Below, one piece after another: positions 1 through 64,000 of a stretch of DNA of 64,000 bases; position 1 is the stretch's first letter; each line of letters starts with the position of its first letter. Made by a program: the position numbers and the translations under genes. Source of the stretch: an uncultured Trueperaceae bacterium. Its GTDB lineage: Bacteria > Deinococcota > Deinococci > Deinococcales > Trueperaceae. Under the pieces are notes generated by a model that had not been told where the DNA came from, ran no database searches, and saw only the letters and a program-made list of their open reading frames with translations. The stretch covers positions 128,001-192,000 of the forward strand of contig CAWCXJ010000013.1 in the NCBI GenBank assembly GCA_963799485.1, given 5' to 3'.

Positions 1-247
1 AATTTTGAGTCGTAAGATTTTGAGCAAGGTTTTCAGCAACAAGGTTTTCAAAAGGAATAGATTTTGCTAAAACTCGAGCACTGAACCAAATGATGTTGGC
101 TCTAAAAACGCTAAACCCGCAAACGCTGAACCTGCACGTTCTGAGCCTGTAGTCGTCGCTGCCAAACGTAACTAAGCCGATAACTTTACGCGATTTTTCC
201 GGTTTGTAAGCTTTTGGCCTGTAATTTTTGACCCTTAAGGCGCGCCC

Positions 248-769
248 ATGCTCAATCCCTTTTCGTCTTATACCTTGCTGCTCGAGGACTGGCTGAGCGC
301 CGCGGTCAACTAGCTTGCCGCCAACTTTCGCCCGCAGTTCCAGGCGCTCAAGTGGCCTGTCGAAGTGGTACGCGAGCTGCTCGACACGCGCTTCAGGCGA
401 CGCCGCCCCTCATCTTTTTAGCGCTGATCTTCGCGCTGGCGTGGTGGCTGGCGCGTCGCAGCGTTCAGCCGCGTCGCACTGACCTTCGTCGGCTCTTCGG
501 GACTCGAGGGCGCGGTCAGCGACCCACTTAAAATCGGCTTTCCGGCCAACGACCTTCAGGTCGTCGCCAATAATGAATTCTCAAGCGCAAATCCGGCTGC
601 TGCCAAACTCTTTGAACGCGTCTCGGTGCCGCTCGAGGATGTGGCTGAAATGACCGCCCAGATCAACGACAATGACGAAGACGTTCAGACGATGGTCGAA
701 GGCTGGTTGAGCGATCACCAGAGCAAAGTAGACAACTGGTTGGAAGAAGCAGAGGCCACCGCGTCATAA
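248..769 (+). pseudogene. Chimeric remnant: 5' part of a glycine betaine/proline ABC permease (ProW-like) joined to the 3' end of the binding protein (ProX-like)
   Basis: Manual translation. ATG248 gives MLNPFSSYTLLLEDWLSAAVN*LAANFRPQFQALKWPV (TAG at 311-313), resembling the ProW N-terminus, followed by frameshifts. From about 497 it reads SGLEGAVSDPLKIGFPANDLQVVANNEFSSANPAAAKLFERV...WLSDHQSKVDNWLEEA..*, resembling the ProX C-terminus (GFP..ANK...NPAAAKLF). Confidence 0.8.
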
Positions 770-795
770 CGTAAACTTTTAAGCTCTACCGGTAC

Positions 796-831
796 CAGCT
801 CGTAGCATTGGTGCTACGAGCTGAAATTTTT
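796..831 (+). terminator. Intrinsic terminator after the proW/X remnant, possibly bidirectional
   Basis: Perfect 12-bp stem CAGCTCGTAGCA-ttgg-TGCTACGAGCTG followed by AAATTTTT. Confidence 0.75.
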
Positions 832-887
832 ATGGCTTCTACCGTTAAGGTAGGTGTTCTGTGCAGGACGAAAGATTAAATAACAGT

Positions 888-1379
888 TTAACCGAGCAAC
901 GATTTGGGCATCACAACCGAAGTGTTATCTTCACGAACCGGCTCGAACCCCAACTTTGTGTACAAGTTGACCGCTGGGTTGCCTTTAGTGACACTTAAAG
1001 AAATGGCGCTGTAGCTCGGCTTAGCGTCACTGAAAAGTTGCTTGAGCAACCTTGTTACGATACCCTGTCCGCGATAATCCGGCAGTACTGCAATTCCGAC
1101 TTCCGGCGTCTTATCGTCTACGTATCCGTAGCCTTTTTGTGAACCCGTCAGTAGCCTGAGCCAAACTGCGCCTACAGATAAACCGCTGTCTAAATCGGCA
1201 GCAGTAAGCGCAATGTCACCTGGCTTCCCCCATTTGGCTATATATTTGGCAAGTTCAGGACGTTCTATAACCTCTCTGGCAAAAGGTTTGTGACCTTCAG
1301 GAACGTAAAGTGACCTGTAGAGCATGTCCTCCAGAAATACTTGGTCTCTTGGCGAAGCTTTGCGGATATGAACATTCAC
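888..1379 (-). CDS. GNAT family N-acetyltransferase (start probably GTG1379; the ORF extends to 1421)
   Basis: Acetyl-CoA motif VLPDYRGQGI and NPAVNLYTKLGF; GC lower than neighbours. Confidence 0.85.
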   Translation of the reverse strand: MNVHIRKASPRDQVFLEDMLYRSLYVPEGHKPFAREVIERPELAKYIAKWGKPGDIALTAADLDSGLSVGAVWLRLLTGSQKGYGYVDDKTPEVGIAVLPDYRGQGIVTRLLKQLFSDAKPSYSAISLSVTKGNPAVNLYTKLGFEPVREDNTSVVMPKSLLG

Positions 1380-1451
1380 CGAAACACAAGCCCTTTTGGA
1401 AAAGTTAATGCCGCCTGTCAAGACAGAAGCATTAAGCTTAATAACTTAAAA

Positions 1452-2126
1452 CTAGCCCATAAAAACAAGGTGCTTACCAAACTCCAAATGCTTTTCCAGA
1501 TACCGCGCCGACCGGTCGCCATCGCTTTCACCGAGCAGTTTGAGGAGCGTTTCATGCTCCAAGCTGTTCTGCTGTACCCGCTGAAAAAACCGGTCGTCGC
1601 GGTAGAGTTTGTGAACCGTGCGGAACAAAATATCGTGATGCCACCACAAGGCCCGTAAAATCTCCTCGTTGCCCCACAAGCGGCACAAAGTCAGGTGAAA
1701 CCCCAAGTCGCTCGAGGCCGCTAACGTCACATCGCCGGTCTCGAGGGCGTGTTCGTGTTCACGCAGTTTTGCTTTTAGTTGTGCGCGCCCTTCAGCGCTC
1801 AGCGTGCCGGTCAGCCGCCGAACAACAAATGTTTCCAACGCAATTCGCAGGTCGAAGTGGTTGCGAATCTCTTCAGCGGAGAGTGCCCGCACGACGACGC
1901 CCTGTTGCGGCGACACGCTGACAAAGCCTTCGTTCTCGAGCCGTTCTATCGCCGAGCGCACCGGTGTTTTGCTCATGCCTAACTTTTCTGCGAGCGTCCG
2001 TTCGGACAGAAAGCTCCCCGGCGGAAACGCCTCGCCTAGGATCAGCGTTTTTAGCTCCTCGTAAGCGCGGTCTTTTAAGAAAACGCGGGCACTGTCTGAA
2101 GGTGAAACACCTAATGGGGACGCCAT
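1452..2126 (-). CDS. GntR family (FCD) transcriptional regulator
   Basis: wHTH LSERTLAEKLGMSKTPVRSAIERLENEGFV; FCD-like C-terminus with FH...EH...H. Confidence 0.92.
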   Translation of the reverse strand: MASPLGVSPSDSARVFLKDRAYEELKTLILGEAFPPGSFLSERTLAEKLGMSKTPVRSAIERLENEGFVSVSPQQGVVVRALSAEEIRNHFDLRIALETFVVRRLTGTLSAEGRAQLKAKLREHEHALETGDVTLAASSDLGFHLTLCRLWGNEEILRALWWHHDILFRTVHKLYRDDRFFQRVQQNSLEHETLLKLLGESDGDRSARYLEKHLEFGKHLVFMG

Positions 2127-2205
2127 CTAGCTTCTCAACCTATCAGTTCGGGCATAAAACGGCCTCGGCGTTACGAACTTGTGTGACCCTGACATGTTCC
2201 TATTA

Positions 2206-2251
2206 TTGACAGATGTCACGCTGAGTTGCTAGTATCTCACTGGTATACCAG
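2206..2251 (+). promoter_or_regulatory. sigma70-type promoter of the liv operon with an adjacent GntR-type operator
   Basis: TTGACA at 2206-2211, extended -10 TGnTAGTAT (hexamer at 2230-2235), palindrome CTGGTATACCAG at 2240-2251, RBS AGGAGG before ATG2272. Confidence 0.7.
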
Positions 2252-2271
2252 CAACCAAATAGGAGGTAAAG

Positions 2272-3477
2272 ATGAAGCGGTTCGGCGTCGTACTTACTTT
2301 TTTAGCGGTTTTGGGCGTTGCCCCTGTCAGTATCGGGGTAGCCCAAGACACCCTGCCCATCGGGGTGATTACCAGCATCACCGGGCGCTACGCGGAGTTC
2401 GGCGAACAACACCAGGCCGGGTTCGCCGTTGCGTTAGACGAGATCAACGCCAGCGGAGGGGTGAACGGGCAGCAGCTCGAGCTCGTCCTCCGCGACGACA
2501 CCTCGGACGTCAACGCGGCGCTCTCCGCCGCCGAAGGTCTGACCCGTGAAGTGCCACTCGTGCTCGGCGCGTACTCGTCTTCGATTACGAACCCGCTGGC
2601 GCAGTTTTTCTCTCGGCAGGGCTTTCCGTTTCTGGTCTACACCTCGTCCGAAGACGCGATTACGAACCCCGGTTCCGAATGGACGTTTCGCCTCAACCAG
2701 CCCGCATCGGCCTACGCGACGGTGCTTTTCGACATCTTCGACCAGCTTAACAGTGCCCAAGACGCCGGACTCTCGACGATTGCCCTGATTCACGGCAACG
2801 GCCCCTTCGAGTCGTCCGTTGCCGACGCGGTGGTGCGGCTCTCAGAAGAACGCGGTTTTGAACTGACCGAACAAGAGAGCTACGACCGCGGCGTCACCGA
2901 CTTCCGCCCGATCTTGAACCGCTTCGCCTCAGACGACCCCGACATCGTGTTTATGGTCTCTTACGCCGAAGATTCGGTCGGGCTTTTACGGCAAGCAAGC
3001 GAGGTCGGCTTAAACCCTAAGATTTTCGCGGGCGGCGCAGCCGGGTTTGCGCTCCCCAACTTTATCGAGGGCGCGGGCGCAGCGGCGAACTACGTGGTCA
3101 CGGCTACGACCTGGACCAAAGACGCGGCCTATCCGGGGGCAGCGGACCTCTACACGCGGCTTAAAGAGCAGTTGGGCGGCACCGAACCCTCGTATCACGC
3201 GGCCCAGGCTTACGCTGCGCTGATTACCGCCGCCGACGTGCTGAGCCGCGCCGAAGACATGAGCCCCGAGGCGGTGCAAGCGGCGCTCGACGCCACCGAC
3301 ATCACCGAGACCGCCTATGGCCCCATCAAATTTGATAGTTACGACGGTTTTCAAAACCAGAATCCCTTGTCGATGCTCGCGCAGCAGGTTCAGGACGGCG
3401 CGTTTGTGACGGTGTTTCCAGAGGCTTCTGCCCAGGCCGACCTCGCGTTTCCGACGCCCGCTTGGAACGAACGCTAA
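2272..3477 (+). CDS. livK: Branched-chain amino acid-type ABC transporter substrate-binding protein
   Basis: Signal peptide; INASGGVNGQQLELVLRDD, GAYSS and DFRPIL motifs; first gene of a livHMGF run. Confidence 0.88.
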   Translation: MKRFGVVLTFLAVLGVAPVSIGVAQDTLPIGVITSITGRYAEFGEQHQAGFAVALDEINASGGVNGQQLELVLRDDTSDVNAALSAAEGLTREVPLVLGAYSSSITNPLAQFFSRQGFPFLVYTSSEDAITNPGSEWTFRLNQPASAYATVLFDIFDQLNSAQDAGLSTIALIHGNGPFESSVADAVVRLSEERGFELTEQESYDRGVTDFRPILNRFASDDPDIVFMVSYAEDSVGLLRQASEVGLNPKIFAGGAAGFALPNFIEGAGAAANYVVTATTWTKDAAYPGAADLYTRLKEQLGGTEPSYHAAQAYAALITAADVLSRAEDMSPEAVQAALDATDITETAYGPIKFDSYDGFQNQNPLSMLAQQVQDGAFVTVFPEASAQADLAFPTPAWNER

Positions 3478-3523
3478 ACGGCTCCGGTGGTCTTGACCAG
3501 CTTGTAAGGCCACCACCTAACCT

Positions 3524-4408
3524 ATGGAACCCTTTTACGGCTTTTTACAAAACCTTTCCGGCGGGCTTTTAATCGGCGGCGTGTACGCGCTTTTGGGAAT
3601 CGGCTTGTCGCTTATTTTCGGCGTGATGCGGGTGATCAACTTTGCTCACGGTGATTTTGTCGTCGTCGGGATGTACACCGCCATCGTGATGTACGCGCAG
3701 CTCGGTTGGGACCCGCTCTTGAGTCTCGTCGTGGCGCTGCCGCTCGGGTTTTTGCTGGGGGTGGGGCTCGAGCGCCTCATCTTAAGCCGCCTTATAGACG
3801 CGCCCGAAGGCAGCACCCTCCTGGCGACTTTAGGGCTGTCACTCGTTATTCAAAATATCTTGCTGCTCACCTTTGGCGCGTCGCCGCGCTCATTAAACGT
3901 TTCTTACGGCACCGCCACCATCTCCCTCGGCCCCATCACCCTCTCTTTGGTCCAACTCGTCGCGGGCGGGGTCGTGCTCTTGGTGATCATCGGCCTCTAC
4001 TTGTTTCTGACCTATACCGAACAGGGTCAGGCGGTGCGGGCGACCTCGCAAAACCGCCTTGGGGCCGAGCTGGTCGGCATCAACACGCGGGCCATCTATA
4101 GCCTCGTGTTCGGCGTCGGGGTCGCGCTGTCGGTCGCTGCCGGGATTATCTTGATTCCCCAACTCTTTGTGACGCCGGTCATCACCGGGCCGGTCTTCAC
4201 CTTAAAGGCGTTTGTCGTCACGGTATTAGGCGGTCTCGGCAACGTCTGGGGAGCCATCGGCGGAGGTTTGCTGCTCGGCGTGGTCGAGGTTCTGGGCGCG
4301 TCGTATATCTCGTTCGATTACCGCGACGCTTACGGTCTGATTGCCTTTCTGCTGATTTTGCTCCTGCGCCCCGAAGGGTTGTTCGGCCGGTCGGTCAAAC
4401 GCGTATGA
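3524..4408 (+). CDS. livH: BCAA ABC permease
   Basis: GLSLIFGVMRVINFAHG, KAFVVTVLGGLG, RPEGLFG. Confidence 0.92.
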   Translation: MEPFYGFLQNLSGGLLIGGVYALLGIGLSLIFGVMRVINFAHGDFVVVGMYTAIVMYAQLGWDPLLSLVVALPLGFLLGVGLERLILSRLIDAPEGSTLLATLGLSLVIQNILLLTFGASPRSLNVSYGTATISLGPITLSLVQLVAGGVVLLVIIGLYLFLTYTEQGQAVRATSQNRLGAELVGINTRAIYSLVFGVGVALSVAAGIILIPQLFVTPVITGPVFTLKAFVVTVLGGLGNVWGAIGGGLLLGVVEVLGASYISFDYRDAYGLIAFLLILLLRPEGLFGRSVKRV

Positions 4409-5364
4409 GGCGCTGGGCGGTTCCGCTCTCGCAGCTCACACTCTTTCTTGGTGTCGGGCTGCTCCTCCCGCTCTGGTCGGGGACGAACTTCAGCTTGATG
4501 ATTACGCTCCTGCTCTTTGTCGGGCTGGCAACGTCGTGGGATATTTTAGGCGGTTGGACGGGGCAAACGAGCCTCGGTCACGCGGCGTTTGTCGGGATTG
4601 GGGCGTATGGGCTGGCGCTCGGGACGGGTAAACTCGGGCTGGACGCAATTTCGGCGCTCGAGTTGGGTCTCGTCGTTGCCGCCGTCTTTGCCCTGCTCTG
4701 GGGTTCCCTAACATTCGGTTTGCGCGGGTCGTACTTTACGCTCTCGACGATTGCCATTGCTGAAATTTTACGGCTCGTGGCGATCAACGAAGCGTGGTTT
4801 ACGGGCGGGTCGGCGGGGCTCTTTATTTCGGAACTGCCCGAGCCCTTCGGCTTGGACCTGTTCAGCCGCCAGGTTGAATACTACCTCGCGCTCGTCTACG
4901 CGGCGGGGGTGATCGCGTGTGTGATGTGGCTTTCCGGGAGCCGTTTTGGATACGCGATGCGCGCGGTGCGTGAAGACGAGGCGGCGGCGCAAGCCGCGGG
5001 CATCAACCCGGTGCGGGTCAAACTCCGCGCCTTCGCGCTTTCAGGTGCGCTCACCGCGTTGGGCGGCGGGATTTACGGGGCGTATTTGTCGTTTCTAGAC
5101 CCGCACAATCTATTTTTTCTGCCGCTCTCGGTGCAGATTGCCTTGACCGCGATTATCGGCGGGCGCGGGACGGTCTGGGGGCCAGCACTAGGTGCGGCGC
5201 TCCTCATTTTGGCCGCCGAAGTGTTTCGCAGCGTGTTTGCCGAGGCGAACTTGCTGATTTACGGTTTGCTGATTCTGGTCGTCATCTTATTCGTCCCGCG
5301 TGGACTTATCGGCGAGTTATCGCGTTATTTGCGGCGGAGGCGTTATGCTCGAGAACAGCGCTAG
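4405..5364 (+). CDS. livM: BCAA ABC permease
   Basis: [42 protein letters not shown]. Confidence 0.92.
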
Positions 5365-6088
5365 AGAGAGCGTTTTGCGCGCCGAAGGTGTCACGGTGCG
5401 GTTCGGCGGGCTTACGGCAGTTGACGACGTGTCGCTGGATCTAAGCCGGGGCAAGATTTTGGGTTTAATCGGGCCCAACGGCGCAGGCAAAACCACCCTG
5501 TTCAACGCGCTGACTGGCTACGCGCCGCTGAGCGGCGGGCGCGTCACGTATCTGGGCCGCGACATCACCCGCACATCACCGTTTGAACGCACCCGCAAGG
5601 GGATGGGCCGCACCTTTCAGATCGAACGCCCGTTTGAAGGCTTGAGCGTGCTCGAGAACGTCCTGATTCCCGCATTTTTACGCTTCCCGGCTCGCAGCGA
5701 CGCCGAACTGTGGGCCGAAGAGTGCTTGACCCGCGTGGGCCTGATTGACCGCCGCAATCAGCTCTCGGCAGAACTGAACCTAGCGCGGCGCAGACGCTTA
5801 GAACTCGCTAAAGCCTTAGCCGTAAAACCGCGCGTTTTATTCCTAGACGAGCTGATGGCGGGCCTTAACCCACCTGCGCTGGCTGAAATGATCGAATTCG
5901 TCCTCAGCCTGACGCAAGACGGCACCGCCATCTTGATGGTCGAACACATTATGCAGGCCGTCGTCGAACTCTCAGACCATATTGTCGTGCTGGCGTTCGG
6001 CAAAAAGATTGCCGAGGGTACGCCGGAGGTCGTGACGAACAACCCGCTGGTGATCGAGGCGTATCTGGGAGGCGTAGACGATGACTGA
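5345..6088 (+). CDS. livG: BCAA ABC ATP-binding protein
   Basis: Walker [31 protein letters not shown] at 5345. Confidence 0.92.
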
Positions 6089-6836
6089 GGTGCGCGTGAA
6101 CACAGTAGACCCGGTAGAGAAACGCGAACCGGTTTTACAAGTCGAAAACGTCGATTTGGGTTACGACGAACTGTTGGTCGTGATGGGCGTGAGCTTGACC
6201 ATCCATCAGGGCGAATTAGTCGGGCTCGTCGGCGGCAACGGCAGCGGCAAATCGACCATTTTACGGGCTGTTTCGGGGATGATTCAGCCTCGTGCCGGAC
6301 GTATTCTCTTTGCAGGTCAAGAGGTCCGCAAACGCAGCCCGCACCAGATGGCAGAGCTTGGTATCGCACACGTCCCGATGGGACGGCAGCTGTTTCCCAA
6401 CATGACGGTTGCCCAAAACCTCGCGCTCGGCGCGTACCTGCCGGAACCGCGCCGGAACCGCACCGAAAGTCTGGGGCACGTCTATGAACTCTTCCCCGAT
6501 CTGCACGACAAACGCAAAATCATGGCGGGTAACCTTTCGGGTGGGCAGCAGCAGATGATTGCCATCGGGCGGGCGCTGATGCTCCGGCCCAAAATGCTCA
6601 TCATGGACGAGCCCTCGCTAGGGCTTGCGCCGCGCCTCGTCAAAGAGGTGATGCAGGCCATTCGCCGCGTGTCGCAGACCGGCCTGCCGATTTTACTGGT
6701 TGAACAAAACGTCAAACAGGTGTTGCAAATTTCCGACCGGACGTATGTGCTCGAGAACGGCAAACTCGTAATCGAGGGGCCGTCGGGAGAGCTTATGGGC
6801 AACGAAAAGATCAAGCGGGCGTATCTAGGGCTTTAG
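6081..6836 (+). CDS. livF: BCAA ABC ATP-binding protein
   Basis: GGNGSGKST, LSGGQQQM, MDEPSLGLAP, VEQN. Confidence 0.93.
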   Translation: MTEVRVNTVDPVEKREPVLQVENVDLGYDELLVVMGVSLTIHQGELVGLVGGNGSGKSTILRAVSGMIQPRAGRILFAGQEVRKRSPHQMAELGIAHVPMGRQLFPNMTVAQNLALGAYLPEPRRNRTESLGHVYELFPDLHDKRKIMAGNLSGGQQQMIAIGRALMLRPKMLIMDEPSLGLAPRLVKEVMQAIRRVSQTGLPILLVEQNVKQVLQISDRTYVLENGKLVIEGPSGELMGNEKIKRAYLGL

Positions 6837-6861
6837 ACTTGGTTCTGACCGTTGGACAAAG

Positions 6862-6955
6862 AGGCTCGAGCTAAAACTCGGGCCTTTACTCAACTCTCCA
6901 CCCGGCTTGTGGCCTTAAAACGTGCTATCCAACCCCTGATCTAAAGATCGGGTTG
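6862..6955. terminator. Two hairpins between the convergent livF and peptide-binding protein genes
   Basis: AGGCTCGAG-ctaaaa-CTCGGGCCT followed by TT at 6862-6887; CCTGATCT-aa-AGATCGGG at about 6935-6952. Confidence 0.55.
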
Positions 6956-6966
6956 AGGGTTTGCAG

Positions 6967-8727
6967 CTACTTGGAAAGTTTTCGCCACAGGTAAGAACCG
7001 CTCAGCATCGGGTTGACGTAGGTACCTTTTAGGTCGGCGCTTTGTACCAGAAACGGAACGCCTTGCGGCAGCAGCACATAGGTTGAAAGCTCATAGCCGC
7101 GCTCGGCAATCTGGCGGTAGAGTTCGACCCGCTCGGCTTGGTCGAAGCTCGAGCGCGCCTGCTTGTCCCACGCGTCGATCTGCGCGTCGGAAAAATTGAC
7201 CGAGTCGGCGTAGTAGCCGTCGGTCTGGTAAAAGGTGTGCATGTAGTTGTCGGGGTCGGCGAAGTCGGGAATCCAGCCGTTGATGACTACCGGCAACAAA
7301 CCCCGCAAACTCTGGTCTAAAAAGTCGGGCCAGGCCATACCGCGTGTCTGCACCCTAAACTTCGGGTTTAAGAACTCGAGGTTCGACTTGATAATCTCCG
7401 CAACCGTTTGGTGCGCCTGCGTGCCGGTGCTATAGGTAATTGTAAACTGAAACCCGTTTTCCCAGAGTTTGCCACCCCAGGCCGCGCGGCAGGCTTCTTC
7501 AGCCTTTCCGGGGTCGTAGCTGTAGGTCGGCACTTCGGGATCGTAGCCCAGGTAAGAGGGTGGGAGCGCCATCGTCAACTTTTGACCATAACCTTGCAAA
7601 ACTTGGTCGATATAGGCTTGCGGGTCGAACGAGTAGTTGATGCACTTACGCACATTTACGTCGCTGAAAAAGTCTGCCGGGATTCCCTGACCGTCCAGCC
7701 TGCCCGAGCCGAGGTTGGGGTTGTTCTCGGCGACGACCGCCTGGTTCATAAACACGGCGCTGACCAAGGTCGATGACCAGTCGAGGCTCGGATCGGTCGC
7801 TGCGTCACGGATGGTGATATTCGGTTGGCCCTCGACTTGACCAAGAGCAGAACGCTCGATGTCCACGACGTCCGCGTCGCCTTGTTGGAGCGCCAGGATA
7901 CGCGCAGCCTGGTCGTCGACGAGCTGTATCTGCACGTTTTGAAGCTTGGGCGCGCCGCCCCAGTAGTCGGGAAACGCTTCGGCGATGGCGCGGTTGCCGG
8001 TCTGCCAGTTGACCAGTTGGTAGGCTCCCGTACCGCTCATGTTGTTTTGCAGGTACGACTCGCGCAGGTCGGCCCCGACCCACTCGCGCCAGGTCGCCTC
8101 AGAACCGTCCCACATCCCGTTTTCTACCGCCCACGCCTTATCGACGATAGACGCGCCGTAAAAGATCGTCTTGACGAAAAAGGCAGGGTCGGCCTGGGCC
8201 AAATTGAACTGTACGGTGAGGCCGTCCGGCCCGTCGGGACAGGTCACGCTGTTGTCTATGACTTTGTAAAAGTCGGCGTAATCTTGGTCGGTTGCGTCTT
8301 CACCGAGTTCGGCGGCGGCGTTGCCGTAGTATCCGGTTAAGGGCTCCATCAAAATCCAGCCGCCCGAATCGGCGGGGTTGACGACGAGCAGGCGCTCGAG
8401 GGAATACTCGACATCTTTGCACGAGAAGGGATTACCGCTATGAAACATGACCCCGCCGCGCAGCTCAAAGGTAAACGTCAAGTTGTCGTCTGAAACTTCG
8501 TAAGAGGTGGCGAGGCGCGGCTCGAATTCGGTGACACTTTCGCCCTTGTAACCGTAAAGCGTCTCGTAGATATTTTCGATCATTCGGCCCGAGGCGATGT
8601 CATACGCCTGCGCGGGGTCGAGGGTATTGACGTCTGCGGTGGTCTGAACGACGAAGAGGTCTTGCCGCCCCTGGGCGAGTCCGGCGCTCAAGCCGAGGGC
8701 TAAAAGTGCGAGTACGGGCTTTTTCAT
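6967..8727 (-). CDS. Family 5 (peptide/nickel) ABC substrate-binding protein
   Basis: Signal peptide; TLDPAQAYD, IYETL, FHSGNPFSCKDVEYS, GTGAYQL, WIPDFADPDN. Confidence 0.92.
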   Translation of the reverse strand: MKKPVLALLALGLSAGLAQGRQDLFVVQTTADVNTLDPAQAYDIASGRMIENIYETLYGYKGESVTEFEPRLATSYEVSDDNLTFTFELRGGVMFHSGNPFSCKDVEYSLERLLVVNPADSGGWILMEPLTGYYGNAAAELGEDATDQDYADFYKVIDNSVTCPDGPDGLTVQFNLAQADPAFFVKTIFYGASIVDKAWAVENGMWDGSEATWREWVGADLRESYLQNNMSGTGAYQLVNWQTGNRAIAEAFPDYWGGAPKLQNVQIQLVDDQAARILALQQGDADVVDIERSALGQVEGQPNITIRDAATDPSLDWSSTLVSAVFMNQAVVAENNPNLGSGRLDGQGIPADFFSDVNVRKCINYSFDPQAYIDQVLQGYGQKLTMALPPSYLGYDPEVPTYSYDPGKAEEACRAAWGGKLWENGFQFTITYSTGTQAHQTVAEIIKSNLEFLNPKFRVQTRGMAWPDFLDQSLRGLLPVVINGWIPDFADPDNYMHTFYQTDGYYADSVNFSDAQIDAWDKQARSSFDQAERVELYRQIAERGYELSTYVLLPQGVPFLVQSADLKGTYVNPMLSGSYLWRKLSK

Positions 8728-8871
8728 GTTCCTCCTTGATGAGAGACGAGACCGACGGGTTACGCGGGCGAACCTTTTTTCTACAACTGATCACCCCCAC
8801 TTGCCGCCGCTGAGTTTACGGTGCTTTTTGCGAGCACCGGGGGCGTCACGAAAGGGGCACAGCAGGCCACC

Positions 8872-9963
8872 TCAAGTCTCAAGGCGGTTGTACCTCTTCA
8901 AAAGAGCTTGGAGCCGGTCGTGCGGCAGGGCGTAGCGGGTGTTGCCACCCTGTCCGGTCATCGTTTCGGCAGCGACGAGGGCGTTGATGACAGCTTCTTC
9001 GGTAGCCTGCACCGTCGCCCGAAAAAGCGGGGTCATCCGGTCGTTACGCAGCATTTGCGCCGCCACTACGCGCTCATCATTTTCTGTCAAAGATGCTGTT
9101 GAAAAGGCGATAAAGAGTTCGCCGCTGCCGTTTTCGGCAACCCCGCCCGTTCGCGCGAGCCCCATGGACACGCGTCGGGCGAGCCGCTCGAGCTGATGTG
9201 GAAACAAAGGTGCGTCGGTGGCAACGACGGCAATCACCGAGCCGTATTCGGAAGGCACGGGCGTTTCCAGCTGCCCGCAGGTGGGGAGGAAGTCGTGAAT
9301 TTCTCGGCCGACCGGAACGCCCGCGACCACGAGGTCGGCGCGTTCGCCGAAGTTAGCCTGAACGAACGCGCCGACGGTGTACGCGCCGTCTTCGACTGTA
9401 AGTCGCCTCGAGGCCGTCCCGTTCCCGCCCTTGAAGCCGTATAAGCCCATACCGGTGCCGCCACCGACGTTGCCCTCGGCGACCGGCCCCGAAGACGCGC
9501 CGTTAAGCGCGGCAAACACGTGCTCTTCTCTCACATGAAAGCCGTTGATATCGTTTAAGAAGCCGTCGTAGGTTTCAGCGACCACCGGCAGTAACCAAGG
9601 TTGTTTCAGCCGACTCGCCGCGACCGCCCACTTGATCGCGGCGGCGTGAACGGCCCCGACGCTGTGGGTATTGGTGATAAAAACCGGCCCCTCGAGCATC
9701 CCCGACTCTTTAACCCAGGCCATCCCGGTCATCTCGCCGTTGCCGTTATGCGAGTAGCCCCCGGCAAAGACGGGTACAGCGGCCCCACGCGTCGGCAAAA
9801 TTGCCGTGACGCCGGTTCGCACCGGGCCCTGTCCGACGACGAGTTTTCCGTCTCCCTCAATAAGCGTCGCGTAACCGACCTCGAGCCCGGCAACGTCGGT
9901 AATGGCGTTTAGGGAGCCCGGCTTGCCCCCAAAAGGAACGCCCAAATCACGCGCTCTAGGCAC
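8872..9963 (-). CDS. dmpA: P1/S58 family peptidase (DmpA-like L-aminopeptidase/D-amidase, Ntn autoproteolytic)
   Basis: NAITDVAG, NGNGEMTG, VAETYDGFLNDI, EGNVGGGTGM; G-S cleavage site YGSVIAVVATDAP. Confidence 0.88.
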   Translation of the reverse strand: MPRARDLGVPFGGKPGSLNAITDVAGLEVGYATLIEGDGKLVVGQGPVRTGVTAILPTRGAAVPVFAGGYSHNGNGEMTGMAWVKESGMLEGPVFITNTHSVGAVHAAAIKWAVAASRLKQPWLLPVVAETYDGFLNDINGFHVREEHVFAALNGASSGPVAEGNVGGGTGMGLYGFKGGNGTASRRLTVEDGAYTVGAFVQANFGERADLVVAGVPVGREIHDFLPTCGQLETPVPSEYGSVIAVVATDAPLFPHQLERLARRVSMGLARTGGVAENGSGELFIAFSTASLTENDERVVAAQMLRNDRMTPLFRATVQATEEAVINALVAAETMTGQGGNTRYALPHDRLQALLKRYNRLET

Positions 9964-10058
9964 TTTCTAGCCTATGCGTAAGCGTACAAACGACACGTCT
10001 GACGAAAGCATATTCGGCTGTACTAAGCACGGTCTACTCCCCCTCGACTTGGTAACGT

Positions 10059-10913
10059 TTACGGTGAAAATGAGATGCTGCTCGCGTTCATGACGGCTCG
10101 GAAGGTGCGGTTAAAGGCGAGGGCGTCGGGAGCCGTGTAGCTGACGGTGCGCTCGCCTGCCCTGGTCACCCCCGGAATGTATAAACACGGGTCAACCCTG
10201 GCTTGATGGTCGAAATCGATTTCTACCGTGCAGTCCGGCGGCAGCGTCCAGGGTTTAGCGTCTGCCACACGCCTTACAGCCTCCTCCGCCCCCTCACGGA
10301 TAAGTGCCTGGGCGCGTTCGGGATGCAGGTGAAGCGCGCTAAAGGTAGCGTAGCCCTGTTTGACGACGACCCCGACGAGCTGTTCGCCAAGTAGCGCCCG
10401 AACCTGCGCGACGGCCTTGTCGTCGCCGGTCACAAGCGTCACCGGAACCCCGAAATGTCCGGCAAGCGCCGCGTTGATGCCGAACTCGCCGGTCGAGAGA
10501 CCGTCGAAGCGCACGTCGTTGACAAAGCCTGTCCAGGTGTGGGCCAGCGGCGCGCCCGGTGTGCCGGCTTTGGCGTGATAGCCGACGTAAAAGATAGCAG
10601 CAACGCCCGCTTCCTGCACACCCTGAACCATACCGAGTTCTTTGTCGTTGCCCGTAATAAAACGAACCTCCGGATGCAGCGCTTCAGGAACGAGGTTACG
10701 CATTCCGTTATGCGAATCGTTGACGATTACCTCGTCGGCACCGGCAGCGAGCGCCCCTTCGACCGCAGCATTGACCTCCTTGGTGAGCCGGGAACGCGCC
10801 CGTTCGTATTCGACCGTTGAAGCGGGCGACGTGCCGTACTCAGGCGGCGTGACCTGTACCCAACTGGTCACGCCGCAGATTCCTTCCATGTCGGCTGAGA
10901 TAAGAATTTTCAT
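10059..10913 (-). CDS. dppA: M55 family D-aminopeptidase
   Basis: ISADMEG, NDSH, GYHAKAG, LAHT, TGDD metal-binding motifs. Confidence 0.93.
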   Translation of the reverse strand: MKILISADMEGICGVTSWVQVTPPEYGTSPASTVEYERARSRLTKEVNAAVEGALAAGADEVIVNDSHNGMRNLVPEALHPEVRFITGNDKELGMVQGVQEAGVAAIFYVGYHAKAGTPGAPLAHTWTGFVNDVRFDGLSTGEFGINAALAGHFGVPVTLVTGDDKAVAQVRALLGEQLVGVVVKQGYATFSALHLHPERAQALIREGAEEAVRRVADAKPWTLPPDCTVEIDFDHQARVDPCLYIPGVTRAGERTVSYTAPDALAFNRTFRAVMNASSISFSP

Positions 10914-11156
10914 TCAACCTCCTCAAGAAACATCAAAGGTAGACAACACGGAGTAAGGTAACGCCGCAAAGACAGTTGTATACTAGCATACCAGCTGTAG
11001 ACCACTCCGTTTATGACTTCTCCTGCGCCGAATTTTTCCAGGGCCAGAGTCCCATCCTACGGGCTGGGCTGGACGTAGCCGCCAAGCAGGCGCTGAGACC
11101 CGTAAGTGTGGCGCGGCTCGCAGGCTCGAGTACAAAGATTTGGCTCGCTCCGAATA

Positions 11157-11184
11157 GAAGCCCGGGGCGAGAGTCCGGGCTTCA
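11157..11184 (-). terminator. Hairpin terminator after the aldo/keto reductase
   Basis: GAAGCCCGG-ggcgagagt-CCGGGCTTC. Confidence 0.55.
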
Positions 11185-11199
11185 GCGTCGTTTAGGTCT

Positions 11200-12198
11200 T
11201 TAGCCGTCCCGCGCGTCCGGCAGCGGCGCAGGTTGGTTGTCCAAAATCTCTTCGATACGGTTCATCACCTCGTCCGAGAGCTTGTCCACAACCTCGAGCG
11301 CTTCCATATTTTGCGCCACCTGCTCGGCCTTACTTGCGCCTGTAATCACCGTCGAGACGTCGGGGTTTTTCAGGCACCAAGCGAGTGCGAGTTGGGCGGT
11401 GCTGCAGCCCAAATCTTCGGCGACTCCGGCGAGCTGCCCAACTTTTTCCAGTTGCGCTTTCGCCTCGTCACTCTGGAATCGTTCGCGGAGCCACTCGTAA
11501 CCGGGCGTGTTGAGGCGGCTGTCATCCGGGATGCCGTCGTTATACTTGCCCGACAAGAGGCCGCTGTAGAGGGGGCTCCAGGTCGTCAGGCCGAGTTTGA
11601 AATCACGGTAGAGCGGTCTGTATTCAGTCTCGACGCGCTCGCGCACAAACATGTTGTATTGCGGCTGCTCCATCAGAGGCGGGACGAGGTGTTCACGGCG
11701 CGCGACTTCATACGCTTGGCGAATCTGCTCGGCCGACCACTCGCTCGTGCCCCAATAAAACGCCAAACCCTGATCTAGCAAAAAGTTCATCGCCCGGACG
11801 GTCTCTTCGATAGGCGTGTGCGGGTCGGGACGGTGGCAAAACACCAGGTCGACATAGTCCATCTGGAAACGTTCGATCGCGGCTTTTGTTCCCTCGATGA
11901 TGTGTTTGCGCGACAGCCCCATGTCGTTCGGACCGTCGCCACCCCAAAAAATCTTGGTCGAAACCACCAGGTCGCTGCGTTTCCAGCCCTGCTTTTTGAT
12001 CACGTTGCCCATCATCGTTTCGGCCTTGCCGCTGCTGTAACCTTCGGCATTGTCGAAAAAATTGACGCCGTGCTCATACGCGGTTGTCATCAATTCGGTC
12101 GCTACGTCTTCACCGATCTGGTCGCCGAAGGTGACCCAAGCGCCGAACGAGAGTGCGGAGACCTTTAGGCCGGAATTGCCGAGATAACGGTACTGCAT
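11200..12198 (-). CDS. Aldo/keto reductase (Kv-beta-like subfamily)
   Basis: [47 protein letters not shown] before ATG12198. Confidence 0.93.
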
Positions 12199-12406
12199 GT
12201 GTCCTCCTTGGCGTTTGAAAAGAAAGGTATATGTGCTTTCAAGAGCGCCGTAAATGTACAACGTTATGAACTCTAACGCGCTCAGCTGAACTTGCTGAAG
12301 CGCACGCTACAACCGAAAGCGTGACCGGAGAACGTAAACCCGCTTACACACCTCATGATTTACGGCACGAAAAATGGATTTCGGACGGGCTCGAGCCTTA
12401 CCCCAC

Positions 12407-12787
12407 CTAGAACGCTTCAGTGCCTGCTTGGTCTTGCTCACCCATACCGCCGCTGACCCCCACCGCGCCGACGACCCGCCCGCCTCGTTTAAGCGGGATA
12501 CCGCCCGCAAAAATCACGACTTTGCCGCCGTTCGAGGCGTGAATCCCGAAAAACTGATCGCCCGACTGACTACTGGCTGCCAGGTCTTTTGTCGGGAGGT
12601 CAAACGCGCGAGCGGTGTAGGCCTTGTTGACCGAGTCGATGCTGCCCAACCAGGCGTTGTCCATCCGCACGTGGGCGACGAGGTTGCCGTCTTCGTCGGC
12701 GACGGCGATGTTCAGCGGTTGACCGATTTCGGCAGCTTTTTTCCCGGCAGCGGCGATAACTCTGCGGGCGTCCTCGAGTGTGACCAT
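12407..12787 (-). CDS. GlcG/HbpS family heme-binding protein
   Basis: IAVADEDGNLV, RMD, KAYTA, GGIPL, GAVGVSGG. Confidence 0.88.
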   Translation of the reverse strand: MVTLEDARRVIAAAGKKAAEIGQPLNIAVADEDGNLVAHVRMDNAWLGSIDSVNKAYTARAFDLPTKDLAASSQSGDQFFGIHASNGGKVVIFAGGIPLKRGGRVVGAVGVSGGMGEQDQAGTEAF

Positions 12788-12932
12788 CTTCAGCTCCTTC
12801 AGCGCCTAAGCCTGTCACGGACACAGCGTTCCAAGCCGGACGTTGGCCTCGGGCGGCCTTACGCAGTACGTTAGGCAGCACGCCATACAGCGCCGTGCTG
12901 CAACCTCACCCCGAAAGCGGGTATAAACAGGG

Positions 12933-14870
12933 ATGCCCAAACTCAAGGCAAAACACCTTCTCGAGCTGACCTTCGTTTCCGACGCGCAGCTCAGCCCGGA
13001 CGCGCAGCAAGTCGTTGCCGTCGAGACGACGATCGACCAACCGAACAAGGACAAACCCCCCGAATACCGAAGCCAGCTGTTTCTTTACGGTGCCAGGAAC
13101 GAACCGCGCCGGCTGACCTACAACGCCAGGAACACGCAGCCACGTTTTAGCCCGGACGGAACCCGCTTGGCGTTCGTATCGACGCGCGCTGACGGGGCTA
13201 AACCGCAGCTCTGTGTGTTGCCCCTAAACGGCGGCGAAGCCCAAACCCTGACCGAGTTCAAGGCGGGGGTAGACGAAATCGTCTGGCACCCTTCAGGCGA
13301 GAAGGTGGCGTTTTCTTCACGGGGCGACGTTGAAGACGAGGCGGTCAAAAGGGGTGACCCGCGCGTTATCGACCGGGTGTTTTACAAGGGTGACGGCGTG
13401 GGCTTTCAGCCTACCGAACCTGCCCAGGTCTATCTTTACGACCTGAAGACCCAGAAGGCCGAAAAGCTCACCAAGCTTAAAAGCAGCCCCGGCAGCCTGA
13501 CGTTTAGCCCGGACGGTAGCCTGCTCTACTTCGTCGGGGCCAAAGATGCCGACGCCGAGGACGCCTGGGAGAGCAGCGTGTGGGTGTGCGACGCGTCGGG
13601 CGGCAAACCGCAGCAGCTCGCCCCGAACCTCACCCACGTTTTTGCCGTAACGCCGAGCCCTGACGGAACCCAGCTGGCGCTGTTGGCGGCGACCGACCAG
13701 GACAACTTCGCCGGCCCGACCGGGCTCTGGTTGGCTCCGGCTAAAGGGGGTGACGCAGTGCTTTTAACCGGCGACCTCGAGACCGCTCCCGGCATCGGCG
13801 GCGACGCGCAGTACGGCAGCTATCCCAACGCCCCGGCTTGGGCCGACGATAAAAACATCTTTGTCAACGTCAACCAAGAAGGGCGTAGCGGCGTCACCAG
13901 AGTAAGCGTAACCGGGCGGCTGCGCGCCGTGCAAAAGGGCAACCGCGCCGTAACCGGATTTCACTGTCAGGCCGGGCGTTTTGCCTTTACCGCCGAGACT
14001 CCGGACAAACCCGGCGAGGTTTTTTTCCGCGACGCGCGCGGTAAAGAAACGCAAGTGAGCCGGGCGAATACCGCCTTTATCGAAACGCACAAACTCGCCG
14101 AGGCAAGCCCAAAGCGGCGCGCCAAAGCCAGCGGCGGCCCCAAACTCACCTACTGGACGCTCTCACCCCGCAAACCCCGGAAAGACCAGGCGCTGGTCTT
14201 GCAAGTTCACGGCGGGCCGCACACCAATTACGGCTACGGCTTTTACTTCGAGTTCCAGCTCTTGGCGGCGCAGGGCTACACCGTCGTGTACGGCAATCCG
14301 AGAGGCTCGAGCAGTTACGGCGCGGACTTTACCACTACCGTCCAGGGACGTTACGGAACCCTCGACGCCGCCGACGTGCTGGCGATAGCTGGTGCGGCGC
14401 GGGCTGCCCACACCGACCCGGACGCCCCCTTGCACCTTACGGGCGGCTCTTACGGCGGTTTTATGACGAACTGGCTCGTCACCCAGACCGAGCTGTTTCG
14501 TTCGGCGGTGACGCAGCGCAGCATCTGCAACTGGGTGTCGTTTTACGGTACTTCAGACGTCGGCTACGGGTTTACCGCGCAAGAAATCGGCGGCAATCCG
14601 TGGGACGACCTCAACAAGCTCTGGCAGCAGAGCCCGCTCAAATACGTTGCCGACGTTTCGACGCCGCTGCTTATCATTCACGCCGACGAAGACCAGCGCT
14701 GCCCGGTCGAACAGGCCGAACAGCTCTTTGTCGCGCTTAAACGCCTCGGCAAAAGGACGCAGCTCGTCCGCTTTCCGGGTGAAGGGCACGAACTCTCGCG
14801 TTCGGGTCGTCCTGATCGCCGGGTGGCGCGGCTGGGGGCCATTTTGGACTGGTTTGACGCGCACGCTTGA
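12933..14870 (+). CDS. S9 family peptidase (acylaminoacyl/dipeptidyl peptidase) with a beta-propeller domain
   Basis: PD40-like SPDG repeats, VHGGPH, NPRGS, nucleophile GGSYGG, DQRC, GEGH. Confidence 0.93.
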   Translation: MPKLKAKHLLELTFVSDAQLSPDAQQVVAVETTIDQPNKDKPPEYRSQLFLYGARNEPRRLTYNARNTQPRFSPDGTRLAFVSTRADGAKPQLCVLPLNGGEAQTLTEFKAGVDEIVWHPSGEKVAFSSRGDVEDEAVKRGDPRVIDRVFYKGDGVGFQPTEPAQVYLYDLKTQKAEKLTKLKSSPGSLTFSPDGSLLYFVGAKDADAEDAWESSVWVCDASGGKPQQLAPNLTHVFAVTPSPDGTQLALLAATDQDNFAGPTGLWLAPAKGGDAVLLTGDLETAPGIGGDAQYGSYPNAPAWADDKNIFVNVNQEGRSGVTRVSVTGRLRAVQKGNRAVTGFHCQAGRFAFTAETPDKPGEVFFRDARGKETQVSRANTAFIETHKLAEASPKRRAKASGGPKLTYWTLSPRKPRKDQALVLQVHGGPHTNYGYGFYFEFQLLAAQGYTVVYGNPRGSSSYGADFTTTVQGRYGTLDAADVLAIAGAARAAHTDPDAPLHLTGGSYGGFMTNWLVTQTELFRSAVTQRSICNWVSFYGTSDVGYGFTAQEIGGNPWDDLNKLWQQSPLKYVADVSTPLLIIHADEDQRCPVEQAEQLFVALKRLGKRTQLVRFPGEGHELSRSGRPDRRVARLGAILDWFDAHA

Positions 14871-15057
14871 CTGTTGCCGGTACCCGCCTCACCCTGTGAA
14901 ATTCTCCACATCCGCCGTCCTAAACACAACCCAGCTGATTTCTTGTGTCGGTTGTGATGCGTGTTCTATGATTACGGTGCTACCTTAGCGCCATGAAGCT
15001 TCTAAGCGTAATACCAGAAACGGCACCGGGTATATCACAGTCGGACGAGTCAGGGGA

Positions 15058-16239
15058 GTGGAGATGAGTACTGATAAAGTTGTGGTTACGACGTTTGTCA
15101 AGAACCTGCTCGGCGGCGGTGCCGAGCGCGTCGCCGTCAATCTGCTGCAAGGTTTGCCCCGCGACGTCTTTACCCAAGAGCTGGTGATGGTCGACGCCTG
15201 GGGGCCCTTTTTAGAACAGGTTCCGGAAGACGTCAAACAGACCAATCTGGCGCTTGGTCACAACGTTTCCAGTGCTATTGTGCCCCTCGTACAGTATTTA
15301 CGGCGGCGTAAACCCGACGTACTTATCTCGCACCTCGCTCACGCCAACGTTGCCGCGGTCGTCGCTGCGGCCTGCGCCCATACGGGAACTCGGGTCGTCT
15401 TGGTCGAGCACAACGACAACTCTTCGGTCGATCAAAAACGGACGCGCTCGGCGGCGAGTAAAGCGCTGCAAGGGTTCAAGTCGCTGGCGTACCGGCGCGC
15501 CGACAAGATCGTAGGCGTTTCCGAAGGGGTCACCGGCTATGTAGGCCGCACCTTTAACGTGCCTGCCCAAAAGCTCGCGACGATCTACAATCCGGTCGTC
15601 AGCGAGGCGCTGCTGGAGCGTTCACGGCGGCCGCTGGCGCACCCGTGGTTTGCCGCGGGGCAACCGCCGGTTCTCTTGGCGAGCGGCCGCTTACGCGAGC
15701 AAAAAGACTTTAGTACGCTCTTAAGAGCGTTTGCCCAGGTCAGGCAGGCGCGCGCGTGCCGCCTTATCATTCTCGGTGAGGGTGCTTTGCGGGCTGAACT
15801 CGAGGCCGAAGTCGCCGCGCTCGGCCTTCAGGCCGATGTGTCGCTCCCCGGTTTCGTCGAAAACCCTTACGCCTACATGCGCGCCGCTTCGCTCTTTGTC
15901 CTCTCGTCGCGTTGGGAAGGTCTGCCGACGGTCTTGGTCGAGGCGATGGCGTGCGGGTGTCCGGTCGTTGCGACCGACTGCCCGAGTGGGCCGGCGGAGA
16001 TTTTAGAAGGCGGCCGGCTCGGCCCGCTCGTCGAGGTTGCCAATCCTGCCGCCCTCGCACAAGCGATCCTCGAGACGCTCCAGACCCCGGTGCCGCGTGA
16101 ACAGCTTGCGATTAGGGCCGCGCACTTCTCGTTCGAGAACGCGATTGCAACCTATACCCAGCTGCTTTCGGTCAAGGCCCGCGCAGCGGGGGCAGTTACG
16201 GTTTTGCCCGACGCCTACGCCGGACGTAAAGTCGCCTAG
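15058..16239 (+). CDS. Glycosyltransferase family 4
   Basis: GGGAER, GRLREQKDF, SSRWEGLPTVLVEAMACG. Confidence 0.92.
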   Translation: MEMSTDKVVVTTFVKNLLGGGAERVAVNLLQGLPRDVFTQELVMVDAWGPFLEQVPEDVKQTNLALGHNVSSAIVPLVQYLRRRKPDVLISHLAHANVAAVVAAACAHTGTRVVLVEHNDNSSVDQKRTRSAASKALQGFKSLAYRRADKIVGVSEGVTGYVGRTFNVPAQKLATIYNPVVSEALLERSRRPLAHPWFAAGQPPVLLASGRLREQKDFSTLLRAFAQVRQARACRLIILGEGALRAELEAEVAALGLQADVSLPGFVENPYAYMRAASLFVLSSRWEGLPTVLVEAMACGCPVVATDCPSGPAEILEGGRLGPLVEVANPAALAQAILETLQTPVPREQLAIRAAHFSFENAIATYTQLLSVKARAAGAVTVLPDAYAGRKVA

Positions 16240-16272
16240 TCGCCCGCCTGCTGCTCCTTTGACCACCGCTAT

Positions 16273-16710
16273 CTACTGCTCCGGGCGCGACTCGCCTTGT
16301 AACGTCGCGCTCAGCGTCCGGCTGCCGCCGTGGTTGCGGTGTTCGCACAAGTAGATACCCTGCCAGGTACCGAGTAGCAGCGCCCCGTCTTTGACCGGGA
16401 CGGTCAGGGAAAAGCCCAAAAGCGAGCCCTTGAGGTGGGCGGGCATATCGTCGGAACCCTCGAGGGTGTGTTCGTAATACGGTGCATCTTCGGGTACCAA
16501 CACGTTAAAGTGCCGCTCGAAGTCGGCGCGAACGTCGGGCGAAGCGTTTTCGTTTAACGTCAGGCTCGCCGAGGTGTGGTGGATAAACAGGTTCAAGAGC
16601 CCGGTGCGGATGTTGCGAAGTTCGGGTAGCTGCGCGGTCACCTCGCGGGTGATGAGGTGAAAGCCCCTGGGTTTGGGCGGCAAAGAAAAGGTCTTTTGTG
16701 TCCAGGTCAT
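16273..16710 (-). CDS. yjbQ: UPF0047 secondary thiamine-phosphate synthase family protein
   Basis: [33 protein letters not shown]. Confidence 0.93.
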
Positions 16711-16828
16711 GTTGACAAACTATCTGCCGGCACGCCAAGCTGTTACGCTCGGCGCTACATGAATATCCACCACCGTTCTGCTGTTTTGCGCCGCTCATCT
16801 CGTCACGTCTGTAAGCGAAGAATCAGCA

Positions 16829-17818
16829 TTAGAGCCGCCGCAGGTAAACCCCCGTCGCACGGTGACCCGGCCCTTTTTCCAGAATAAGCCGCGCCCGTTC
16901 ACGGGTCGGCGCGATGTTTTCACGCAGGTTGAGCAGGTTGATGTCTTTCCAAATCTGCGCCGCCGTCTTCTGTGCTTCGGCAGTAGGTACCTTGGCAAGG
17001 TGATGAAAGTACGACGCCGGATTCTGAAAGGCCGTCTCCTTGAGTTTCATAAAACGCGCGGTGTACCACTCCAAAAGCTGCGCTTCACCCGCGTGCACAT
17101 AGATAGAAAAATCGAAAAAGTCCGAAACGAACACCCGGTCGCCTGCGCCGTCGCCACGCCCAAAGACGTTTAGGCCCTCCAAGATGACGATATCGGGCCT
17201 CGAGACCTTGACCTCGAGCCCCGGTACGATGTCGTAACTCAGGTGTGAATACACGGGCGCGCTCGCCTCAGCCCCCGATTTGATGTCGGCAACGAAGTGC
17301 AGCAGCCGCCGCTGGTCATAACTTTCAGGAAAGCCCTTGCGCTGCATTAAACCGCGCGCCGCCAACACCCGGTTGGGGTACAAAAAGCCGTCGGTCGTAA
17401 CCAAATCGACTTTGGGATGGTCGGGCCAGTGAGAGAGCAGCGCCCGCAACACCCTCGCCGTCGTACTTTTACCGACCGCGACGCTCCCCGCCAGCCCGAT
17501 GACAAACGGCACCATCCGCGCGGGTTTGCCCAGAAAGGCGTCGGTGACCTTAAACAGCGCTTGCGCCTTGGCGACGTAGAGGTTGAGGAGGCGTGAAAGC
17601 GGCAGATACACCTCGGCCACCTCGTCTAGCGACAGGTCTTCGTTGAGACCTCTGAGTTCGTCCAAGTCTTCTTTAGAGAGTGTAAGCGGCGTCGCGTCGC
17701 GCAGCGCCGCCCAAGCCGCACGGTCGAAGTGCATATAGGGGGAGGGCATATAGGTCAGCTTACTGTTTCGGCCGAGTTTGTTTTGGCCAAGTTTTATGTC
17801 TGCGCGGTCGGTGGACAA
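16829..17818 (-). CDS. coaA: Type I pantothenate kinase
   Basis: [47 protein letters not shown] start with upstream GGAG. Confidence 0.95.
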
Positions 17819-18279
17819 TTACTCCGCGTTCGTTGGCACTTTCGGTCACCTCTCTCACCGTAGACGCGCGTGATACCGACTTGGGGCGGCGTGACAAGGT
17901 GGTAGCGCAGATTCAAAAAGACCTCGAGGCAAGCTCGCAAAAAAGAGGGGTTGAAGCCGAAGACTTGAAGGCCAAAGCACGCGTTAGCCGCGTTTATCAC
18001 GACACCTTGTTGATGACCCGCGTGTGTCCGGGATGATTTTTATTTTGTCTCAAAACGGCTACAGAACGGTTATGGAACGGTTATGGTCACTGCCCGGACG
18101 AGTACAGCCGTCCGGGAAAGCTTACCCAAGGCGGGTGGGTGCTGATGCGGACGCTGGCGGCACTTGCGGAAGTAGCACGTCAGCCTGTACCGCTGATGCG
18201 TTCGCCTGGTGCCTTGAAACACGCGTCCTTGCGTGAGTCAGCCTCAACGATGCACAATGAAAGGGTAGAGGAGGACGCT

Positions 18280-19662
18280 ATGACGAAACCGGCGATGGAG
18301 TTGTGGATAGACGGTAAAACCGAGCGGATAACGGCGGTGTCCCCCTCGCGGATGCTCTTGGACTACCTACGGGCGTCGGGTCACGTCGGCGTCAAAGAGG
18401 GCTGCGCCGAAGGTGACTGCGGCGCATGTACGGTCGCCGTTCGTGGCGCGGTCCGGGGTGAAGGGACGTTCAAGGCGGTCAACAGCTGTCTCGTTCCGCT
18501 GGCAGCGGTGGCGGGTCAAGAGGTCGTAACGGCCTCGGGACTGGCCCAAAACGGGGTGTTGCACCCGGTTCAGGCGGCGCTCGCGGCGGCGGGCGGGTCG
18601 CAGTGCGGGTATTGTACGCCGGGATTTGTGATGAGCCTCTTTGCGGCCCAGGGTTCGGGAGAGACCGGGGAAGCGGTGCTGGAGGGCAACTTGTGCCGCT
18701 GCACGGGCTACCGGCCTATCCGCGAGGCGGCGCACAGCCTAAACGAAGCGCCTGCCGAGCACCTGTATCCTATACGCGAACACCGTAAACCAACTCACTA
18801 CAGTGCCGGTAACGAACATTTTTTCCGTCCAGCATCGCTTCAAGAAGCGCTCGAGCTGATCGCCACGCACCCTGAAGCCAAACTCATCGCCGGGGGTACG
18901 GATGTGGGTGTCGAACTCAATAAACTGGGCCGTCACTACCCGGTTTTGGTGTCCGTGGAGCATGTCCCCGAACTCCGTCAGCTTGAAGAGACGGACGCAG
19001 GATTTACGTTAGGCAGTGCGCTGACGCTCTCTGAACTCGAGCAACAACTCGCGGGCCGTATCCCACTCCTAGAAACGATGCTCCAAAGTTTTGCGGCGCG
19101 GCAAATCCGCAACCGCGCCACGCTGGGCGGCAACCTGGCAACGGCTTCGCCGGTCGGCGACCTTGCGCCGGTGCTGCTCGCCTGCGACGCCTCGCTCACG
19201 CTGCTATCGGCTGAGGGCGAACGCACCCTCCCGCTGAGCGCGTTTTTTACGGGCTACCGTAAGGCGGCGCTGCGCCCGGGTGAACTGATAGCGTCGGTGA
19301 CGGTGCCCGAACAGACCGGACGGTTAGAAGCCGTTTACAAGGTCGGCAAACGCGGCGCAGACGACATCTCGACGGTGGCGGCGGCGTTCAGCTTGGAGCT
19401 TTCAGGCGGTACTGTCGCCTCGGCGCGGCTGGCTTACGGCGGCGTTGCCGCGACGCCCATTCGCGCCTATGAGGTTGAAGCGTTTTTACGGGGCCAGCCC
19501 TGGAACGCGCGCACCGCGTCCGAGGCCGCCACCCGCCTCCGCGCCCTTTTTACGCCGCTGAGCGACCTGCGCGGCAGCGCCGGGTATCGCCGCGCCCTGG
19601 TCGGGAACTTGTTTGAAAAGTTCTTTTATGAGCATTCTGGCGTGAGCGAGGTCGCCGCGTGA
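18280..19662 (+). CDS. xdhA: Xanthine dehydrogenase small subunit (2Fe-2S and FAD domains)
   Basis: KEGCAEGDCGAC, QCGYCTPG, GNLCRCTGY, AGGTD, GGNLATASP; RBS GAGGAGG before ATG18280. Confidence 0.95.
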   Translation: MTKPAMELWIDGKTERITAVSPSRMLLDYLRASGHVGVKEGCAEGDCGACTVAVRGAVRGEGTFKAVNSCLVPLAAVAGQEVVTASGLAQNGVLHPVQAALAAAGGSQCGYCTPGFVMSLFAAQGSGETGEAVLEGNLCRCTGYRPIREAAHSLNEAPAEHLYPIREHRKPTHYSAGNEHFFRPASLQEALELIATHPEAKLIAGGTDVGVELNKLGRHYPVLVSVEHVPELRQLEETDAGFTLGSALTLSELEQQLAGRIPLLETMLQSFAARQIRNRATLGGNLATASPVGDLAPVLLACDASLTLLSAEGERTLPLSAFFTGYRKAALRPGELIASVTVPEQTGRLEAVYKVGKRGADDISTVAAAFSLELSGGTVASARLAYGGVAATPIRAYEVEAFLRGQPWNARTASEAATRLRALFTPLSDLRGSAGYRRALVGNLFEKFFYEHSGVSEVAA

Positions 19663-21983
19663 GCGTCGGTAAACCCCTCCCCCACGAGAGCGCCAGCGCG
19701 CACGTGCAGGGCACGGCCCGCTACACCGACGACCAGCCGCGTTTTACGGGGATGCTCAGCGCGTGGCCCGTTTTGGCTCCGCACGCCCGCGCCCGCATTA
19801 CTGCTTTAGAAACGGCTCCCGCTTTAGAGGTTCCCGGCGTCGTTCACGTCCTGAGCTACCGGGACGTACCGGGTGAAAACGACTCGAGCGCCCACAAAGG
19901 CGACGAACCGCTGTTACCCGAACATGACGTGCTGTTTCACAGCCAAGCCGTCGCCTGGGTTTTGGCTGAGGATGACGCGGCGGCGAGGGCCGGGGCCGCG
20001 CTCGTCCAAGTTTCCTATAAACCGCTGACGCCGCTTCTAAGTATTCAAGATGCTACCGCTCGAGAGAGTTTTCACGGGCCGGAACAAAAGCTCTCGCGGG
20101 GCGACGTGGATGCTGCGCTACAGGGTGCTGCCAACCGGCTCAGCGGTGAACTGTCTGTCGGCGGGCAAGACCATTTTTACCTGGAGACCCACGTCAGCTG
20201 GGCCGTTCCCGACCCGGACGGCACCGTCCACGTCACGAGTTCGACGCAACACCCGAGCGAGACGCAGGGCGTCGTCGCCAACGTCTTGGGCGTTCCCGCG
20301 CATCAGGTGACGGTGACGTGCTTGCGGATGGGCGGCGGCTTCGGGGGCAAAGAGTCGCAGGCCGCTCCTTACGCGGCGCTCGCAGCGCTCGGCGCACGCG
20401 TCACCGGGCGGCCCGTGCGCGTCAGGCTCCGGCGCGAGCACGATATGGTGTTGTCGGGTAAACGGCACCCGTTCTGGGGGCGCTACGAGGTCGGCTTTTC
20501 AGACGAGGGGACGCTCGAGGCGGTGAGGCTCGAGCTCTACAGCGACGGGGGGTTCTCGTCCGACCTCTCGCTGCCGGTGATGGGCCGCGCCCTGTTTCAC
20601 GTGGACAACGCCTACTTCGTGCCGAACCTGCACGTCACGGGCCGCGTCTGCAAGACGAACAAGGTCTCGCAGACGGCGTTTCGGGGTTTCGGTGGGCCAC
20701 AGGGAATGCTTTTTGCCGAGGAGATCGTGGCGCAGGTGGCGCAGCATCTGGGCGTTCCGGCAGAACGGGTACGTGAGCGCAACTTTTACGGCGGCACGGG
20801 TGAAAGCGCGACGACGCATTACGGTCAGGAGATTACCGATAACCGGTTAGGGCGGGTCTGGCACGAAGTTCTGGACAAAGCGGATTTTACGGCGCGTAAA
20901 ACTGACGTTGCTGCATTTAACGCCGCACAACCTCACCGTAAACGCGGCCTCGCCGTCACGCCCGTAAAGTTCGGGATTTCGTTTACCAACACGCCGATGA
21001 ACCAGGCCGGGGCGCTCGTTCTCATCTATCAAGACGGCAGCGTGCAGCTCAACCACGGCGGTACCGAGATGGGGCAGGGGCTCTACACGAAGATGTTGCA
21101 GGTTGCTGCGACGACGCTCGGCGTGCCGCTGGCGCAGTTTCGGGCGATGCCGACGGCGACCGACAAAGTTCCCAACACCTCCCCGACGGCGGCGAGTAGC
21201 GGCTCCGACCTCAACGGGCAGGCAGTTTTTGCGGCGTGTGAGACGCTCAAAGAGCGGCTCTCAGGGGTGGCGGCGGGGTTGCTCGAGCTCCCCTCACCCG
21301 AAACCCTGACGTTTGAAGACGGTGAGGTTTTCTCTCCTGCCAGGCCCGAACGCCGCCTGCTATTTATCGACGTGGTGCGGCGGGCGTACTTGGGGCAAAT
21401 CCCGCTCTTCGCTGCCGGTTTTTACCGCACTCCGAACCTGCATTTCGACCCGCACACGGGCAAGGGGCGGCCTTTTTATTACTTCGCCTACGGCGCGGCG
21501 GTCAGCGAGGTCGAGGTGGACGGTTTTACGGGGCAGTTCCGCTTACGGCGTGTGGACATTGTCGAGGACGCCGGAACGTCGCTTAATCCGCTTCTGGACC
21601 AGGGGCAGATCGAAGGCGGGTTCGTTCAGGGGCTGGGCTGGCTGACGATGGAAGAAGCGCTCTGGGACGACACCGGACGGTTTGTGACCAACGCGCCGAG
21701 CGTCTACAAGATTCCGACGATTGCCGACGTGCCCGAAGCTTTTCACGTGACGCTGTTGTCCCGCGCCGCCCAAGACGGTGTAGTTTACGGCAGCAAAGCG
21801 GTCGGCGAACCACCCTTTATGCTTGCGCTCAGCGTCCGGGAGGCGATTCGTAACGCTGTCGCTGCGTTCGCTACGGGGACACCGCAACGCCTCGAGCTAG
21901 CTTCACCCGCGACGCCTGAAGCGATTTTACGGGCGATTGAAACGGTCAAGGTACCGGCTCCGGAACTCGTTTCCGGTGACTAG
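19659..21983 (+). CDS. xdhB: Xanthine dehydrogenase molybdopterin-binding subunit
   Basis: GGQDHFYLE, RMGGGFGGKESQ, AFRGFGGPQG, SKAVGEPP. Confidence 0.96.
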   Translation: MSVGKPLPHESASAHVQGTARYTDDQPRFTGMLSAWPVLAPHARARITALETAPALEVPGVVHVLSYRDVPGENDSSAHKGDEPLLPEHDVLFHSQAVAWVLAEDDAAARAGAALVQVSYKPLTPLLSIQDATARESFHGPEQKLSRGDVDAALQGAANRLSGELSVGGQDHFYLETHVSWAVPDPDGTVHVTSSTQHPSETQGVVANVLGVPAHQVTVTCLRMGGGFGGKESQAAPYAALAALGARVTGRPVRVRLRREHDMVLSGKRHPFWGRYEVGFSDEGTLEAVRLELYSDGGFSSDLSLPVMGRALFHVDNAYFVPNLHVTGRVCKTNKVSQTAFRGFGGPQGMLFAEEIVAQVAQHLGVPAERVRERNFYGGTGESATTHYGQEITDNRLGRVWHEVLDKADFTARKTDVAAFNAAQPHRKRGLAVTPVKFGISFTNTPMNQAGALVLIYQDGSVQLNHGGTEMGQGLYTKMLQVAATTLGVPLAQFRAMPTATDKVPNTSPTAASSGSDLNGQAVFAACETLKERLSGVAAGLLELPSPETLTFEDGEVFSPARPERRLLFIDVVRRAYLGQIPLFAAGFYRTPNLHFDPHTGKGRPFYYFAYGAAVSEVEVDGFTGQFRLRRVDIVEDAGTSLNPLLDQGQIEGGFVQGLGWLTMEEALWDDTGRFVTNAPSVYKIPTIADVPEAFHVTLLSRAAQDGVVYGSKAVGEPPFMLALSVREAIRNAVAAFATGTPQRLELASPATPEAILRAIETVKVPAPELVSGD

Positions 21984-22001
21984 CTTTCGGGTAATAATTT
22001 C

Positions 22002-22811
22002 TTGAGCTGGCTTGCCGCCGTGACGCAGTTGCACGCAGCTGGCACGCCGTTCGTCCTGGTGACGATTGCCCGGGTTCGCGGTCATGCGCCGCGCGGCGCA
22101 GGGTGCAAGATGGTCGTCAGCGCCGAGGAAGTGTGGGGCAGTGTCGGCGGCGGGAACCTCGAGGCTCACACCACTACTCGCGCCCGTAAACTTCTGGCTG
22201 AACACGTCACGACGCCCCAACTGCTGACGCAAAAACTGAGTACCAAAGGCGGGGACTACGGCGTGCAGTGTTGCGGGGGAGAGGTGACGCTGCTCTTGGA
22301 GCCGCACTACCTGCAGCGCCCGACAGTCGCCATTTTCGGCGCCGGACACGTCGGGTGGGCGCTCGTACAGGTTTTGGGGACGTTGCCTTTAGAGCTTCAT
22401 CTGGTGGACTCGCGGCCCGACGCCCTCAACCGTTCCCTGCCCACACCGCTGACCGCTTCGGTGACGACGCACCACGCGCCGGTTCCCGAAAGTGTCTTGG
22501 ACGCGCTGCCCGAGAAGGCCCATCTGCTCGTCCTGACGCACGACCACGCGGAAGATGTAGCGGTACTCGAGCGCGCCCTCTACAAAAATCCCGGTAAAGA
22601 TTTTGGCTTTATTGGGCTTATCGGTTCAAAGAGCAAGTGGACACATTTTCGCCGTAAACTGCTCGAGTCCGGTCTAACTGAAACCGACCTTACGCGCGTG
22701 ACCACGCCTATCGGGTTGCCGAACGTTCCCGGTAAAAGTCCGCAGTCGGTGGCGATAGCGGTGGCGGCGCAGCTGCTCGGGGTGCTCTCTTTACCCGATA
22801 CGCTTTTCTAG
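22002..22811 (+). CDS. xdhC: Xanthine dehydrogenase accessory protein
   Basis: GHAPR, GSVGGGNLE, QCCGG, FGAGHVG, THDH, GLIGSKSK, PIG. Confidence 0.94.
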   Translation: MSWLAAVTQLHAAGTPFVLVTIARVRGHAPRGAGCKMVVSAEEVWGSVGGGNLEAHTTTRARKLLAEHVTTPQLLTQKLSTKGGDYGVQCCGGEVTLLLEPHYLQRPTVAIFGAGHVGWALVQVLGTLPLELHLVDSRPDALNRSLPTPLTASVTTHHAPVPESVLDALPEKAHLLVLTHDHAEDVAVLERALYKNPGKDFGFIGLIGSKSKWTHFRRKLLESGLTETDLTRVTTPIGLPNVPGKSPQSVAIAVAAQLLGVLSLPDTLF

Positions 22812-22827
22812 ACCCTTGCAACGGCCT

Positions 22828-24129
22828 TTACGGATTGGGCGGGTTATACGCCAGGACAATCTGACCGTCGATATACATCCGCAATTCGGTTTCGCCGTAA
22901 ACGGTCACGGTGTCGTCAACGGCCTCGTTCGGCCCCATGGCACGCTCTAACGCGACGCGCGTACCTTCGTCGTCGGTAACTTCGACCTTGAATTCATACG
23001 CGCGCCCCTGCAAAAATGAATAGTTTGCCGGGTCGTAGGCAATGGGGATGACGCGTCCGCCGGTCGCGGGCAGGCCCGCTGCGAGGCTTTGTCCGGCCCC
23101 CGTTTGACCCTGTGGTTGACCTGACCCTGACCCCGTTTGTAGTTGATCCTCACGCGTCCCTGCAGGCGTCCTTACGGGCGGTAGCGCGGGAGCCTGCACC
23201 TCGTAGGAACCCGCGTCCCCGTTCGTACGAAGCTCGACGGCGGTGCCCCAAAGCGTATAGCTGCCGGGTTGAACCGTACTGACGCCGCGCGGCTTCGCCG
23301 GGTCGAACGGGTCGGTAATGACCTGACCGACGCGGAGCCCGGCAGCTTGCAGACGCTCGGCGGCGCGTTCTAAGTCCAGACCGCGCACGGGCGGCACCGC
23401 TACGACCTGACGGTTGGCGACGGTGTAATAAAGCGTTACGGGGGCGCTAACGCTCGCGTTTACCCCGGCTTTGGGAGTTTGCGCCGTGACCCCGGGCGGC
23501 CCGAGCCGTGTCGGTACGGTGACGACCTGACGGAAGCCGAGTTTGTTCAGCTGCGCTTCTGCAACGTCCAAGCGTTTGCCGACGACGCGCGGGAGAACGA
23601 CGCGCTGCGCCCGTGGCCCTAAACTCAAGACGAGCTGCACGGCGTTGGCGTTGCTTTGCAAGGTGCTGCCCCCTGCCGGACGTTGCGCCAAGACTGTTCC
23701 TTCGGGTTGCGGGGCGTTGCGAAATGCGAGTCGTGAGAGTTCCAGCCCCGCACTTGCCAGCGCCGCTTCGGCCTCACTCCGGCCTAGACCGACAAGCCTC
23801 GGCACGCTGGTTTCGCCCGCCGTACTGACGCCGAGCGCAACGCCGCGCCCACGACGCACCGAAGCGCCCACAGTCGGCGTCTGACTCGTTACGCTTTCAG
23901 GGGGCGCTGACCGGGTGCTGTCGGGGTAAGTGGAGACCTCGAAGCCCAGGTTTTGCAGCGTTCGGCTGGCGTCACGAACGTTTTCACCGACGACGCCCGG
24001 AACCTTTACCTCACCGACCTGGACGTAGCGAACCCCGAGAAGACCGATAAGTCCGGCAAAAGCTGTGAGGAGAGCGAGCGCCAGCAGAACCCGAAACGGA
24101 CTTCTGCGGCGCGGTCTGGAACGTACCAC
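22828..24129 (-). CDS. Membrane-anchored PASTA-repeat protein with no kinase or transpeptidase domain
   Basis: N-terminal TM helix; repeats VPGVVG, VPRLVG, LPRVVG, VPPVRG with Q-x-P motifs. Confidence 0.85.
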   Translation of the reverse strand: MVRSRPRRRSPFRVLLALALLTAFAGLIGLLGVRYVQVGEVKVPGVVGENVRDASRTLQNLGFEVSTYPDSTRSAPPESVTSQTPTVGASVRRGRGVALGVSTAGETSVPRLVGLGRSEAEAALASAGLELSRLAFRNAPQPEGTVLAQRPAGGSTLQSNANAVQLVLSLGPRAQRVVLPRVVGKRLDVAEAQLNKLGFRQVVTVPTRLGPPGVTAQTPKAGVNASVSAPVTLYYTVANRQVVAVPPVRGLDLERAAERLQAAGLRVGQVITDPFDPAKPRGVSTVQPGSYTLWGTAVELRTNGDAGSYEVQAPALPPVRTPAGTREDQLQTGSGSGQPQGQTGAGQSLAAGLPATGGRVIPIAYDPANYSFLQGRAYEFKVEVTDDEGTRVALERAMGPNEAVDDTVTVYGETELRMYIDGQIVLAYNPPNP

Positions 24130-24239
24130 CCCAGAACTTTAACACGGCCTGGTAGACCGTCTCGTGAGAGTACCGGACACGTCGCCATATCGGTAACAGA
24201 CCAGACTTACCCTCGAGCCGTGTCCGTTATAGTTGAGCC

Positions 24240-24869
24240 GTGTCCGTTTCGCTTACCCCCATCACCGATCCTGCGGCTGCCGACAGCACCTTTCCTGAAC
24301 TCGCTGCGCTGGCACGGCTTGCGGCGGCGGGCGTCCGGCTTGCGCCGCTCCGGGTCGTCCCTGCTGCTGCTGAAGAGACTTTTTACCGTTTGAACAACCT
24401 GCCTGCCCAGCTCAGCGCGCTCTTTGCGGGCCTCGAGCTGCGTGATCCCGACGAGGACGACCTCGAGGAACGCGCGCCCACGGCCCAGGCGCTTTTACGG
24501 CAACACTTTTTGCTCGACGAGTTCGTCGATCTCTTTTACGCCGGTCTTTCCGGGCTTCCGCCGCGTGTTCGGGTACGCCGCCCGAATGTGCCGGGAACCC
24601 AGGAACCCGGTCGCGTCGTTACCAAAGGGCGTCCGGCGCTTTTGGCGCTCAAAGACACCTGGGCCGATGACTGGTCGTTCGGTGCGCTCTGGGCGCGTAC
24701 TACCGCGCAGGGAACGGTCGCCCTCACCGCGCGGCCCGTCTTGCTCGCGCCGTCCACCCAAACCGACGCCGGAGACGCCGAAGCAGGCCGCGCCTCACAG
24801 CTTTTGGGTCAGCGGGTAAGGCTTTTGCACGACCCGACTCTCGGCGTCACCGGGGTGCGTTTTCTCTAG
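24240..24869 (+). CDS. Hypothetical protein
   Basis: 209-aa ORF with host-like codon usage; no family recognised with confidence. Confidence 0.7.
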   Translation: MSVSLTPITDPAAADSTFPELAALARLAAAGVRLAPLRVVPAAAEETFYRLNNLPAQLSALFAGLELRDPDEDDLEERAPTAQALLRQHFLLDEFVDLFYAGLSGLPPRVRVRRPNVPGTQEPGRVVTKGRPALLALKDTWADDWSFGALWARTTAQGTVALTARPVLLAPSTQTDAGDAEAGRASQLLGQRVRLLHDPTLGVTGVRFL

Positions 24870-24944
24870 TGTGTCAAACTCAGGGCGGTAAGCCCAGACG
24901 CTTGTTGGGGAAAAAAGCCAAACGCCCTGTAGCCCAGTTGGAAC

Positions 24945-24992
24945 GCCGACAACCTTTAGAGCCGACAACCTTTAGAGCCGACAACCTTCAGA
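24945..24992. repeat. 16-bp tandem repeat, three copies (GCCGACAACCTTYAGA)
   Basis: Copies at 24945, 24961 and 24977. Confidence 0.95.
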
Positions 24993-25082
24993 TATGTGCA
25001 GATGTATGAACCGGGCTGCGTAGGCTGGGCGACGGGCACCTGTCAACGCTAAAGCTAAGGTAAACGCTATGAAAGCCGCCCC

Positions 25083-25949
25083 ATGCCCTGGTTAGTCCCG
25101 TGCAGCATTTCGCCTGCTGGTGAGGCGTTTTTAACGCAGTTTTTAGGCGCTCTGGCCGAACGGCTAGACGATCCTGCGCTGGACCGCGCCGATACAGTGC
25201 GTGAGACGCTCGCCCAGGTCATGCACGCTGCCTCCTACGCCGAGCTTGCCGAGCGTGCGCCCGCCGCCGCCTTTGCGCTCGATCCACGCAATGTTCTTTT
25301 TGAAGCCGAGCGCTACGCCGTGACCGACCAGGAACGGTTTGCCCGTGTCAAACCGCTCTTGTGGCTCTGGAAAAGCCTCGACCTCACGCCAATGGGTCAA
25401 TCTGTTGCAAGCGGTTTGCGCTTAAGGCGGTTGTTGGCCGAGCGCATCTTCGCCCGCGCGGGTAAAAACCTCAACATCTTCCAGAACGTCGAAGTATCAG
25501 TCGGGTACAACCTCGAGGTCGGCGATAACGTCTCGCTTCACCGGCACGTCTTTATCGACGACATCGGCGGCGTCAAGCTTCACGACGGTGTAAACCTGTC
25601 GGATTATGTCAACGTCTACAGCCACACCCACAGCATTCTAGAGTCGCCCGACGTGATCCTGAAAGAAACGGTGATCGGGCGCGGCGTGCGGGTGGCGTAT
25701 CATGCGACGATTCTGGCCGGAACCGTGCTGAGCGACGACAGCATGATGGGCGCGATGGCGCTCGTAACCCGCGACTTCGAGCCGCACGTCATCGGCTTGG
25801 GCATTCCGGCAAAGGCCCGTATCTGGAAAGAGCGGGCGGGCGACGCCCGGTTCGCGAGCCTGGTCGTAGACGCGCGCAGCTATAACCGTACACCCGAAGT
25901 GCGAGCCAACCCTGATTTTGCCGAAGCTGAGACGGTTGCAAAAGATTAG
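25083..25949 (+). CDS. Hexapeptide-repeat (left-handed beta-helix) acyltransferase
   Basis: LEVGDNVSLH, VNVYSHTH, TVIGRGVRVAYHATILAG, MGAMALVTRD, GIPAK. Confidence 0.88.
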   Translation: MPWLVPCSISPAGEAFLTQFLGALAERLDDPALDRADTVRETLAQVMHAASYAELAERAPAAAFALDPRNVLFEAERYAVTDQERFARVKPLLWLWKSLDLTPMGQSVASGLRLRRLLAERIFARAGKNLNIFQNVEVSVGYNLEVGDNVSLHRHVFIDDIGGVKLHDGVNLSDYVNVYSHTHSILESPDVILKETVIGRGVRVAYHATILAGTVLSDDSMMGAMALVTRDFEPHVIGLGIPAKARIWKERAGDARFASLVVDARSYNRTPEVRANPDFAEAETVAKD

Positions 25950-26161
25950 CTTTGCGGCGTAAAAGTTGCGGTGTGAACGGCCTCGAGCGCCTCTGCCAAC
26001 CCCTCGAGCGAACACGGTGCGTAGGCCTCGAGCCCCACGATCTCAGCTTCCGGGACACCGGCCTCGAGCAGCGTTCGGCGCAAATTGAGCAGTAGTGCTT
26101 GGCGGTAGGCTGCGTCGATAAGTGCACGGTTGAAAGCTAGATTGAGTGCCCGACTTCGCAA
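25946..26161 (-). CDS. Small protein with an NHLP/Os1348-leader-like N-terminus
   Basis: TTG start with GGGGAG RBS; RALIDAAYRQALL...L.EAG pattern. Confidence 0.6.
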   Translation of the reverse strand: MRSRALNLAFNRALIDAAYRQALLLNLRRTLLEAGVPEAEIVGLEAYAPCSLEGLAEALEAVHTATFTPQS

Positions 26162-26249
26162 AACAACTCCCCGGCCGATTTGGGTTTGACCCGAATCTTG
26201 TGAACGATAGCACGCCGCTTTAGGGACTGCACGAACGGTTCACGAAACA

Positions 26250-26292
26250 TAACTAAACGACTACGCACTGAAAGTGCGTAGTCGTTTAGTTA
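26250..26292. terminator. Perfect 20-bp inverted repeat downstream of ilvE
   Basis: TAACTAAACGACTACGCACT-gaa-AGTGCGTAGTCGTTTAGTTA. Confidence 0.85.
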
Positions 26293-26325
26293 AAACTTGG
26301 AGCTCGAGCCCACGGCTGCTCCGGG

Positions 26326-27282
26326 CTAGCGGACGTAACTCAGCCAATGCTCGAACTCCGGCACTTCACCCGCCGCAGCTTTTAAGTAAAGTTCACGCAG
26401 CTTGATAGTAAATTCACCGGCTTTGCCGCTGCCGACCGGGCGGCGGTCGATAGACGAAACCGGCGACACCTCGGCGGCAGTCCCGACCATAAACACCTCG
26501 TCGGCGATGTAGAGCTCATCGCGGGTCGCCATCGTCGGGACAACTGCTGTGCCGAGCGATTCGGCGAGTTTGACCACCGAATCACGGGTGATGCCGCGCA
26601 GGTTGACCGAGTGCGCGATCGGATAGAGCGTGCCGCCCTTGAGGAAAAAGATATTTTCGCCTGAACCCTCGGCGACGAACCCTTCTTTGTCCAGCAGCAG
26701 CGCCTCGTCGAAACCGCCGTCTTTGGCCTCTTGGTTGGCTAATACCGAATTGACGTAGTTGCCGCCCGCTTTGGCTTTGGTCGGCAGTACGTCGCCGGGG
26801 CTTCTGCGCCACGAGGAGGTCATCAGTTTTGCGCCCTCGCGCACGGCGTCTTCACCCAGATACGAACCCCACGGCATCGTGGCAACCATGAAATGCACCG
26901 AATTCTTGCCCGGATTGACGCCCAGGCTCTCGGCGCCGTACCACAGCAGCGGGCGGATGTAACACGACTCGTAGTGGTTTTGCCGGACGGTCTCGAGTAC
27001 CGCTTCACTGATTTCTTGGGCGCTGCAAGGCGCGGGCATCCCCAGGATTTTCGCCGAGTCGAGCAGCCGCTGTGTGTGCTCCGGCAGTCTGAAAACTGCC
27101 GGGCCGCGCGCGGTCTTGTAGGCGCGAACACCCTCGAACACGCTGGTACCGTAGTGCAAGGCGTGCGTCAGCACCGAAACCTTGGCTTCGGCTGCGGGGA
27201 CGAGTTCGCCGTCGAACCAGATAAGTCCGGCGTCCGTTTCAGTTCTGCCGACGGAGTTTTGCTGAGCTAAAGGAACAGTCAT
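26326..27282 (-). CDS. ilvE: Branched-chain amino acid aminotransferase
   Basis: HALHYGTSVFEG, YIRPL, AKAGGNY, EGSGENIF, GITR, GTAAE. Confidence 0.96.
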   Translation of the reverse strand: MTVPLAQQNSVGRTETDAGLIWFDGELVPAAEAKVSVLTHALHYGTSVFEGVRAYKTARGPAVFRLPEHTQRLLDSAKILGMPAPCSAQEISEAVLETVRQNHYESCYIRPLLWYGAESLGVNPGKNSVHFMVATMPWGSYLGEDAVREGAKLMTSSWRRSPGDVLPTKAKAGGNYVNSVLANQEAKDGGFDEALLLDKEGFVAEGSGENIFFLKGGTLYPIAHSVNLRGITRDSVVKLAESLGTAVVPTMATRDELYIADEVFMVGTAAEVSPVSSIDRRPVGSGKAGEFTIKLRELYLKAAAGEVPEFEHWLSYVR

Positions 27283-27474
27283 GAAGGTCTCCTTATGTAA
27301 GGCACTATACAGCGCAGCCGGCTGAAACGTTGCCCGGTTCTACGCGACTGCCTGTTACGCAGACGCCACGAGGCACTTTGCCTGTGAACTCGAGGCTTTT
27401 AATGACCTGCTGTTCATGCGGCCCTCAAAATGCAGCGCGAAGGCTGTGATAAGCTCTACAGGCTTAGGAGTGAC

Positions 27475-28074
27475 ATGACACGAGCTGTTCTACTAATCGG
27501 TTTACTAGTTTCGAGTCTCTGGAGTGGCGCTTTTGCCCAGCAGCGCGCAACGGTTTCCGGAACCGTCGCAACCCCCGACGGGCTCCCTGAAACTGCCCGT
27601 ATCGGCGTGCATATCGTCGATACGCGGGGCGTTTGGGGCCGAGAAATCGGGACGACGACACCTGAAAACGGCACCTTCGAGGTTGAGCTTGCGGGTTCGA
27701 CAGACGCGCTGACGCCGTTTCGGAGCAGTGAGGTGGTGCTGCCGGGATTGCAAAACAACTACAGTTTGAGCTCCGAGGTCAACTTTACCCGCGCCCAGAT
27801 CGACGTGTATCTCGACGAAAACGGCAACGGTACCTTCGACCGCGAGACCGACACGCCGTACCTGGGCCTCGCCGGAATCTCTGAGCCGAGCGGCTTTTTT
27901 GTTCCGCTTTACGTCGACGCCGACACGACACTCGAGGCTGAGGGTCAAACCTACACGTTCAAAAGGGGCTGGAACATCTTTACGGTACGCTTCCCGGAGG
28001 GGGGGCAGCCGGAATATGGCGTCTCGAGTACGCTCGGCGCGGCGCGTCTGGACGTGTTTCCCGGTGAGCCGTAA
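27475..28074 (+). CDS. Hypothetical secreted protein
   Basis: RBS AGGAG; signal peptide ending AFA-Q; EF-hand-like loop DENGNGTFD. Confidence 0.75.
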   Translation: MTRAVLLIGLLVSSLWSGAFAQQRATVSGTVATPDGLPETARIGVHIVDTRGVWGREIGTTTPENGTFEVELAGSTDALTPFRSSEVVLPGLQNNYSLSSEVNFTRAQIDVYLDENGNGTFDRETDTPYLGLAGISEPSGFFVPLYVDADTTLEAEGQTYTFKRGWNIFTVRFPEGGQPEYGVSSTLGAARLDVFPGEP

Positions 28075-28118
28075 GGCGTCCGGGATTTACCGGCGCTGAC
28101 CGAAAAGAGTCTCTGCCT

Positions 28119-28154
28119 CACGGTAGGCAGCACAGTAGGCAGCATGACAGGCAG
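28119..28154. repeat. Degenerate 12-bp tandem repeat, three copies (CAnnnnAGGCAG)
   Basis: cacggtaggcag cacagtaggcag catgacaggcag. Confidence 0.8.
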
Positions 28155-28335
28155 CCGGGTTGTGTCACCTTCGCCCTTACCGCCGGTCTCAGCGCAGTCG
28201 GCGACATCGGGTTCATCGCCCTAGTAGGCAAACTCATTACCTTTACACCTGCGACGGCTTTATACTCGACCCTATTATGTGTGATGCCAACAGCCGTGTT
28301 GCAACGACGCCTAAAAACTCCGCCCCGAAAAATCC

Positions 28336-28719
28336 ATGAGCAAAAAAACCTATAGCGCCCGCGAGATCGTCCTTTCACTTTTTCCCGATACCGACGCGGC
28401 GCTCGTCCCCCTTCCCGAGCCCTACCGTTTTGAACTCGCTGACAGCGGGCTGCTGCGTCTGCTGCGTGACGGAACCGAAGTGGCGCTGCTCGCGCCGGTT
28501 GCCCCGGCGGGGAACGCCTCGAGCCAGCTCTGCTGCGACCTCTGCCGCTGGAGCGCCCCGCGCCACTACCTGCAACTCTTTCGCGCTGAAGTCCCCGGTT
28601 CAAAAGGGCGACGTTACCGCTACGTTTCGCTTTGCCGTGACCCTGCCGGGTGTGAAGCACGCCGCGCCCACGGCGACGCGCCCGTCGATCTGCTGCTCAG
28701 CCGGGTACTGGGAGGTTAG
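28336..28719 (+). CDS. FBP/FusB C-terminal treble-clef zinc-finger-like protein
   Basis: CCDLC...F...G...YVSLCRD...C spacing. Confidence 0.65.
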   Translation: MSKKTYSAREIVLSLFPDTDAALVPLPEPYRFELADSGLLRLLRDGTEVALLAPVAPAGNASSQLCCDLCRWSAPRHYLQLFRAEVPGSKGRRYRYVSLCRDPAGCEARRAHGDAPVDLLLSRVLGG

Positions 28720-29081
28720 GTTGCACCGGTCTGCGCAGCGCCGCAGGGTGCAAGCTCGGCGTTTTACTGCCAGGGACAAACCGGAAAGCATTCTGGTCAC
28801 GTTTGCCGCCTTGCCGGGCCGAACCGAGTGAAGCCGGTTACACAGCGCAGTTTTCACAACTTGTCACAACTGCTGAGCGCGAAGCTCGTCGTTCTCACGC
28901 CGTGGGCGTAGCGGAATTTCATCTCAGAACGTGCGCACCAGCTTGTACTTCGCTATCTCGGGCTGGCTCAAACCAACTGACCTTTTGAACTATACCGGTG
29001 CCAAAAGTCAAAAAGCTCGGGTGCTATACTTGCTCTACGCCGTCTCGAGTACCAGAAAGCTGTCCACTGCATCAGGGGGTG

Positions 29082-29174
29082 CAAGATGACCTGTAACCAA
29101 GATGACCTATAGCAAGGCGACACGCTGCCTAGCTCGGTTGTCACTTACTTCTCAGTCAAAGTGCAAGATGACCT
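29082..29174 (+). repeat. Three copies of CAAGATGACCT upstream of the AhpD-like gene
   Basis: Copies at 29082, 29098 and 29164. Confidence 0.85.
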
Positions 29175-29210
29175 ATAACAAGCTGACACACAAGCCGACA
29201 AAGGCTGAGC

Positions 29211-29702
29211 ATGACTAAAAACGTATCGCAGGAGATCGCCGGCGAACTCGGTTTTGGGGTCGTGCCCAATATGTTCGCTGCCGCCGATGGTAACCCGGAG
29301 GTGCAAGCTGCCCTTTGGAGCGCGTTTCGTCACATCGTGTTGCGCGGCGAGCTGCCCCGGACAATTAAAGAGATGATGGGCGTTATCGTTTCAAAAGAAG
29401 CGGGTAGCAGCTACGCGGCGGAGGTTCATCTGCACGCCTTGACGTTGCAGGGGGTTGAAGAACCGATTCTGGAGGCGCTTAAACGCGGTGAAACGCCGAG
29501 CGGTGTCCCGCAAAAAACACTTGCGCTCCTGCGTTTCGCGTATTCGGCGGCGCGCCGTCCCTACGACCCGGAGCAAACCGAGCTTTTGGGGGGTGTCGAC
29601 CTGAGTGAGGCCGAGCAGCGCGAGGCGGTTGCAACTGTTGCGCTTTTTCGGATGATCAACACCTGGACGGACTTGCTGGCGATTCCGCTCGACGAGCTTT
29701 AG
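29211..29702 (+). CDS. Carboxymuconolactone decarboxylase/AhpD-like protein lacking the CxxC motif
   Basis: ELGFGVVPNMF, LPRTIKEM, SSYAAEVH at the usual CxYC...H position; no Cys in the protein. Confidence 0.8.
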   Translation: MTKNVSQEIAGELGFGVVPNMFAAADGNPEVQAALWSAFRHIVLRGELPRTIKEMMGVIVSKEAGSSYAAEVHLHALTLQGVEEPILEALKRGETPSGVPQKTLALLRFAYSAARRPYDPEQTELLGGVDLSEAEQREAVATVALFRMINTWTDLLAIPLDEL

Positions 29703-29752
29703 CCCGCTTGCACGCAGGGGCGGTGCCGAACTCGCGCCGGGTGGAATCGTAA

Positions 29753-31117
29753 GTGGCGACGGTCAGCGAAAAGACGGCTAGACTGGAGAAGATGTCGGAC
29801 TGGATTATCCTTTCGAACCGGCTTTTGCTCTTGCAAGAGATCATGGTGGGGCTGGGCGGTTTGCCGCCTGCCGAGGTCATTCAGCGTTCGGCGGAGGGTG
29901 TGACCTGGGTGTTCGACGGCGGCGCGCTGCACACGCTGAAACCGGCGGAGGTGTCGCCACTCCCACTCGTGTCGCGGGGGCGCGGTCGTATCGACGGCCT
30001 CGGCGAGGTTTATCTGGCTTACTTCGAGGGGCCGCCGGAACCGCGTTATCTGGCGCTTTCGGGGGTGGCCTTGGTCGACCCCCAAGAGTTCAGGCTGGCG
30101 GCGCTTTATTTCGAACACCTGTTGGCGGCGCTGACGGCGGCGGGCTACCGCGAGGAGTTGGCGCGCCAAGCGCGCACGGACTGGCTTACCGGGCTCGCCA
30201 ACCGGCGCTCACTGGCCCGGTACTTGCCGCAAAAGCCGCAAGCCGACGCGTCGGTGGGCGTGCTCGAGGCCCATCCTGAAACAGCCCATACTCAAGCCGA
30301 GTACGATGTGTTTCTCAAAGGCCTGGCCGAGACCGTCCGGCGCACCCTGCCCGAAGCGGGGTACGCCTTTCGTATCGGGGCGTTTCGCATCGCGCTGCTG
30401 CTGCCTACAGCGGCAGTCGCGGCCTTTGAAAAGGCGTTGCTGGCCGCTGAGCCCGGCGCAGTCGTCGCCTGGGTAGCGCAGCCTGAGCTAGGCAGTGCTG
30501 CGGTTGCCGAGCTGTTCGAGGCGGCGCAGATACGCCTCGAGTCCCGGTTGGCGGCCCGGCTAAAAGCCTCCGGAACCACCGGGCCGCTCGGCGTGCGCGT
30601 TCACAGCGGCCTCGAGCAGGTCAGGCGCGCGGTGCAAGAGCGCCTCCGCAGCCTGCCCGGAACTTTTCCTTTGGGCGATGAAGTCGAGCTGGTTTTCGAT
30701 ACGCCGCCGGGGTTTGCGCTCGAGGCGCTGACCCACAACCTAAAACTGCGCCGCACGCATACGCTGGTCGTAACGAGCAGCACCTCGCAACCTTACCTGC
30801 GCGACCTGCTGGAAGAAAAACCCCAGGGGCTTATCGTCGGCTCACCCGACGATAAAACGTTGGCAGCGGCTTTAGAACGCCTCACGGACGGCGCATTTTA
30901 CGACGGGCCCGCTGTCGAGGACGACGAACTCTACCCCCGCGAACGCGAAGTCTGGCGGCTGGTCGTGCGCGGGATGACCAACGCGCAGATCGCTGAAACC
31001 CTCAAAATCCGGGAAAAAACGGTCTCCAACTACGTGACCAACTTGCAAGACAAACTTTTTCTGCGTAACCGCGTCGAACTGGTGCTCTACTATTTGGGAA
31101 AGCTCGAGCGTCCCTAG
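29753..31117 (+). CDS. Fusion regulator: N-terminal GAF-like region, degenerate GGDEF, atypical REC, LuxR HTH
   Basis: ARTDWLTGLANRR; FRIGAFRIALLL where GGDEF is expected; VFDTP and VVTS in a REC-like segment; LYPREREV...GMTNAQIAETLKIREKTVSNYVTNLQDKL. Confidence 0.82.
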   Translation: MATVSEKTARLEKMSDWIILSNRLLLLQEIMVGLGGLPPAEVIQRSAEGVTWVFDGGALHTLKPAEVSPLPLVSRGRGRIDGLGEVYLAYFEGPPEPRYLALSGVALVDPQEFRLAALYFEHLLAALTAAGYREELARQARTDWLTGLANRRSLARYLPQKPQADASVGVLEAHPETAHTQAEYDVFLKGLAETVRRTLPEAGYAFRIGAFRIALLLPTAAVAAFEKALLAAEPGAVVAWVAQPELGSAAVAELFEAAQIRLESRLAARLKASGTTGPLGVRVHSGLEQVRRAVQERLRSLPGTFPLGDEVELVFDTPPGFALEALTHNLKLRRTHTLVVTSSTSQPYLRDLLEEKPQGLIVGSPDDKTLAAALERLTDGAFYDGPAVEDDELYPREREVWRLVVRGMTNAQIAETLKIREKTVSNYVTNLQDKLFLRNRVELVLYYLGKLERP

Positions 31118-31200
31118 AGTTGTGTTTGAGGGACAATGTGCGGGAAAAAGTCCTGAACCGACCCGGGAAATTTGCCCTATAGGTTTGGCGGTGCGGCTCC

Positions 31201-31284
31201 TATACTTTGTCTAAGAGGTAGCACCCAAGGCAGCGTGAAAGCACCCCCGGCACGAGCGATTGCCAGGGGTGCTGCCTCAGTTTT
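31201..31284 (+). ncRNA. Candidate small structured RNA, leader or terminator
   Basis: TATACT at 31201; GAGGTAGCACCC (31215-26) complementary to GGGTGCTGCCTC (31267-78); internal hairpin; followed by AGTTTT. Confidence 0.35.
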
Positions 31285-31376
31285 GCCGGTTGGTTCAAGT
31301 AGCGTCCGCCTTACTTGCTTATCTACTTACAACGGTTTGGCTACAACCTCCGTGCAAATAGTCCGTACAATAGGCC

Positions 31377-32024
31377 ATGCCGCAAAAAGACGATTTTCTA
31401 AGCCGCTTGCAGGCACAGCTCAACGAGACGCTGGAGCGCGCTCGTGAGTTCAGCGCTGAAGGCCGCTCAGGCGAGGCGCTCACGGTCGTGCGGGCGGCGC
31501 AGCGAAATATTCTGGGGCTCGAGCCCGTCCTCCTAAACCGACTTTCCAGCGCCGACCTGCTCAGCCTCCTGGGCTCCGGCGGCGTTCCCGACACCGAGCG
31601 GACGCTGGGCGCTGCCGAACTCCTCAGCGCCGAGTTTGAGGTGCTTACGCTGCAGGGTGAGGCCGACCCCGCGCAGGCGCAAAAAGCGCTCGAGCTTTAC
31701 CTCACCGTGCTGGTCGCGGAGCCGGGCTTTACACCCTTTTATATAGCGCGCCTGGACACCCTGACCCGAAATCTGGATTACCCCGCGCTGTCTCATGTGT
31801 ATCCCGCCCTGACCGAGGTTTACCGTGCCGCTGGACGTTTCGCCGAGGCGGAGAACTGGCTCTACCGCTGGCGGGAGTTTGCGCCCGACGCCGCGCAGGG
31901 ATGGGCCGAAGCGTTTTACCGCGAGTTGTTAAGGCTCCCCGATGAGGTGCTGGCAGCGGGTGGGTTGCCCAGAGACGAGGTTGAAGAAGGTCTGGCTGAC
32001 GTGACGCGCCGGGTTTCTACATGA
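31377..32024 (+). CDS. Hypothetical helical protein (DUF6483-like)
   Basis: GRFAEAENWLY and FYRELLRLPDEVLAAGGLPRDEVEEGL; ATGA overlap with the next gene. Confidence 0.7.
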   Translation: MPQKDDFLSRLQAQLNETLERAREFSAEGRSGEALTVVRAAQRNILGLEPVLLNRLSSADLLSLLGSGGVPDTERTLGAAELLSAEFEVLTLQGEADPAQAQKALELYLTVLVAEPGFTPFYIARLDTLTRNLDYPALSHVYPALTEVYRAAGRFAEAENWLYRWREFAPDAAQGWAEAFYRELLRLPDEVLAAGGLPRDEVEEGLADVTRRVST

Positions 32025-33226
32025 ACCACACGAGCAACCGTTTCGCCTCGCGGCGTGCCCAGAAGATGCCCGAAAGCGTGTTCGACACCTTTGACCGGGC
32101 GAAGGCGCGGGCGCGGCGTGCGGGCCGGGAGATCATCGACCTGTCGATCGGCTCGTCGGACGTTGCGCCGCCTGAGGTCGCACTCGCCGCGCTCCGGGAC
32201 GCGACCTACCGGCCTGAAACTTACGGTTACTGCCTCTTTAGCGGCACCGAACCCTTGCGGCGGGCGGTCGCGCGCTGGACGGCGCGGCGCTTTCTCTGGA
32301 CACCCGACCCCGACACGCAAGTCGTGCCGCTGATCGGTTCGCAGGAGGGTTTGGCCAACCTGCTCCTGGCGACGACCGACCCCGGCGACGTGATCCTCGC
32401 CCCCGACCCCGGTTATCCGTCGTACTACGGGGCGATGATGCTGGCGGGGCTCGAGCTTCACCGGCTGCCGCTCTTGGAGGAAAACGCTTACCTCCCTGAC
32501 CTAAATGCGGTACCGACCGAAACCGCCCGGCGCGCCAAAGTCATGATTTTGTCGTATCCAAACAACCCGACGGCGGCGACTGCGCCCGAAGCATTTTTAC
32601 GGGACGCGGTGGCGTTTTGCTTAAAACACAAAGTTTTGCTCGTTCACGATTTTCCCTACGCCGAGATGGTTTACGACGACTACTGCGCACCCTCTGTACT
32701 GACGCACCCCGGCGCGCTGGACACTGCCGTCGAACTTTGCAGCGCCTCGAAGAGTTTTCACATGGGCGGCTTTCGGATCGGTTGGGCGGTCGGCAACGCG
32801 GACGCGCTCGCGGCGCTTGCCAAGGTCAAGGGGGCAGTGGACTTTAACCAGTACCTGGGGATTCAGGCGGCGGTAGTGGCAGCTCTGGAACACGCCGAGG
32901 CGGAGGTGCGGCAGGCTGCCAAGACCTTTCAAACCCGCCGCGACGCCCTCGTCGAGACGCTAAACGCCGCAGGTTGGCCCACCCCGCTCCCGCAAGCGAG
33001 CATGTACGTCTGGACGCGGTTGCCGCGCGGTTACACGGATTCGTTCTCTTTCGCCCTCACTTTGACTGAAAAGACCGGCGTGTGTCTGGCACCGGGGCGC
33101 GCTTTTGGCGAACAGGGTGAAGGCTACGTGCGGTTTGCATTGGTGCGGGAGCCGGAGGTGCTGGCGCGGGCGGCGGCGCAGATTCAGGCGTTTTGTGCGG
33201 CGGACACTCGACAGTCGAACGCTTAG
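32021..33226 (+). CDS. Class I/II PLP aminotransferase (DapL/AlaC/MtnE-like)
   Basis: IDLSIG, GSQEGL, PDPGYP, SYPNNPT, HDFPY, SASKSFHMGGFRIG, GYVRFAL. Confidence 0.92.
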   Translation: MNHTSNRFASRRAQKMPESVFDTFDRAKARARRAGREIIDLSIGSSDVAPPEVALAALRDATYRPETYGYCLFSGTEPLRRAVARWTARRFLWTPDPDTQVVPLIGSQEGLANLLLATTDPGDVILAPDPGYPSYYGAMMLAGLELHRLPLLEENAYLPDLNAVPTETARRAKVMILSYPNNPTAATAPEAFLRDAVAFCLKHKVLLVHDFPYAEMVYDDYCAPSVLTHPGALDTAVELCSASKSFHMGGFRIGWAVGNADALAALAKVKGAVDFNQYLGIQAAVVAALEHAEAEVRQAAKTFQTRRDALVETLNAAGWPTPLPQASMYVWTRLPRGYTDSFSFALTLTEKTGVCLAPGRAFGEQGEGYVRFALVREPEVLARAAAQIQAFCAADTRQSNA

Positions 33227-33546
33227 GGGTGTTTTTGGCCTCGCCGCAACACTAAAAGCCCTCGAGAGTTAATCGAAAAGCGCGCGCCCGGCCCCGGTCA
33301 CGAACTACCGGTATACGTCGCCGTAAAACCAAACCTGTAACTTGCCGCCGTGAGGTATGGGCCGCAAGACACAGGCCGTGAAATACATAGCGAAGTCGGC
33401 GGTGAAACTGCGGGTTTCGAGATCGGTGTCGCCGGCGCAGAAACGTTTCTGCCGATAGTACGCCGTGCGGTTCTCCTTGAAGAGTCACCGAAGACGCTGT
33501 GAAGTGCCTCGGTCGACCTCGGCAGCTACACCTAAACACACTGCCG

Positions 33547-34968
33547 TTACAAGTTGTAGGCTCTTTTCGCTAACCCGTAGGCGAGTTCACGGGCCAGCTC
33601 AGCGGCTTCTTCCTCGCTCAAAAGCCCTTTTACGGTCTCTCCGGCCAACCAGTTGCAACTTACGCGCCGCCACACGTCGTGCCGCGCCGGGATGGAGGCG
33701 AACGCCCGGGTATCGTCGTTAAAGCCTGCCAGGTTATAGATACCGGCGGTTTCGACCACCGCGTCAAAGTAACGCTCCATCCCCCTCACCGAATCGAAAA
33801 ACCACCAGGGTGGCCCCAGCCGCAGCGCGGGGTAGTGTCCGGCAAGGGGCGCGAGTTCGCGGCTGTAACTGCTTTCGTCGAGGGTAAAGAGGATGAGGCG
33901 GTACCCGGGCGTGTCGCCGTAAGCGTTGAGGAGCGGTTGCAGGGCGCGTGTCCACTCGGTGCGGAGCGGAATATCCGCGCCTTTGTCGAGCCCAAAACGC
34001 TCAAAAATCTTTTGATTGTGGTTACGGAAGCTGCCCACATGGAGCTGCATCACGAGCCCATCGTCGCAGCTCATGCGGGCAAACTCCATCAGCATGTGCG
34101 CCGTAAAACGGGCGGTATCGTCGCCTTCGGCGCACCCTGCCAGCGCACGTTCAAACAGCGCCGCCGCCGCGCCCCCCGAGAGCCTTTCGGTGCGAGGGGT
34201 CGGCGCGGCGTGGTCGGTCGCCACCGCGCCAAGCGCCTTAAACGCCTCACGCCTTACCGTGAGCGCCGCAATAAAACTTTCGTAACCCGTTATCTCGAGG
34301 CCGCTCAGCTCTCCCAAAGTATCTATGTCATCTTTCCAACCCGCCGCCGTGAGGTTGAGGAGCGCGTCCGGGCGAAAGGTAGGGCGCACGTTCGTCCAAC
34401 CTTCGTCATGCAGCGAGCTGTGGGCCGCCAAAGGACTCGTCGCCGCGTCGGTGGTGCAGAGGACTTCGATATCAAACCGCTTGAAAAGGGCTCTCGGCGT
34501 AAACTCGGGTTGCGCCAGCTTGTCTGCCACGGCGTCGTAAACCGCGTCGGCGGTGTCGGCGCTCAGCGGCTTTTCGACGCCGAAAACCTCGAGCAGTTCG
34601 CTTTTAAGCCACAACCCGGTGGGGGTGCCGCGAAAGAGGTAAAAATGTTCGGCAAAACGCTTCCAGATAGCGCGGTGATCGGTTTCGACCGGCGTACCGT
34701 CCAAGGTAGGGACGCCGAGCTGCTCGAGCGCTACCCCCTGGCTGTAGAGCATCCGGGTCACGTAGTGGTCGGGGATGACGAACAGTTCGGCGGGCGACCC
34801 GAAGCGGGCGTCCGGGTCGGCGAGCAGTTCGGGTGGCACGTGTCCGTGAGGGCAAACCAGCGGCAGCGCACGCACCTCGTCGTAAAGGCTCCCGGCGAGC
34901 TTGCGCTGCGCCGGTTCCGGTGAAAAGCAGCGCTCAGGTGAAAGTTGCGTGGTTTTAGGTGGGGTCAT
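33547..34968 (-). CDS. uxaC: Uronate (glucuronate/galacturonate) isomerase
   Basis: CPHGH, PDHYVTRM, CTTD, TFRPD, QLH, GPPWWFFDS, GFNDDTRAF, RHD. Confidence 0.95.
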   Translation of the reverse strand: MTPPKTTQLSPERCFSPEPAQRKLAGSLYDEVRALPLVCPHGHVPPELLADPDARFGSPAELFVIPDHYVTRMLYSQGVALEQLGVPTLDGTPVETDHRAIWKRFAEHFYLFRGTPTGLWLKSELLEVFGVEKPLSADTADAVYDAVADKLAQPEFTPRALFKRFDIEVLCTTDAATSPLAAHSSLHDEGWTNVRPTFRPDALLNLTAAGWKDDIDTLGELSGLEITGYESFIAALTVRREAFKALGAVATDHAAPTPRTERLSGGAAAALFERALAGCAEGDDTARFTAHMLMEFARMSCDDGLVMQLHVGSFRNHNQKIFERFGLDKGADIPLRTEWTRALQPLLNAYGDTPGYRLILFTLDESSYSRELAPLAGHYPALRLGPPWWFFDSVRGMERYFDAVVETAGIYNLAGFNDDTRAFASIPARHDVWRRVSCNWLAGETVKGLLSEEEAAELARELAYGLAKRAYNL

Positions 34969-35465
34969 CGCGTCTCCTGTTCCAAATGCTTGACGATCTG
35001 CTCACTCAGCGCGGCGACGCTGTGCCGGATATCGAGGACAAGCACATCCGCGCCGGTGGGTTCCTCGAGCGCCGCGAGCTGACTGGCAAGCATCCCGGGT
35101 TTCATATAGTGAGCGCCACGGGACTCGAGCCGCGGCAAGATGTCCTCGGCGCGGCCTTTTAGATAGACGAAATAGACGCCTTCACGCCGCAGCACGCTGC
35201 GGTAACGCGACCTCAGCGCGGAGCCGGCGAGGATCAGCGAGTTACCGGCTTCGAGACTGCTGTCGATGAGCTCCCGCAAACGTTTAAGCCACGGTTCGCG
35301 GTCGCAGTCGTCCAGCGGAACACCAGCGGACATCTTGGCGACGTTTTCAGGCGGATGATAGTCGTCGCCGTCGGCAAACGTCCACCCTGTTCGGGCGGCG
35401 AGCGCCTGACCGACGGTGGTTTTGCCCGACCCGGCGACGCCCATCAAAATCACGACCTGCGCCAT
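34965..35465 (-). CDS. gntK: Gluconokinase
   Basis: MGVAGSGKTTVG, DGDDYHP, KMSAGVPLDDCDREPWL, SALRSRYR, SQLAALEEP; start at ATG35465. Confidence 0.93.
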   Translation of the reverse strand: MAQVVILMGVAGSGKTTVGQALAARTGWTFADGDDYHPPENVAKMSAGVPLDDCDREPWLKRLRELIDSSLEAGNSLILAGSALRSRYRSVLRREGVYFVYLKGRAEDILPRLESRGAHYMKPGMLASQLAALEEPTGADVLVLDIRHSVAALSEQIVKHLEQETR

Positions 35466-35896
35466 TACGCGCCCTTCCGAGGCCAGTGGACACAGCGCGC
35501 GATTTCGGGAAAAAGCACCAAGTCGGCGCGCCCTTTTAAGACGAGGGTGGTGACGTGTGCGCCCATTAGCTACCGGCGGGCCGCTGCGAGCGTCTTCCCG
35601 GTGACGCACACGTCGTCAACCAGCAAAACCCGTTTGCCGCGCAGCGTGGGCAGCTCGAGCGGACTCAAAAGCTCGGGTTCGGGGCGTTGCAGGCGGTTGT
35701 CCTCGGCGCGGTAGTTTAGCTGCAAGGTGTAAAGCGGCGTCTGAAGTTTGCAGGCCAAAAGCGCAGCCGGGACGCTGCCGCCTGTAGCCACGCCGATGAC
35801 GAGGTCTGTTTCCGGCAAGATAGCAGCATCCAAGCGGGCACGGATTTCGGGGAACTCGAGCCCCACCTTGGCCTGCTCAGCTTCAAGCCGACTCAC
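35465..35896 (-). pseudogene. Type I phosphoribosyltransferase interrupted by an in-frame TAG
   Basis: GVATGGSVPA and PRPP loop VLLVDDVCVTGKT; TAG at 35570-72; the frame continues LMGAHVTTLVLKGRADLVLFPEIARCVHWPRKGA to a TAA overlapping the gntK ATG. Confidence 0.82.
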
Positions 35897-37160
35897 GAGC
35901 TGCCCGCCAAACGGTAGAGCATCTCACCCGCGTTTTCAACGAGCAAAAGCCCCTCGTCTTCACGGTTTACCCAGTTCTGCGGGTCGAGCTCGAGGGGGTC
36001 GCGGTACCCCAGGTTGATACGTTTACAGACCTCTTCGGGAATACCCGTCGCCAACGTTACGGCGATGCGGGGTTTTTCAGTTCCAGCTTCGAACGTCCCC
36101 GCGCCCCGGACATGCGTCGAATGTGCCAGCACCGTCCACGACAAATCCTTGAACGCTTCCCACTGCCCTAAAAAGTAGTCGCGCACGTGATAGCCGACCC
36201 GCTCGATCTCCGCGCCGTGCGTCACGCTCACGTCTTTTAGGTGCGGCGCGTAGATAATCACCTCACCCCCGTCGGCGACGACCGGCTCGGTCTTGTACAT
36301 GGCTTTGGCGGCTGTCCAGAGGTCGTCGTACTGCACCGAGGGCAGCGACAACACGCTTTTGAACGACTGCGGTTTGTAGATGATGTTGAGCTTCGCGGAC
36401 AGGTCGGCAGCCGCCTCCCACGCCGTTACAAAGTCGCCGATGAAAAGTCCGTGCAGGCTGCTTTTTTGCATCACCAGCTTAAGACAGACGACCGGTTTTT
36501 TGTCGGCGACGAAGCGCGCGCCGTAGTGCAGCACCCGCCGCACCGCCGTATCCTTGACGCCGATGGTTTCGTAGCTCGTGGCGAGCGCGCCTAACCAGTG
36601 GGTACTGTCGATGATCTCGCGCCCGGCGATGCCGGGGAAGAGGTACTTCGCACCCCCTGAAAAACCCGCGACCTCGTGGGGGAAAACCGGGCCGACGATA
36701 AGGAGCGCGTCGTAGTCGTGAATCATCCGGTTGAGAGCGATGGGCGTTTCGCGCGCGACCAGGCCGTCGGTCAGCTCCTGCATTGCTGCGCTCGAGATGA
36801 CCCCCACCGTCTGAAAATTCATCGGGTCGTCCCAGCGGTGGTTGTAGACCTCGCTTTTGGGATAGTGCGCCGCGCGCTCTGCCGGACCTGCGCCGACGAG
36901 TTTGGTAATCGCAGCTTCGGACATCGGCTGATGGGTGCCGAGCGCAATCAAATAGTCGAGCCGCGCCACCTGTTCGCCCAAAACGCCGTAGAGCAGGCGA
37001 AACATCAGCGGAATGGGCGCGCTGCGAGTCCCGTCCGGGATGATGACCAGCACGCGTTTGTCCTTTAGGTCGGCGTTAGAGAGTGCGGTCTCGAGCAGCC
37101 CCCTCACCTGGTCCTCGCTGAGCGTCTTTGTTTCACTACCGTAACCTGCCAAAAGCGCCA
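35893..37160 (-). CDS. LarA (lactate racemase) family protein, probable mannonate/gluconate 2-epimerase
   Basis: IPDGTRS, ALGTH, FPHEVAGFSGGAK, IIDSTH motifs; lies between uxuB and gntK. Confidence 0.85.
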
Positions 37161-37162
37161 TA

Positions 37163-37993
37163 TCAGACCCCGCTAAACGCCGAAAAGCCGCCGTCAACCG
37201 GCACGACGACGCCGGTCACAAACCTTGAAGCGTCCGACGCCAGCCAGACTACTGTGCCGACAAGCTCTTCAGGTTCACCGAAACGCCCGAGCGGCGTGTG
37301 GTCGATGATGGTCTGACCCCGCGCGGTCAGCGTGTCGTCGGCATTCAGCAGCAGGTCGCGGTTTTGCTCACCGATAAAAAACCCCGGTGCCACCGCGTTG
37401 ACGCGCACGCCCGGCCCGTGCTTTTGCGCCAGGTCGACGGCGAGCCAACGCGTGAGGTTGTCGACCGCTGCTTTAGCTGCGCCGTACCCGACCACGCGTG
37501 TGAGCGGTTGGGACGCCGCCATGGACGAAATATTGATAATCGAGGCGCGCCCCGCTGCCGCCATCGCCTCGCCAAAAACCTGGGTAGGCAAAACGGTGCC
37601 GAGCAGGTTGAGGTCGACAACCTGCCGCAGCGCGCCCTCAGGCAGGTCGAAAAAGCGGCGGTCGCCGACGGCTGTCGCTTCGGGGAGGTTGCCCCCGGCT
37701 CCGTTGACCAAGATGTCGAGCTGTCCCCACTCGCTCATCACCGTGTCCAGAGCCCTGACCAGCTGCGTTTTCTCGAGTACATCGGCAGGGAGCGCCAACG
37801 CTTCGCCGCCGGCGCTTCGTACCCGCTGGGCTACGGCCTCGGCTTTTTCGCCGCGCCTGCCCAAAATACCGACCTTCGCGCCCGCCGCCGCCAGTCCGTT
37901 TACAAGCGCTCCCCCCAACACGCCGGTACCCCCGGTGACAAGCGCGACCTTGCCGGTCAGGCCAAAAGGGTTCATGTATACAGACGAACTCAT
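37163..37993 (-). CDS. uxuB: SDR-type D-mannonate (fructuronate) oxidoreductase
   Basis: TGGTGVLG, NGAGGN, NISSM, PLTRVVGYGAAK, APGFF; gene context. Confidence 0.85.
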   Translation of the reverse strand: MSSSVYMNPFGLTGKVALVTGGTGVLGGALVNGLAAAGAKVGILGRRGEKAEAVAQRVRSAGGEALALPADVLEKTQLVRALDTVMSEWGQLDILVNGAGGNLPEATAVGDRRFFDLPEGALRQVVDLNLLGTVLPTQVFGEAMAAAGRASIINISSMAASQPLTRVVGYGAAKAAVDNLTRWLAVDLAQKHGPGVRVNAVAPGFFIGEQNRDLLLNADDTLTARGQTIIDHTPLGRFGEPEELVGTVVWLASDASRFVTGVVVPVDGGFSAFSGV

Positions 37994-39477
37994 GCGGATT
38001 CCTGCAGGGACCGACTGTGAGCCGCAAATGGCGTCAGGTGCTTTTTGAAGTGAGCATTCAGAACGTCGTAGTACGCTTCCTGTTCGGTTTGCAAAAGCCC
38101 CTGCAGCGCCTCCCGGTAGCGGTCGAGCGCCGAACCGAAGGTCACATGCAGCACCTGCCGGGCGTCGTCTTGGTTCAGCAGGGCGGGCAGCTCGGCGTCG
38201 GTAAGCTCGCTTTCGGCAGGGACGCGGCTGAGCGACGCCGAGACGTGGTAACTCTGTTTTTCGGTCTCAAAGCGCTCGCGCCCCAGCGCGTAGATCTCTC
38301 GGAACAGCTCGGGCTGATGCACACTGGCGACCCGGAGCGCCTCGAGGTAACTCGTCCCGGCGGTTTTGAGGTGAACGACGCCGCCCGTGGCCTCGGCGAT
38401 GAGCGGGTAAACGCTGAACTTGTCCGAACCGGAGTGCAGCGAGAGTTTATACGGTCCGAGCGCCTTGGCGAGCGCCGCGTGCCCTGAAAGGTCGCGTCTC
38501 AGTGCGTCCAAATCGCCTAAATAATCCACGCCTTTTTCAAACCGCCCGACAAAGCGGGGGGCGAGGCTGATCCACCGGACGCCGAGGCGAGCGAGCTCGA
38601 GCGCCACCACCGCGTGTTCGGCGTGGCTGGTGGGCGTTTCGGTCTCATCGACGGAGACCTCGAGTTCAAAGGGCACGCCTCTGTCGGCAAGGTGCCGATA
38701 CATCTTCGTCACGTGCAGCACGGCGCGTCCGTACTTGGCGGCGGCCCGCAGCACGTCTTCACGCTGAAGCGTCAGGGTGCGGTCGCTTAGCTCGAGGGAC
38801 TGCCCCGCGTAGGCTTCAAAGTCTTTTTGGGTGGTCTCGAGTTCATCCCAGGGGAGCGCCGCAACCATGTCGGCGATAACGCTTTCGTCTGCGTCATGAG
38901 CGCTGTCGTCCACGTGCTCGCCGGGGTCAACCGTAAAAAAGGTAAACCCGGCGGCGGCGCAGCGGCCTAAGTCGGCGGTTGTCTTCTGGTGGTCGGCGTC
39001 GGCTCCTAGCGGCCCACGCCAGCCCCCAGCGAACGCACCCCAGGTCGCGTCGTCCATGACCTCTTGCGGTGTGCGGTTTGTACGCGTCATCTCGCGGATC
39101 GACTGCTGCGCGTAGATCGGGGTGATGCCGCCGCCAGAATGCTGCATAGCGCGGACATGCCCCGGCGTGGCGACGCCCAGACGGTCGCCGAACCCGGCTG
39201 AGGTCGCCAGGCCGAGAGGTTTCGGGGTGAGCCACTCGAGCGCCTCCCTCAGCACGGCGGCGTTGACGGCATTTGGTTCGGCGTAGTGTACAAGGCCCGC
39301 GTCGGTCGTTTCGGTTTTTCCCTCGATACGTGACGCTAACGGATGCTCGCGCGGCGCGGCGACGCGAAAGGGGAGTGCGCCGCTCGGCTCGAGCCAGAGC
39401 GCCGCCCCCCCCACTTCGGTAAACGACGGCAGCTCACGAGCTGCGTCCGGAACGGGTAAAGGGTCGTATGACGTCAT
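37990..39477 (-). CDS. uxaE: Tagaturonate/fructuronate epimerase
   Basis: GFGDRLG, AQQSIREM, GADADH, EVSVDE, SLHSGSDKF, HLKTAGTSYLEA, LHVTFGS. Confidence 0.93.
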   Translation of the reverse strand: MTSYDPLPVPDAARELPSFTEVGGAALWLEPSGALPFRVAAPREHPLASRIEGKTETTDAGLVHYAEPNAVNAAVLREALEWLTPKPLGLATSAGFGDRLGVATPGHVRAMQHSGGGITPIYAQQSIREMTRTNRTPQEVMDDATWGAFAGGWRGPLGADADHQKTTADLGRCAAAGFTFFTVDPGEHVDDSAHDADESVIADMVAALPWDELETTQKDFEAYAGQSLELSDRTLTLQREDVLRAAAKYGRAVLHVTKMYRHLADRGVPFELEVSVDETETPTSHAEHAVVALELARLGVRWISLAPRFVGRFEKGVDYLGDLDALRRDLSGHAALAKALGPYKLSLHSGSDKFSVYPLIAEATGGVVHLKTAGTSYLEALRVASVHQPELFREIYALGRERFETEKQSYHVSASLSRVPAESELTDAELPALLNQDDARQVLHVTFGSALDRYREALQGLLQTEQEAYYDVLNAHFKKHLTPFAAHSRSLQESA

Positions 39478-39510
39478 CGAAACCTCCTGAGGCCGGCCTA
39501 ACGTGCGGGT

Positions 39511-40524
39511 TTACGGCGCGCTGCCGCGCACGATAAGGTTGGGTTTTTGAACCACGGGCACGTGATTTGACTCCGCCTCAGCCGACAAGCTGTCGACCAA
39601 GAGCTGCACGGCGCGGCGACCGAAGGCCGCTTTGTCAATTCCGAGCGTGGTGAGCGGCGGGTTCGTCAAGCTGGCCATGCGGATGTCGTCGCAGCCGACG
39701 ATGGCGAGGGTGCCCGGTACGTTTACGCCCAATTCGCTGCACGCGCGCAGCGCGCCGATGGCAACGAGGTCGTTGTAGCAAAACAGCCCGTCTAACGCCG
39801 GTACGTCCGCCAGCAGCGCCCGCGCCGCGCTGTAGCCGCCGGTCTCGTCGGGTGAACAGGGTCGGATGTAGAGGGGTTCGACCGCGCGCCCGGTGGTCTC
39901 GAGCGCTGTGCAGTACCCGGCTATCCTCAGTTTGCTGCTATGTGAGTGTTCCGGCCCTGCCAGGAAACCGACCTGCTCGCGCCCCCCGCCGAGCAGATGG
40001 TGAACCGCGCGCATGGCCCCGTAGAGGTCGTCGATTTCAAACGCAGGGACGTTGCTGCCGGGGATATGCCGGTTGACGAGCAGGGTGTTCTGTCCTGCAC
40101 CGATCAGGGTGCGCAGCTCGCTGTCGGGTAAGCGTGCGCTGCAAATGATTTTTCCGTCGACGTGCCGCTCCTCGAGCAACCTCAGGGTATTCGCTTCACG
40201 CTCGAGGCTTTCGACGGTGCTGCAGATGAGCAGTGCGTAACCGCGCTCCCAGGCCTCGTCTAAGGCACCCTGAATGATCTCCGAAAAAAACGGGTTGCTG
40301 AGGTCGGGTACGACAAACCCCACTGTGCGGGTTTCCCCGAGGGTCAGGGCGCGGGCGAGCTGATTGGGGCGGTAGCCGAGTTTAGCGACCGCACGCTCGA
40401 CTTTTTCACGGGTTGCCCGGCTTATCTCACCTTTGTTATTGACGACGCGGGAGACCGTCATGCTCGAGACGTTCGCCTCTGCCGCAACGTCGGCGATGGT
40501 AACGCGGGGCGTCCCTACGCCCAC
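39511..40524 (-). CDS. LacI family transcriptional regulator
   Basis: TIADVAAEANVSSMTVSRVVN, YRPNQLARAL, NDLVAIG, GCDD, PPLTT. Confidence 0.95.
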   Translation of the reverse strand: MGVGTPRVTIADVAAEANVSSMTVSRVVNNKGEISRATREKVERAVAKLGYRPNQLARALTLGETRTVGFVVPDLSNPFFSEIIQGALDEAWERGYALLICSTVESLEREANTLRLLEERHVDGKIICSARLPDSELRTLIGAGQNTLLVNRHIPGSNVPAFEIDDLYGAMRAVHHLLGGGREQVGFLAGPEHSHSSKLRIAGYCTALETTGRAVEPLYIRPCSPDETGGYSAARALLADVPALDGLFCYNDLVAIGALRACSELGVNVPGTLAIVGCDDIRMASLTNPPLTTLGIDKAAFGRRAVQLLVDSLSAEAESNHVPVVQKPNLIVRGSAP

Positions 40525-40550
40525 ACGCCGACACCTTTCGAGCAGTAGAA

Positions 40551-40708
40551 GTTACCGCTAACAGCCCCGTTCATGCCCGAAGTATAGGTACAAAGCGATG
40601 TTGTGTCAAGTGGAGAAAAGCGTTCCTGTCATTTTCTTTCTTCGTTATGTTGACAGCTTGACAAAGATGTGCTAGCTTTACACCAAGCTTGACTGTTAGC
40701 GGTAACAG
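40551..40708. promoter_or_regulatory. Divergent promoters with two LacI-type operators
   Basis: Operators GTTACCGCTAACAG at 40551-64 and CTGTTAGCGGTAACAG at 40693-708; minus promoter TTGACA-17-TATACT (40609-40581); plus promoter TTGACA (40650)-17-TAGCTT with an extended TG. Confidence 0.8.
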
Positions 40709-40786
40709 CGTAAATGACTGCTGCTTTCCCGGCGCTTGGACACCGCGGGAAGATACAGCTGCATAGGCTGTAGAAAGAGAGGATTT

Positions 40787-41770
40787 ATGAGCCGGATTTC
40801 ACGTCTGTTCGTAGGAGTATGTGTCGGGGCCGTTTTTAGTCTGGGGTCGCTGGGGTTAGCCCAAGAGCTTACCCTCCGCGCGGCCGACAATCAGCCCGAC
40901 GATTATCCAACCGTGTTGGGTCTTAAGGCGATGGCCGAATACTTGAGCGAAAACAGCGACGGACGCATCGAGATGGAGGTGTTTTCCGGGGGACAGCTCG
41001 GTGACGAGCGCAGCACCATCGAACAAGCGCAGCTTGGGGTCATCGATATCGTCCGCACCTCGACGAGTCCGGTAGGTGAGTTTTACGCGCCGATGGGTGT
41101 GTTTAGCCTGCCGTACCTGTTCCGTGACCAGGCGCACTTCGAAAACGTGTTGCAAGGCGAGGTCGGGCAGGAGTTGCTCAAGGGTTTGACCCAGAGCGAC
41201 CTTTTGGGCCTGGCGTACTACGACTCGGGTAGCCGTAACTTCTACACCACCGAAAAGCCTATCCGCAGCGTCGCCGACCTTGCCGGGTTGCGGATTCGTA
41301 CCCAGGAGAGCCAGGTCGTCCTCGATATGATGGAGGCGCTCGGCGCCGACCCTGTACCCTTGCCCTTTGCCGAGGTCTACAGTTCGTTGCAGACCGGCGT
41401 GATCGACGGAGCCGAGAACAACTTTCCGTCGTATGGGCCCGACGGGGTGCGTCACTTTGAAGTGGCTCCTTACTTTACGCTCGATGGACACGCCCGTGTG
41501 CCGGAAGTCGTGATGATCAGCACCACGACCTGGAACCGACTCAGCCCCGAAGACCAGACGCTCCTGCGTGAAGCTGCCCAAGTTGGTGCCGAGGTTGAAT
41601 TCGCGGCGTGGGCCGAACTCGAGGAGACGAGCCGCCAAGCCGTCATCGAGGCGGGCAGCGAGATTATCGAGGTTGACGTCGCCGAGTTTCAAGCGGCCGT
41701 CGCGCCGGTGATTGAAAAGTACGCGGCTGAATACGGAGACCTGGTTCAGCGTATTAAGGATACACAGTAG
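40787..41770 (+). CDS. dctP: TRAP transporter substrate-binding protein
   Basis: Signal peptide; GQLGDE, SLPYLF, GSRNFY, GLRIR, EVYSSLQTGVIDGAENN. Confidence 0.93.
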   Translation: MSRISRLFVGVCVGAVFSLGSLGLAQELTLRAADNQPDDYPTVLGLKAMAEYLSENSDGRIEMEVFSGGQLGDERSTIEQAQLGVIDIVRTSTSPVGEFYAPMGVFSLPYLFRDQAHFENVLQGEVGQELLKGLTQSDLLGLAYYDSGSRNFYTTEKPIRSVADLAGLRIRTQESQVVLDMMEALGADPVPLPFAEVYSSLQTGVIDGAENNFPSYGPDGVRHFEVAPYFTLDGHARVPEVVMISTTTWNRLSPEDQTLLREAAQVGAEVEFAAWAELEETSRQAVIEAGSEIIEVDVAEFQAAVAPVIEKYAAEYGDLVQRIKDTQ

Positions 41771-41775
41771 CTGCT

Positions 41776-43692
41776 GTGGACAGCCCCAACGTGGTGGTGC
41801 GTGAGGGGGAGACCCCTCCCACCTCTAGGTTTGCCCGTTTCGAGTCTGGATTTACCAGGGCCGTCGCGACGATTACGGCGCTTTTGCTGCTCGGTATCGT
41901 CGTCGTGATTACCTATCAGGTCGTGGCGCGCTACCAACCCTGGATACGGGTGCCGCGCTGGACTGAAGAGGTCAGCCTGATTCTGATGGTCTGGTTGTCG
42001 CTCATCGGCAGCGGTTTAGGACTTCGTGCGGGCGAACACCTGGCGATGGACGTCGTAGTCAGTCAGTTGCCTGCGCGATTTCAACAGCTTCTAAAAAACA
42101 TCATTTACGTCGCAGTGGCAGCGTTTGGCGTTTATCTTGCCTGGTACGGGTTTGAACTGGCGAGTAGAACCATGTCGCAGACGTTTGCCGCGTCGAAGTT
42201 GCCTATCGGACTGATGTACCTAGGAATCCCACTGGGTGGCGTGCTGGTGGCGTTTTATTCACTTCGCGCGATCTACTTCCCGCCGCCGACGCTAGGGGTG
42301 ACCACCGACATTCCCAGGAAAAACTGGCTCTTGCGTTTTGCGCTGCTGGGTATGGGCGTTGTGCTCGCGCTCGGAGCCTGGGCCATCTTCGGCGACGCGC
42401 TTTTCGGTTCGGTCGGCGTCTTGCTCGGCACCTTCACCTTTTTGCTGATCGTCGGGATGCCTATTGCTATCGCCGTCGGGCTTGCGAGTCTGGTGACGGT
42501 ATTGACTCTCGGCTTGCCCCCCCTGATCGTCGCGCAGCGGATGGCGAACGGCGTCAGCTCGACGCCGCTCTTGGCGATCCCGTTTTTTATCCTGGCGGGG
42601 CAGATCATGGCTGAAGGGGGCATCGCGCAGCGCCTGGTAAACTTTGCGCGGGTGATCGTCGGGCCGATTCCCGGCGGCTTGGCGATGGTCAACATCGTGT
42701 CGTCGATGCTCTTTGGCGGCACCTCGGGTTCGGCGGTTGCCGATGTCAGCGCCAACGGTACCATCCTTATTCCGATGATGAAAAAACAGGGGTATGGTGC
42801 GGACTTCAGCACCGCGATTACCGTGGCGAGTTCTGTCCAGGGCATTATCATTCCGCCGAGTCACAACGCGGTGATCTACTCGCTAGCAGCAGGTGGCGTG
42901 TCGATCGGGGCGCTTTTTTTAGGTGGCTACCTGCCCGGCATTATGATCGGCCTGGCGCTTATGGTGGCGTCTTACTTTTTAGCCAAACAGCGTCACTACC
43001 CGTCCGAACCCAGACCGGCCTTTAACGAAAGTCTACGCACGACGGTCGCCGCAGTGCCCGGTCTCGGGGTCGGATTTATCATCGTCGGCGGGATTGCATT
43101 TGGCTTTTTTACGGCGACCGAGGCCGCCGCCATCGGCGCGGTAACGGCGTTTTTAGTCTCGACGCTGATCTACCGCGAACTGCCGCTTAGCAAGTTGTGG
43201 ACTGCGACGCTGGCGTCGGTACGGACGATCTCGGTCGTGATCTTTTTGATCGCCACGGCGAGCGCGTTTGCCTGGCTGATGGCGTACTTGCGCATTCCCG
43301 AGGCGCTGGCTGCGGGTATTTTGGACCTGACGCAAAACCGCATTTTGATGCTGCTACTCATCAACGTCTTGCTGCTTCTGCTCGGCGCGGTCATGGATAT
43401 GGCCCCGCTCATCCTGATCTTGACGCCCGTGCTGCTACCTATCGTCGCCGCCGACCCCATCAACATGTCGCCCGTTCACTTCGGCATCATGCTGCTCCTG
43501 AACCTCGGCCTCGGACTGACGACGCCGCCGGTAGGTTCGGCGCTCTTTGTCGGGTGTGCAATTGGCAAGGTTCGGCTCGAGGAAGCGAGTAAAGCGATGC
43601 TCTACCTCTGGCCCGCGATGTTTACCGTGCTGATGCTCGTAACCTTTTTTCCCTGGTTCGTCAACGTGGTGCCGAACCTTTTTGGCGCGTAG
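41776..43692 (+). CDS. dctM: Fused TRAP small and large permease (DctQM)
   Basis: N-terminal WTEEV...HLAMD (DctQ), then LLAIPFFILAG, SGSAVAD, IIPPS, TATEA, TPPVG (DctM). Confidence 0.92.
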   Translation: MDSPNVVVREGETPPTSRFARFESGFTRAVATITALLLLGIVVVITYQVVARYQPWIRVPRWTEEVSLILMVWLSLIGSGLGLRAGEHLAMDVVVSQLPARFQQLLKNIIYVAVAAFGVYLAWYGFELASRTMSQTFAASKLPIGLMYLGIPLGGVLVAFYSLRAIYFPPPTLGVTTDIPRKNWLLRFALLGMGVVLALGAWAIFGDALFGSVGVLLGTFTFLLIVGMPIAIAVGLASLVTVLTLGLPPLIVAQRMANGVSSTPLLAIPFFILAGQIMAEGGIAQRLVNFARVIVGPIPGGLAMVNIVSSMLFGGTSGSAVADVSANGTILIPMMKKQGYGADFSTAITVASSVQGIIIPPSHNAVIYSLAAGGVSIGALFLGGYLPGIMIGLALMVASYFLAKQRHYPSEPRPAFNESLRTTVAAVPGLGVGFIIVGGIAFGFFTATEAAAIGAVTAFLVSTLIYRELPLSKLWTATLASVRTISVVIFLIATASAFAWLMAYLRIPEALAAGILDLTQNRILMLLLINVLLLLLGAVMDMAPLILILTPVLLPIVAADPINMSPVHFGIMLLLNLGLGLTTPPVGSALFVGCAIGKVRLEEASKAMLYLWPAMFTVLMLVTFFPWFVNVVPNLFGA

Positions 43693-43840
43693 GCCGTGCC
43701 CGCCGGTACTGCTACGAGCCAAGGAACTTCCGGGCAGGCTTGAGCTTGAATTAAACGCAGCCAAGGATGAATGCTGTTTAAGGCGTTCGTTTTATGTGTA
43801 GAGCGAAGCTGTTACGGTAGGAGAAAAGTGAGGTGAAACG

Positions 43841-44848
43841 GTGAGCATTAAAGTTGGCGTTATCGGGGTGGGTACTGCCGGCGGGTGGTACGCCGAGATT
43901 GTGCGGAACTTGCCGAATACGGAACTGGCTGCGGCGCTCCGAAGTCCGGGGGGCGATACGGTGGCAATACAGGACGCTTGGGGCGTACCGTGCTTCGAGG
44001 CGCTAAGCGACTTTTTGGACTTAGGTTTAGACGCCGTAATCGTGGCTACTCCGAGCGGGCAGCACTTTGCACAGGCCAAGGCCGCGCTCAGGGCCGGACT
44101 TCACGTGCTGATAGAAAAACCGCTTTGCCTCGAGGTTGGTGAAGCGCAAAAGCTTATCACCCTGGCCTCCAAAGAAAACCTGCGTCTGGGCGTCACCTTT
44201 CAGCGCCGCGCCGACCCGCTTTTTCTCGCCGTAAAAGCGGCGGTTGCCGGCGGCGCGCTCGGTAAACCGGTGCTGCTAAACATCACCATGCCGTACTACC
44301 GCACAGCGGACTATTACGCGTCGGCGGCGTGGCGCGGCACATTTTCTGAAGATGGCGGCGGCGTGCTGATGAACCAGGGCATCCATCTCGTCGACCTCGC
44401 CGTGTGGCTTTTCGGGACGGTGCGGCGGGTGAGCGCGTTTGCCGCGACGCGGTTGCACAGTATCGAAGTCGAAGACACGATAAGTATTACCCTCGAGTTC
44501 TCTTCAGGCGCGCTCGGCAGTGTTGCGGGTACGACAGCCAGCCCACCGGGGGTGACGCACAGCGTAGAGGTTTGCGGAACGCAGGGTTCGCTGCGGCTCG
44601 CGGATGAACGGGTGGTGCGCTGGGACGTACCGGGACGCGCCCGACCGGAAGGGGGCGGGGGAGACGGTGCGGCCTCCGACCCGCGCGCGACCTCGGCGGC
44701 AAACCACGCGCGCATCGTTGCGGATTTTGTCACGGCGGTGGAAACGGGAGGCTCACCATGCGTTACCGGCGAAGATGCGCTCCTGAGCTTGAAAGTGGTC
44801 AAAGCGGCGTACACTTCGGCGCGGGCGGGGCGCGCGGTTGAGCTTTAG
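43841..44848 (+). CDS. Gfo/Idh/MocA family oxidoreductase
   Basis: GVIGVG, TPSGQH, EKP, GGGVLMNQGIHLVD. Confidence 0.92.
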   Translation: MSIKVGVIGVGTAGGWYAEIVRNLPNTELAAALRSPGGDTVAIQDAWGVPCFEALSDFLDLGLDAVIVATPSGQHFAQAKAALRAGLHVLIEKPLCLEVGEAQKLITLASKENLRLGVTFQRRADPLFLAVKAAVAGGALGKPVLLNITMPYYRTADYYASAAWRGTFSEDGGGVLMNQGIHLVDLAVWLFGTVRRVSAFAATRLHSIEVEDTISITLEFSSGALGSVAGTTASPPGVTHSVEVCGTQGSLRLADERVVRWDVPGRARPEGGGGDGAASDPRATSAANHARIVADFVTAVETGGSPCVTGEDALLSLKVVKAAYTSARAGRAVEL

Positions 44849-44912
44849 ACGAGTGAGCTTTATGACGAGCAAGCTTTAGACAGGTGGGTTTTAGAACGTC
44901 AACCAGCAGCCG

Positions 44913-45818
44913 ATGCTGAACATCAGCCTCGAGGTCGTCTTGCCGGTCTTTTTGCTGATTGCAGTAGGGGCGCTCCTCGGGCGCACCGTCCAGCCGGAAC
45001 TCAGAACTCTCAACCGGACGGCGCTCTACGCTGCGGTTCCGGCGCTCGTCTTTTCGTCGCTGGCAAGAGCTGAGCTGAGCGCGGCAAGTCTTGGCGTACT
45101 CATCGGCGGGCAGCTTGCGATTGTCACCACCATGGCGCTCCTGAGTTACGGGTGCTCGAGCCTCGTTTTCGGCAGTAACAGTGCCGCCTCGCGGCGGGGC
45201 TTTGTCGCGACGAGCGTGTTTAGCAACAGCGCCAACATGATGCTGCCGGTGGCCCTGTTCGGTTTCGGTGAAGCGGGTCTCGAGCGGGCGCTGATCCTCT
45301 TTGTCCTCTCTTCGGTGCTGCTGTTTACGCTGGGACCACTTGTCCTCGCCGGACGTGGGGCGGGGCAGAAGCGCGTGCTGCTGTCTGTGTTAAAGCTGCC
45401 GGTATTGTGGGCGGCGCTGTTTGGCGTCGGCTTTAACCTGCTCGGCTGGACGCTGCCGACGGGCGTGATGCGCGGCGCGGAGATTCTCGGTAGCGCGGCT
45501 GTCCCGCTCGTTCTCTTAACGCTCGGGGTGCAGATCCAAAGGGGCGGCAAGCTCGCGCCGACCCGTGTGAACTGGCTGGCGGCAGGGTTCAAGCTCGGTT
45601 TGGGGCCGGTCGTAGGTCACAGCGTCGGCTGGCTGGTGGGTGCGCGGGGGCTCGACCTCGCGGTACTGACGCTGCTCGCGGCGATGCCCCCGGCTATCAA
45701 CACCTTTATGCTGGCGCTCGAGTTCGGGGGCGACGCCGAGGAGGTGGCCCGCACGGTGACGCTCTCGACGTTCGGCGCACTCTTCTCCCTGACGCTGGTC
45801 GTGTGGCTGCTCCAGTAA
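44913..45818 (+). CDS. AEC (auxin efflux carrier) family transporter
   Basis: About 10 TM helices; FSNSANMMLP, AAVPLVLLTLG, AMPPA. Confidence 0.88.
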   Translation: MLNISLEVVLPVFLLIAVGALLGRTVQPELRTLNRTALYAAVPALVFSSLARAELSAASLGVLIGGQLAIVTTMALLSYGCSSLVFGSNSAASRRGFVATSVFSNSANMMLPVALFGFGEAGLERALILFVLSSVLLFTLGPLVLAGRGAGQKRVLLSVLKLPVLWAALFGVGFNLLGWTLPTGVMRGAEILGSAAVPLVLLTLGVQIQRGGKLAPTRVNWLAAGFKLGLGPVVGHSVGWLVGARGLDLAVLTLLAAMPPAINTFMLALEFGGDAEEVARTVTLSTFGALFSLTLVVWLLQ

Positions 45819-45831
45819 TTGACACCGACTT

Positions 45832-46923
45832 TTAACCCGGCGGCGTCATCTCTGCCGTACGGCTACTGTCGGCCTGTTCCTGAGCCACGAGACAAAGCTC
45901 TGCCGCCTTGAAAGCATGTTCCTGGGTCATGGCGTTTTCGGTGCGGTTCAGACAGTCCAAAATGAGCTGCCCGAAAAAGGGGTAGCCAACTTTACCGTTT
46001 AGCTCCAGGCGCGTTTCACCCTCGTGATTGACGAGGTAAAGCTGGTCGCCCTGTTTGTCTCTGGCAATATCCACGTACTTACGCAGCTCGAGATACCCCT
46101 TCGTGCCCAAAATAAGAGTGCGCCCGTCGCCCCAGGTGGAGAGGCCGCCCGGGGTAAACCAGTCCACCCGGAAGTAATTTGACGCGCCGCCCTCTGCGAG
46201 CAAGTTGGCTTCGCCGAAACTCTCGAGTTCCGGATACGCGGGGTGATAATTTGCGGCGCGCGCGTAGCTGACGCGGGCGTCTTTTGCGCCGCTGTAAAAG
46301 AGAAACTGCTCGATCTGGTGACTGCCGATGTCGCACAAGATGCCGCCGTACTTGGCCCGCTCAAAAAACCAGTCGGGCCGAGACGGGGCGTTCAGGCGGT
46401 GCGGGCCCAAACCCAACACCTGAACGACCTCACCGATAACCCCGTCTTTAACGAGTTCTCCGGCGTAAACGGCGCACTCGACGTGGAGACGCTCGCTGTA
46501 GTAGACCAGATACTTCCGGCCTGTCGCTGCGACCTGCTTTTTGGCGGCCTCGAGCTGTGCGCGCGCCGTAAAAGGCGCTTTGTCCGTAAAGTAATCCTTG
46601 CCCGCCGCCATCACCTCGAGACCCAACGGGCCACGGTCACAGGGAATCGCCGCCGCCGCCACGAGTTTGAGCTTGGGGTCGCCCAACACTTCGTTTATGT
46701 CCCTGGCGACCTTTACGCCGGGAAACTTTCTCTTAAAGGCGTCCACCTTAGCCGGGTCGGGGTCGTAAACCCGGCGCAGCTCGCCCCCGGCCTCGAGAAG
46801 GCCGTTACACATACCGTAAATGTGACCGTGGTCTAGGGCGACCGCCGCAAACGGAAACTCACCCGGTGCGACGACCGGTTCGGGTTTGCCTGTCGGCGCA
46901 TAGTTCATGCCGTCGTTACTCAT
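45832..46923 (-). CDS. Gfo/Idh/MocA family oxidoreductase
   Basis: LDHGHIYGM, DKAP, YSERL, GPHRL, GGILCDIGSHQ; RBS AAGGAG before ATG46923. Confidence 0.9.
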   Translation of the reverse strand: MSNDGMNYAPTGKPEPVVAPGEFPFAAVALDHGHIYGMCNGLLEAGGELRRVYDPDPAKVDAFKRKFPGVKVARDINEVLGDPKLKLVAAAAIPCDRGPLGLEVMAAGKDYFTDKAPFTARAQLEAAKKQVAATGRKYLVYYSERLHVECAVYAGELVKDGVIGEVVQVLGLGPHRLNAPSRPDWFFERAKYGGILCDIGSHQIEQFLFYSGAKDARVSYARAANYHPAYPELESFGEANLLAEGGASNYFRVDWFTPGGLSTWGDGRTLILGTKGYLELRKYVDIARDKQGDQLYLVNHEGETRLELNGKVGYPFFGQLILDCLNRTENAMTQEHAFKAAELCLVAQEQADSSRTAEMTPPG

Positions 46924-47070
46924 AAAACTCCTTTTACGGGCGAACCTCAAAGCCAGAATGCAGAACACACGAGGGAGAATATTATTCTCAATTCTTCATG
47001 CTCCCTTCTATATCCTTCCCGAAATCACAGAAGGCTCAAAACAACAAAAACGTGCATAACAGTTGAGCCA

Positions 47071-48165
47071 CTAGACCGGCTGCCCCGCTTTGAGTTTCTC
47101 CAGCAGCGCCCTGTACCGTGCTCTGTCCAGCGGAAGTTCGACCTCACGACGCGTGTAACTCGACAAAATCATGGCGTTGGCTAACTCCAAAGACGTGCGC
47201 CCTGCCACGCCGTCACAGACGAGCGGAGTCCCCTCGAGGATTGCCCGGTGCAAGTTGCGGTAGATTTCAAGATGGTTCCCCTGACTCTCAGCGGTTTGAA
47301 GCGTGACCGGCAGCCTTTCGGGTTGACCGAACCGTTCGGGTGAGGTCTCGCTGTAGTGCGCGAAATCGGGTTCAAAGCGCGTCACCTCCACCTGCTCTCC
47401 AATCCGCATGACGCCGCCTGTACCGACGAGTTCGATGCGGTCGTCCCGGCCTCCTTCGGCGGTGCTGATATGAAACGAACCGAGCGTACCGTCTTGCCAC
47501 TCGAGCATGGCCTGCACCGTGTCTTCGGTTTCGGTTGCGTGTAACAGATTGCGCGTCCAGGCTAAGGTGCGCTTGGGTGAACCCATAAAGTAACCCAGCA
47601 AATCGAGGTCGTGCGGTGCCTGGTTGAGCAGCACGCCGCCGCCCTCACCCTGCCAGGTGGCCCGCCAGGTTGCCGAGCGGTAGTAGGCTTTCGTGCGCGG
47701 CCACGCTTTGGTGATGTCGATGTGCTGTACCCGTCCGAGTCCGCCTTCATCTATGTAGCGTTTGGCGGCGAGCACCTCGCTGCGGAGGCGCTGCTGGAAG
47801 TTGACGGCGAGCAGGCGACCGGCCCGTTCCGCCGCGTCAATCATCGCGTCCGCCTCGCGCACCTCGACCGCCATCGGCTTCTCGACCAGCACGTGAGCGC
47901 CGGCCTCCAAGCAGGCGATTGTCAGCTCGGCGTGAAAGGGGTGCGGCGTGAGGACTACGGCGACCTCCGGCTGCGTTTCCGCGAGCATCTCTTTGTAGTC
48001 GGCGTAAAACGCACAGCCCAGTTCATCGGCCCGCGCCTTACCAAGCTCGAGACCAAGATCGGAAACGGCGACGAGTTCGGTCGTGGGCAGCTCGAGTCCG
48101 GCACGGTGCATGTGAAAGACGCCCGCCCCGACGCCGAGGACGACGTGCCGCAGCGCGCGGGTCAC
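47071..48165 (-). CDS. Gfo/Idh/MocA family oxidoreductase
   Basis: GVGAG, TPHPFH, EKPM, GGGVLLNQAPHDLD. Confidence 0.92.
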   Translation of the reverse strand: MTRALRHVVLGVGAGVFHMHRAGLELPTTELVAVSDLGLELGKARADELGCAFYADYKEMLAETQPEVAVVLTPHPFHAELTIACLEAGAHVLVEKPMAVEVREADAMIDAAERAGRLLAVNFQQRLRSEVLAAKRYIDEGGLGRVQHIDITKAWPRTKAYYRSATWRATWQGEGGGVLLNQAPHDLDLLGYFMGSPKRTLAWTRNLLHATETEDTVQAMLEWQDGTLGSFHISTAEGGRDDRIELVGTGGVMRIGEQVEVTRFEPDFAHYSETSPERFGQPERLPVTLQTAESQGNHLEIYRNLHRAILEGTPLVCDGVAGRTSLELANAMILSSYTRREVELPLDRARYRALLEKLKAGQPV

Positions 48166-48350
48166 GCGCCCACCTGCTCGCGCACGAGCTGTTGGACAAA
48201 AGCGTGGTTGTGCTCCAGCGCCGTGCGGCTTTCTCTCGCTTCGCTAAAGTCTTCGACCGACCAGCCGCCATAGCCCGTATCTCTAAGTGCCCACGCCGCC
48301 TCTTCCGGGGTCAAGTCGGGGAGCATGACCGTAAAAACAGCTGACTTCAC
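48162..48350 (-). pseudogene. Sugar phosphate isomerase/epimerase (AP endonuclease 2 TIM barrel) reduced by an internal in-frame deletion
   Basis: N-terminus MKSAVFTVMLPDLTPEEAA...GY joined directly to C-terminal GGWSVEDFS...; 62 aa; RBS and GTGA overlap intact. Confidence 0.7.
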
Positions 48351-48429
48351 CTGTTACCTCGTTCATTGCACTGATTACGGCAACATGTTGATGTGTGCCG
48401 TTGGTGAAACGTCACCAGAACCTCGCTCG

Positions 48430-49809
48430 TTATTTTGTCAAGGTGGCTTCGGCGTGCGTTTCTTTGGCCTGTGTCTCTTTGGCCTGCGTTTCTTTGACCT
48501 GTGTCAAGGGAAAGAGCTCGTCTATGTTTACCAGCTGCCCGCTCGCCATAGAACGGTTGGCGGCGACGCCCACCAGTACCGAAGCAGCTCCGTCTACGTG
48601 CGAGGCGGCGCGGTCAAAAGGATCGGGCGGCGGCGCGGGTGAAAAGAGCTGCTCGAGCATCACCGGATCGGCCCCGCCGTGGCCTCCTTCACCTACCGGC
48701 ACATCAATATCCTCCGCTTGACCGAACATCGGGTAGAAGCGCAGTTCAGCTTGTTTATAGGCACCTTTGCTCGCCCCGGCGTCGCCCGTAGCTTGCACCT
48801 GCCCGTCCCCCGTGAGGTGGTTGATGCTTTCGGTGATGTAGAGCTCGAGCCGCCCCTTGGTACCGGTCACGGCTACGTGCAGACCTTCCCAGGGCGAATA
48901 GGTGACGAGGTGATACGAGAGCAGCGCGCCGCTGTGATAGCGCACCGACACGTTCATGGTGTCTTCGATGCTGATGGCGTCGCCGAAGACGTTGCGGTCG
49001 CGCAGGTAGCCGGTCTCGGCCTCGGCGTTTAGATACAATCCCTCAAGCACGGATTTGGAGCGCAGGTCGAGCGCGAAGGGGTCGTTCTCAGCCTCGGGGA
49101 CACCGGTGTAGCGTTCGTAAGCGTAGTGTTCGCCCCTCGCCTCAGCGTTCTCCCGCCCGTAAAAGAGCAGGTCGCCCATCGCCATCACCTGTTTGGGATA
49201 CGAGTCAAGCCACCAGTTCACCAGGTCGAAGTGATGCGTGGCCTTATGAACGAGCAGGCCGCCGCTGTTTTCTTTTTCGCGGTGCCAGCGCCGGAAGTAG
49301 TCCGCGCCGTGACTCGTGTCGAGCAACCAGGAAAAGTCCACCGAGAGAGGTTTACCGACCGCTCCGCCCCGCAGAAGCTCGCGGAAACGGGTAAACGCGG
49401 GTGAGTAGCGGTAGTTGAAGGTGACGCGCAAGTTCTTGCCGGTACGTTCTGTCGCCTCAAAAATCGCCTTCATTTTGGGAATGTCGGTGGTCATGGGCTT
49501 TTCGCTGATTACGTCGCAGCCGAGTTCCAGCGCCCGGATGATGTAGAGGTGGTGGTCGCGGTCTGTGGTGGTCACGATGACCGTGTCGGGCCGGGTGTCG
49601 GCGACCAGCTGGTCGAACTGCGCGGCGGGATAGCTGGGCAGTGTAGGCGCGCCCAGCGCCTCAAGCCTGGTTTTGTACCAGTTCATCCGGGTTTGGCTGA
49701 GGTCGCACAGGGCGACCACTTCACCCACCTCGCGGTAGGTGGTGGCTAAAGCCTCCAAAAACATCCCGGCGCGTGAGCCGGTTCCGACTAAAGCGTAACG
49801 TTTAGGCAT
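48430..49809 (-). CDS. Gfo/Idh/MocA oxidoreductase (YteT-like)
   Basis: [41 protein letters not shown]-terminal KETQA repeats. Confidence 0.9.
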
Positions 49810-49817
49810 AAAGTCCC

Positions 49818-50444
49818 CTAAAGTTCAAAACGGTGCAGCACCCGCCGGGTTCCGTAACAGGCGACGAAAGCGAGCGCCGACACGCTAAAGAGCAGCGGTA
49901 CGGCTTTGGGTAAAAACAGGCTCGAGCCTACGACAGCGGCGCAGGCCGCCAAGCTTAGCAGCGCAGGCACCGGGTGGAGAAAGAGCAGCTTAAGGGCGGT
50001 TCGCCAGAGGTGGGTGAGCGGTTCCTCGAGCCTGACCAGCAGAGGCCATAAGTACATATTTAGTGCGGCGAGCGTTACAAGCACGCCGATGCTCAGGCCG
50101 CGCGCCATGATTAGCAGCGGGTTGGCATCGGCCTGCAAAGTTATCAACAGGTTGAAAACCAGCGGCGCGGCGATGAGCAGCTCGGTAAGCACAATGAGTG
50201 TCGCCCGCAGACCGTGCTTGCGAAAACCCCTAAAAAAGACGCTGAAGGGCTCGGGGCGCGAGCCCCCGACCCACTGACTCATCACCGCGACGAGTCCGGC
50301 GGTAGCGGCAGGCAGGGTTACGAGGGGCAGCGAGACGAAAACCCACAGCAGGTTGGCGAGGATAAAGGCGGCCCAGGCCTGGAGATGCTCGAGTACCTCC
50401 TGGTAATCTTGCCGAAAATCCTGTGCCGGACGTTGCGCGCTCAC
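49818..50444 (-). CDS. YesL/YteU-like (DUF624) membrane protein
   Basis: [24 protein letters not shown]...FFRGFRK; GTG overlaps the permease TGA. Confidence 0.8.
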
Positions 50445-51328
50445 TTCAGCCCGCTCGTAGCGATACCTTCGACGATGTAGCGCTGGAAAAACACGAAGAT
50501 GAGAAAAACCGGTACCAGCGACAACGCCAGCATGGCAAACACCGCGCCCCAGTTCGTTACGCTGCCGGGGTCGGAAAACGAGCGCAGCGCCACCGAGACG
50601 GTGTACATACGGGGGTCGGTAAGGTAGACGAGCGGTTCTAAAAACTCTTCCCACAGCCAGTAAAACGAAAAGATGGCGCAGGTAATCAGCGCAGGCGTAA
50701 GCTGCGGCAAAATCACCCGGCTAAAGAGCGTAAACTGCGAGGCACCGTCGATGAGCGCAGCCTCGTCGAGTTCTTTGGGAATACCGCGGATGAACTGGAC
50801 GATCAGCAAGATGAAAAAGACCGAACCGGCCAGCTTGGGCAGGAGCAGCGGGTAAAAGGTGTTGAGCCAACCCAGTTGGCTGAAGATGATGTACTGGGGG
50901 ATAAGTAGCACCTGTTCGGGCAGCATGATCGTCAGCAGCATCAGGGCGAACCAGAAGCTCTTGCCCCAAAAGCGGACGCGTGCAAACCCGTAAGCGACCA
51001 GGGCGGAGGCGACCACCGAGATAAGCGTACCGAACCCCGCGTAGATAAACGAGTTTTTGTAGAAGGTCGCAAAGGTGATGCCGCCGAAGCCGCGCCAGCC
51101 TTGCAGGTAGTTCTCGGGGTGCCAGACCGGGGGGATGAGTGAGGAGACGTTCGTCCAGATATCGCTCGGCCCCTTGAAAGAGCTGGCAAAAAGCCAGAAC
51201 ACCGGGTAGAGCATCAGCAAGCCGAACAGACCGACGCCCACGTGGTAAAACGCGCTGTTCCAGGTTTTTTTGCGCTTTTTGTCGCGCCCCTGGGCAGCCG
51301 CAGCGGGCGGGCCGGAAACGGTAGCCAC
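50441..51328 (-). CDS. Carbohydrate ABC permease (YesQ/MalG-like)
   Basis: EAA loop [29 protein letters not shown]. Confidence 0.93.
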   Translation of the reverse strand: MATVSGPPAAAAQGRDKKRKKTWNSAFYHVGVGLFGLLMLYPVFWLFASSFKGPSDIWTNVSSLIPPVWHPENYLQGWRGFGGITFATFYKNSFIYAGFGTLISVVASALVAYGFARVRFWGKSFWFALMLLTIMLPEQVLLIPQYIIFSQLGWLNTFYPLLLPKLAGSVFFILLIVQFIRGIPKELDEAALIDGASQFTLFSRVILPQLTPALITCAIFSFYWLWEEFLEPLVYLTDPRMYTVSVALRSFSDPGSVTNWGAVFAMLALSLVPVFLIFVFFQRYIVEGIATSGLK

Positions 51329-52288
51329 TATTTCACCTCGGTTTCGTAATAGACCCAGTACGAGGACAGTTTGAAGCTGATTGCCGTCAAGACGCCGATA
51401 ACGATGAGCATGATCCAGGCCATCGCAGCGGCGTAACCCATTTCAAAAGAGACGAAAGCCCGCTGGTAGAGGTAGAGCGAGTAAAAGAGTGTGGTGTCTA
51501 AAGGCGCGCCCCCCGTGACTAAAAAGGCTTGGGTAAAGACCTTGAAACCGGCGATCATCTGCATGATCAGGTTAAAAAAGATGATGGGCGTCAGCAGCGG
51601 CAGGGTGATGCGGAGAAACTTGGCCCAGTAGTGTGCCCCGTCTATCGCCGACGCCTCATAAAGCTCGTTGGGGATCTGCCGTAAACCTGCCAAAAACACC
51701 AGCATCGGTGAGCCGAACTGCCAGACAGCCAGGACGATCAGCGTCCAGATCGCCGTGTCGGGATTGCCGAGCCAGTTGACGGTGGGCAGTCCCAAGGAGG
51801 CGGTTACCGCGTTTACGACCCCTTGGCTGCCGAAGAGTTGCCGCCACATAATCGCCACTGCGACGCTCGCCCCGATAACTGAAGGCACGTAGTAGGCCGC
51901 GCGGTACCAGTAGACGCCGCGCCGTTTGGTGTTAAGCAGCATGGCGACGGCGAGCGCAAAAACGAGGCGCAGCGGCACGGCGAGAGCCACGTACTTAAAG
52001 GTCGCCTCTACCGAGTTCCAGTAGCGAATATCTTGGGTAAACATGCGCTCGAAATTGTCCCAGACCGATAAAGTTCCAGCCGCCCAGCACGTCGTAGTCG
52101 GTGAAGGCCAGAAATAGCGAAATCGCGATGGGAATAAAACCAAACAAAAAGAAACCGATAAGCCACGGCGAAATAAACAGATAACCGGCGAGGTTGTTGC
52201 GCCCGAAGTCTCTCGACTTTCTTCCCTTGCGCGGCGTATCTGCGGGTGTTTGGCTCGGAAATGCCGACTTGACGGGAGCTTTACTCAT
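51328..52288 (-). pseudogene. Carbohydrate ABC permease (YesP/MalF-like) with a +1 frameshift
   Basis: GYLFISPWLIGF...WNFIGL lies in one frame and DNFERMF...ELYEASAIDGA in another; extra G in GGG (plus-strand CCC at 52059-61). Confidence 0.85.
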
Positions 52289-52342
52289 GGGTTCGCCTCA
52301 CTTACCGGGACGGGTGGCGAGAGCCACCCGTCGCCGGACACG

Positions 52343-53635
52343 CTACTGGCTGCTACGCGCCAGGATGGGGTCGGCTTCGCTGCGCAGAACCTGCGCGCCC
52401 TGCTCGGGTGTCATCTGACCGAACAACACCGGATCGACGAAAAGCGGGATGTAGACGTTGTTGAGTACGTCCGACCAGCCGGGGGGGTCGGGGGGCGGTA
52501 CCGGGCTCGAGTCCTCGGTCAGAGTAGCGATGTAGTCAAAGGTGAGCGCCGAGGCCGCGTCGAGCTTGGGTTGCAGGTACTCGGCGACCGCAGTCGAGAT
52601 GGGCACGCCGCGTTCGGCAAAGAGCACGTCGTTGGCCGCTTTGTTGTTCAAAAAGTAGTCGATGAACACAGCGGCTTCTTCGGGGTTTTCGCACTGCGAG
52701 GTAAGCGAAAAGAACATGCTCGGTTTGAGGTAGTTTTCTGACTGACCCCCCTCGGGGCGTGGCAGGGTGAGGAGCGCCAGGTTGCGGTCCTCACCGGCAG
52801 CCGTTTGCAGCGCGACCACCTGGTTGCTCCAGGCGTAGTTCATCGCGGCTTGACCGGTAACGAGCGGTGACTGCTCGAGGTTTACGTCGCGCAGTTCGAC
52901 GGCCTGCTGCGCGTTGGGAATCACGCCCGCGTCTTGGAGGCGCAAGATCATGCTGAAGTAGTCGATGACCGGCTGGTCGTTTTCGTAGCCCAAGGCGGTA
53001 CCCGCGTCGTTAAAGGCCCACTCGCCCTCGCCGATAAGAAGCGACTTCCAGAGCGCCTGATCGGTCAGCCCTGCGTCGATGGCCCAGATGCCCAGGTTTT
53101 CGTGCAAGGCCGCAGCGAAGGTTTCAAAGTCCGCCCAGGTCCAGTCCGGCGCGGGCAGCTCGAGCCCCGCCTGCTCGACTAAATCTACGTCGACGATAAA
53201 GGTTTGCGAGTTGGTACCCAGCGAAATCCCGTAGACGCTGCCGTCTAAACGCCCGCCCCCGAGAAGCACGTCGGGAATGCTGCTCGTGTCGATGGTACCC
53301 GACGCGATGTAAGGATCGAGCGGCGCGAGCAGGCCGCGCGTCTGCCACTCGCCCAAGTAGGCGTAATCTTGCTGCATGACGCAGGCGACCTGACCGCCCG
53401 CCGCCTGCGTGCTGACCCGCGTCCAGTAGTCGGGCCAACCCGAAAACTCGTACTCGACGTTGATATCCGGGTTTTCGGCCTCGAACATATTGATCACCTC
53501 GACCGTGCGGTCGTGGCGATCTTGCGACCCCCACCAGGTGACGCTAATGGTAACCGGGTCTTGCTGGGCCGACGCAACTCCCAGCAACATAGTAAGCCCG
53601 AGCGTAGACGTTCCTAAACGCTTCCACCGCTTCAT
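52343..53635 (-). CDS. Sugar ABC substrate-binding protein (YesO-like)
   Basis: Signal peptide; WWGSQDRH, WTW.DF, WSNQ, KPSM, ERGVP. Confidence 0.9.
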   Translation of the reverse strand: MKRWKRLGTSTLGLTMLLGVASAQQDPVTISVTWWGSQDRHDRTVEVINMFEAENPDINVEYEFSGWPDYWTRVSTQAAGGQVACVMQQDYAYLGEWQTRGLLAPLDPYIASGTIDTSSIPDVLLGGGRLDGSVYGISLGTNSQTFIVDVDLVEQAGLELPAPDWTWADFETFAAALHENLGIWAIDAGLTDQALWKSLLIGEGEWAFNDAGTALGYENDQPVIDYFSMILRLQDAGVIPNAQQAVELRDVNLEQSPLVTGQAAMNYAWSNQVVALQTAAGEDRNLALLTLPRPEGGQSENYLKPSMFFSLTSQCENPEEAAVFIDYFLNNKAANDVLFAERGVPISTAVAEYLQPKLDAASALTFDYIATLTEDSSPVPPPDPPGWSDVLNNVYIPLFVDPVLFGQMTPEQGAQVLRSEADPILARSSQ

Positions 53636-53735
53636 AACAACCTCCTTCAGGTTGGCATTGCCGGTTTTGTCTTCTCGCCGCTACAGACGCTATAGAGCGT
53701 GCTGGCGACGATTGACCTCGACTTAGTTGAGCTAA

Positions 53736-53960
53736 ACTTGACCGTTCAAGTCACAATTTATACCAGTGCTCGGGGAAAGTCAACCCTGACCCTAAAGCCC
53801 TCCCGGGTTTGAATATATAATGTTGCCGTAATTAGCTGAGGTCGGTGTCGTCGCCGCTGTCACAAACGCCGTGAAAGCGCTTTTTGCTGAAATCGGCCCA
53901 TCACCGGCGACGCCCGTAACGAGCCCAGCCGCCGCTTTTCATTGAGTTGAGCGGTCAAGT
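53736..53960. promoter_or_regulatory. Two LacI-type operators of form TTGAnCGnTCAA
   Basis: ACTTGACCGTTCAAGT at 53736-51 and TTGAGCGGTCAA at 53947-58, one near each divergent gene. Confidence 0.75.
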
Positions 53961-53994
53961 TAAGGCTCTGGGATGTGGTGTTAGTATGACAATT

Positions 53995-55038
53995 ATGAAA
54001 AAACAGCCGGTCACGCTACGCGACGTCGCCAGGCTCGCCGGCGTCTCCTACCAGGCGGTTTCTTTGGTCGTCAACGACAAACCCGGTGTCTCTGAAGAGA
54101 CGCGGACACGCCTCCGCAAGCTGCTGCAAGAGCTCGACTACCACCCCAACAAAGGGGCGCAGATGCTCAGCACCAACCGCTCACGGATGCTCGAGCTGTT
54201 CTGGGTCGATGTCCACTATGCGGGCCGGCTCGCCGACACGACCAAAAACATGGCGAATACCGCCAAGGCGCACGGCTACAGCTTGCTCGTTTCCGAGACG
54301 GACGCGGCGGGGCTGGGGGCGGCTGTCCGGGGGGCACGCTCGAGACTGGTCGACGGCGTTATCTTGTACGCACCTCGTTTGCAGCTCGCAGACGAAGACC
54401 TGCTGGGGCTTTTCGACGGTTTGCCGATGGTGCGCCGCGACTTTGTACCCGGCTCGAGGCTCCCCTGGGTCGGTTTCGACCAGGTACACGCCACTCGACT
54501 GGCAGTCGAACACCTTATCGATTTAGGGCATAGGCACGTCGCCGCCATCCCGCCGGAACCCGGTATCTTAAACGGCCTCTGGCGCGCCGACACCTGCCGC
54601 GCGGTGCTGCTCGGGCGCGGCCTCACCCCCGGCCCGGTCGCCTACGGGGACTACAGCATCGGCAGCGGCTACCGGGCGGCGCAGGGCTTGCTCGACAGTG
54701 GCGAAGTTTTTACGGCGGTAGTCGTCGGTACGGACAACATGGCGCTCGGGGCCGTTCGCGCCTTTCGGGAACGCGGCCTCAGTGTGCCCGCCGACGTGTC
54801 CATCGTGAGCTTCGACAACACCGAATTTGCCGCCTATCTGGAGCCGCCCCTTACGACGGTGGATTTTTCGTTCGGGCAACAAGACGAGGTGGCGGTCGGC
54901 TACCTGCTCGAGCTGCTCGACGCCCCCGACATGACGGTGCATCAGCGCATCCTGACCCCTGAGCTGGTAGTGCGTGAGAGCACGCAGCCGCCGCGCGAGA
55001 CCCGTATTGCCGTAAGCGAAGGGAGCAAGGTAGCATGA
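53995..55038 (+). CDS. LacI family transcriptional regulator
   Basis: [37 protein letters not shown]. Confidence 0.94.
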
Positions 55039-56129
55039 CTCGCGCAAACCCTTACCGCGTCGCCCTGGTGGGTACCGGACAGTCCGTCGGCAATCATCTG
55101 ACGGCGATTCGGCAGCTCGCTGGGCGCGCTGAACTCGTCGCCGCCGTCGATCTCGACGAAGCGCGCGTTCGCACGTTTGCACAAAAGCACGGTGTCCCCA
55201 ACGTCTACACCGACGCAAAGACCATGCTGGCGTGTGAAAAACCCGACCTCGTGCATATCGTGACGCCCCCGGCGACCCACACGCCGCTTACCCTGATGTG
55301 TCTGGGGGCCGGAGCCTGGGTCTACTGCGAAAAACCGCTGTGCGCGTCGCTGGCCGAATTCGACGCCATCACAAAAGCCGAAAATGAAAGTGGCTGCTAC
55401 GTCAGCACGGTCTTTCAGTGGCGTTTCGGCTCGGCGGCGAAACACCTCAAGCAGCTCAGCGACAAGGGGGCGTTGGGGCGTCCCTTTGTCGCTATTTGTA
55501 ATACCCTCTGGTACCGCAGTGCTGAGTACTACGCCGTCCCCTGGCGCGGTAAGTGGACTACGGAAATCGGCGGCCCGACCGCGACTTTAGGCATCCACCT
55601 TATGGATTTGTGCCTGTGGCTTTTGGGCGACTGGGCGGAAGTGCGCGCGATGATCGGCACGTTAGAACGCAGCATCGAGGTCGAGGACGTGTCGCTGGCG
55701 CTCGTACGCTTTGAGAACGGCGCGCTGGCGACGCTGACCAACAGCGCCCTCTCGCCACGGCAAGAATCCTATTTGCGGCTTGACTTTCAGCGCGCCACCG
55801 CCGAAGTGTCGGCGCTCTACCGCTACAGCAACGCCGACTGGCGCGTCACCCTGCCGGATGGCGTGGACGACCCCGAAGCGCTGGCGAGTTGGGCGGCGCT
55901 CACCGAGGACATTTCAGGGAGGCACGAGGTGCAACTTGCTGAAATCCTGACGAGTATGGACGCGGGCATGCGCCCGCCCGTAAGTGGAGGGGAGGCGCGG
56001 CGCATCCTCGAGTTTCTAGCCTCTCTCTACAAGTCCGCCCTGACGGGCGAAAACGTCCGGCGCGGCAGCATCGGCCCCGGCGACCCCTTTTACAGCGCCA
56101 TGAACGGTAACGCCACCCCGTCTGTTTGA
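55035..56129 (+). CDS. Gfo/Idh/MocA family oxidoreductase
   Basis: ALVGTG, TPPATH, EKP, WRGKW, GIHLMD. Confidence 0.92.
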
Positions 56130-56141
56130 CCTGCGCGAGGT

Positions 56142-57050
56142 TTACAACCACCGTGCCAAAAACGCCAGCGCGTCGGCGCGCATCGCCGCCGTTTCATAGT
56201 GGCCCGTATCGTACTGTTTGAGTTCCCACGCCTCCGGCGCACCTGCAGCGGCGTAGACTGCTTGTAGCTCGAGGTCGATGCGCTCCAGCCCCACTGCGGG
56301 CGTCAGCGGGTCGAAACGTCCCGCCAAACTCAGGTGAGGCCGGGGTGCGATGAGCGCGTTGATTTGCGCCGTCGTAAAGTGCTTGAGCAGGCTCGGTACG
56401 TAGTAATAGATGCCGTGACCGTCTAAGCCGCGCGCCTCGAGCAGCGCCCCAAAATCCGTCAGGCAGCACAGGTCTACGCAGACCTTGACGCGCGTATCGA
56501 GCGCGGCGAGCCATCAGCTCATGGTGCTGCCCATCGACAAACCCAGCGTACCGATGCGCCCCCCGTCCACGTCGTCCCGGCTCGTCAGGTAGTCCAGCGC
56601 GCGCAGGCTGTCGAAAACCATCAGGCCCCAGAGCACCTGCCCCAGCCACAACATCGCCTTGAACAGCTCGCTGTGGGAGCGGCCCCGACGCTCCCCGAAA
56701 CCCCACATATCGAGGCAAAAGACCGCGTAGCCGCGTTCGAGCAGCGGCGTCACGTAAGGCGGCCCTTGCAGCTCGGCGCGTCCGTTGAGTAACTCATCCT
56801 TGCCCAGCTCGAAGTCGCCGCCGTGCGCGTGGATGTAGAGCACGACGGGCAGTTTGCCCGCGCCATTTTTCGGTTTTACAAAGTAAGCCGGAACCGCCTC
56901 GCTGCCGTTTAGGTCGAGCAGCAGGGTCTCGAGCAGATAGCCGCCCCGGTCTTCTTGCTTGACGAGCCGGGCGCTGACGGGACGCTCGAAGGACGGCAAA
57001 TCACCTAGCAAGCTGAGAAGGCGGCGTCGTTCTTTTACGGTGAAAGACAT
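56142..57050 (-). pseudogene. Alpha/beta hydrolase (dienelactone hydrolase/YtaP-like esterase) with an in-frame TGA
   Basis: HAHGG, GFGER, nucleophile GLSMG; then STMS*WLAALD (TGA at 56514-16); the frame continues through DPLTP and GHYET to 56142. Confidence 0.87.
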
Positions 57051-57054
57051 ATGC

Positions 57055-57310
57055 CTAAGACCTAACCAGCGGGAGCGTCTCGATATCGACCACAGGTACA
57101 GTATAGACGTTGCCGTAACCCGAACGGTCGGAGGTGAACACGACGTAACGCCTGCCCGGTGACAGGTGCGGATGCGTCTGCTGGAGGTGGCTGCTCGAGT
57201 CGTGACGGCACAGCACGTGGGGCGGCCCGTAGCGCTCGCCGTTTCACGCCCAGAGCCGAATCACGCCCCCGCCGTCGCCGACAATGAGACTTTCGTCAAG
57301 CGAAAAAACT
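57055..57310 (-). pseudogene. 3' remnant of an oligogalacturonate lyase (Ogl/PL22-like)
   Basis: Manual translation: [66 protein letters not shown]...*. Confidence 0.7.
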
Positions 57311-57534
57311 GAGACCCGGACGAAAGTCAGTCAGCAGGGTCAGAGACGGCATAAAGTGCGGGTCAAGTGTGCTAGAGAAGAGGCTGTACCAGGGGCTTTA
57401 GCGAGACGAGCAGCGTTGAACTTAGCAAGCGTTTCATGTTTCCTCCTGGTTTGACCACGAAACTGATTTGACACCCTAAAACTTAAGGGGGGCTTAAGGA
57501 CCGCTGACCCCTGCCCGCTCAGGTAGAGTAACGG

Positions 57535-58188
57535 ATGATTCAAGCCGTAATTTTCGATATGGACGGGCTTTTAATCGACTCCGAACCCGTGTGGGACAGG
57601 GCCAGGGCGGCGATGGCGGCGCGTTTGGGACAGAGCTGGGACAAACGTGACCATCAAGCCGTAATGGGCGTTTCGACCGCTGAGTGGGCAGATTATATGA
57701 AAGACAAGTGGCAGTTAGGGAAGAGCCGGGAAGAGGTCGTCGCTGAAATCGTCGGGCAGATGCGCGACTTTTACCGGGAGCGGATTCCGTTTCGGCAACA
57801 TGCGGTCGCGGCGGTGGAGCTAGCAGCAAAGCACTACCGCACGGCGCTCGCATCGGGCTCTGAAAGTAGCCTTATCGAGCTGGTAACGGCCTCACCGGAG
57901 CTTGAAGGTAAGCTCGAGGTCATCCTGAGCGCCGACAAGGTAGCACGCGGCAAACCGCACCCGGACGTGTACTTGGAGACCGCCCGGCTTCTAGGCGTCG
58001 CACCCGGGTCTTGCGTGTGTCTGGAAGATTCGCAAAATGGCGTCCTGGCGGGTCTCAATGCCGGGATGAAGGTCATTGCCATCCCCGACCCCGCGTTTCC
58101 GGTAGACGTGGCGGTCCTCTCGCGGGCGGACATGGTATTTGCCTCGCTGGACGAGTTTACGCTCGCGCGACTTGAGGGTCTGGCCTGA
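57535..58188 (+). CDS. HAD family phosphatase
   Basis: FDMDGLLIDSE, ASGS, KPHPDVY, EDSQNG. Confidence 0.93.
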   Translation: MIQAVIFDMDGLLIDSEPVWDRARAAMAARLGQSWDKRDHQAVMGVSTAEWADYMKDKWQLGKSREEVVAEIVGQMRDFYRERIPFRQHAVAAVELAAKHYRTALASGSESSLIELVTASPELEGKLEVILSADKVARGKPHPDVYLETARLLGVAPGSCVCLEDSQNGVLAGLNAGMKVIAIPDPAFPVDVAVLSRADMVFASLDEFTLARLEGLA

Positions 58189-58262
58189 CCCGGAGATTTC
58201 GCAGGGGCTCGAGCTAAAAAAGTACGCCCCAAACTTTCAGGGCGTACCGGAGCGCTTTGACC

Positions 58263-59756
58263 TCAGCGGCAATATGTGCTTAGCGTATTCTCTAACGTGA
58301 TGTTCAGGCCGGAGGCAGGCAGCGCCGTCGGCGTCGGGTCGGTCTTAAAAAACGCCATCGGTGAGGTGACGCTCGGTGGGACGCGGGCGCAGCGCGGAGC
58401 CGGTAGGGTAAAGTCGAGCGCCGTAAACACGCTTAGCACAGGAGCCGCGAACGAGGTTCCGGCAATGCTGATTTGCGGATAGACACGCCAGCCGTCTATG
58501 CGTGGGTCGTAAGCCGTAAGTCTGAAGTAGCCACCGGGCAAGATGATTTCTCCTGTGTTCGAGTATTCGTCAGGAACGGCAGATGCAGAAGCTAGATTGT
58601 GTGCGCTGACGCTGACGAACTCCGACCAATAGCCCGGATAGAGTGAATACGGCAGCGCGTAGTTCCCCGAAGCTGCCAGATAGGTGATGTCGGCATCCCC
58701 AGAGTCGGTCGTACCTTTTAGCAACGGGTCGGTTTCTTCGTTTATGGGCGTTGTTAAGATGCTGGTCAACTGCTCTCTAAACTCAGCCGGGTCGAGACCA
58801 CTCTTGTCTCTGTTCTCCTCAAATATCGCATCTCGGTATTCCTCAAAAGTCAGGTCCAACTGATTTTCGTCTTTGTCACCTGATGCAGCCCTAAAGTCGG
58901 TACGCACGCTGCACGGCACGAGCCCAAAACTCAGGTTTACGGCAAAGCGCTTGACATCTTGTTCCACCAGTTTTCGGATAGTCGCCTGAAGCCGTTCACC
59001 AATAATGCCGGTGTTAAAGTTCTGTGTATCGAGCGCAACAACGACCACATTCAGCTTTGTAAAGTCAGCAATAGGGACACGGATAATCTCTTCGCTGTCA
59101 GAAACAGAGACCTCGAGGCTCCCGAATTTAGGGTGGGCATCTTCAGCAGCTAGAAGCGCGAGCGTGTGGTTAAAAACGAGTGCGCCGTGTGAGTATTGAC
59201 CTGTAGCCTCGAGCCCCTCCGCCTCCGCTTCGGTTGCGCCGCTCATGAGGCCAGCTAAGGTCGGACCGCGTTGCTGGTCGAGAAAGTACACACCCGGTTT
59301 GCCGAGTCGGGTATCTCCGCCAAAGTTGTCAAAGACGATAATCGCAGCACGTTCGTCGAAGCCGGGCTTGGCTGCGGCGAACATTTGTGTCCCGATTGCG
59401 AAAGGGTTGCCACGTAGGATTGATACCCCGGTTTTATCTACGGGGTTAGGAAATACCGCTAAACCACCGATAGAGCCTGCGGCGTGAGCGCCTTGCCCTA
59501 CAATTTCCTTTCCATTGACCGGACAGTTGCCCTCCTTTGCTCTGATAAGCCCTTCGCCGCTAATCGGAGAGGTCAATATGTCAGGGTTGAACTCTATAGC
59601 TGGACGGATACCTTGAGTTGGTATCTCCTGCTGCGGCTTAGCTTCAGTACTTTCTGCTAAACGGGTTTCCTGAGCTGGCGTTCGCGGTTGAGAACCTGGA
59701 ATACAGCCGACAAGGGTTGCGAGTAAAATGACTTCTAGCCATACAGTTCGTTTCAT
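58263..59756 (-). CDS. Lipoprotein with a divergent S8 (subtilisin-like) peptidase domain
   Basis: RBS GGGAGG; lipobox LVGC at Cys18; IIVFD, SHGALV, AASGN, GTSFAAP. Confidence 0.8.
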   Translation of the reverse strand: MKRTVWLEVILLATLVGCIPGSQPRTPAQETRLAESTEAKPQQEIPTQGIRPAIEFNPDILTSPISGEGLIRAKEGNCPVNGKEIVGQGAHAAGSIGGLAVFPNPVDKTGVSILRGNPFAIGTQMFAAAKPGFDERAAIIVFDNFGGDTRLGKPGVYFLDQQRGPTLAGLMSGATEAEAEGLEATGQYSHGALVFNHTLALLAAEDAHPKFGSLEVSVSDSEEIIRVPIADFTKLNVVVVALDTQNFNTGIIGERLQATIRKLVEQDVKRFAVNLSFGLVPCSVRTDFRAASGDKDENQLDLTFEEYRDAIFEENRDKSGLDPAEFREQLTSILTTPINEETDPLLKGTTDSGDADITYLAASGNYALPYSLYPGYWSEFVSVSAHNLASASAVPDEYSNTGEIILPGGYFRLTAYDPRIDGWRVYPQISIAGTSFAAPVLSVFTALDFTLPAPRCARVPPSVTSPMAFFKTDPTPTALPASGLNITLENTLSTYCR

Positions 59757-59793
59757 CTTTCCTCCCACTCAACGCTAATAACCTACCGTCAAC

Positions 59794-62373
59794 TCAGTGT
59801 GAACTTTTTTCGCCGTTAAGTTCAAACAAAATTTGCTGCACTGCATCTACTCTTGCTTGAGCGTTGTTTTCTTCGTAAAGTTCTAGTGCTTCGCGCAAAT
59901 AACCCTCTGCCTCTTGCTGTTTCCTCGCATCTGCGTACATCTCTCCTAGTTCGTGCAAAGCATAGGCGCGCCAAAGCTGGTTGTCCCTAGAGGTCGCAAT
60001 CTCGAGGGCTTGCAATCTCAAAGCGACAGCTTCTTGAAAATGTCCTAGTTTTCGCTTGGCCTCGCCTAAGTTCAATAACGCATGAAATGATATATTATCT
60101 GCTCCTGTTTGGTCAGTTTCGAGCATCTGTCTGAGTTTAATTGCTAGTTCGACAGTTTCTTGACTAAACCGCTCCATTGCTCTCCAATTTTTTCCTGACC
60201 AAGCGACGTAACTGCGATGTTGCAAAATAAATCCCAACATAAGGTCATCGTCTGCCTGTCTAGCGATTTGATAGGCACGCTCAAAATCCCGTTCGGATGA
60301 TTGTCCAAGATGGTGGCGTGTAATTGCACAGAGACTCGTCAGCGTAGCCTCTCTTGATGGATTACGAATAAGTCTTGCCAAACGCGCACCTTCCTGATAA
60401 GCAGCTAAGGCTTTGTCGTATTGGTGATACAGAACACGGTGGGCATCTCCCAACCTTCCTGCAAGGTAGTGCGCCCGCTCGAGCATCCCCAACTCTTTGG
60501 CCCAAGCAAGGGCCACTTCTAACAACTTCAGCGAACGCGGCGAATGTCCCCTTGCCGAAAAGTAGGCGTCACCAATGACCAGCTGTGCCATCACCTCGAC
60601 CAAAACTTTACGCTGACCCTGGTCACGGGCGGTCTCTAACGCGCCCACAAGGTTGGGCATCTCTGCGCCCAACAGCTCGAAGGTGTGGACGTTCTCCGAG
60701 ACGAATGTCCGGCACGCCCGCAAGACGCTTCCGGCGCGGAGGGTGCTGTTATGACGCGCGAAGCTGTAAGCGAGGTCGTGCAGCAGGTAGCGCACCACGT
60801 CGCTGCCGGGACTCGTGCGGCGTTCGGCGAGGGCTTGGGTCTGGAGTTCGTTCAGGGCGGTTTCGGTCTCGCCTGTGTCCCGGCGGAGGCAGAGGGCGAG
60901 AAACTCGGGCGTGACGGCGCTCGAGCCCAATGCCCCGACCGCTAAAAAGGCGTCGTAAGCAGCGTCTGAGAGGGTCTCCAAGCTGGCGGCTAACAGGGCG
61001 CTGATACTCTCGCGCTCTTCGTCGCGCCAGCTTTTGGGGGCCGCGAGGGTGTGAGGCGCACCGGCAAGTCGCGCCAGCACGTTTTGCGGCGTTGCCCCGC
61101 CCCGGAGCTGGGTTCCGGCAAGCCTCAGCGCGAACGGGTGGTCGCTCAGGACGTGGCAGAGTTCGTCGGCGCTCGCTTCGGGTAGTGTGGTTTCAGCGGT
61201 GGCGTCCAGAAGTTTGCGGGCATCATCACGTGCCAAGCCGCCGAGTTCGGCGCGGGTGAACCCGGAGAGGCGTTGTCTCGAGGTTGCCAGAACCGGCAAC
61301 CCTCCAGGGAGTGCGGTGCAGAGTGCGCCGACTGCCTGCTTGTTCCATACGTCATCGATGACAAGAAGAGCCGTGCGGCCTAGAGCCGTCGTCAATTCTT
61401 TCGGGCCGCTTCCGGAAACGCCCAAAGCTTGCCGCGCCGCGTCCAACAGTTCAGCCTCGCTGCTCCGGCCCGCGTGGAGCCACAGCACGTCACCGGTATC
61501 TAAAGTGCGTGCGGCAAATTCAGCCGCCAGCGCGGTTTTGCCGACGCCGCCAAACCCGTGCAATACGGTAGGTTTCTGCTTGACCTCAGCCTCGAGCTTT
61601 TCCAACGCTGCCCCCCGACCGATAAGCTCCGCCGCGCGGCCCGGTACGGTGTCGCCGGGATGAAACAGGGTACCCTGTGCGGTTGCGCCTTCTGCGCCGA
61701 CGAGTTCCGCACGGAGTTTGCGGGTTTCGGCTGAGGGTTCGCCGCCGAGTTCGGTGAGAGCGGCAGTAAGCCGCTCAAATGCCCCGCGCACACCCTCGGC
61801 GTCGCCGCTTTCGTGTTCCAGACGCATCAAAAGCCGGTAGACGGGTTCATAGCTGGGCTCGAGGCCAATCAGTCTACGCGTCGTTTGTTTTGCTTTTGAA
61901 AGCTGACCTTCATCGCGAAAATGTTGGGCCACACCCCAGAGTGCCCGACTGACTAGCTCGGCGGTCTCTTGCCGCGCCTCCCCCAACCACTCGTCAAAGG
62001 CGAGCGTTGGCGTTTTGAGGCTGTGAAGCAGTACCAGGTCATCGTTTTCTAAGGGTAGTACGTCCTCAAAGTCCGCTTTTTCGACGGCGTTTCGCAGCGC
62101 TTCAACGTCGTTCGTCGCTGTTAAGCTGACGGGTTCGTCATCGTGCAGCCAACTGTCAGCGCCCGGTAGCTGCCGGATTTTGTAGAGCGCAGTGCGTAAA
62201 TTCGCACTTTTGCCCGGCCCCCATAAAAGTTCGGCGAGGTCGTCGCGGGGCGTTGCACCGGCCAGGGCGAGGTAGGCGACGAGCGCGCAGTGGCGTGGTT
62301 GCAACGTCAAAGGCTGCCCCCGCCAATGGACTTTAGGGACGCCTAAAAGGGTCAGCTCGAGCTTGCCTTGCAC
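59794..62373 (-). CDS. SARP/AfsR-like regulator with wHTH-BTAD, NB-ARC (STAND) and TPR domains
   Basis: LTLLGVP...LVAYLAL...RDDLAELLW; EPSYEPVYRLLM; Walker A GFGGVGKT; Walker B LLVIDDVW; TSR; HPFAL; LLHDL; TPR-like C-terminus. Confidence 0.9.
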   Translation of the reverse strand: MQGKLELTLLGVPKVHWRGQPLTLQPRHCALVAYLALAGATPRDDLAELLWGPGKSANLRTALYKIRQLPGADSWLHDDEPVSLTATNDVEALRNAVEKADFEDVLPLENDDLVLLHSLKTPTLAFDEWLGEARQETAELVSRALWGVAQHFRDEGQLSKAKQTTRRLIGLEPSYEPVYRLLMRLEHESGDAEGVRGAFERLTAALTELGGEPSAETRKLRAELVGAEGATAQGTLFHPGDTVPGRAAELIGRGAALEKLEAEVKQKPTVLHGFGGVGKTALAAEFAARTLDTGDVLWLHAGRSSEAELLDAARQALGVSGSGPKELTTALGRTALLVIDDVWNKQAVGALCTALPGGLPVLATSRQRLSGFTRAELGGLARDDARKLLDATAETTLPEASADELCHVLSDHPFALRLAGTQLRGGATPQNVLARLAGAPHTLAAPKSWRDEERESISALLAASLETLSDAAYDAFLAVGALGSSAVTPEFLALCLRRDTGETETALNELQTQALAERRTSPGSDVVRYLLHDLAYSFARHNSTLRAGSVLRACRTFVSENVHTFELLGAEMPNLVGALETARDQGQRKVLVEVMAQLVIGDAYFSARGHSPRSLKLLEVALAWAKELGMLERAHYLAGRLGDAHRVLYHQYDKALAAYQEGARLARLIRNPSREATLTSLCAITRHHLGQSSERDFERAYQIARQADDDLMLGFILQHRSYVAWSGKNWRAMERFSQETVELAIKLRQMLETDQTGADNISFHALLNLGEAKRKLGHFQEAVALRLQALEIATSRDNQLWRAYALHELGEMYADARKQQEAEGYLREALELYEENNAQARVDAVQQILFELNGEKSSH

Positions 62374-62505
62374 ACCCTATTATCATGAAAATGTCACATT
62401 TGTCCAGGCTTGGCTATAGGTGCCGGCAAATCTCTATGACGATTTTATGACAGTAAAGCGCCGTGAGCGCTTCGGAGCGCTTGAACGAGTCGGCAAGCTA
62501 AAGCT

Positions 62506-63492
62506 CTAGGGTCGTACCGATAGCTGGGCTGCGATAATGTCGTCCATCAGCCGGTCGAGCTCGGTATCGACGACCTGACGAGCCGGGTCGGCGTCGAACC
62601 AGGTCATGATTTCCTCGGCACCACGGGCAAAGGGGATGGTCGCGACGTAACCGGGTACGGTGCGTTTAAGTTTGCTGTTGTCGAATACCATACTGTGCGC
62701 CTTGTCGCCTAAGAGCCCCGCCCCCCAGCTTTCGTCGTAAGCGGCGATGACCTCCGAGGGGACGTGGACAAGCTGCGCGGTCGTCCCCGCTGCGTGGGCG
62801 ACCGTTGCAAAAATCTGGTTCCAGGTCAATATTTCGTCAGAAGTAATCTGAAAGGCGTCGCCGAGGGTGTGAGGATTGCCCAAGAGACCGACAAACCCTG
62901 CCGCAAAGTCGCGGTGGTGGGTCAGTACCCAGAGCGAAGTGCCGTCGCCGTGAACGATAACCGGCTTACCGCGGCGCATCCGGTCGACGACCGTATAACC
63001 GCCGTCCATCGGCAAAAGCGTCTGATCGTAGGTATGCGAAGGTCTCACAATCGTGACCGGAAAGCCCTCGTCGCGGTAGGCCCGCAAAAGCCGGTCTTCA
63101 CAGGCGATCTTGTCGCGAGAGTACTGCCAGTAGGGATTGCGGAGCGGGGTGGACTCGAGGATCGGCAGCTTTAGCGGCGGCGTCTGATACGCCGAGGCCG
63201 AGCTGATAAAGACGTACTGCCGGGTTCGGTTTCTGAACAACTCTAGGTCGGTCTCGGCGTGTTCAGGGGTAAACGCCACCCAGTTCACCACGGCGTCGAA
63301 GCTCAGGTCACCGAGTGCGGCGGTTGCCGAGTCCCGGTTACGAATATCACCCTGAAGGACGCGGGCACCCTCGGGGACGGGCCTTAAGCTGTGACCCCGG
63401 CTCAGCAGATACAGCTCGACCCCGCGCTGCACTGCCAGCTGTGCACAGGCCGAACTGATAATGCCGGTGCCGCCGATAAACAAGACCTTCAT
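62506..63492 (-). CDS. NAD-dependent epimerase/dehydratase (extended SDR)
   Basis: MKVLFIGGTGIIS, FISSAS, YSRDK, RPSHTY, HGDG. Confidence 0.9.
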   Translation of the reverse strand: MKVLFIGGTGIISSACAQLAVQRGVELYLLSRGHSLRPVPEGARVLQGDIRNRDSATAALGDLSFDAVVNWVAFTPEHAETDLELFRNRTRQYVFISSASAYQTPPLKLPILESTPLRNPYWQYSRDKIACEDRLLRAYRDEGFPVTIVRPSHTYDQTLLPMDGGYTVVDRMRRGKPVIVHGDGTSLWVLTHHRDFAAGFVGLLGNPHTLGDAFQITSDEILTWNQIFATVAHAAGTTAQLVHVPSEVIAAYDESWGAGLLGDKAHSMVFDNSKLKRTVPGYVATIPFARGAEEIMTWFDADPARQVVDTELDRLMDDIIAAQLSVRP

Positions 63493-63769
63493 TGCCGGAC
63501 TACGCCGACTTCTGGGTTGGGCATACAAGTCTCCATCTTCAGAAAGTGTGTGAGGCGGGAAAACGTGTGGGTTGCGGTGATAGCTGTCTTACATTACCAC
63601 TGCGAGGACGCGAGGGGAGTGGCTGTCGGCGAACGAAGGTGAACAAATTTGACCGACTTAAGGTTCGCTTAAGCTCTGCCGTTTAGACTTCTCACATTAA
63701 ACGTCGCGCGTCTAAGGAGGCTGCCGTGAACCGTTATTCCTTTTACTTTTCCGCCGGCTCGAGTTCGCT

Positions 63770-64000
63770 ATGACGGCCCTTTTCCCGGATGTACCCGTGA
63801 TCATCGTCGTGCTCCATTTTGCTGCGCTGACAGCTCTACTCGGCTACGGTGCCGTCACGCAGTTGCGGCGTCTGCTTGTCCTCAGGCAGAGCCGACCGCA
63901 AACCCGGCAGCAGCGCCGCCGGCTGCTGCGTACAGGCCCGTTTCGCCCGCCGCAATTATTCGGCCCAGACAGGTCTTACGCGGCTAAACGAGACAGCGTC
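63770..64000 (+). CDS. Possible small membrane protein running off the window edge
   Basis: MTALFPDVPVIIVVLHFAALTALLGYGAV followed by an Arg-rich tail; ATG overlaps the stop of a 15-codon upstream ORF. Confidence 0.4.
   Translation, partial: MTALFPDVPVIIVVLHFAALTALLGYGAVTQLRRLLVLRQSRPQTRQQRRRLLRTGPFRPPQLFGPDRSYAAKRDSV

Follow-up and report, generated by a model that had tools for sequence, protein, structure and literature searches.

Two genes on the minus strand make up the locus within the window, the whole 64,000-nt stretch of DNA that was analysed, which belongs to a Truepera genome (Deinococcota; 3.66 Mb, 15-contig assembly, estimated contamination 4.63%). The first encodes a regulator (REG) with the domain order wHTH-BTAD-NB-ARC-TPR and the second a subtilase-like (S8-like) lipoprotein; all features are listed in table 1. 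The neighbours of the locus were of housekeeping type (epimerase, HAD phosphatase, oxidoreductase).

Table 1. Features of the regulator/S8-like locus; positions are those of the window.
Feature	Positions	Strand	Basis
Promoter-like site TGGACA-16-GATAAT	62379..62406	-	scan match 10/12
Regulator gene REG, AfsR-like large SARP of STAND class, 859 aa	59794..62373	-	ORF and translation
SARP head, aa 1-235, winged-helix DNA-binding part and BTAD	61669..62373	-	profile match, Pfam BTAD
NB-ARC/NOD ATPase module, aa ~243-550	60724..61647	-	Pfam NB-ARC, NCBIfam FxSxx_TPR over 243-495
Junction block, aa 595-646, among the most conserved protein stretches	60436..60591	-	dense invariant columns in alignment
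TPR tail, AT-rich, hypervariable, aa 631-859	59797..60483	-	GC 0.470, GC3 0.406
Intergenic spacer, 37 bp, RBS GGGAGG	59757..59793	-	sequence
S8-like lipoprotein gene, 497 aa, ATG at 59756	58263..59756	-	translation
Variable AT-richer 5' part of S8-like gene, aa 1-120	59397..59756	-	GC3 0.417, low identity
S8-like catalytic domain	58266..59396	-	alignment, codon positions
Intrinsic-terminator-like hairpin, 12-bp stem then T run	58221..58248	-	15 nt 3' of S8 stop

Gene layout and encoded proteins

The -10 element of the promoter-like site ended 5 nt 5' of the regulator GTG, so that the regulator mRNA may be leaderless. When three Truepera loci were compared, the -35 element, its spacer and the -10 element were almost invariant and the sequence farther upstream diverged; the 37-bp intergenic spacer was nearly invariant in the same comparison. 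A terminator scan found none between the two genes, and the hairpin beyond the S8-like gene marks the end of the two-gene unit. From these sites and the conserved promoter and spacer, the two genes are apparently co-transcribed.

Pfam placed BTAD at residues 128-224, NB-ARC at 258-368 and TPR_12 at 765-835 of REG. Positions 6-550 of the family profile matched residues 27-612 of AfsR chain 8k60_I (E 1e-20), and positions 6-231 matched the AfsR SARP fragment 8hvr_I (E 5e-4). GC content of the SARP head was host-like (GC3 0.54-0.72). The P-loop GFGGVGKT occupied aa 273-280 and the Walker B pair DD aa 340-341; across 30 sequences G273, G275, G276, G278, K279 and T280 were invariant and D340 and D341 nearly so. 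The junction block sits where the variable zone of REG begins, and block 601-680 had the highest identity to the window copy in most of 39 relatives.

Residues 1-120 of the S8-like protein comprised a signal peptide with the lipobox LVGC, followed by a disordered linker, with small conserved islands in the alignment (QGIRP, GNCP and GGLAV.PNP). In the structure model pLDDT was <50 at 19-60 and 83-101, and the core 121-470 was mostly confident. D147, H194, N369 and S439 (P0002 numbering) were present and invariant in a 15-sequence alignment, the catalytic codons of the window gene lying at 59328-59330 (D), 59187-59189 (H), 58662-58664 (N) and 58452-58454 (S); four Cys of the catalytic domain were also invariant, and the motifs VxDDF, SHGALV, AxGNY and GTSFAAP were found. 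With its D-H-N-S set intact, the protein is a putative protease. The Pfam Peptidase_S8 score was 19.0 bits (E 1e-3), below the gathering cut-off of 21.8, and every top match listed by Foldseek was a subtilase (identity to solved chains 10-16%, TM 0.2-0.46). The family is small, with 48 matches in 5.8 billion clusters and PF00082 on 7 of them.

Several points of a preliminary description, made from the DNA letters alone, were borne out by these analyses, namely the BTAD-NB-ARC-TPR order, the 859-aa regulator, the frame of which (62373..59794) no stop interrupts, the co-oriented lipoprotein gene starting 37 bp after it, and the visible D/H/N/S residues.

Gene linkage

A STAND-TPR gene lay directly upstream of the S8-like relative, on the same strand, in 34 of the 44 assessable loci, which bears out the protease as the cognate partner of the regulator. 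The heads of these upstream proteins were SARP, Guanylate_cyc, DUF4062 or Pkinase, and some genomes held several copies (up to four in G060 and G112). Because the S8-like gene also stands behind STAND-TPR genes with cyclase, kinase and DUF4062 heads, it probably belongs to the sensing side. Control of the lipoprotein gene by the regulator, as first proposed, is not indicated, since the two genes look co-transcribed and S8-like genes also follow STAND-TPRs that are not transcription factors. The pair may have a role in peptide signalling or conflict. A search by term of two STAND surveys met no description of it.

The AT-rich tract

In 300-bp windows GC content fell from 0.64-0.67 (60600-61650) to 0.44-0.47 (59550-60450). 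Total GC of REG was 0.628 over aa 1-630 against 0.470 over aa 631-859, and GC3 was 0.689 against 0.406; in the S8-like gene GC3 was 0.417 in the first 120 codons against 0.605 in the rest. The drop was present at all three codon positions. The tract thus delimited measures ~1.1 kb, from REG aa ~620-650 to S8 aa ~125, and takes in the TPR tail, the 37-bp spacer and ~120 codons at the 5' end of the S8-like gene. The GC3 step of REG between adjacent 200-codon windows, 0.36, exceeds what chance would be expected to produce: when all 907 genomic ORFs with a length of 400 aa or more were ranked it came first (median step 0.08, 99th percentile 0.28), and only 313 of 36,467 600-bp genome windows (0.86%) had a GC content of 0.46 or less. 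The change of composition within an unbroken frame, estimated earlier by eye, was confirmed in this way, as was the lower GC of the S8-like gene for its 5' part.

Orthologues on complete chromosomes, G002 (Truepera radiovictrix) and G008 among them, had the same step. A dip at this place was found in 9 of 47 profiled loci, the nine coming from at least four genera (G000, G005, L073, G002, G008, G057, G012, G128a and G056a), where tail GC3 was 0.33-0.61 whatever the host-like N-part GC3 (0.50-0.98); G002 had 0.40-0.46 beside 0.86-0.98. The dip was seen only in those family members that are closest to the window copy, which form one clade. Relatives with no dip keep the pair, with tail GC3 of 0.84-0.98 (G015, G037, G047, G068 and G123) or 0.70-0.73 (G055).

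At identical residues G000 and G002 used the same synonymous codon in no more than 25-67% of cases, and synonymous codon identity was not raised within the tract. In the Truepera trio pS was 0.58-0.70 in the tail against 0.41-0.51 in the N-part; dN/dS was low (0.03-0.15), so that positive selection on the tail is not demonstrated. The tract had no Rfam match, and two weak promoter-like sites lay within the tail at 60087-60122. Among the sampled foreign lineages none had a tail unusually close to that of G002 at the DNA level, and no donor was found.

Mosaic structure among relatives

Tails were 44-60% identical (tail/N ratio <0.7) in 12 of the 30 protein pairs with an N-part identity of at least 80%, among them pairs with N-part/tail identities of 95/59, 95/57, 94/52 and 92/44%; other close pairs gave 94/87% and, in one case, 86/93%. 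In 30-aa windows four divergent-tail pairs were 87-100% identical up to aa 630 and 23-73% beyond, and two further pairs broke at ~571 and ~661. Identity was regained at ~aa 90-150 of the protease: the partner proteases were 49-55% identical over aa 1-130 against 77-97% in later parts, and windows up to S8 aa 120 gave 36-72% where the S8 C-parts were 73-100% identical. The family break at ~aa 631 and the recovery within the protease coincide with the limits of the AT-rich tract.

The phylogenies of the two halves were incongruent. In AU tests of clades picked after both trees, 'quick' builds, had been viewed, the tail data rejected two clades of the N-tree (p 2e-4 and 2e-10) but not a third (p 0.11), and the N-part data rejected the tail clade P0058+P0062 (p 8e-58). 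Such conflicts, together with identity that breaks off sharply in four distinct groups of close relatives, indicate repeated exchange.

Taken by S8 N-terminus, the nearest neighbour of a module agreed with the one by tail in 7 of 20 cases and with the one by N-part in only 2; taken by S8 C-part, it agreed with the N-part neighbour in 8 of the 20 and with the tail neighbour in 3. Contig c9985 had its tail and S8 N-terminus nearest to c7320 and its N-part and S8 C-part nearest to c25776, c9985 and c7320 forming a reciprocal example of cassette and chassis; REG and S8 proteins from metagenomes were paired by the equal size of their contigs, not seen side by side. At the DNA level the same-genus pair G012/G128a was 72-84% identical in the N-part, 48-66% in the tail and ~35-40% in the S8 gene and both flanks, and this is the one DNA pair in which the whole protease differs. 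As a rule the exchange takes in the TPR tail and ~100-130 residues at the N-terminus of the protease rather than the protease as a whole. In one pair the tails were 93-94% alike but the protease N-termini just 63-64%, so that co-inheritance is not strict and a direct fit of tail to N-terminus is weakened. In nearly all close pairs the protease N-terminus was the part least conserved, even with matching tails, and its variability may partly reflect plain weak constraint on the disordered linker.

The copy in the window

By its N-part (85-90% identity) as by its tail (77-80%) the window copy had the same nearest relatives, and it fell into the same 6- and 12-member clades in the N-part and tail trees. 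None of 30 matches carried a closer tail on another chassis, and neither a paralogue nor a silent cassette was found in its own genome. For this copy and most of 39 relatives tail identity tracked N-part identity (ratio 0.67-1.17). A swap is therefore inferred from the relatives and not observed here; the cassette has been with its chassis, as the two trees suggest, at least since the split from the nearest sampled relatives.

The preliminary description was thus right in what it observed and partly right in its interpretation. It had proposed a conserved chassis with exchangeable tails, which holds for the family, with the break at the GC step, and a joint exchange of sensor repeats and protease, of which the tendency of tail and protease N-terminus to move together stands and the exchange of whole proteases does not. 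It had also taken the TPR module of the window copy to be apparently swapped and proposed a search of the genome for paralogues with other tails; neither a recent swap nor a paralogue was found.

Comparison with known systems

AfsR of Streptomyces coelicolor, a large SARP and STAND/NLR-like activator, activates afsS, a small gene beside its own, and is a phosphorylation target of AfsK. To our knowledge, no hypervariable AT-rich tail has been described for it. REG has the same order of SARP head, BTAD, NB-ARC and C-terminal TPR (PDB 8k60, 8hvr), and the T. radiovictrix orthologue is annotated 'Transcriptional regulator, SARP'; REG differs in coming from another phylum and in its partner, a subtilase-like lipoprotein gene 37 bp downstream.

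RRNPP-type peptide signalling includes Rap-Phr, NprR-NprX, PlcR-PapR and PrgX, with pheromones cut from lipoprotein signal peptides. The locus may be likened to it in having a cytoplasmic TPR receptor gene followed by the gene of an exported partner, with co-diversification into specificity groups, and the family profile gave a weak generic TPR match to Rap chain 8rte_A (E 3e-4). Here, however, the receptor joins a SARP head to a STAND ATPase, and the partner is a 497-aa protease rather than a short propeptide; no Opp-type importer is known beside the pair, and so far the likeness lies in the gene arrangement. In the polymorphic quorum-sensing loci agr (agrB-agrD-agrC) and comQXP a hypervariable zone crosses gene borders between conserved flanks in the same genes, much as the zone from REG aa 631 to S8 aa ~120 does; the proteins themselves are not related. 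Among the papers listed by a literature search on pherotype loci and GC content none was relevant, and no composition step of this size could be cited for agr or comQXP.

Avs and its relatives (bacterial NLR-like antiphage STANDs) and fungal NLRs with hypervariable TPR, WD or ANK repeats share the STAND NTPase and variable C-terminal repeat sensor. No Avs or other defence model matched the pair, the output of which is a transcription factor, and REG lacks the near-identical internal repeats that drive repeat shuffling in fungi (TRF found 0 arrays). With subtilases (MEROPS S8; pro-Tk-subtilisin, subtilisin BPN', PatG/PagA) the S8-like protein shares the D-H-S order and oxyanion Asn, but it is very divergent, with a long His-Asn insert and a lipoprotein anchor.

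Interpretation

The pattern points to strain-specific sensing. We lean, with confidence a little above even, towards a polymorphic sensor-protease specificity cassette on a conserved chassis, of which the AT-rich tract is the compositional footprint. REG is an AfsR-like STAND transcription factor in which a SARP head is followed by the NB-ARC ATPase as switch and by the TPR repeats as sensor at the C-terminus, and its partner is a divergent subtilase-like lipoprotein acting outside the cytoplasm. As we infer its function, the protease, on the sensing side, would make a cue or bear it in its variable N-terminal part; the TPR tail would recognize the protease-derived cue, and binding would release the NB-ARC switch so that the SARP head activates transcription. 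With the protease outside the cytoplasm and the sensor inside it, a ligand could connect the two only through a step not yet seen. In Trueperaceae the history of the cassette differs from that of the conserved chassis flanking it (SARP/NB-ARC on one side, the catalytic domain of the protease on the other); it would be reshuffled by homologous recombination breaking beside the junction block. Where variants of the tail match those of the protease N-terminus, recognition would be lineage-specific and 'pherotype'-like. Exchange alone does not explain how low GC3 persists past near-saturated synonymous change.

A conflict (immune-type) system, in which the TPR tail of an NLR-like sensor diversifies in an arms race against proteins of phages or competitors, with the protease as effector or accessory, is unlikely. 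The STAND architecture, the sister modules with conflict-typical heads and the multiple copies in some genomes agree with it, and fungal NLRs are a known case of hypervariable repeat sensors (PMC4986451). Against it, in PADLOC the regulator had only a generic TPR match and the protease none, the head is a transcription factor homologous to AfsR, the neighbours are of housekeeping type, tail dN/dS is low, the two STAND surveys searched by term do not describe the pair, and an exported lipoprotein protease would be an odd effector for abortive infection.

Local selection on the DNA or RNA itself, instead of exchange, is rather improbable too; the tract might then contain an internal promoter or other regulatory sequence of the protease gene, bind a nucleoid protein, or hold slow-translation codons for TPR folding, with tail variability a side effect of weak protein constraint. 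Low GC3 kept at the same place in nine loci, in spite of near-saturated synonymous sites, does speak for a lasting local force, and the promoter-like sites in the tail and the almost invariant spacer are in keeping with it. AT-richness is nevertheless unnecessary for the module, as the high-GC relatives and G055 show; synonymous codon identity is not raised, Rfam gave no match, and 1.1 kb far exceeds a promoter. Weak constraint alone explains neither the tree conflicts nor pairs of 94/87 against 94/52% at equal N-part divergence.

The specificity cassette is also preferred to a single old chimera, in which tail and protease 5' end came once from a low-GC donor into the ancestor of the Truepera-related clade and stayed unameliorated, with no ongoing exchange or functional meaning. 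This we hold to be very unlikely: the restriction of the dip to one clade, the shift at all three codon positions, as in foreign DNA, and the tracking of N-part by tail identity would fit, but with synonymous agreement of 25-67% and pS of 0.41-0.70 within the genus amelioration should be far advanced, yet the G002 tail stays at 0.40-0.46, and the conflicts and breaks in four groups indicate repeated exchange. An assembly or binning artefact, a chimeric contig joined within the gene, to which the 15 contigs and estimated contamination might point, has a negligible probability, given the unbroken frame, the same step in the single-contig chromosomes G002 and G008, and contig pieces from four public runs that matched both sides of the step with 0 differences.

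Domain architecture of the regulator and its partner

The window lies on contig C13 of a 3.66 Mb genome of 59% GC. In the regulator (REG), Pfam models placed BTAD at aa 128-224 (25.5 bits, cut-off 22.1), NB-ARC at aa 258-368 (25.0 bits, cut-off 23.5) and TPR_12 at aa 765-835 (E 8e-13), with no match to Trans_reg_C at E 0.01 or better. The profile A2, built from an alignment of 30 REG relatives, matched AfsR chain 8k60_I over profile positions 6-550 (E 1e-20) and the AfsR SARP fragment 8hvr_I, likewise from position 6, and also Apaf-1, plant NLRs and consensus TPR proteins (TPR matches over 774-851). The P-loop GFGGVGKT and the Walker B DD (340-341) were kept across the 30 sequences. REG is accordingly classed, from its sequence, as a large SARP of the AfsR-like STAND type, with winged helix plus BTAD, an NB-ARC NTPase and C-terminal TPRs. 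The Pfam domains and the AfsR match thereby bear out the BTAD-NB-ARC-TPR order of the preliminary description, which had also reported the S8 residues in the downstream gene. These too are in place, in the catalytic order Asp-His-Ser plus oxyanion Asn: D147, H194, N369 and S439 (numbering of the protein, P0002) showed no variation among 15 family members and were kept in 9 orthologues, and their codons were verified. Four further Cys residues were likewise invariant in the 15 members.

The S8-like protein scored 19.0 bits with PF00082, under the Pfam cut-off of 21.8, and 15 bits with the TIGR03921 mycosin model (cut-off 279); precomputed annotation carried PF00082 on 7 of 48 family members. 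Its AlphaFold model had a mean pLDDT of 69, with a mostly confident core (121-470) and disordered segments at 19-60 and 83-101. Foldseek returned 18 matches at E 1e-3 or better (TM 0.16-0.46, rmsd high), all of those listed being subtilases at low TM. A lipoprotein-type signal peptide ends in the lipobox LVGC (MKRTVWLEVILLATLVGC; motif read by eye), whose Cys (C22) was at least 90% conserved, and the pattern was found again in 22 aligned relatives; with signal peptide and lipobox Cys both present, the product is a predicted lipoprotein. The protein recorded for this gene, P0004, is 100% identical over 74% of the query; its gene call begins inside the gene, so that the signal peptide and the AT-rich N-terminus, which orthologues keep in frame, are missing.

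Features of the regulator-protease locus, its relatives and comparison genes (GC3, GC at third codon positions)
Feature	Location	Strand	Description
REG	62373..59794	-	ORF, 859 aa
S8-like gene	58263..59756 (ATG 59756)	-	497 aa; 37 bp downstream of REG; RBS GGGAGG
Recorded protein P0004	58263-59384		373 aa
REG promoter segment	62374-62420		-35/-10 spacer fully conserved in three Truepera loci
REG to S8-like spacer	59757-59793		37 bp
Spacer, T. radiovictrix	L015:6553-6951		399 bp
ORF in T. radiovictrix spacer	L015:6708-6932	opposite	74 aa
Tandem proteases, Trueperaceae	L046:1391-3832 and 4620-5981		813-aa ORF with Peptidase_S8 match, then S8-like gene
L098	C4:103700-106969		1090-aa N6_N4 DNA methylase; GC3 step 0.34-0.35
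L099	C9:6879-9794		972-aa DUF1156/methyltransferase protein; GC3 step 0.34-0.35
L097	C7:104306-106342		679-aa ORF containing ABC permease; GC3 step 0.34-0.35
Loci with the same dip	G000 (own genome), G005, L073, G002 (T. radiovictrix), G008, G057, G012, G128a, G056a		by GC3 profile

Probable transcription unit

A promoter-like TGGACA-16-GATAAT lies upstream of REG, its -10 element ending 5 nt before the GTG, and a terminator with a 12-bp stem follows the protease stop codon; the terminator scan of the locus found none between the genes. Because the promoter core and the 37-bp spacer are, in addition, nearly invariant in three Truepera loci, the two genes are read as probably one transcription unit. 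The -35/-10 spacer holds a small palindrome (ATGTGACAT); this conserved spacer and the distance from -10 to GTG suggest a leaderless REG mRNA and perhaps an operator within that spacer. No direct repeats upstream of the -35 element were conserved in the three aligned promoters. A 22-nt repeat common to promoter and tail was taken as chance, since it lacks conservation in two relatives and encodes a TPR motif.

In the three Truepera loci, conservation of the 37-bp spacer and of the final REG codons exceeds that of the surrounding coding DNA; this stretch may be an element for translation initiation, or for regulation, of the protease gene. The corresponding spacer is 34-66 bp in other orthologues vs 399 bp in T. 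radiovictrix, where it belongs to the low-GC tract; the ORF on its opposite strand has a signal-peptide-like stretch and may be due to chance. No short propeptide gene was found between or after the two genes within the window.

Linkage of the protease to the sensor

Relatives of the S8-like gene were found at 49 genome loci in Trueperaceae, Deinococcaceae and Chloroflexota Anaerolineae, and upstream context could be assessed at 44, the other five having too little upstream DNA. At 27 of the 44, the gene directly upstream on the same strand encoded an NB-ARC-TPR protein that the REG profile matched. At seven a large ORF took the place of such a gene; six of these were scanned and proved to be Guanylate_cyc-AAA_16-TPR proteins, and the seventh (L054), cut by the contig end, was matched in the TPR part only. 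At one locus (L046) the STAND gene stood two genes upstream, separated by a second S8 gene, and at nine no STAND gene was found upstream within the available DNA. At L046 the order is REG, an ORF with a Peptidase_S8 match and the S8-like gene, an arrangement of tandem proteases. Among the four Chloroflexota NB-ARC-TPR proteins scanned, the SARP head was replaced by DUF4062 (three) or a protein kinase (one). This upstream linkage to STAND-TPR genes upholds the cognate partnership of regulator and protease proposed at the outset. The TPR sensor keeps its protease even where the output domain differs, an argument for a protease role on the input (sensing) side and not simply as a target of the transcription factor.

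That the pair is a conflict-type sensor is unlikely. PADLOC gave REG the generic PDLC01169 'TPR' model alone (E 3e-9), with nothing for the protease and no specific defence-system match.

Mosaic structure of the regulator family

REG was divided into an N-part (aa 1-630) and a TPR tail (aa 631-859). Thirty protein pairs had N-part identity of 80% or more; in 12 of them, falling into four groups (P0066/69; P0059/60/62/63; P0079/80/82/83; P0071/75), the tails were 44-60% identical. In P0059/P0060 the tail was 87% identical at comparable N-part divergence, and in P0052/P0056 it was closer than the N-part (93 vs 86%). In 30-aa windows, identity in four pairs was 87-100% up to aa 630 and then 23-73%; two other pairs broke near aa 571 and 661. 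In AU tests on clades chosen after the trees (quick builds) were seen, the tail data rejected the N-part clades P0059/60/62/63 (p 2e-4) and P0080/82 (p 2e-10) but did not reject P0066/69 (p 0.11), and the N-part data rejected the tail clade P0058+P0062 (p 8e-58). In one pair of genus g33 the tail was 81% identical vs 71% for the N-part, so mosaicism extends beyond the clade with the GC dip. The junction was also tried as a unique peak of nucleotide identity; its mean of 67% is high, but windows 511-540 and 451-480 are higher. Several Trueperaceae genomes (G060, G061, G062, G112, G114, G056 and G128; L079-L096) carry the REG-type gene in two to four copies.

For the window's own copy, tail to N-part identity ratios against 39 relatives were 0.67-1.17, and the five nearest relatives were the same for both halves (N-part 85-90%, tail 77-80% identical). 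In trees of 33 full-length proteins (partial rows P0057, P0076, P0078, P0081, P0085, P0086 and P0087 dropped), both halves placed the window in one and the same pair of clades, of 6 and 12 members; support was 100 and 100 with the N-part, 97 and 96 with the tail. When aa 631-859 served as the query, the 30 matches (best 82%) all came from the same relatives, and no closer tail was found on another chassis. The apparently swapped TPR module of the preliminary description is therefore, on present evidence, not a recent swap, since both halves share their nearest relatives; separate histories of the halves, expected there as well, hold for the family by the AU tests and fail for this copy, which keeps to the same clades. 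Nor were the expected paralogues with the same N-terminus and a different tail found: the genome holds one copy and a weak TPR match of 27% identity, and no silent cassette or template repeat of the variable region. A diversity-generating retroelement or in-genome cassette switching was rejected, there being no second copy, no tandem arrays and only short repeats of chance size. In the contigs of four public runs, the pieces that matched the window were short, of low depth and identical to it, and showed no variant alleles or joints at the locus; none of the public runs listed for the locus was RNA. A metagenome scan with the N-part gave two loci, of which L073 alone was useful.

Extension of the variable zone into the protease

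REG and protease proteins from metagenome contigs were paired by equal contig size and are thus inferred partners. The partners of P0062 and P0063 were 51% identical over aa 1-130, 81% over 131-260, 91% over 261-400 and 97% over 401-501, and two more protease pairs showed like N-terminal divergence. Nearest neighbours were compared within each of 20 modules. The one given by the protease N-terminus agreed with that by tail in seven and with that by N-part in two; the one given by the protease C-part agreed with that by N-part in eight and with that by tail in three. Each of contigs c9985 and c7320 had the other as its closest match in tail (74%) and protease N-terminus (69%), and their N-parts and protease C-parts were nearest to c25776 and c6730. 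In G012/G128a, genomes of one genus and the sole close pair with DNA, nucleotide identity was 72-84% over the N-part, 48-66% over the tail and about 35-40% across the full protease gene and each flank, so that the whole tail-plus-protease differs. P0052 and P0056 share a tail, yet their protease N-termini are 63-64% identical; tail and protease N-terminus are therefore not locked together. Of the earlier idea that tail and protease are exchanged together, what survives is an association of the tail with the protease N-terminus (7/20 vs 2/20), from which P0052/P0056 depart.

Composition and nature of the AT-rich tract

GC3 in REG was 0.689 over aa 1-630 vs 0.406 over aa 631-859, the drop in GC being seen at all three codon positions; in the S8-like gene it was 0.417 over the first 120 codons vs 0.605 for the remainder. 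Between adjacent 200-codon windows the REG step of 0.36 ranked first in a set of 907 ORFs, each 400 aa or longer, for which the median was 0.08 and the 99th percentile 0.28. The step seen by eye inside the regulator is thus real on computed GC, and the genome has no stronger one of this kind. Windows of 600 bp with GC of 46% or less made up 0.86% of the genome.

GC profiles were taken for 47 distinct loci (L066 and L094 being one locus). Nine of them, from at least four genera, repeated the dip, which spans the final ~230 codons of REG and the first ~100 of the protease, and two more (G056b and L066) had it in weaker form. Tail GC3 was 0.33-0.61 in the nine, whose N-part blocks had 0.50-0.98; in T. 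radiovictrix the values were 0.40-0.46 vs 0.86-0.98. The dip was absent in very GC-rich relatives, in GC-poor relatives and in G055. The G055 REG (L076 = L025) has one in-frame TGA and ends early, at profile position 795 of 874, with a 247-bp gap ahead of the S8-like gene; it may be a decaying copy.

An AT-rich tract maintained as a locally selected DNA property, under lasting local constraint, is rather unlikely. The dip does recur across genera, and an embedded conserved RNA or DNA element was rejected: synonymous codon identity at identical residues was not raised, no Rfam match reached E 0.1, and there were no tandem repeats. In the Truepera trio pS was 0.58-0.70 in the tract vs 0.41-0.51 in the N-part (dN/dS 0.03-0.15). 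As codon identity is not raised and pS is higher, the tract cannot count as a conserved nucleotide element; at silent sites it is either older than the chassis (the N-part and the protease catalytic domain) or changing faster. An old, unameliorated chimera is very improbable. Tract GC3 barely tracks the host, and we read the tract, from composition, as drawn from a pool of cassettes with their own composition that may move between lineages; no donor was found among the foreign lineages sampled.

Working model and significance

The anatomy of the pair, its linkage, and a mosaic zone coinciding with the AT-rich tract are direct observations. The most likely scheme behind them is that the exported protease would make the cue for the variable TPR tail, or carry it in its own variable N-terminal ~120 residues; cue binding would switch the NB-ARC module, the SARP head would then activate transcription, and cassette exchange would create lineage-specific pairs. 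The scheme resembles peptide signalling through TPR receptors and polymorphic quorum-sensing loci.

A broader proposal, which we regard as doubtful, is that, in Deinococcota and Chloroflexota, STAND-TPR sensors and the subtilase-like lipoproteins paired with them make up a recognition system not yet described. The variable protease N-terminus (signal peptide, linker or pro-region) would be or yield the cue for the variable TPR tail, both would travel from lineage to lineage in a single AT-rich cassette and so set 'pherotypes' for kin or self recognition, and the pair would be wired to four outputs (SARP transcription, cyclic nucleotide synthesis, protein phosphorylation and a DUF4062 head). 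If true, an NLR-like receptor would be used in cell-to-cell signalling with a dedicated ligand-producing protease. To our knowledge, few ligands have been established for STAND/NLR-like regulators of bacteria, AfsR among them. A partner gene kept with the TPR sensor through four outputs, its N-terminus varying with the tail, is a testable lead to the sensor's cue, and the pair occurs with its GC step in the cultured type strain T. radiovictrix as well.

Taken singly, the AfsR-like STAND regulator, the subtilase and the polymorphic specificity cassette are of known kinds. In the literature searched, with term look-ups in PMC7159879 and PMC13581612, no account was found in which an S8 lipoprotein gene accompanies a SARP or STAND-TPR gene, nor any of the spread over four output types or of the compositional footprint; PMC3564903 concerns a different protein, a CheY-SARP.

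As this case shows, a GC3 step inside a gene can point to a specificity cassette whose history is its own, and tracts of GC3 0.33-0.61 in hosts of 0.5 to >0.9 offer a test case for exchange, mutation bias and biased gene conversion in setting local composition. The next largest within-gene steps in the window's genome (L097, L098 and L099) all lay outside the window. DNA methyltransferases are a class with well-known swapped recognition domains, and a swapped recognition domain in the two methylases (L098 and L099) is a plausible parallel to the REG tail.
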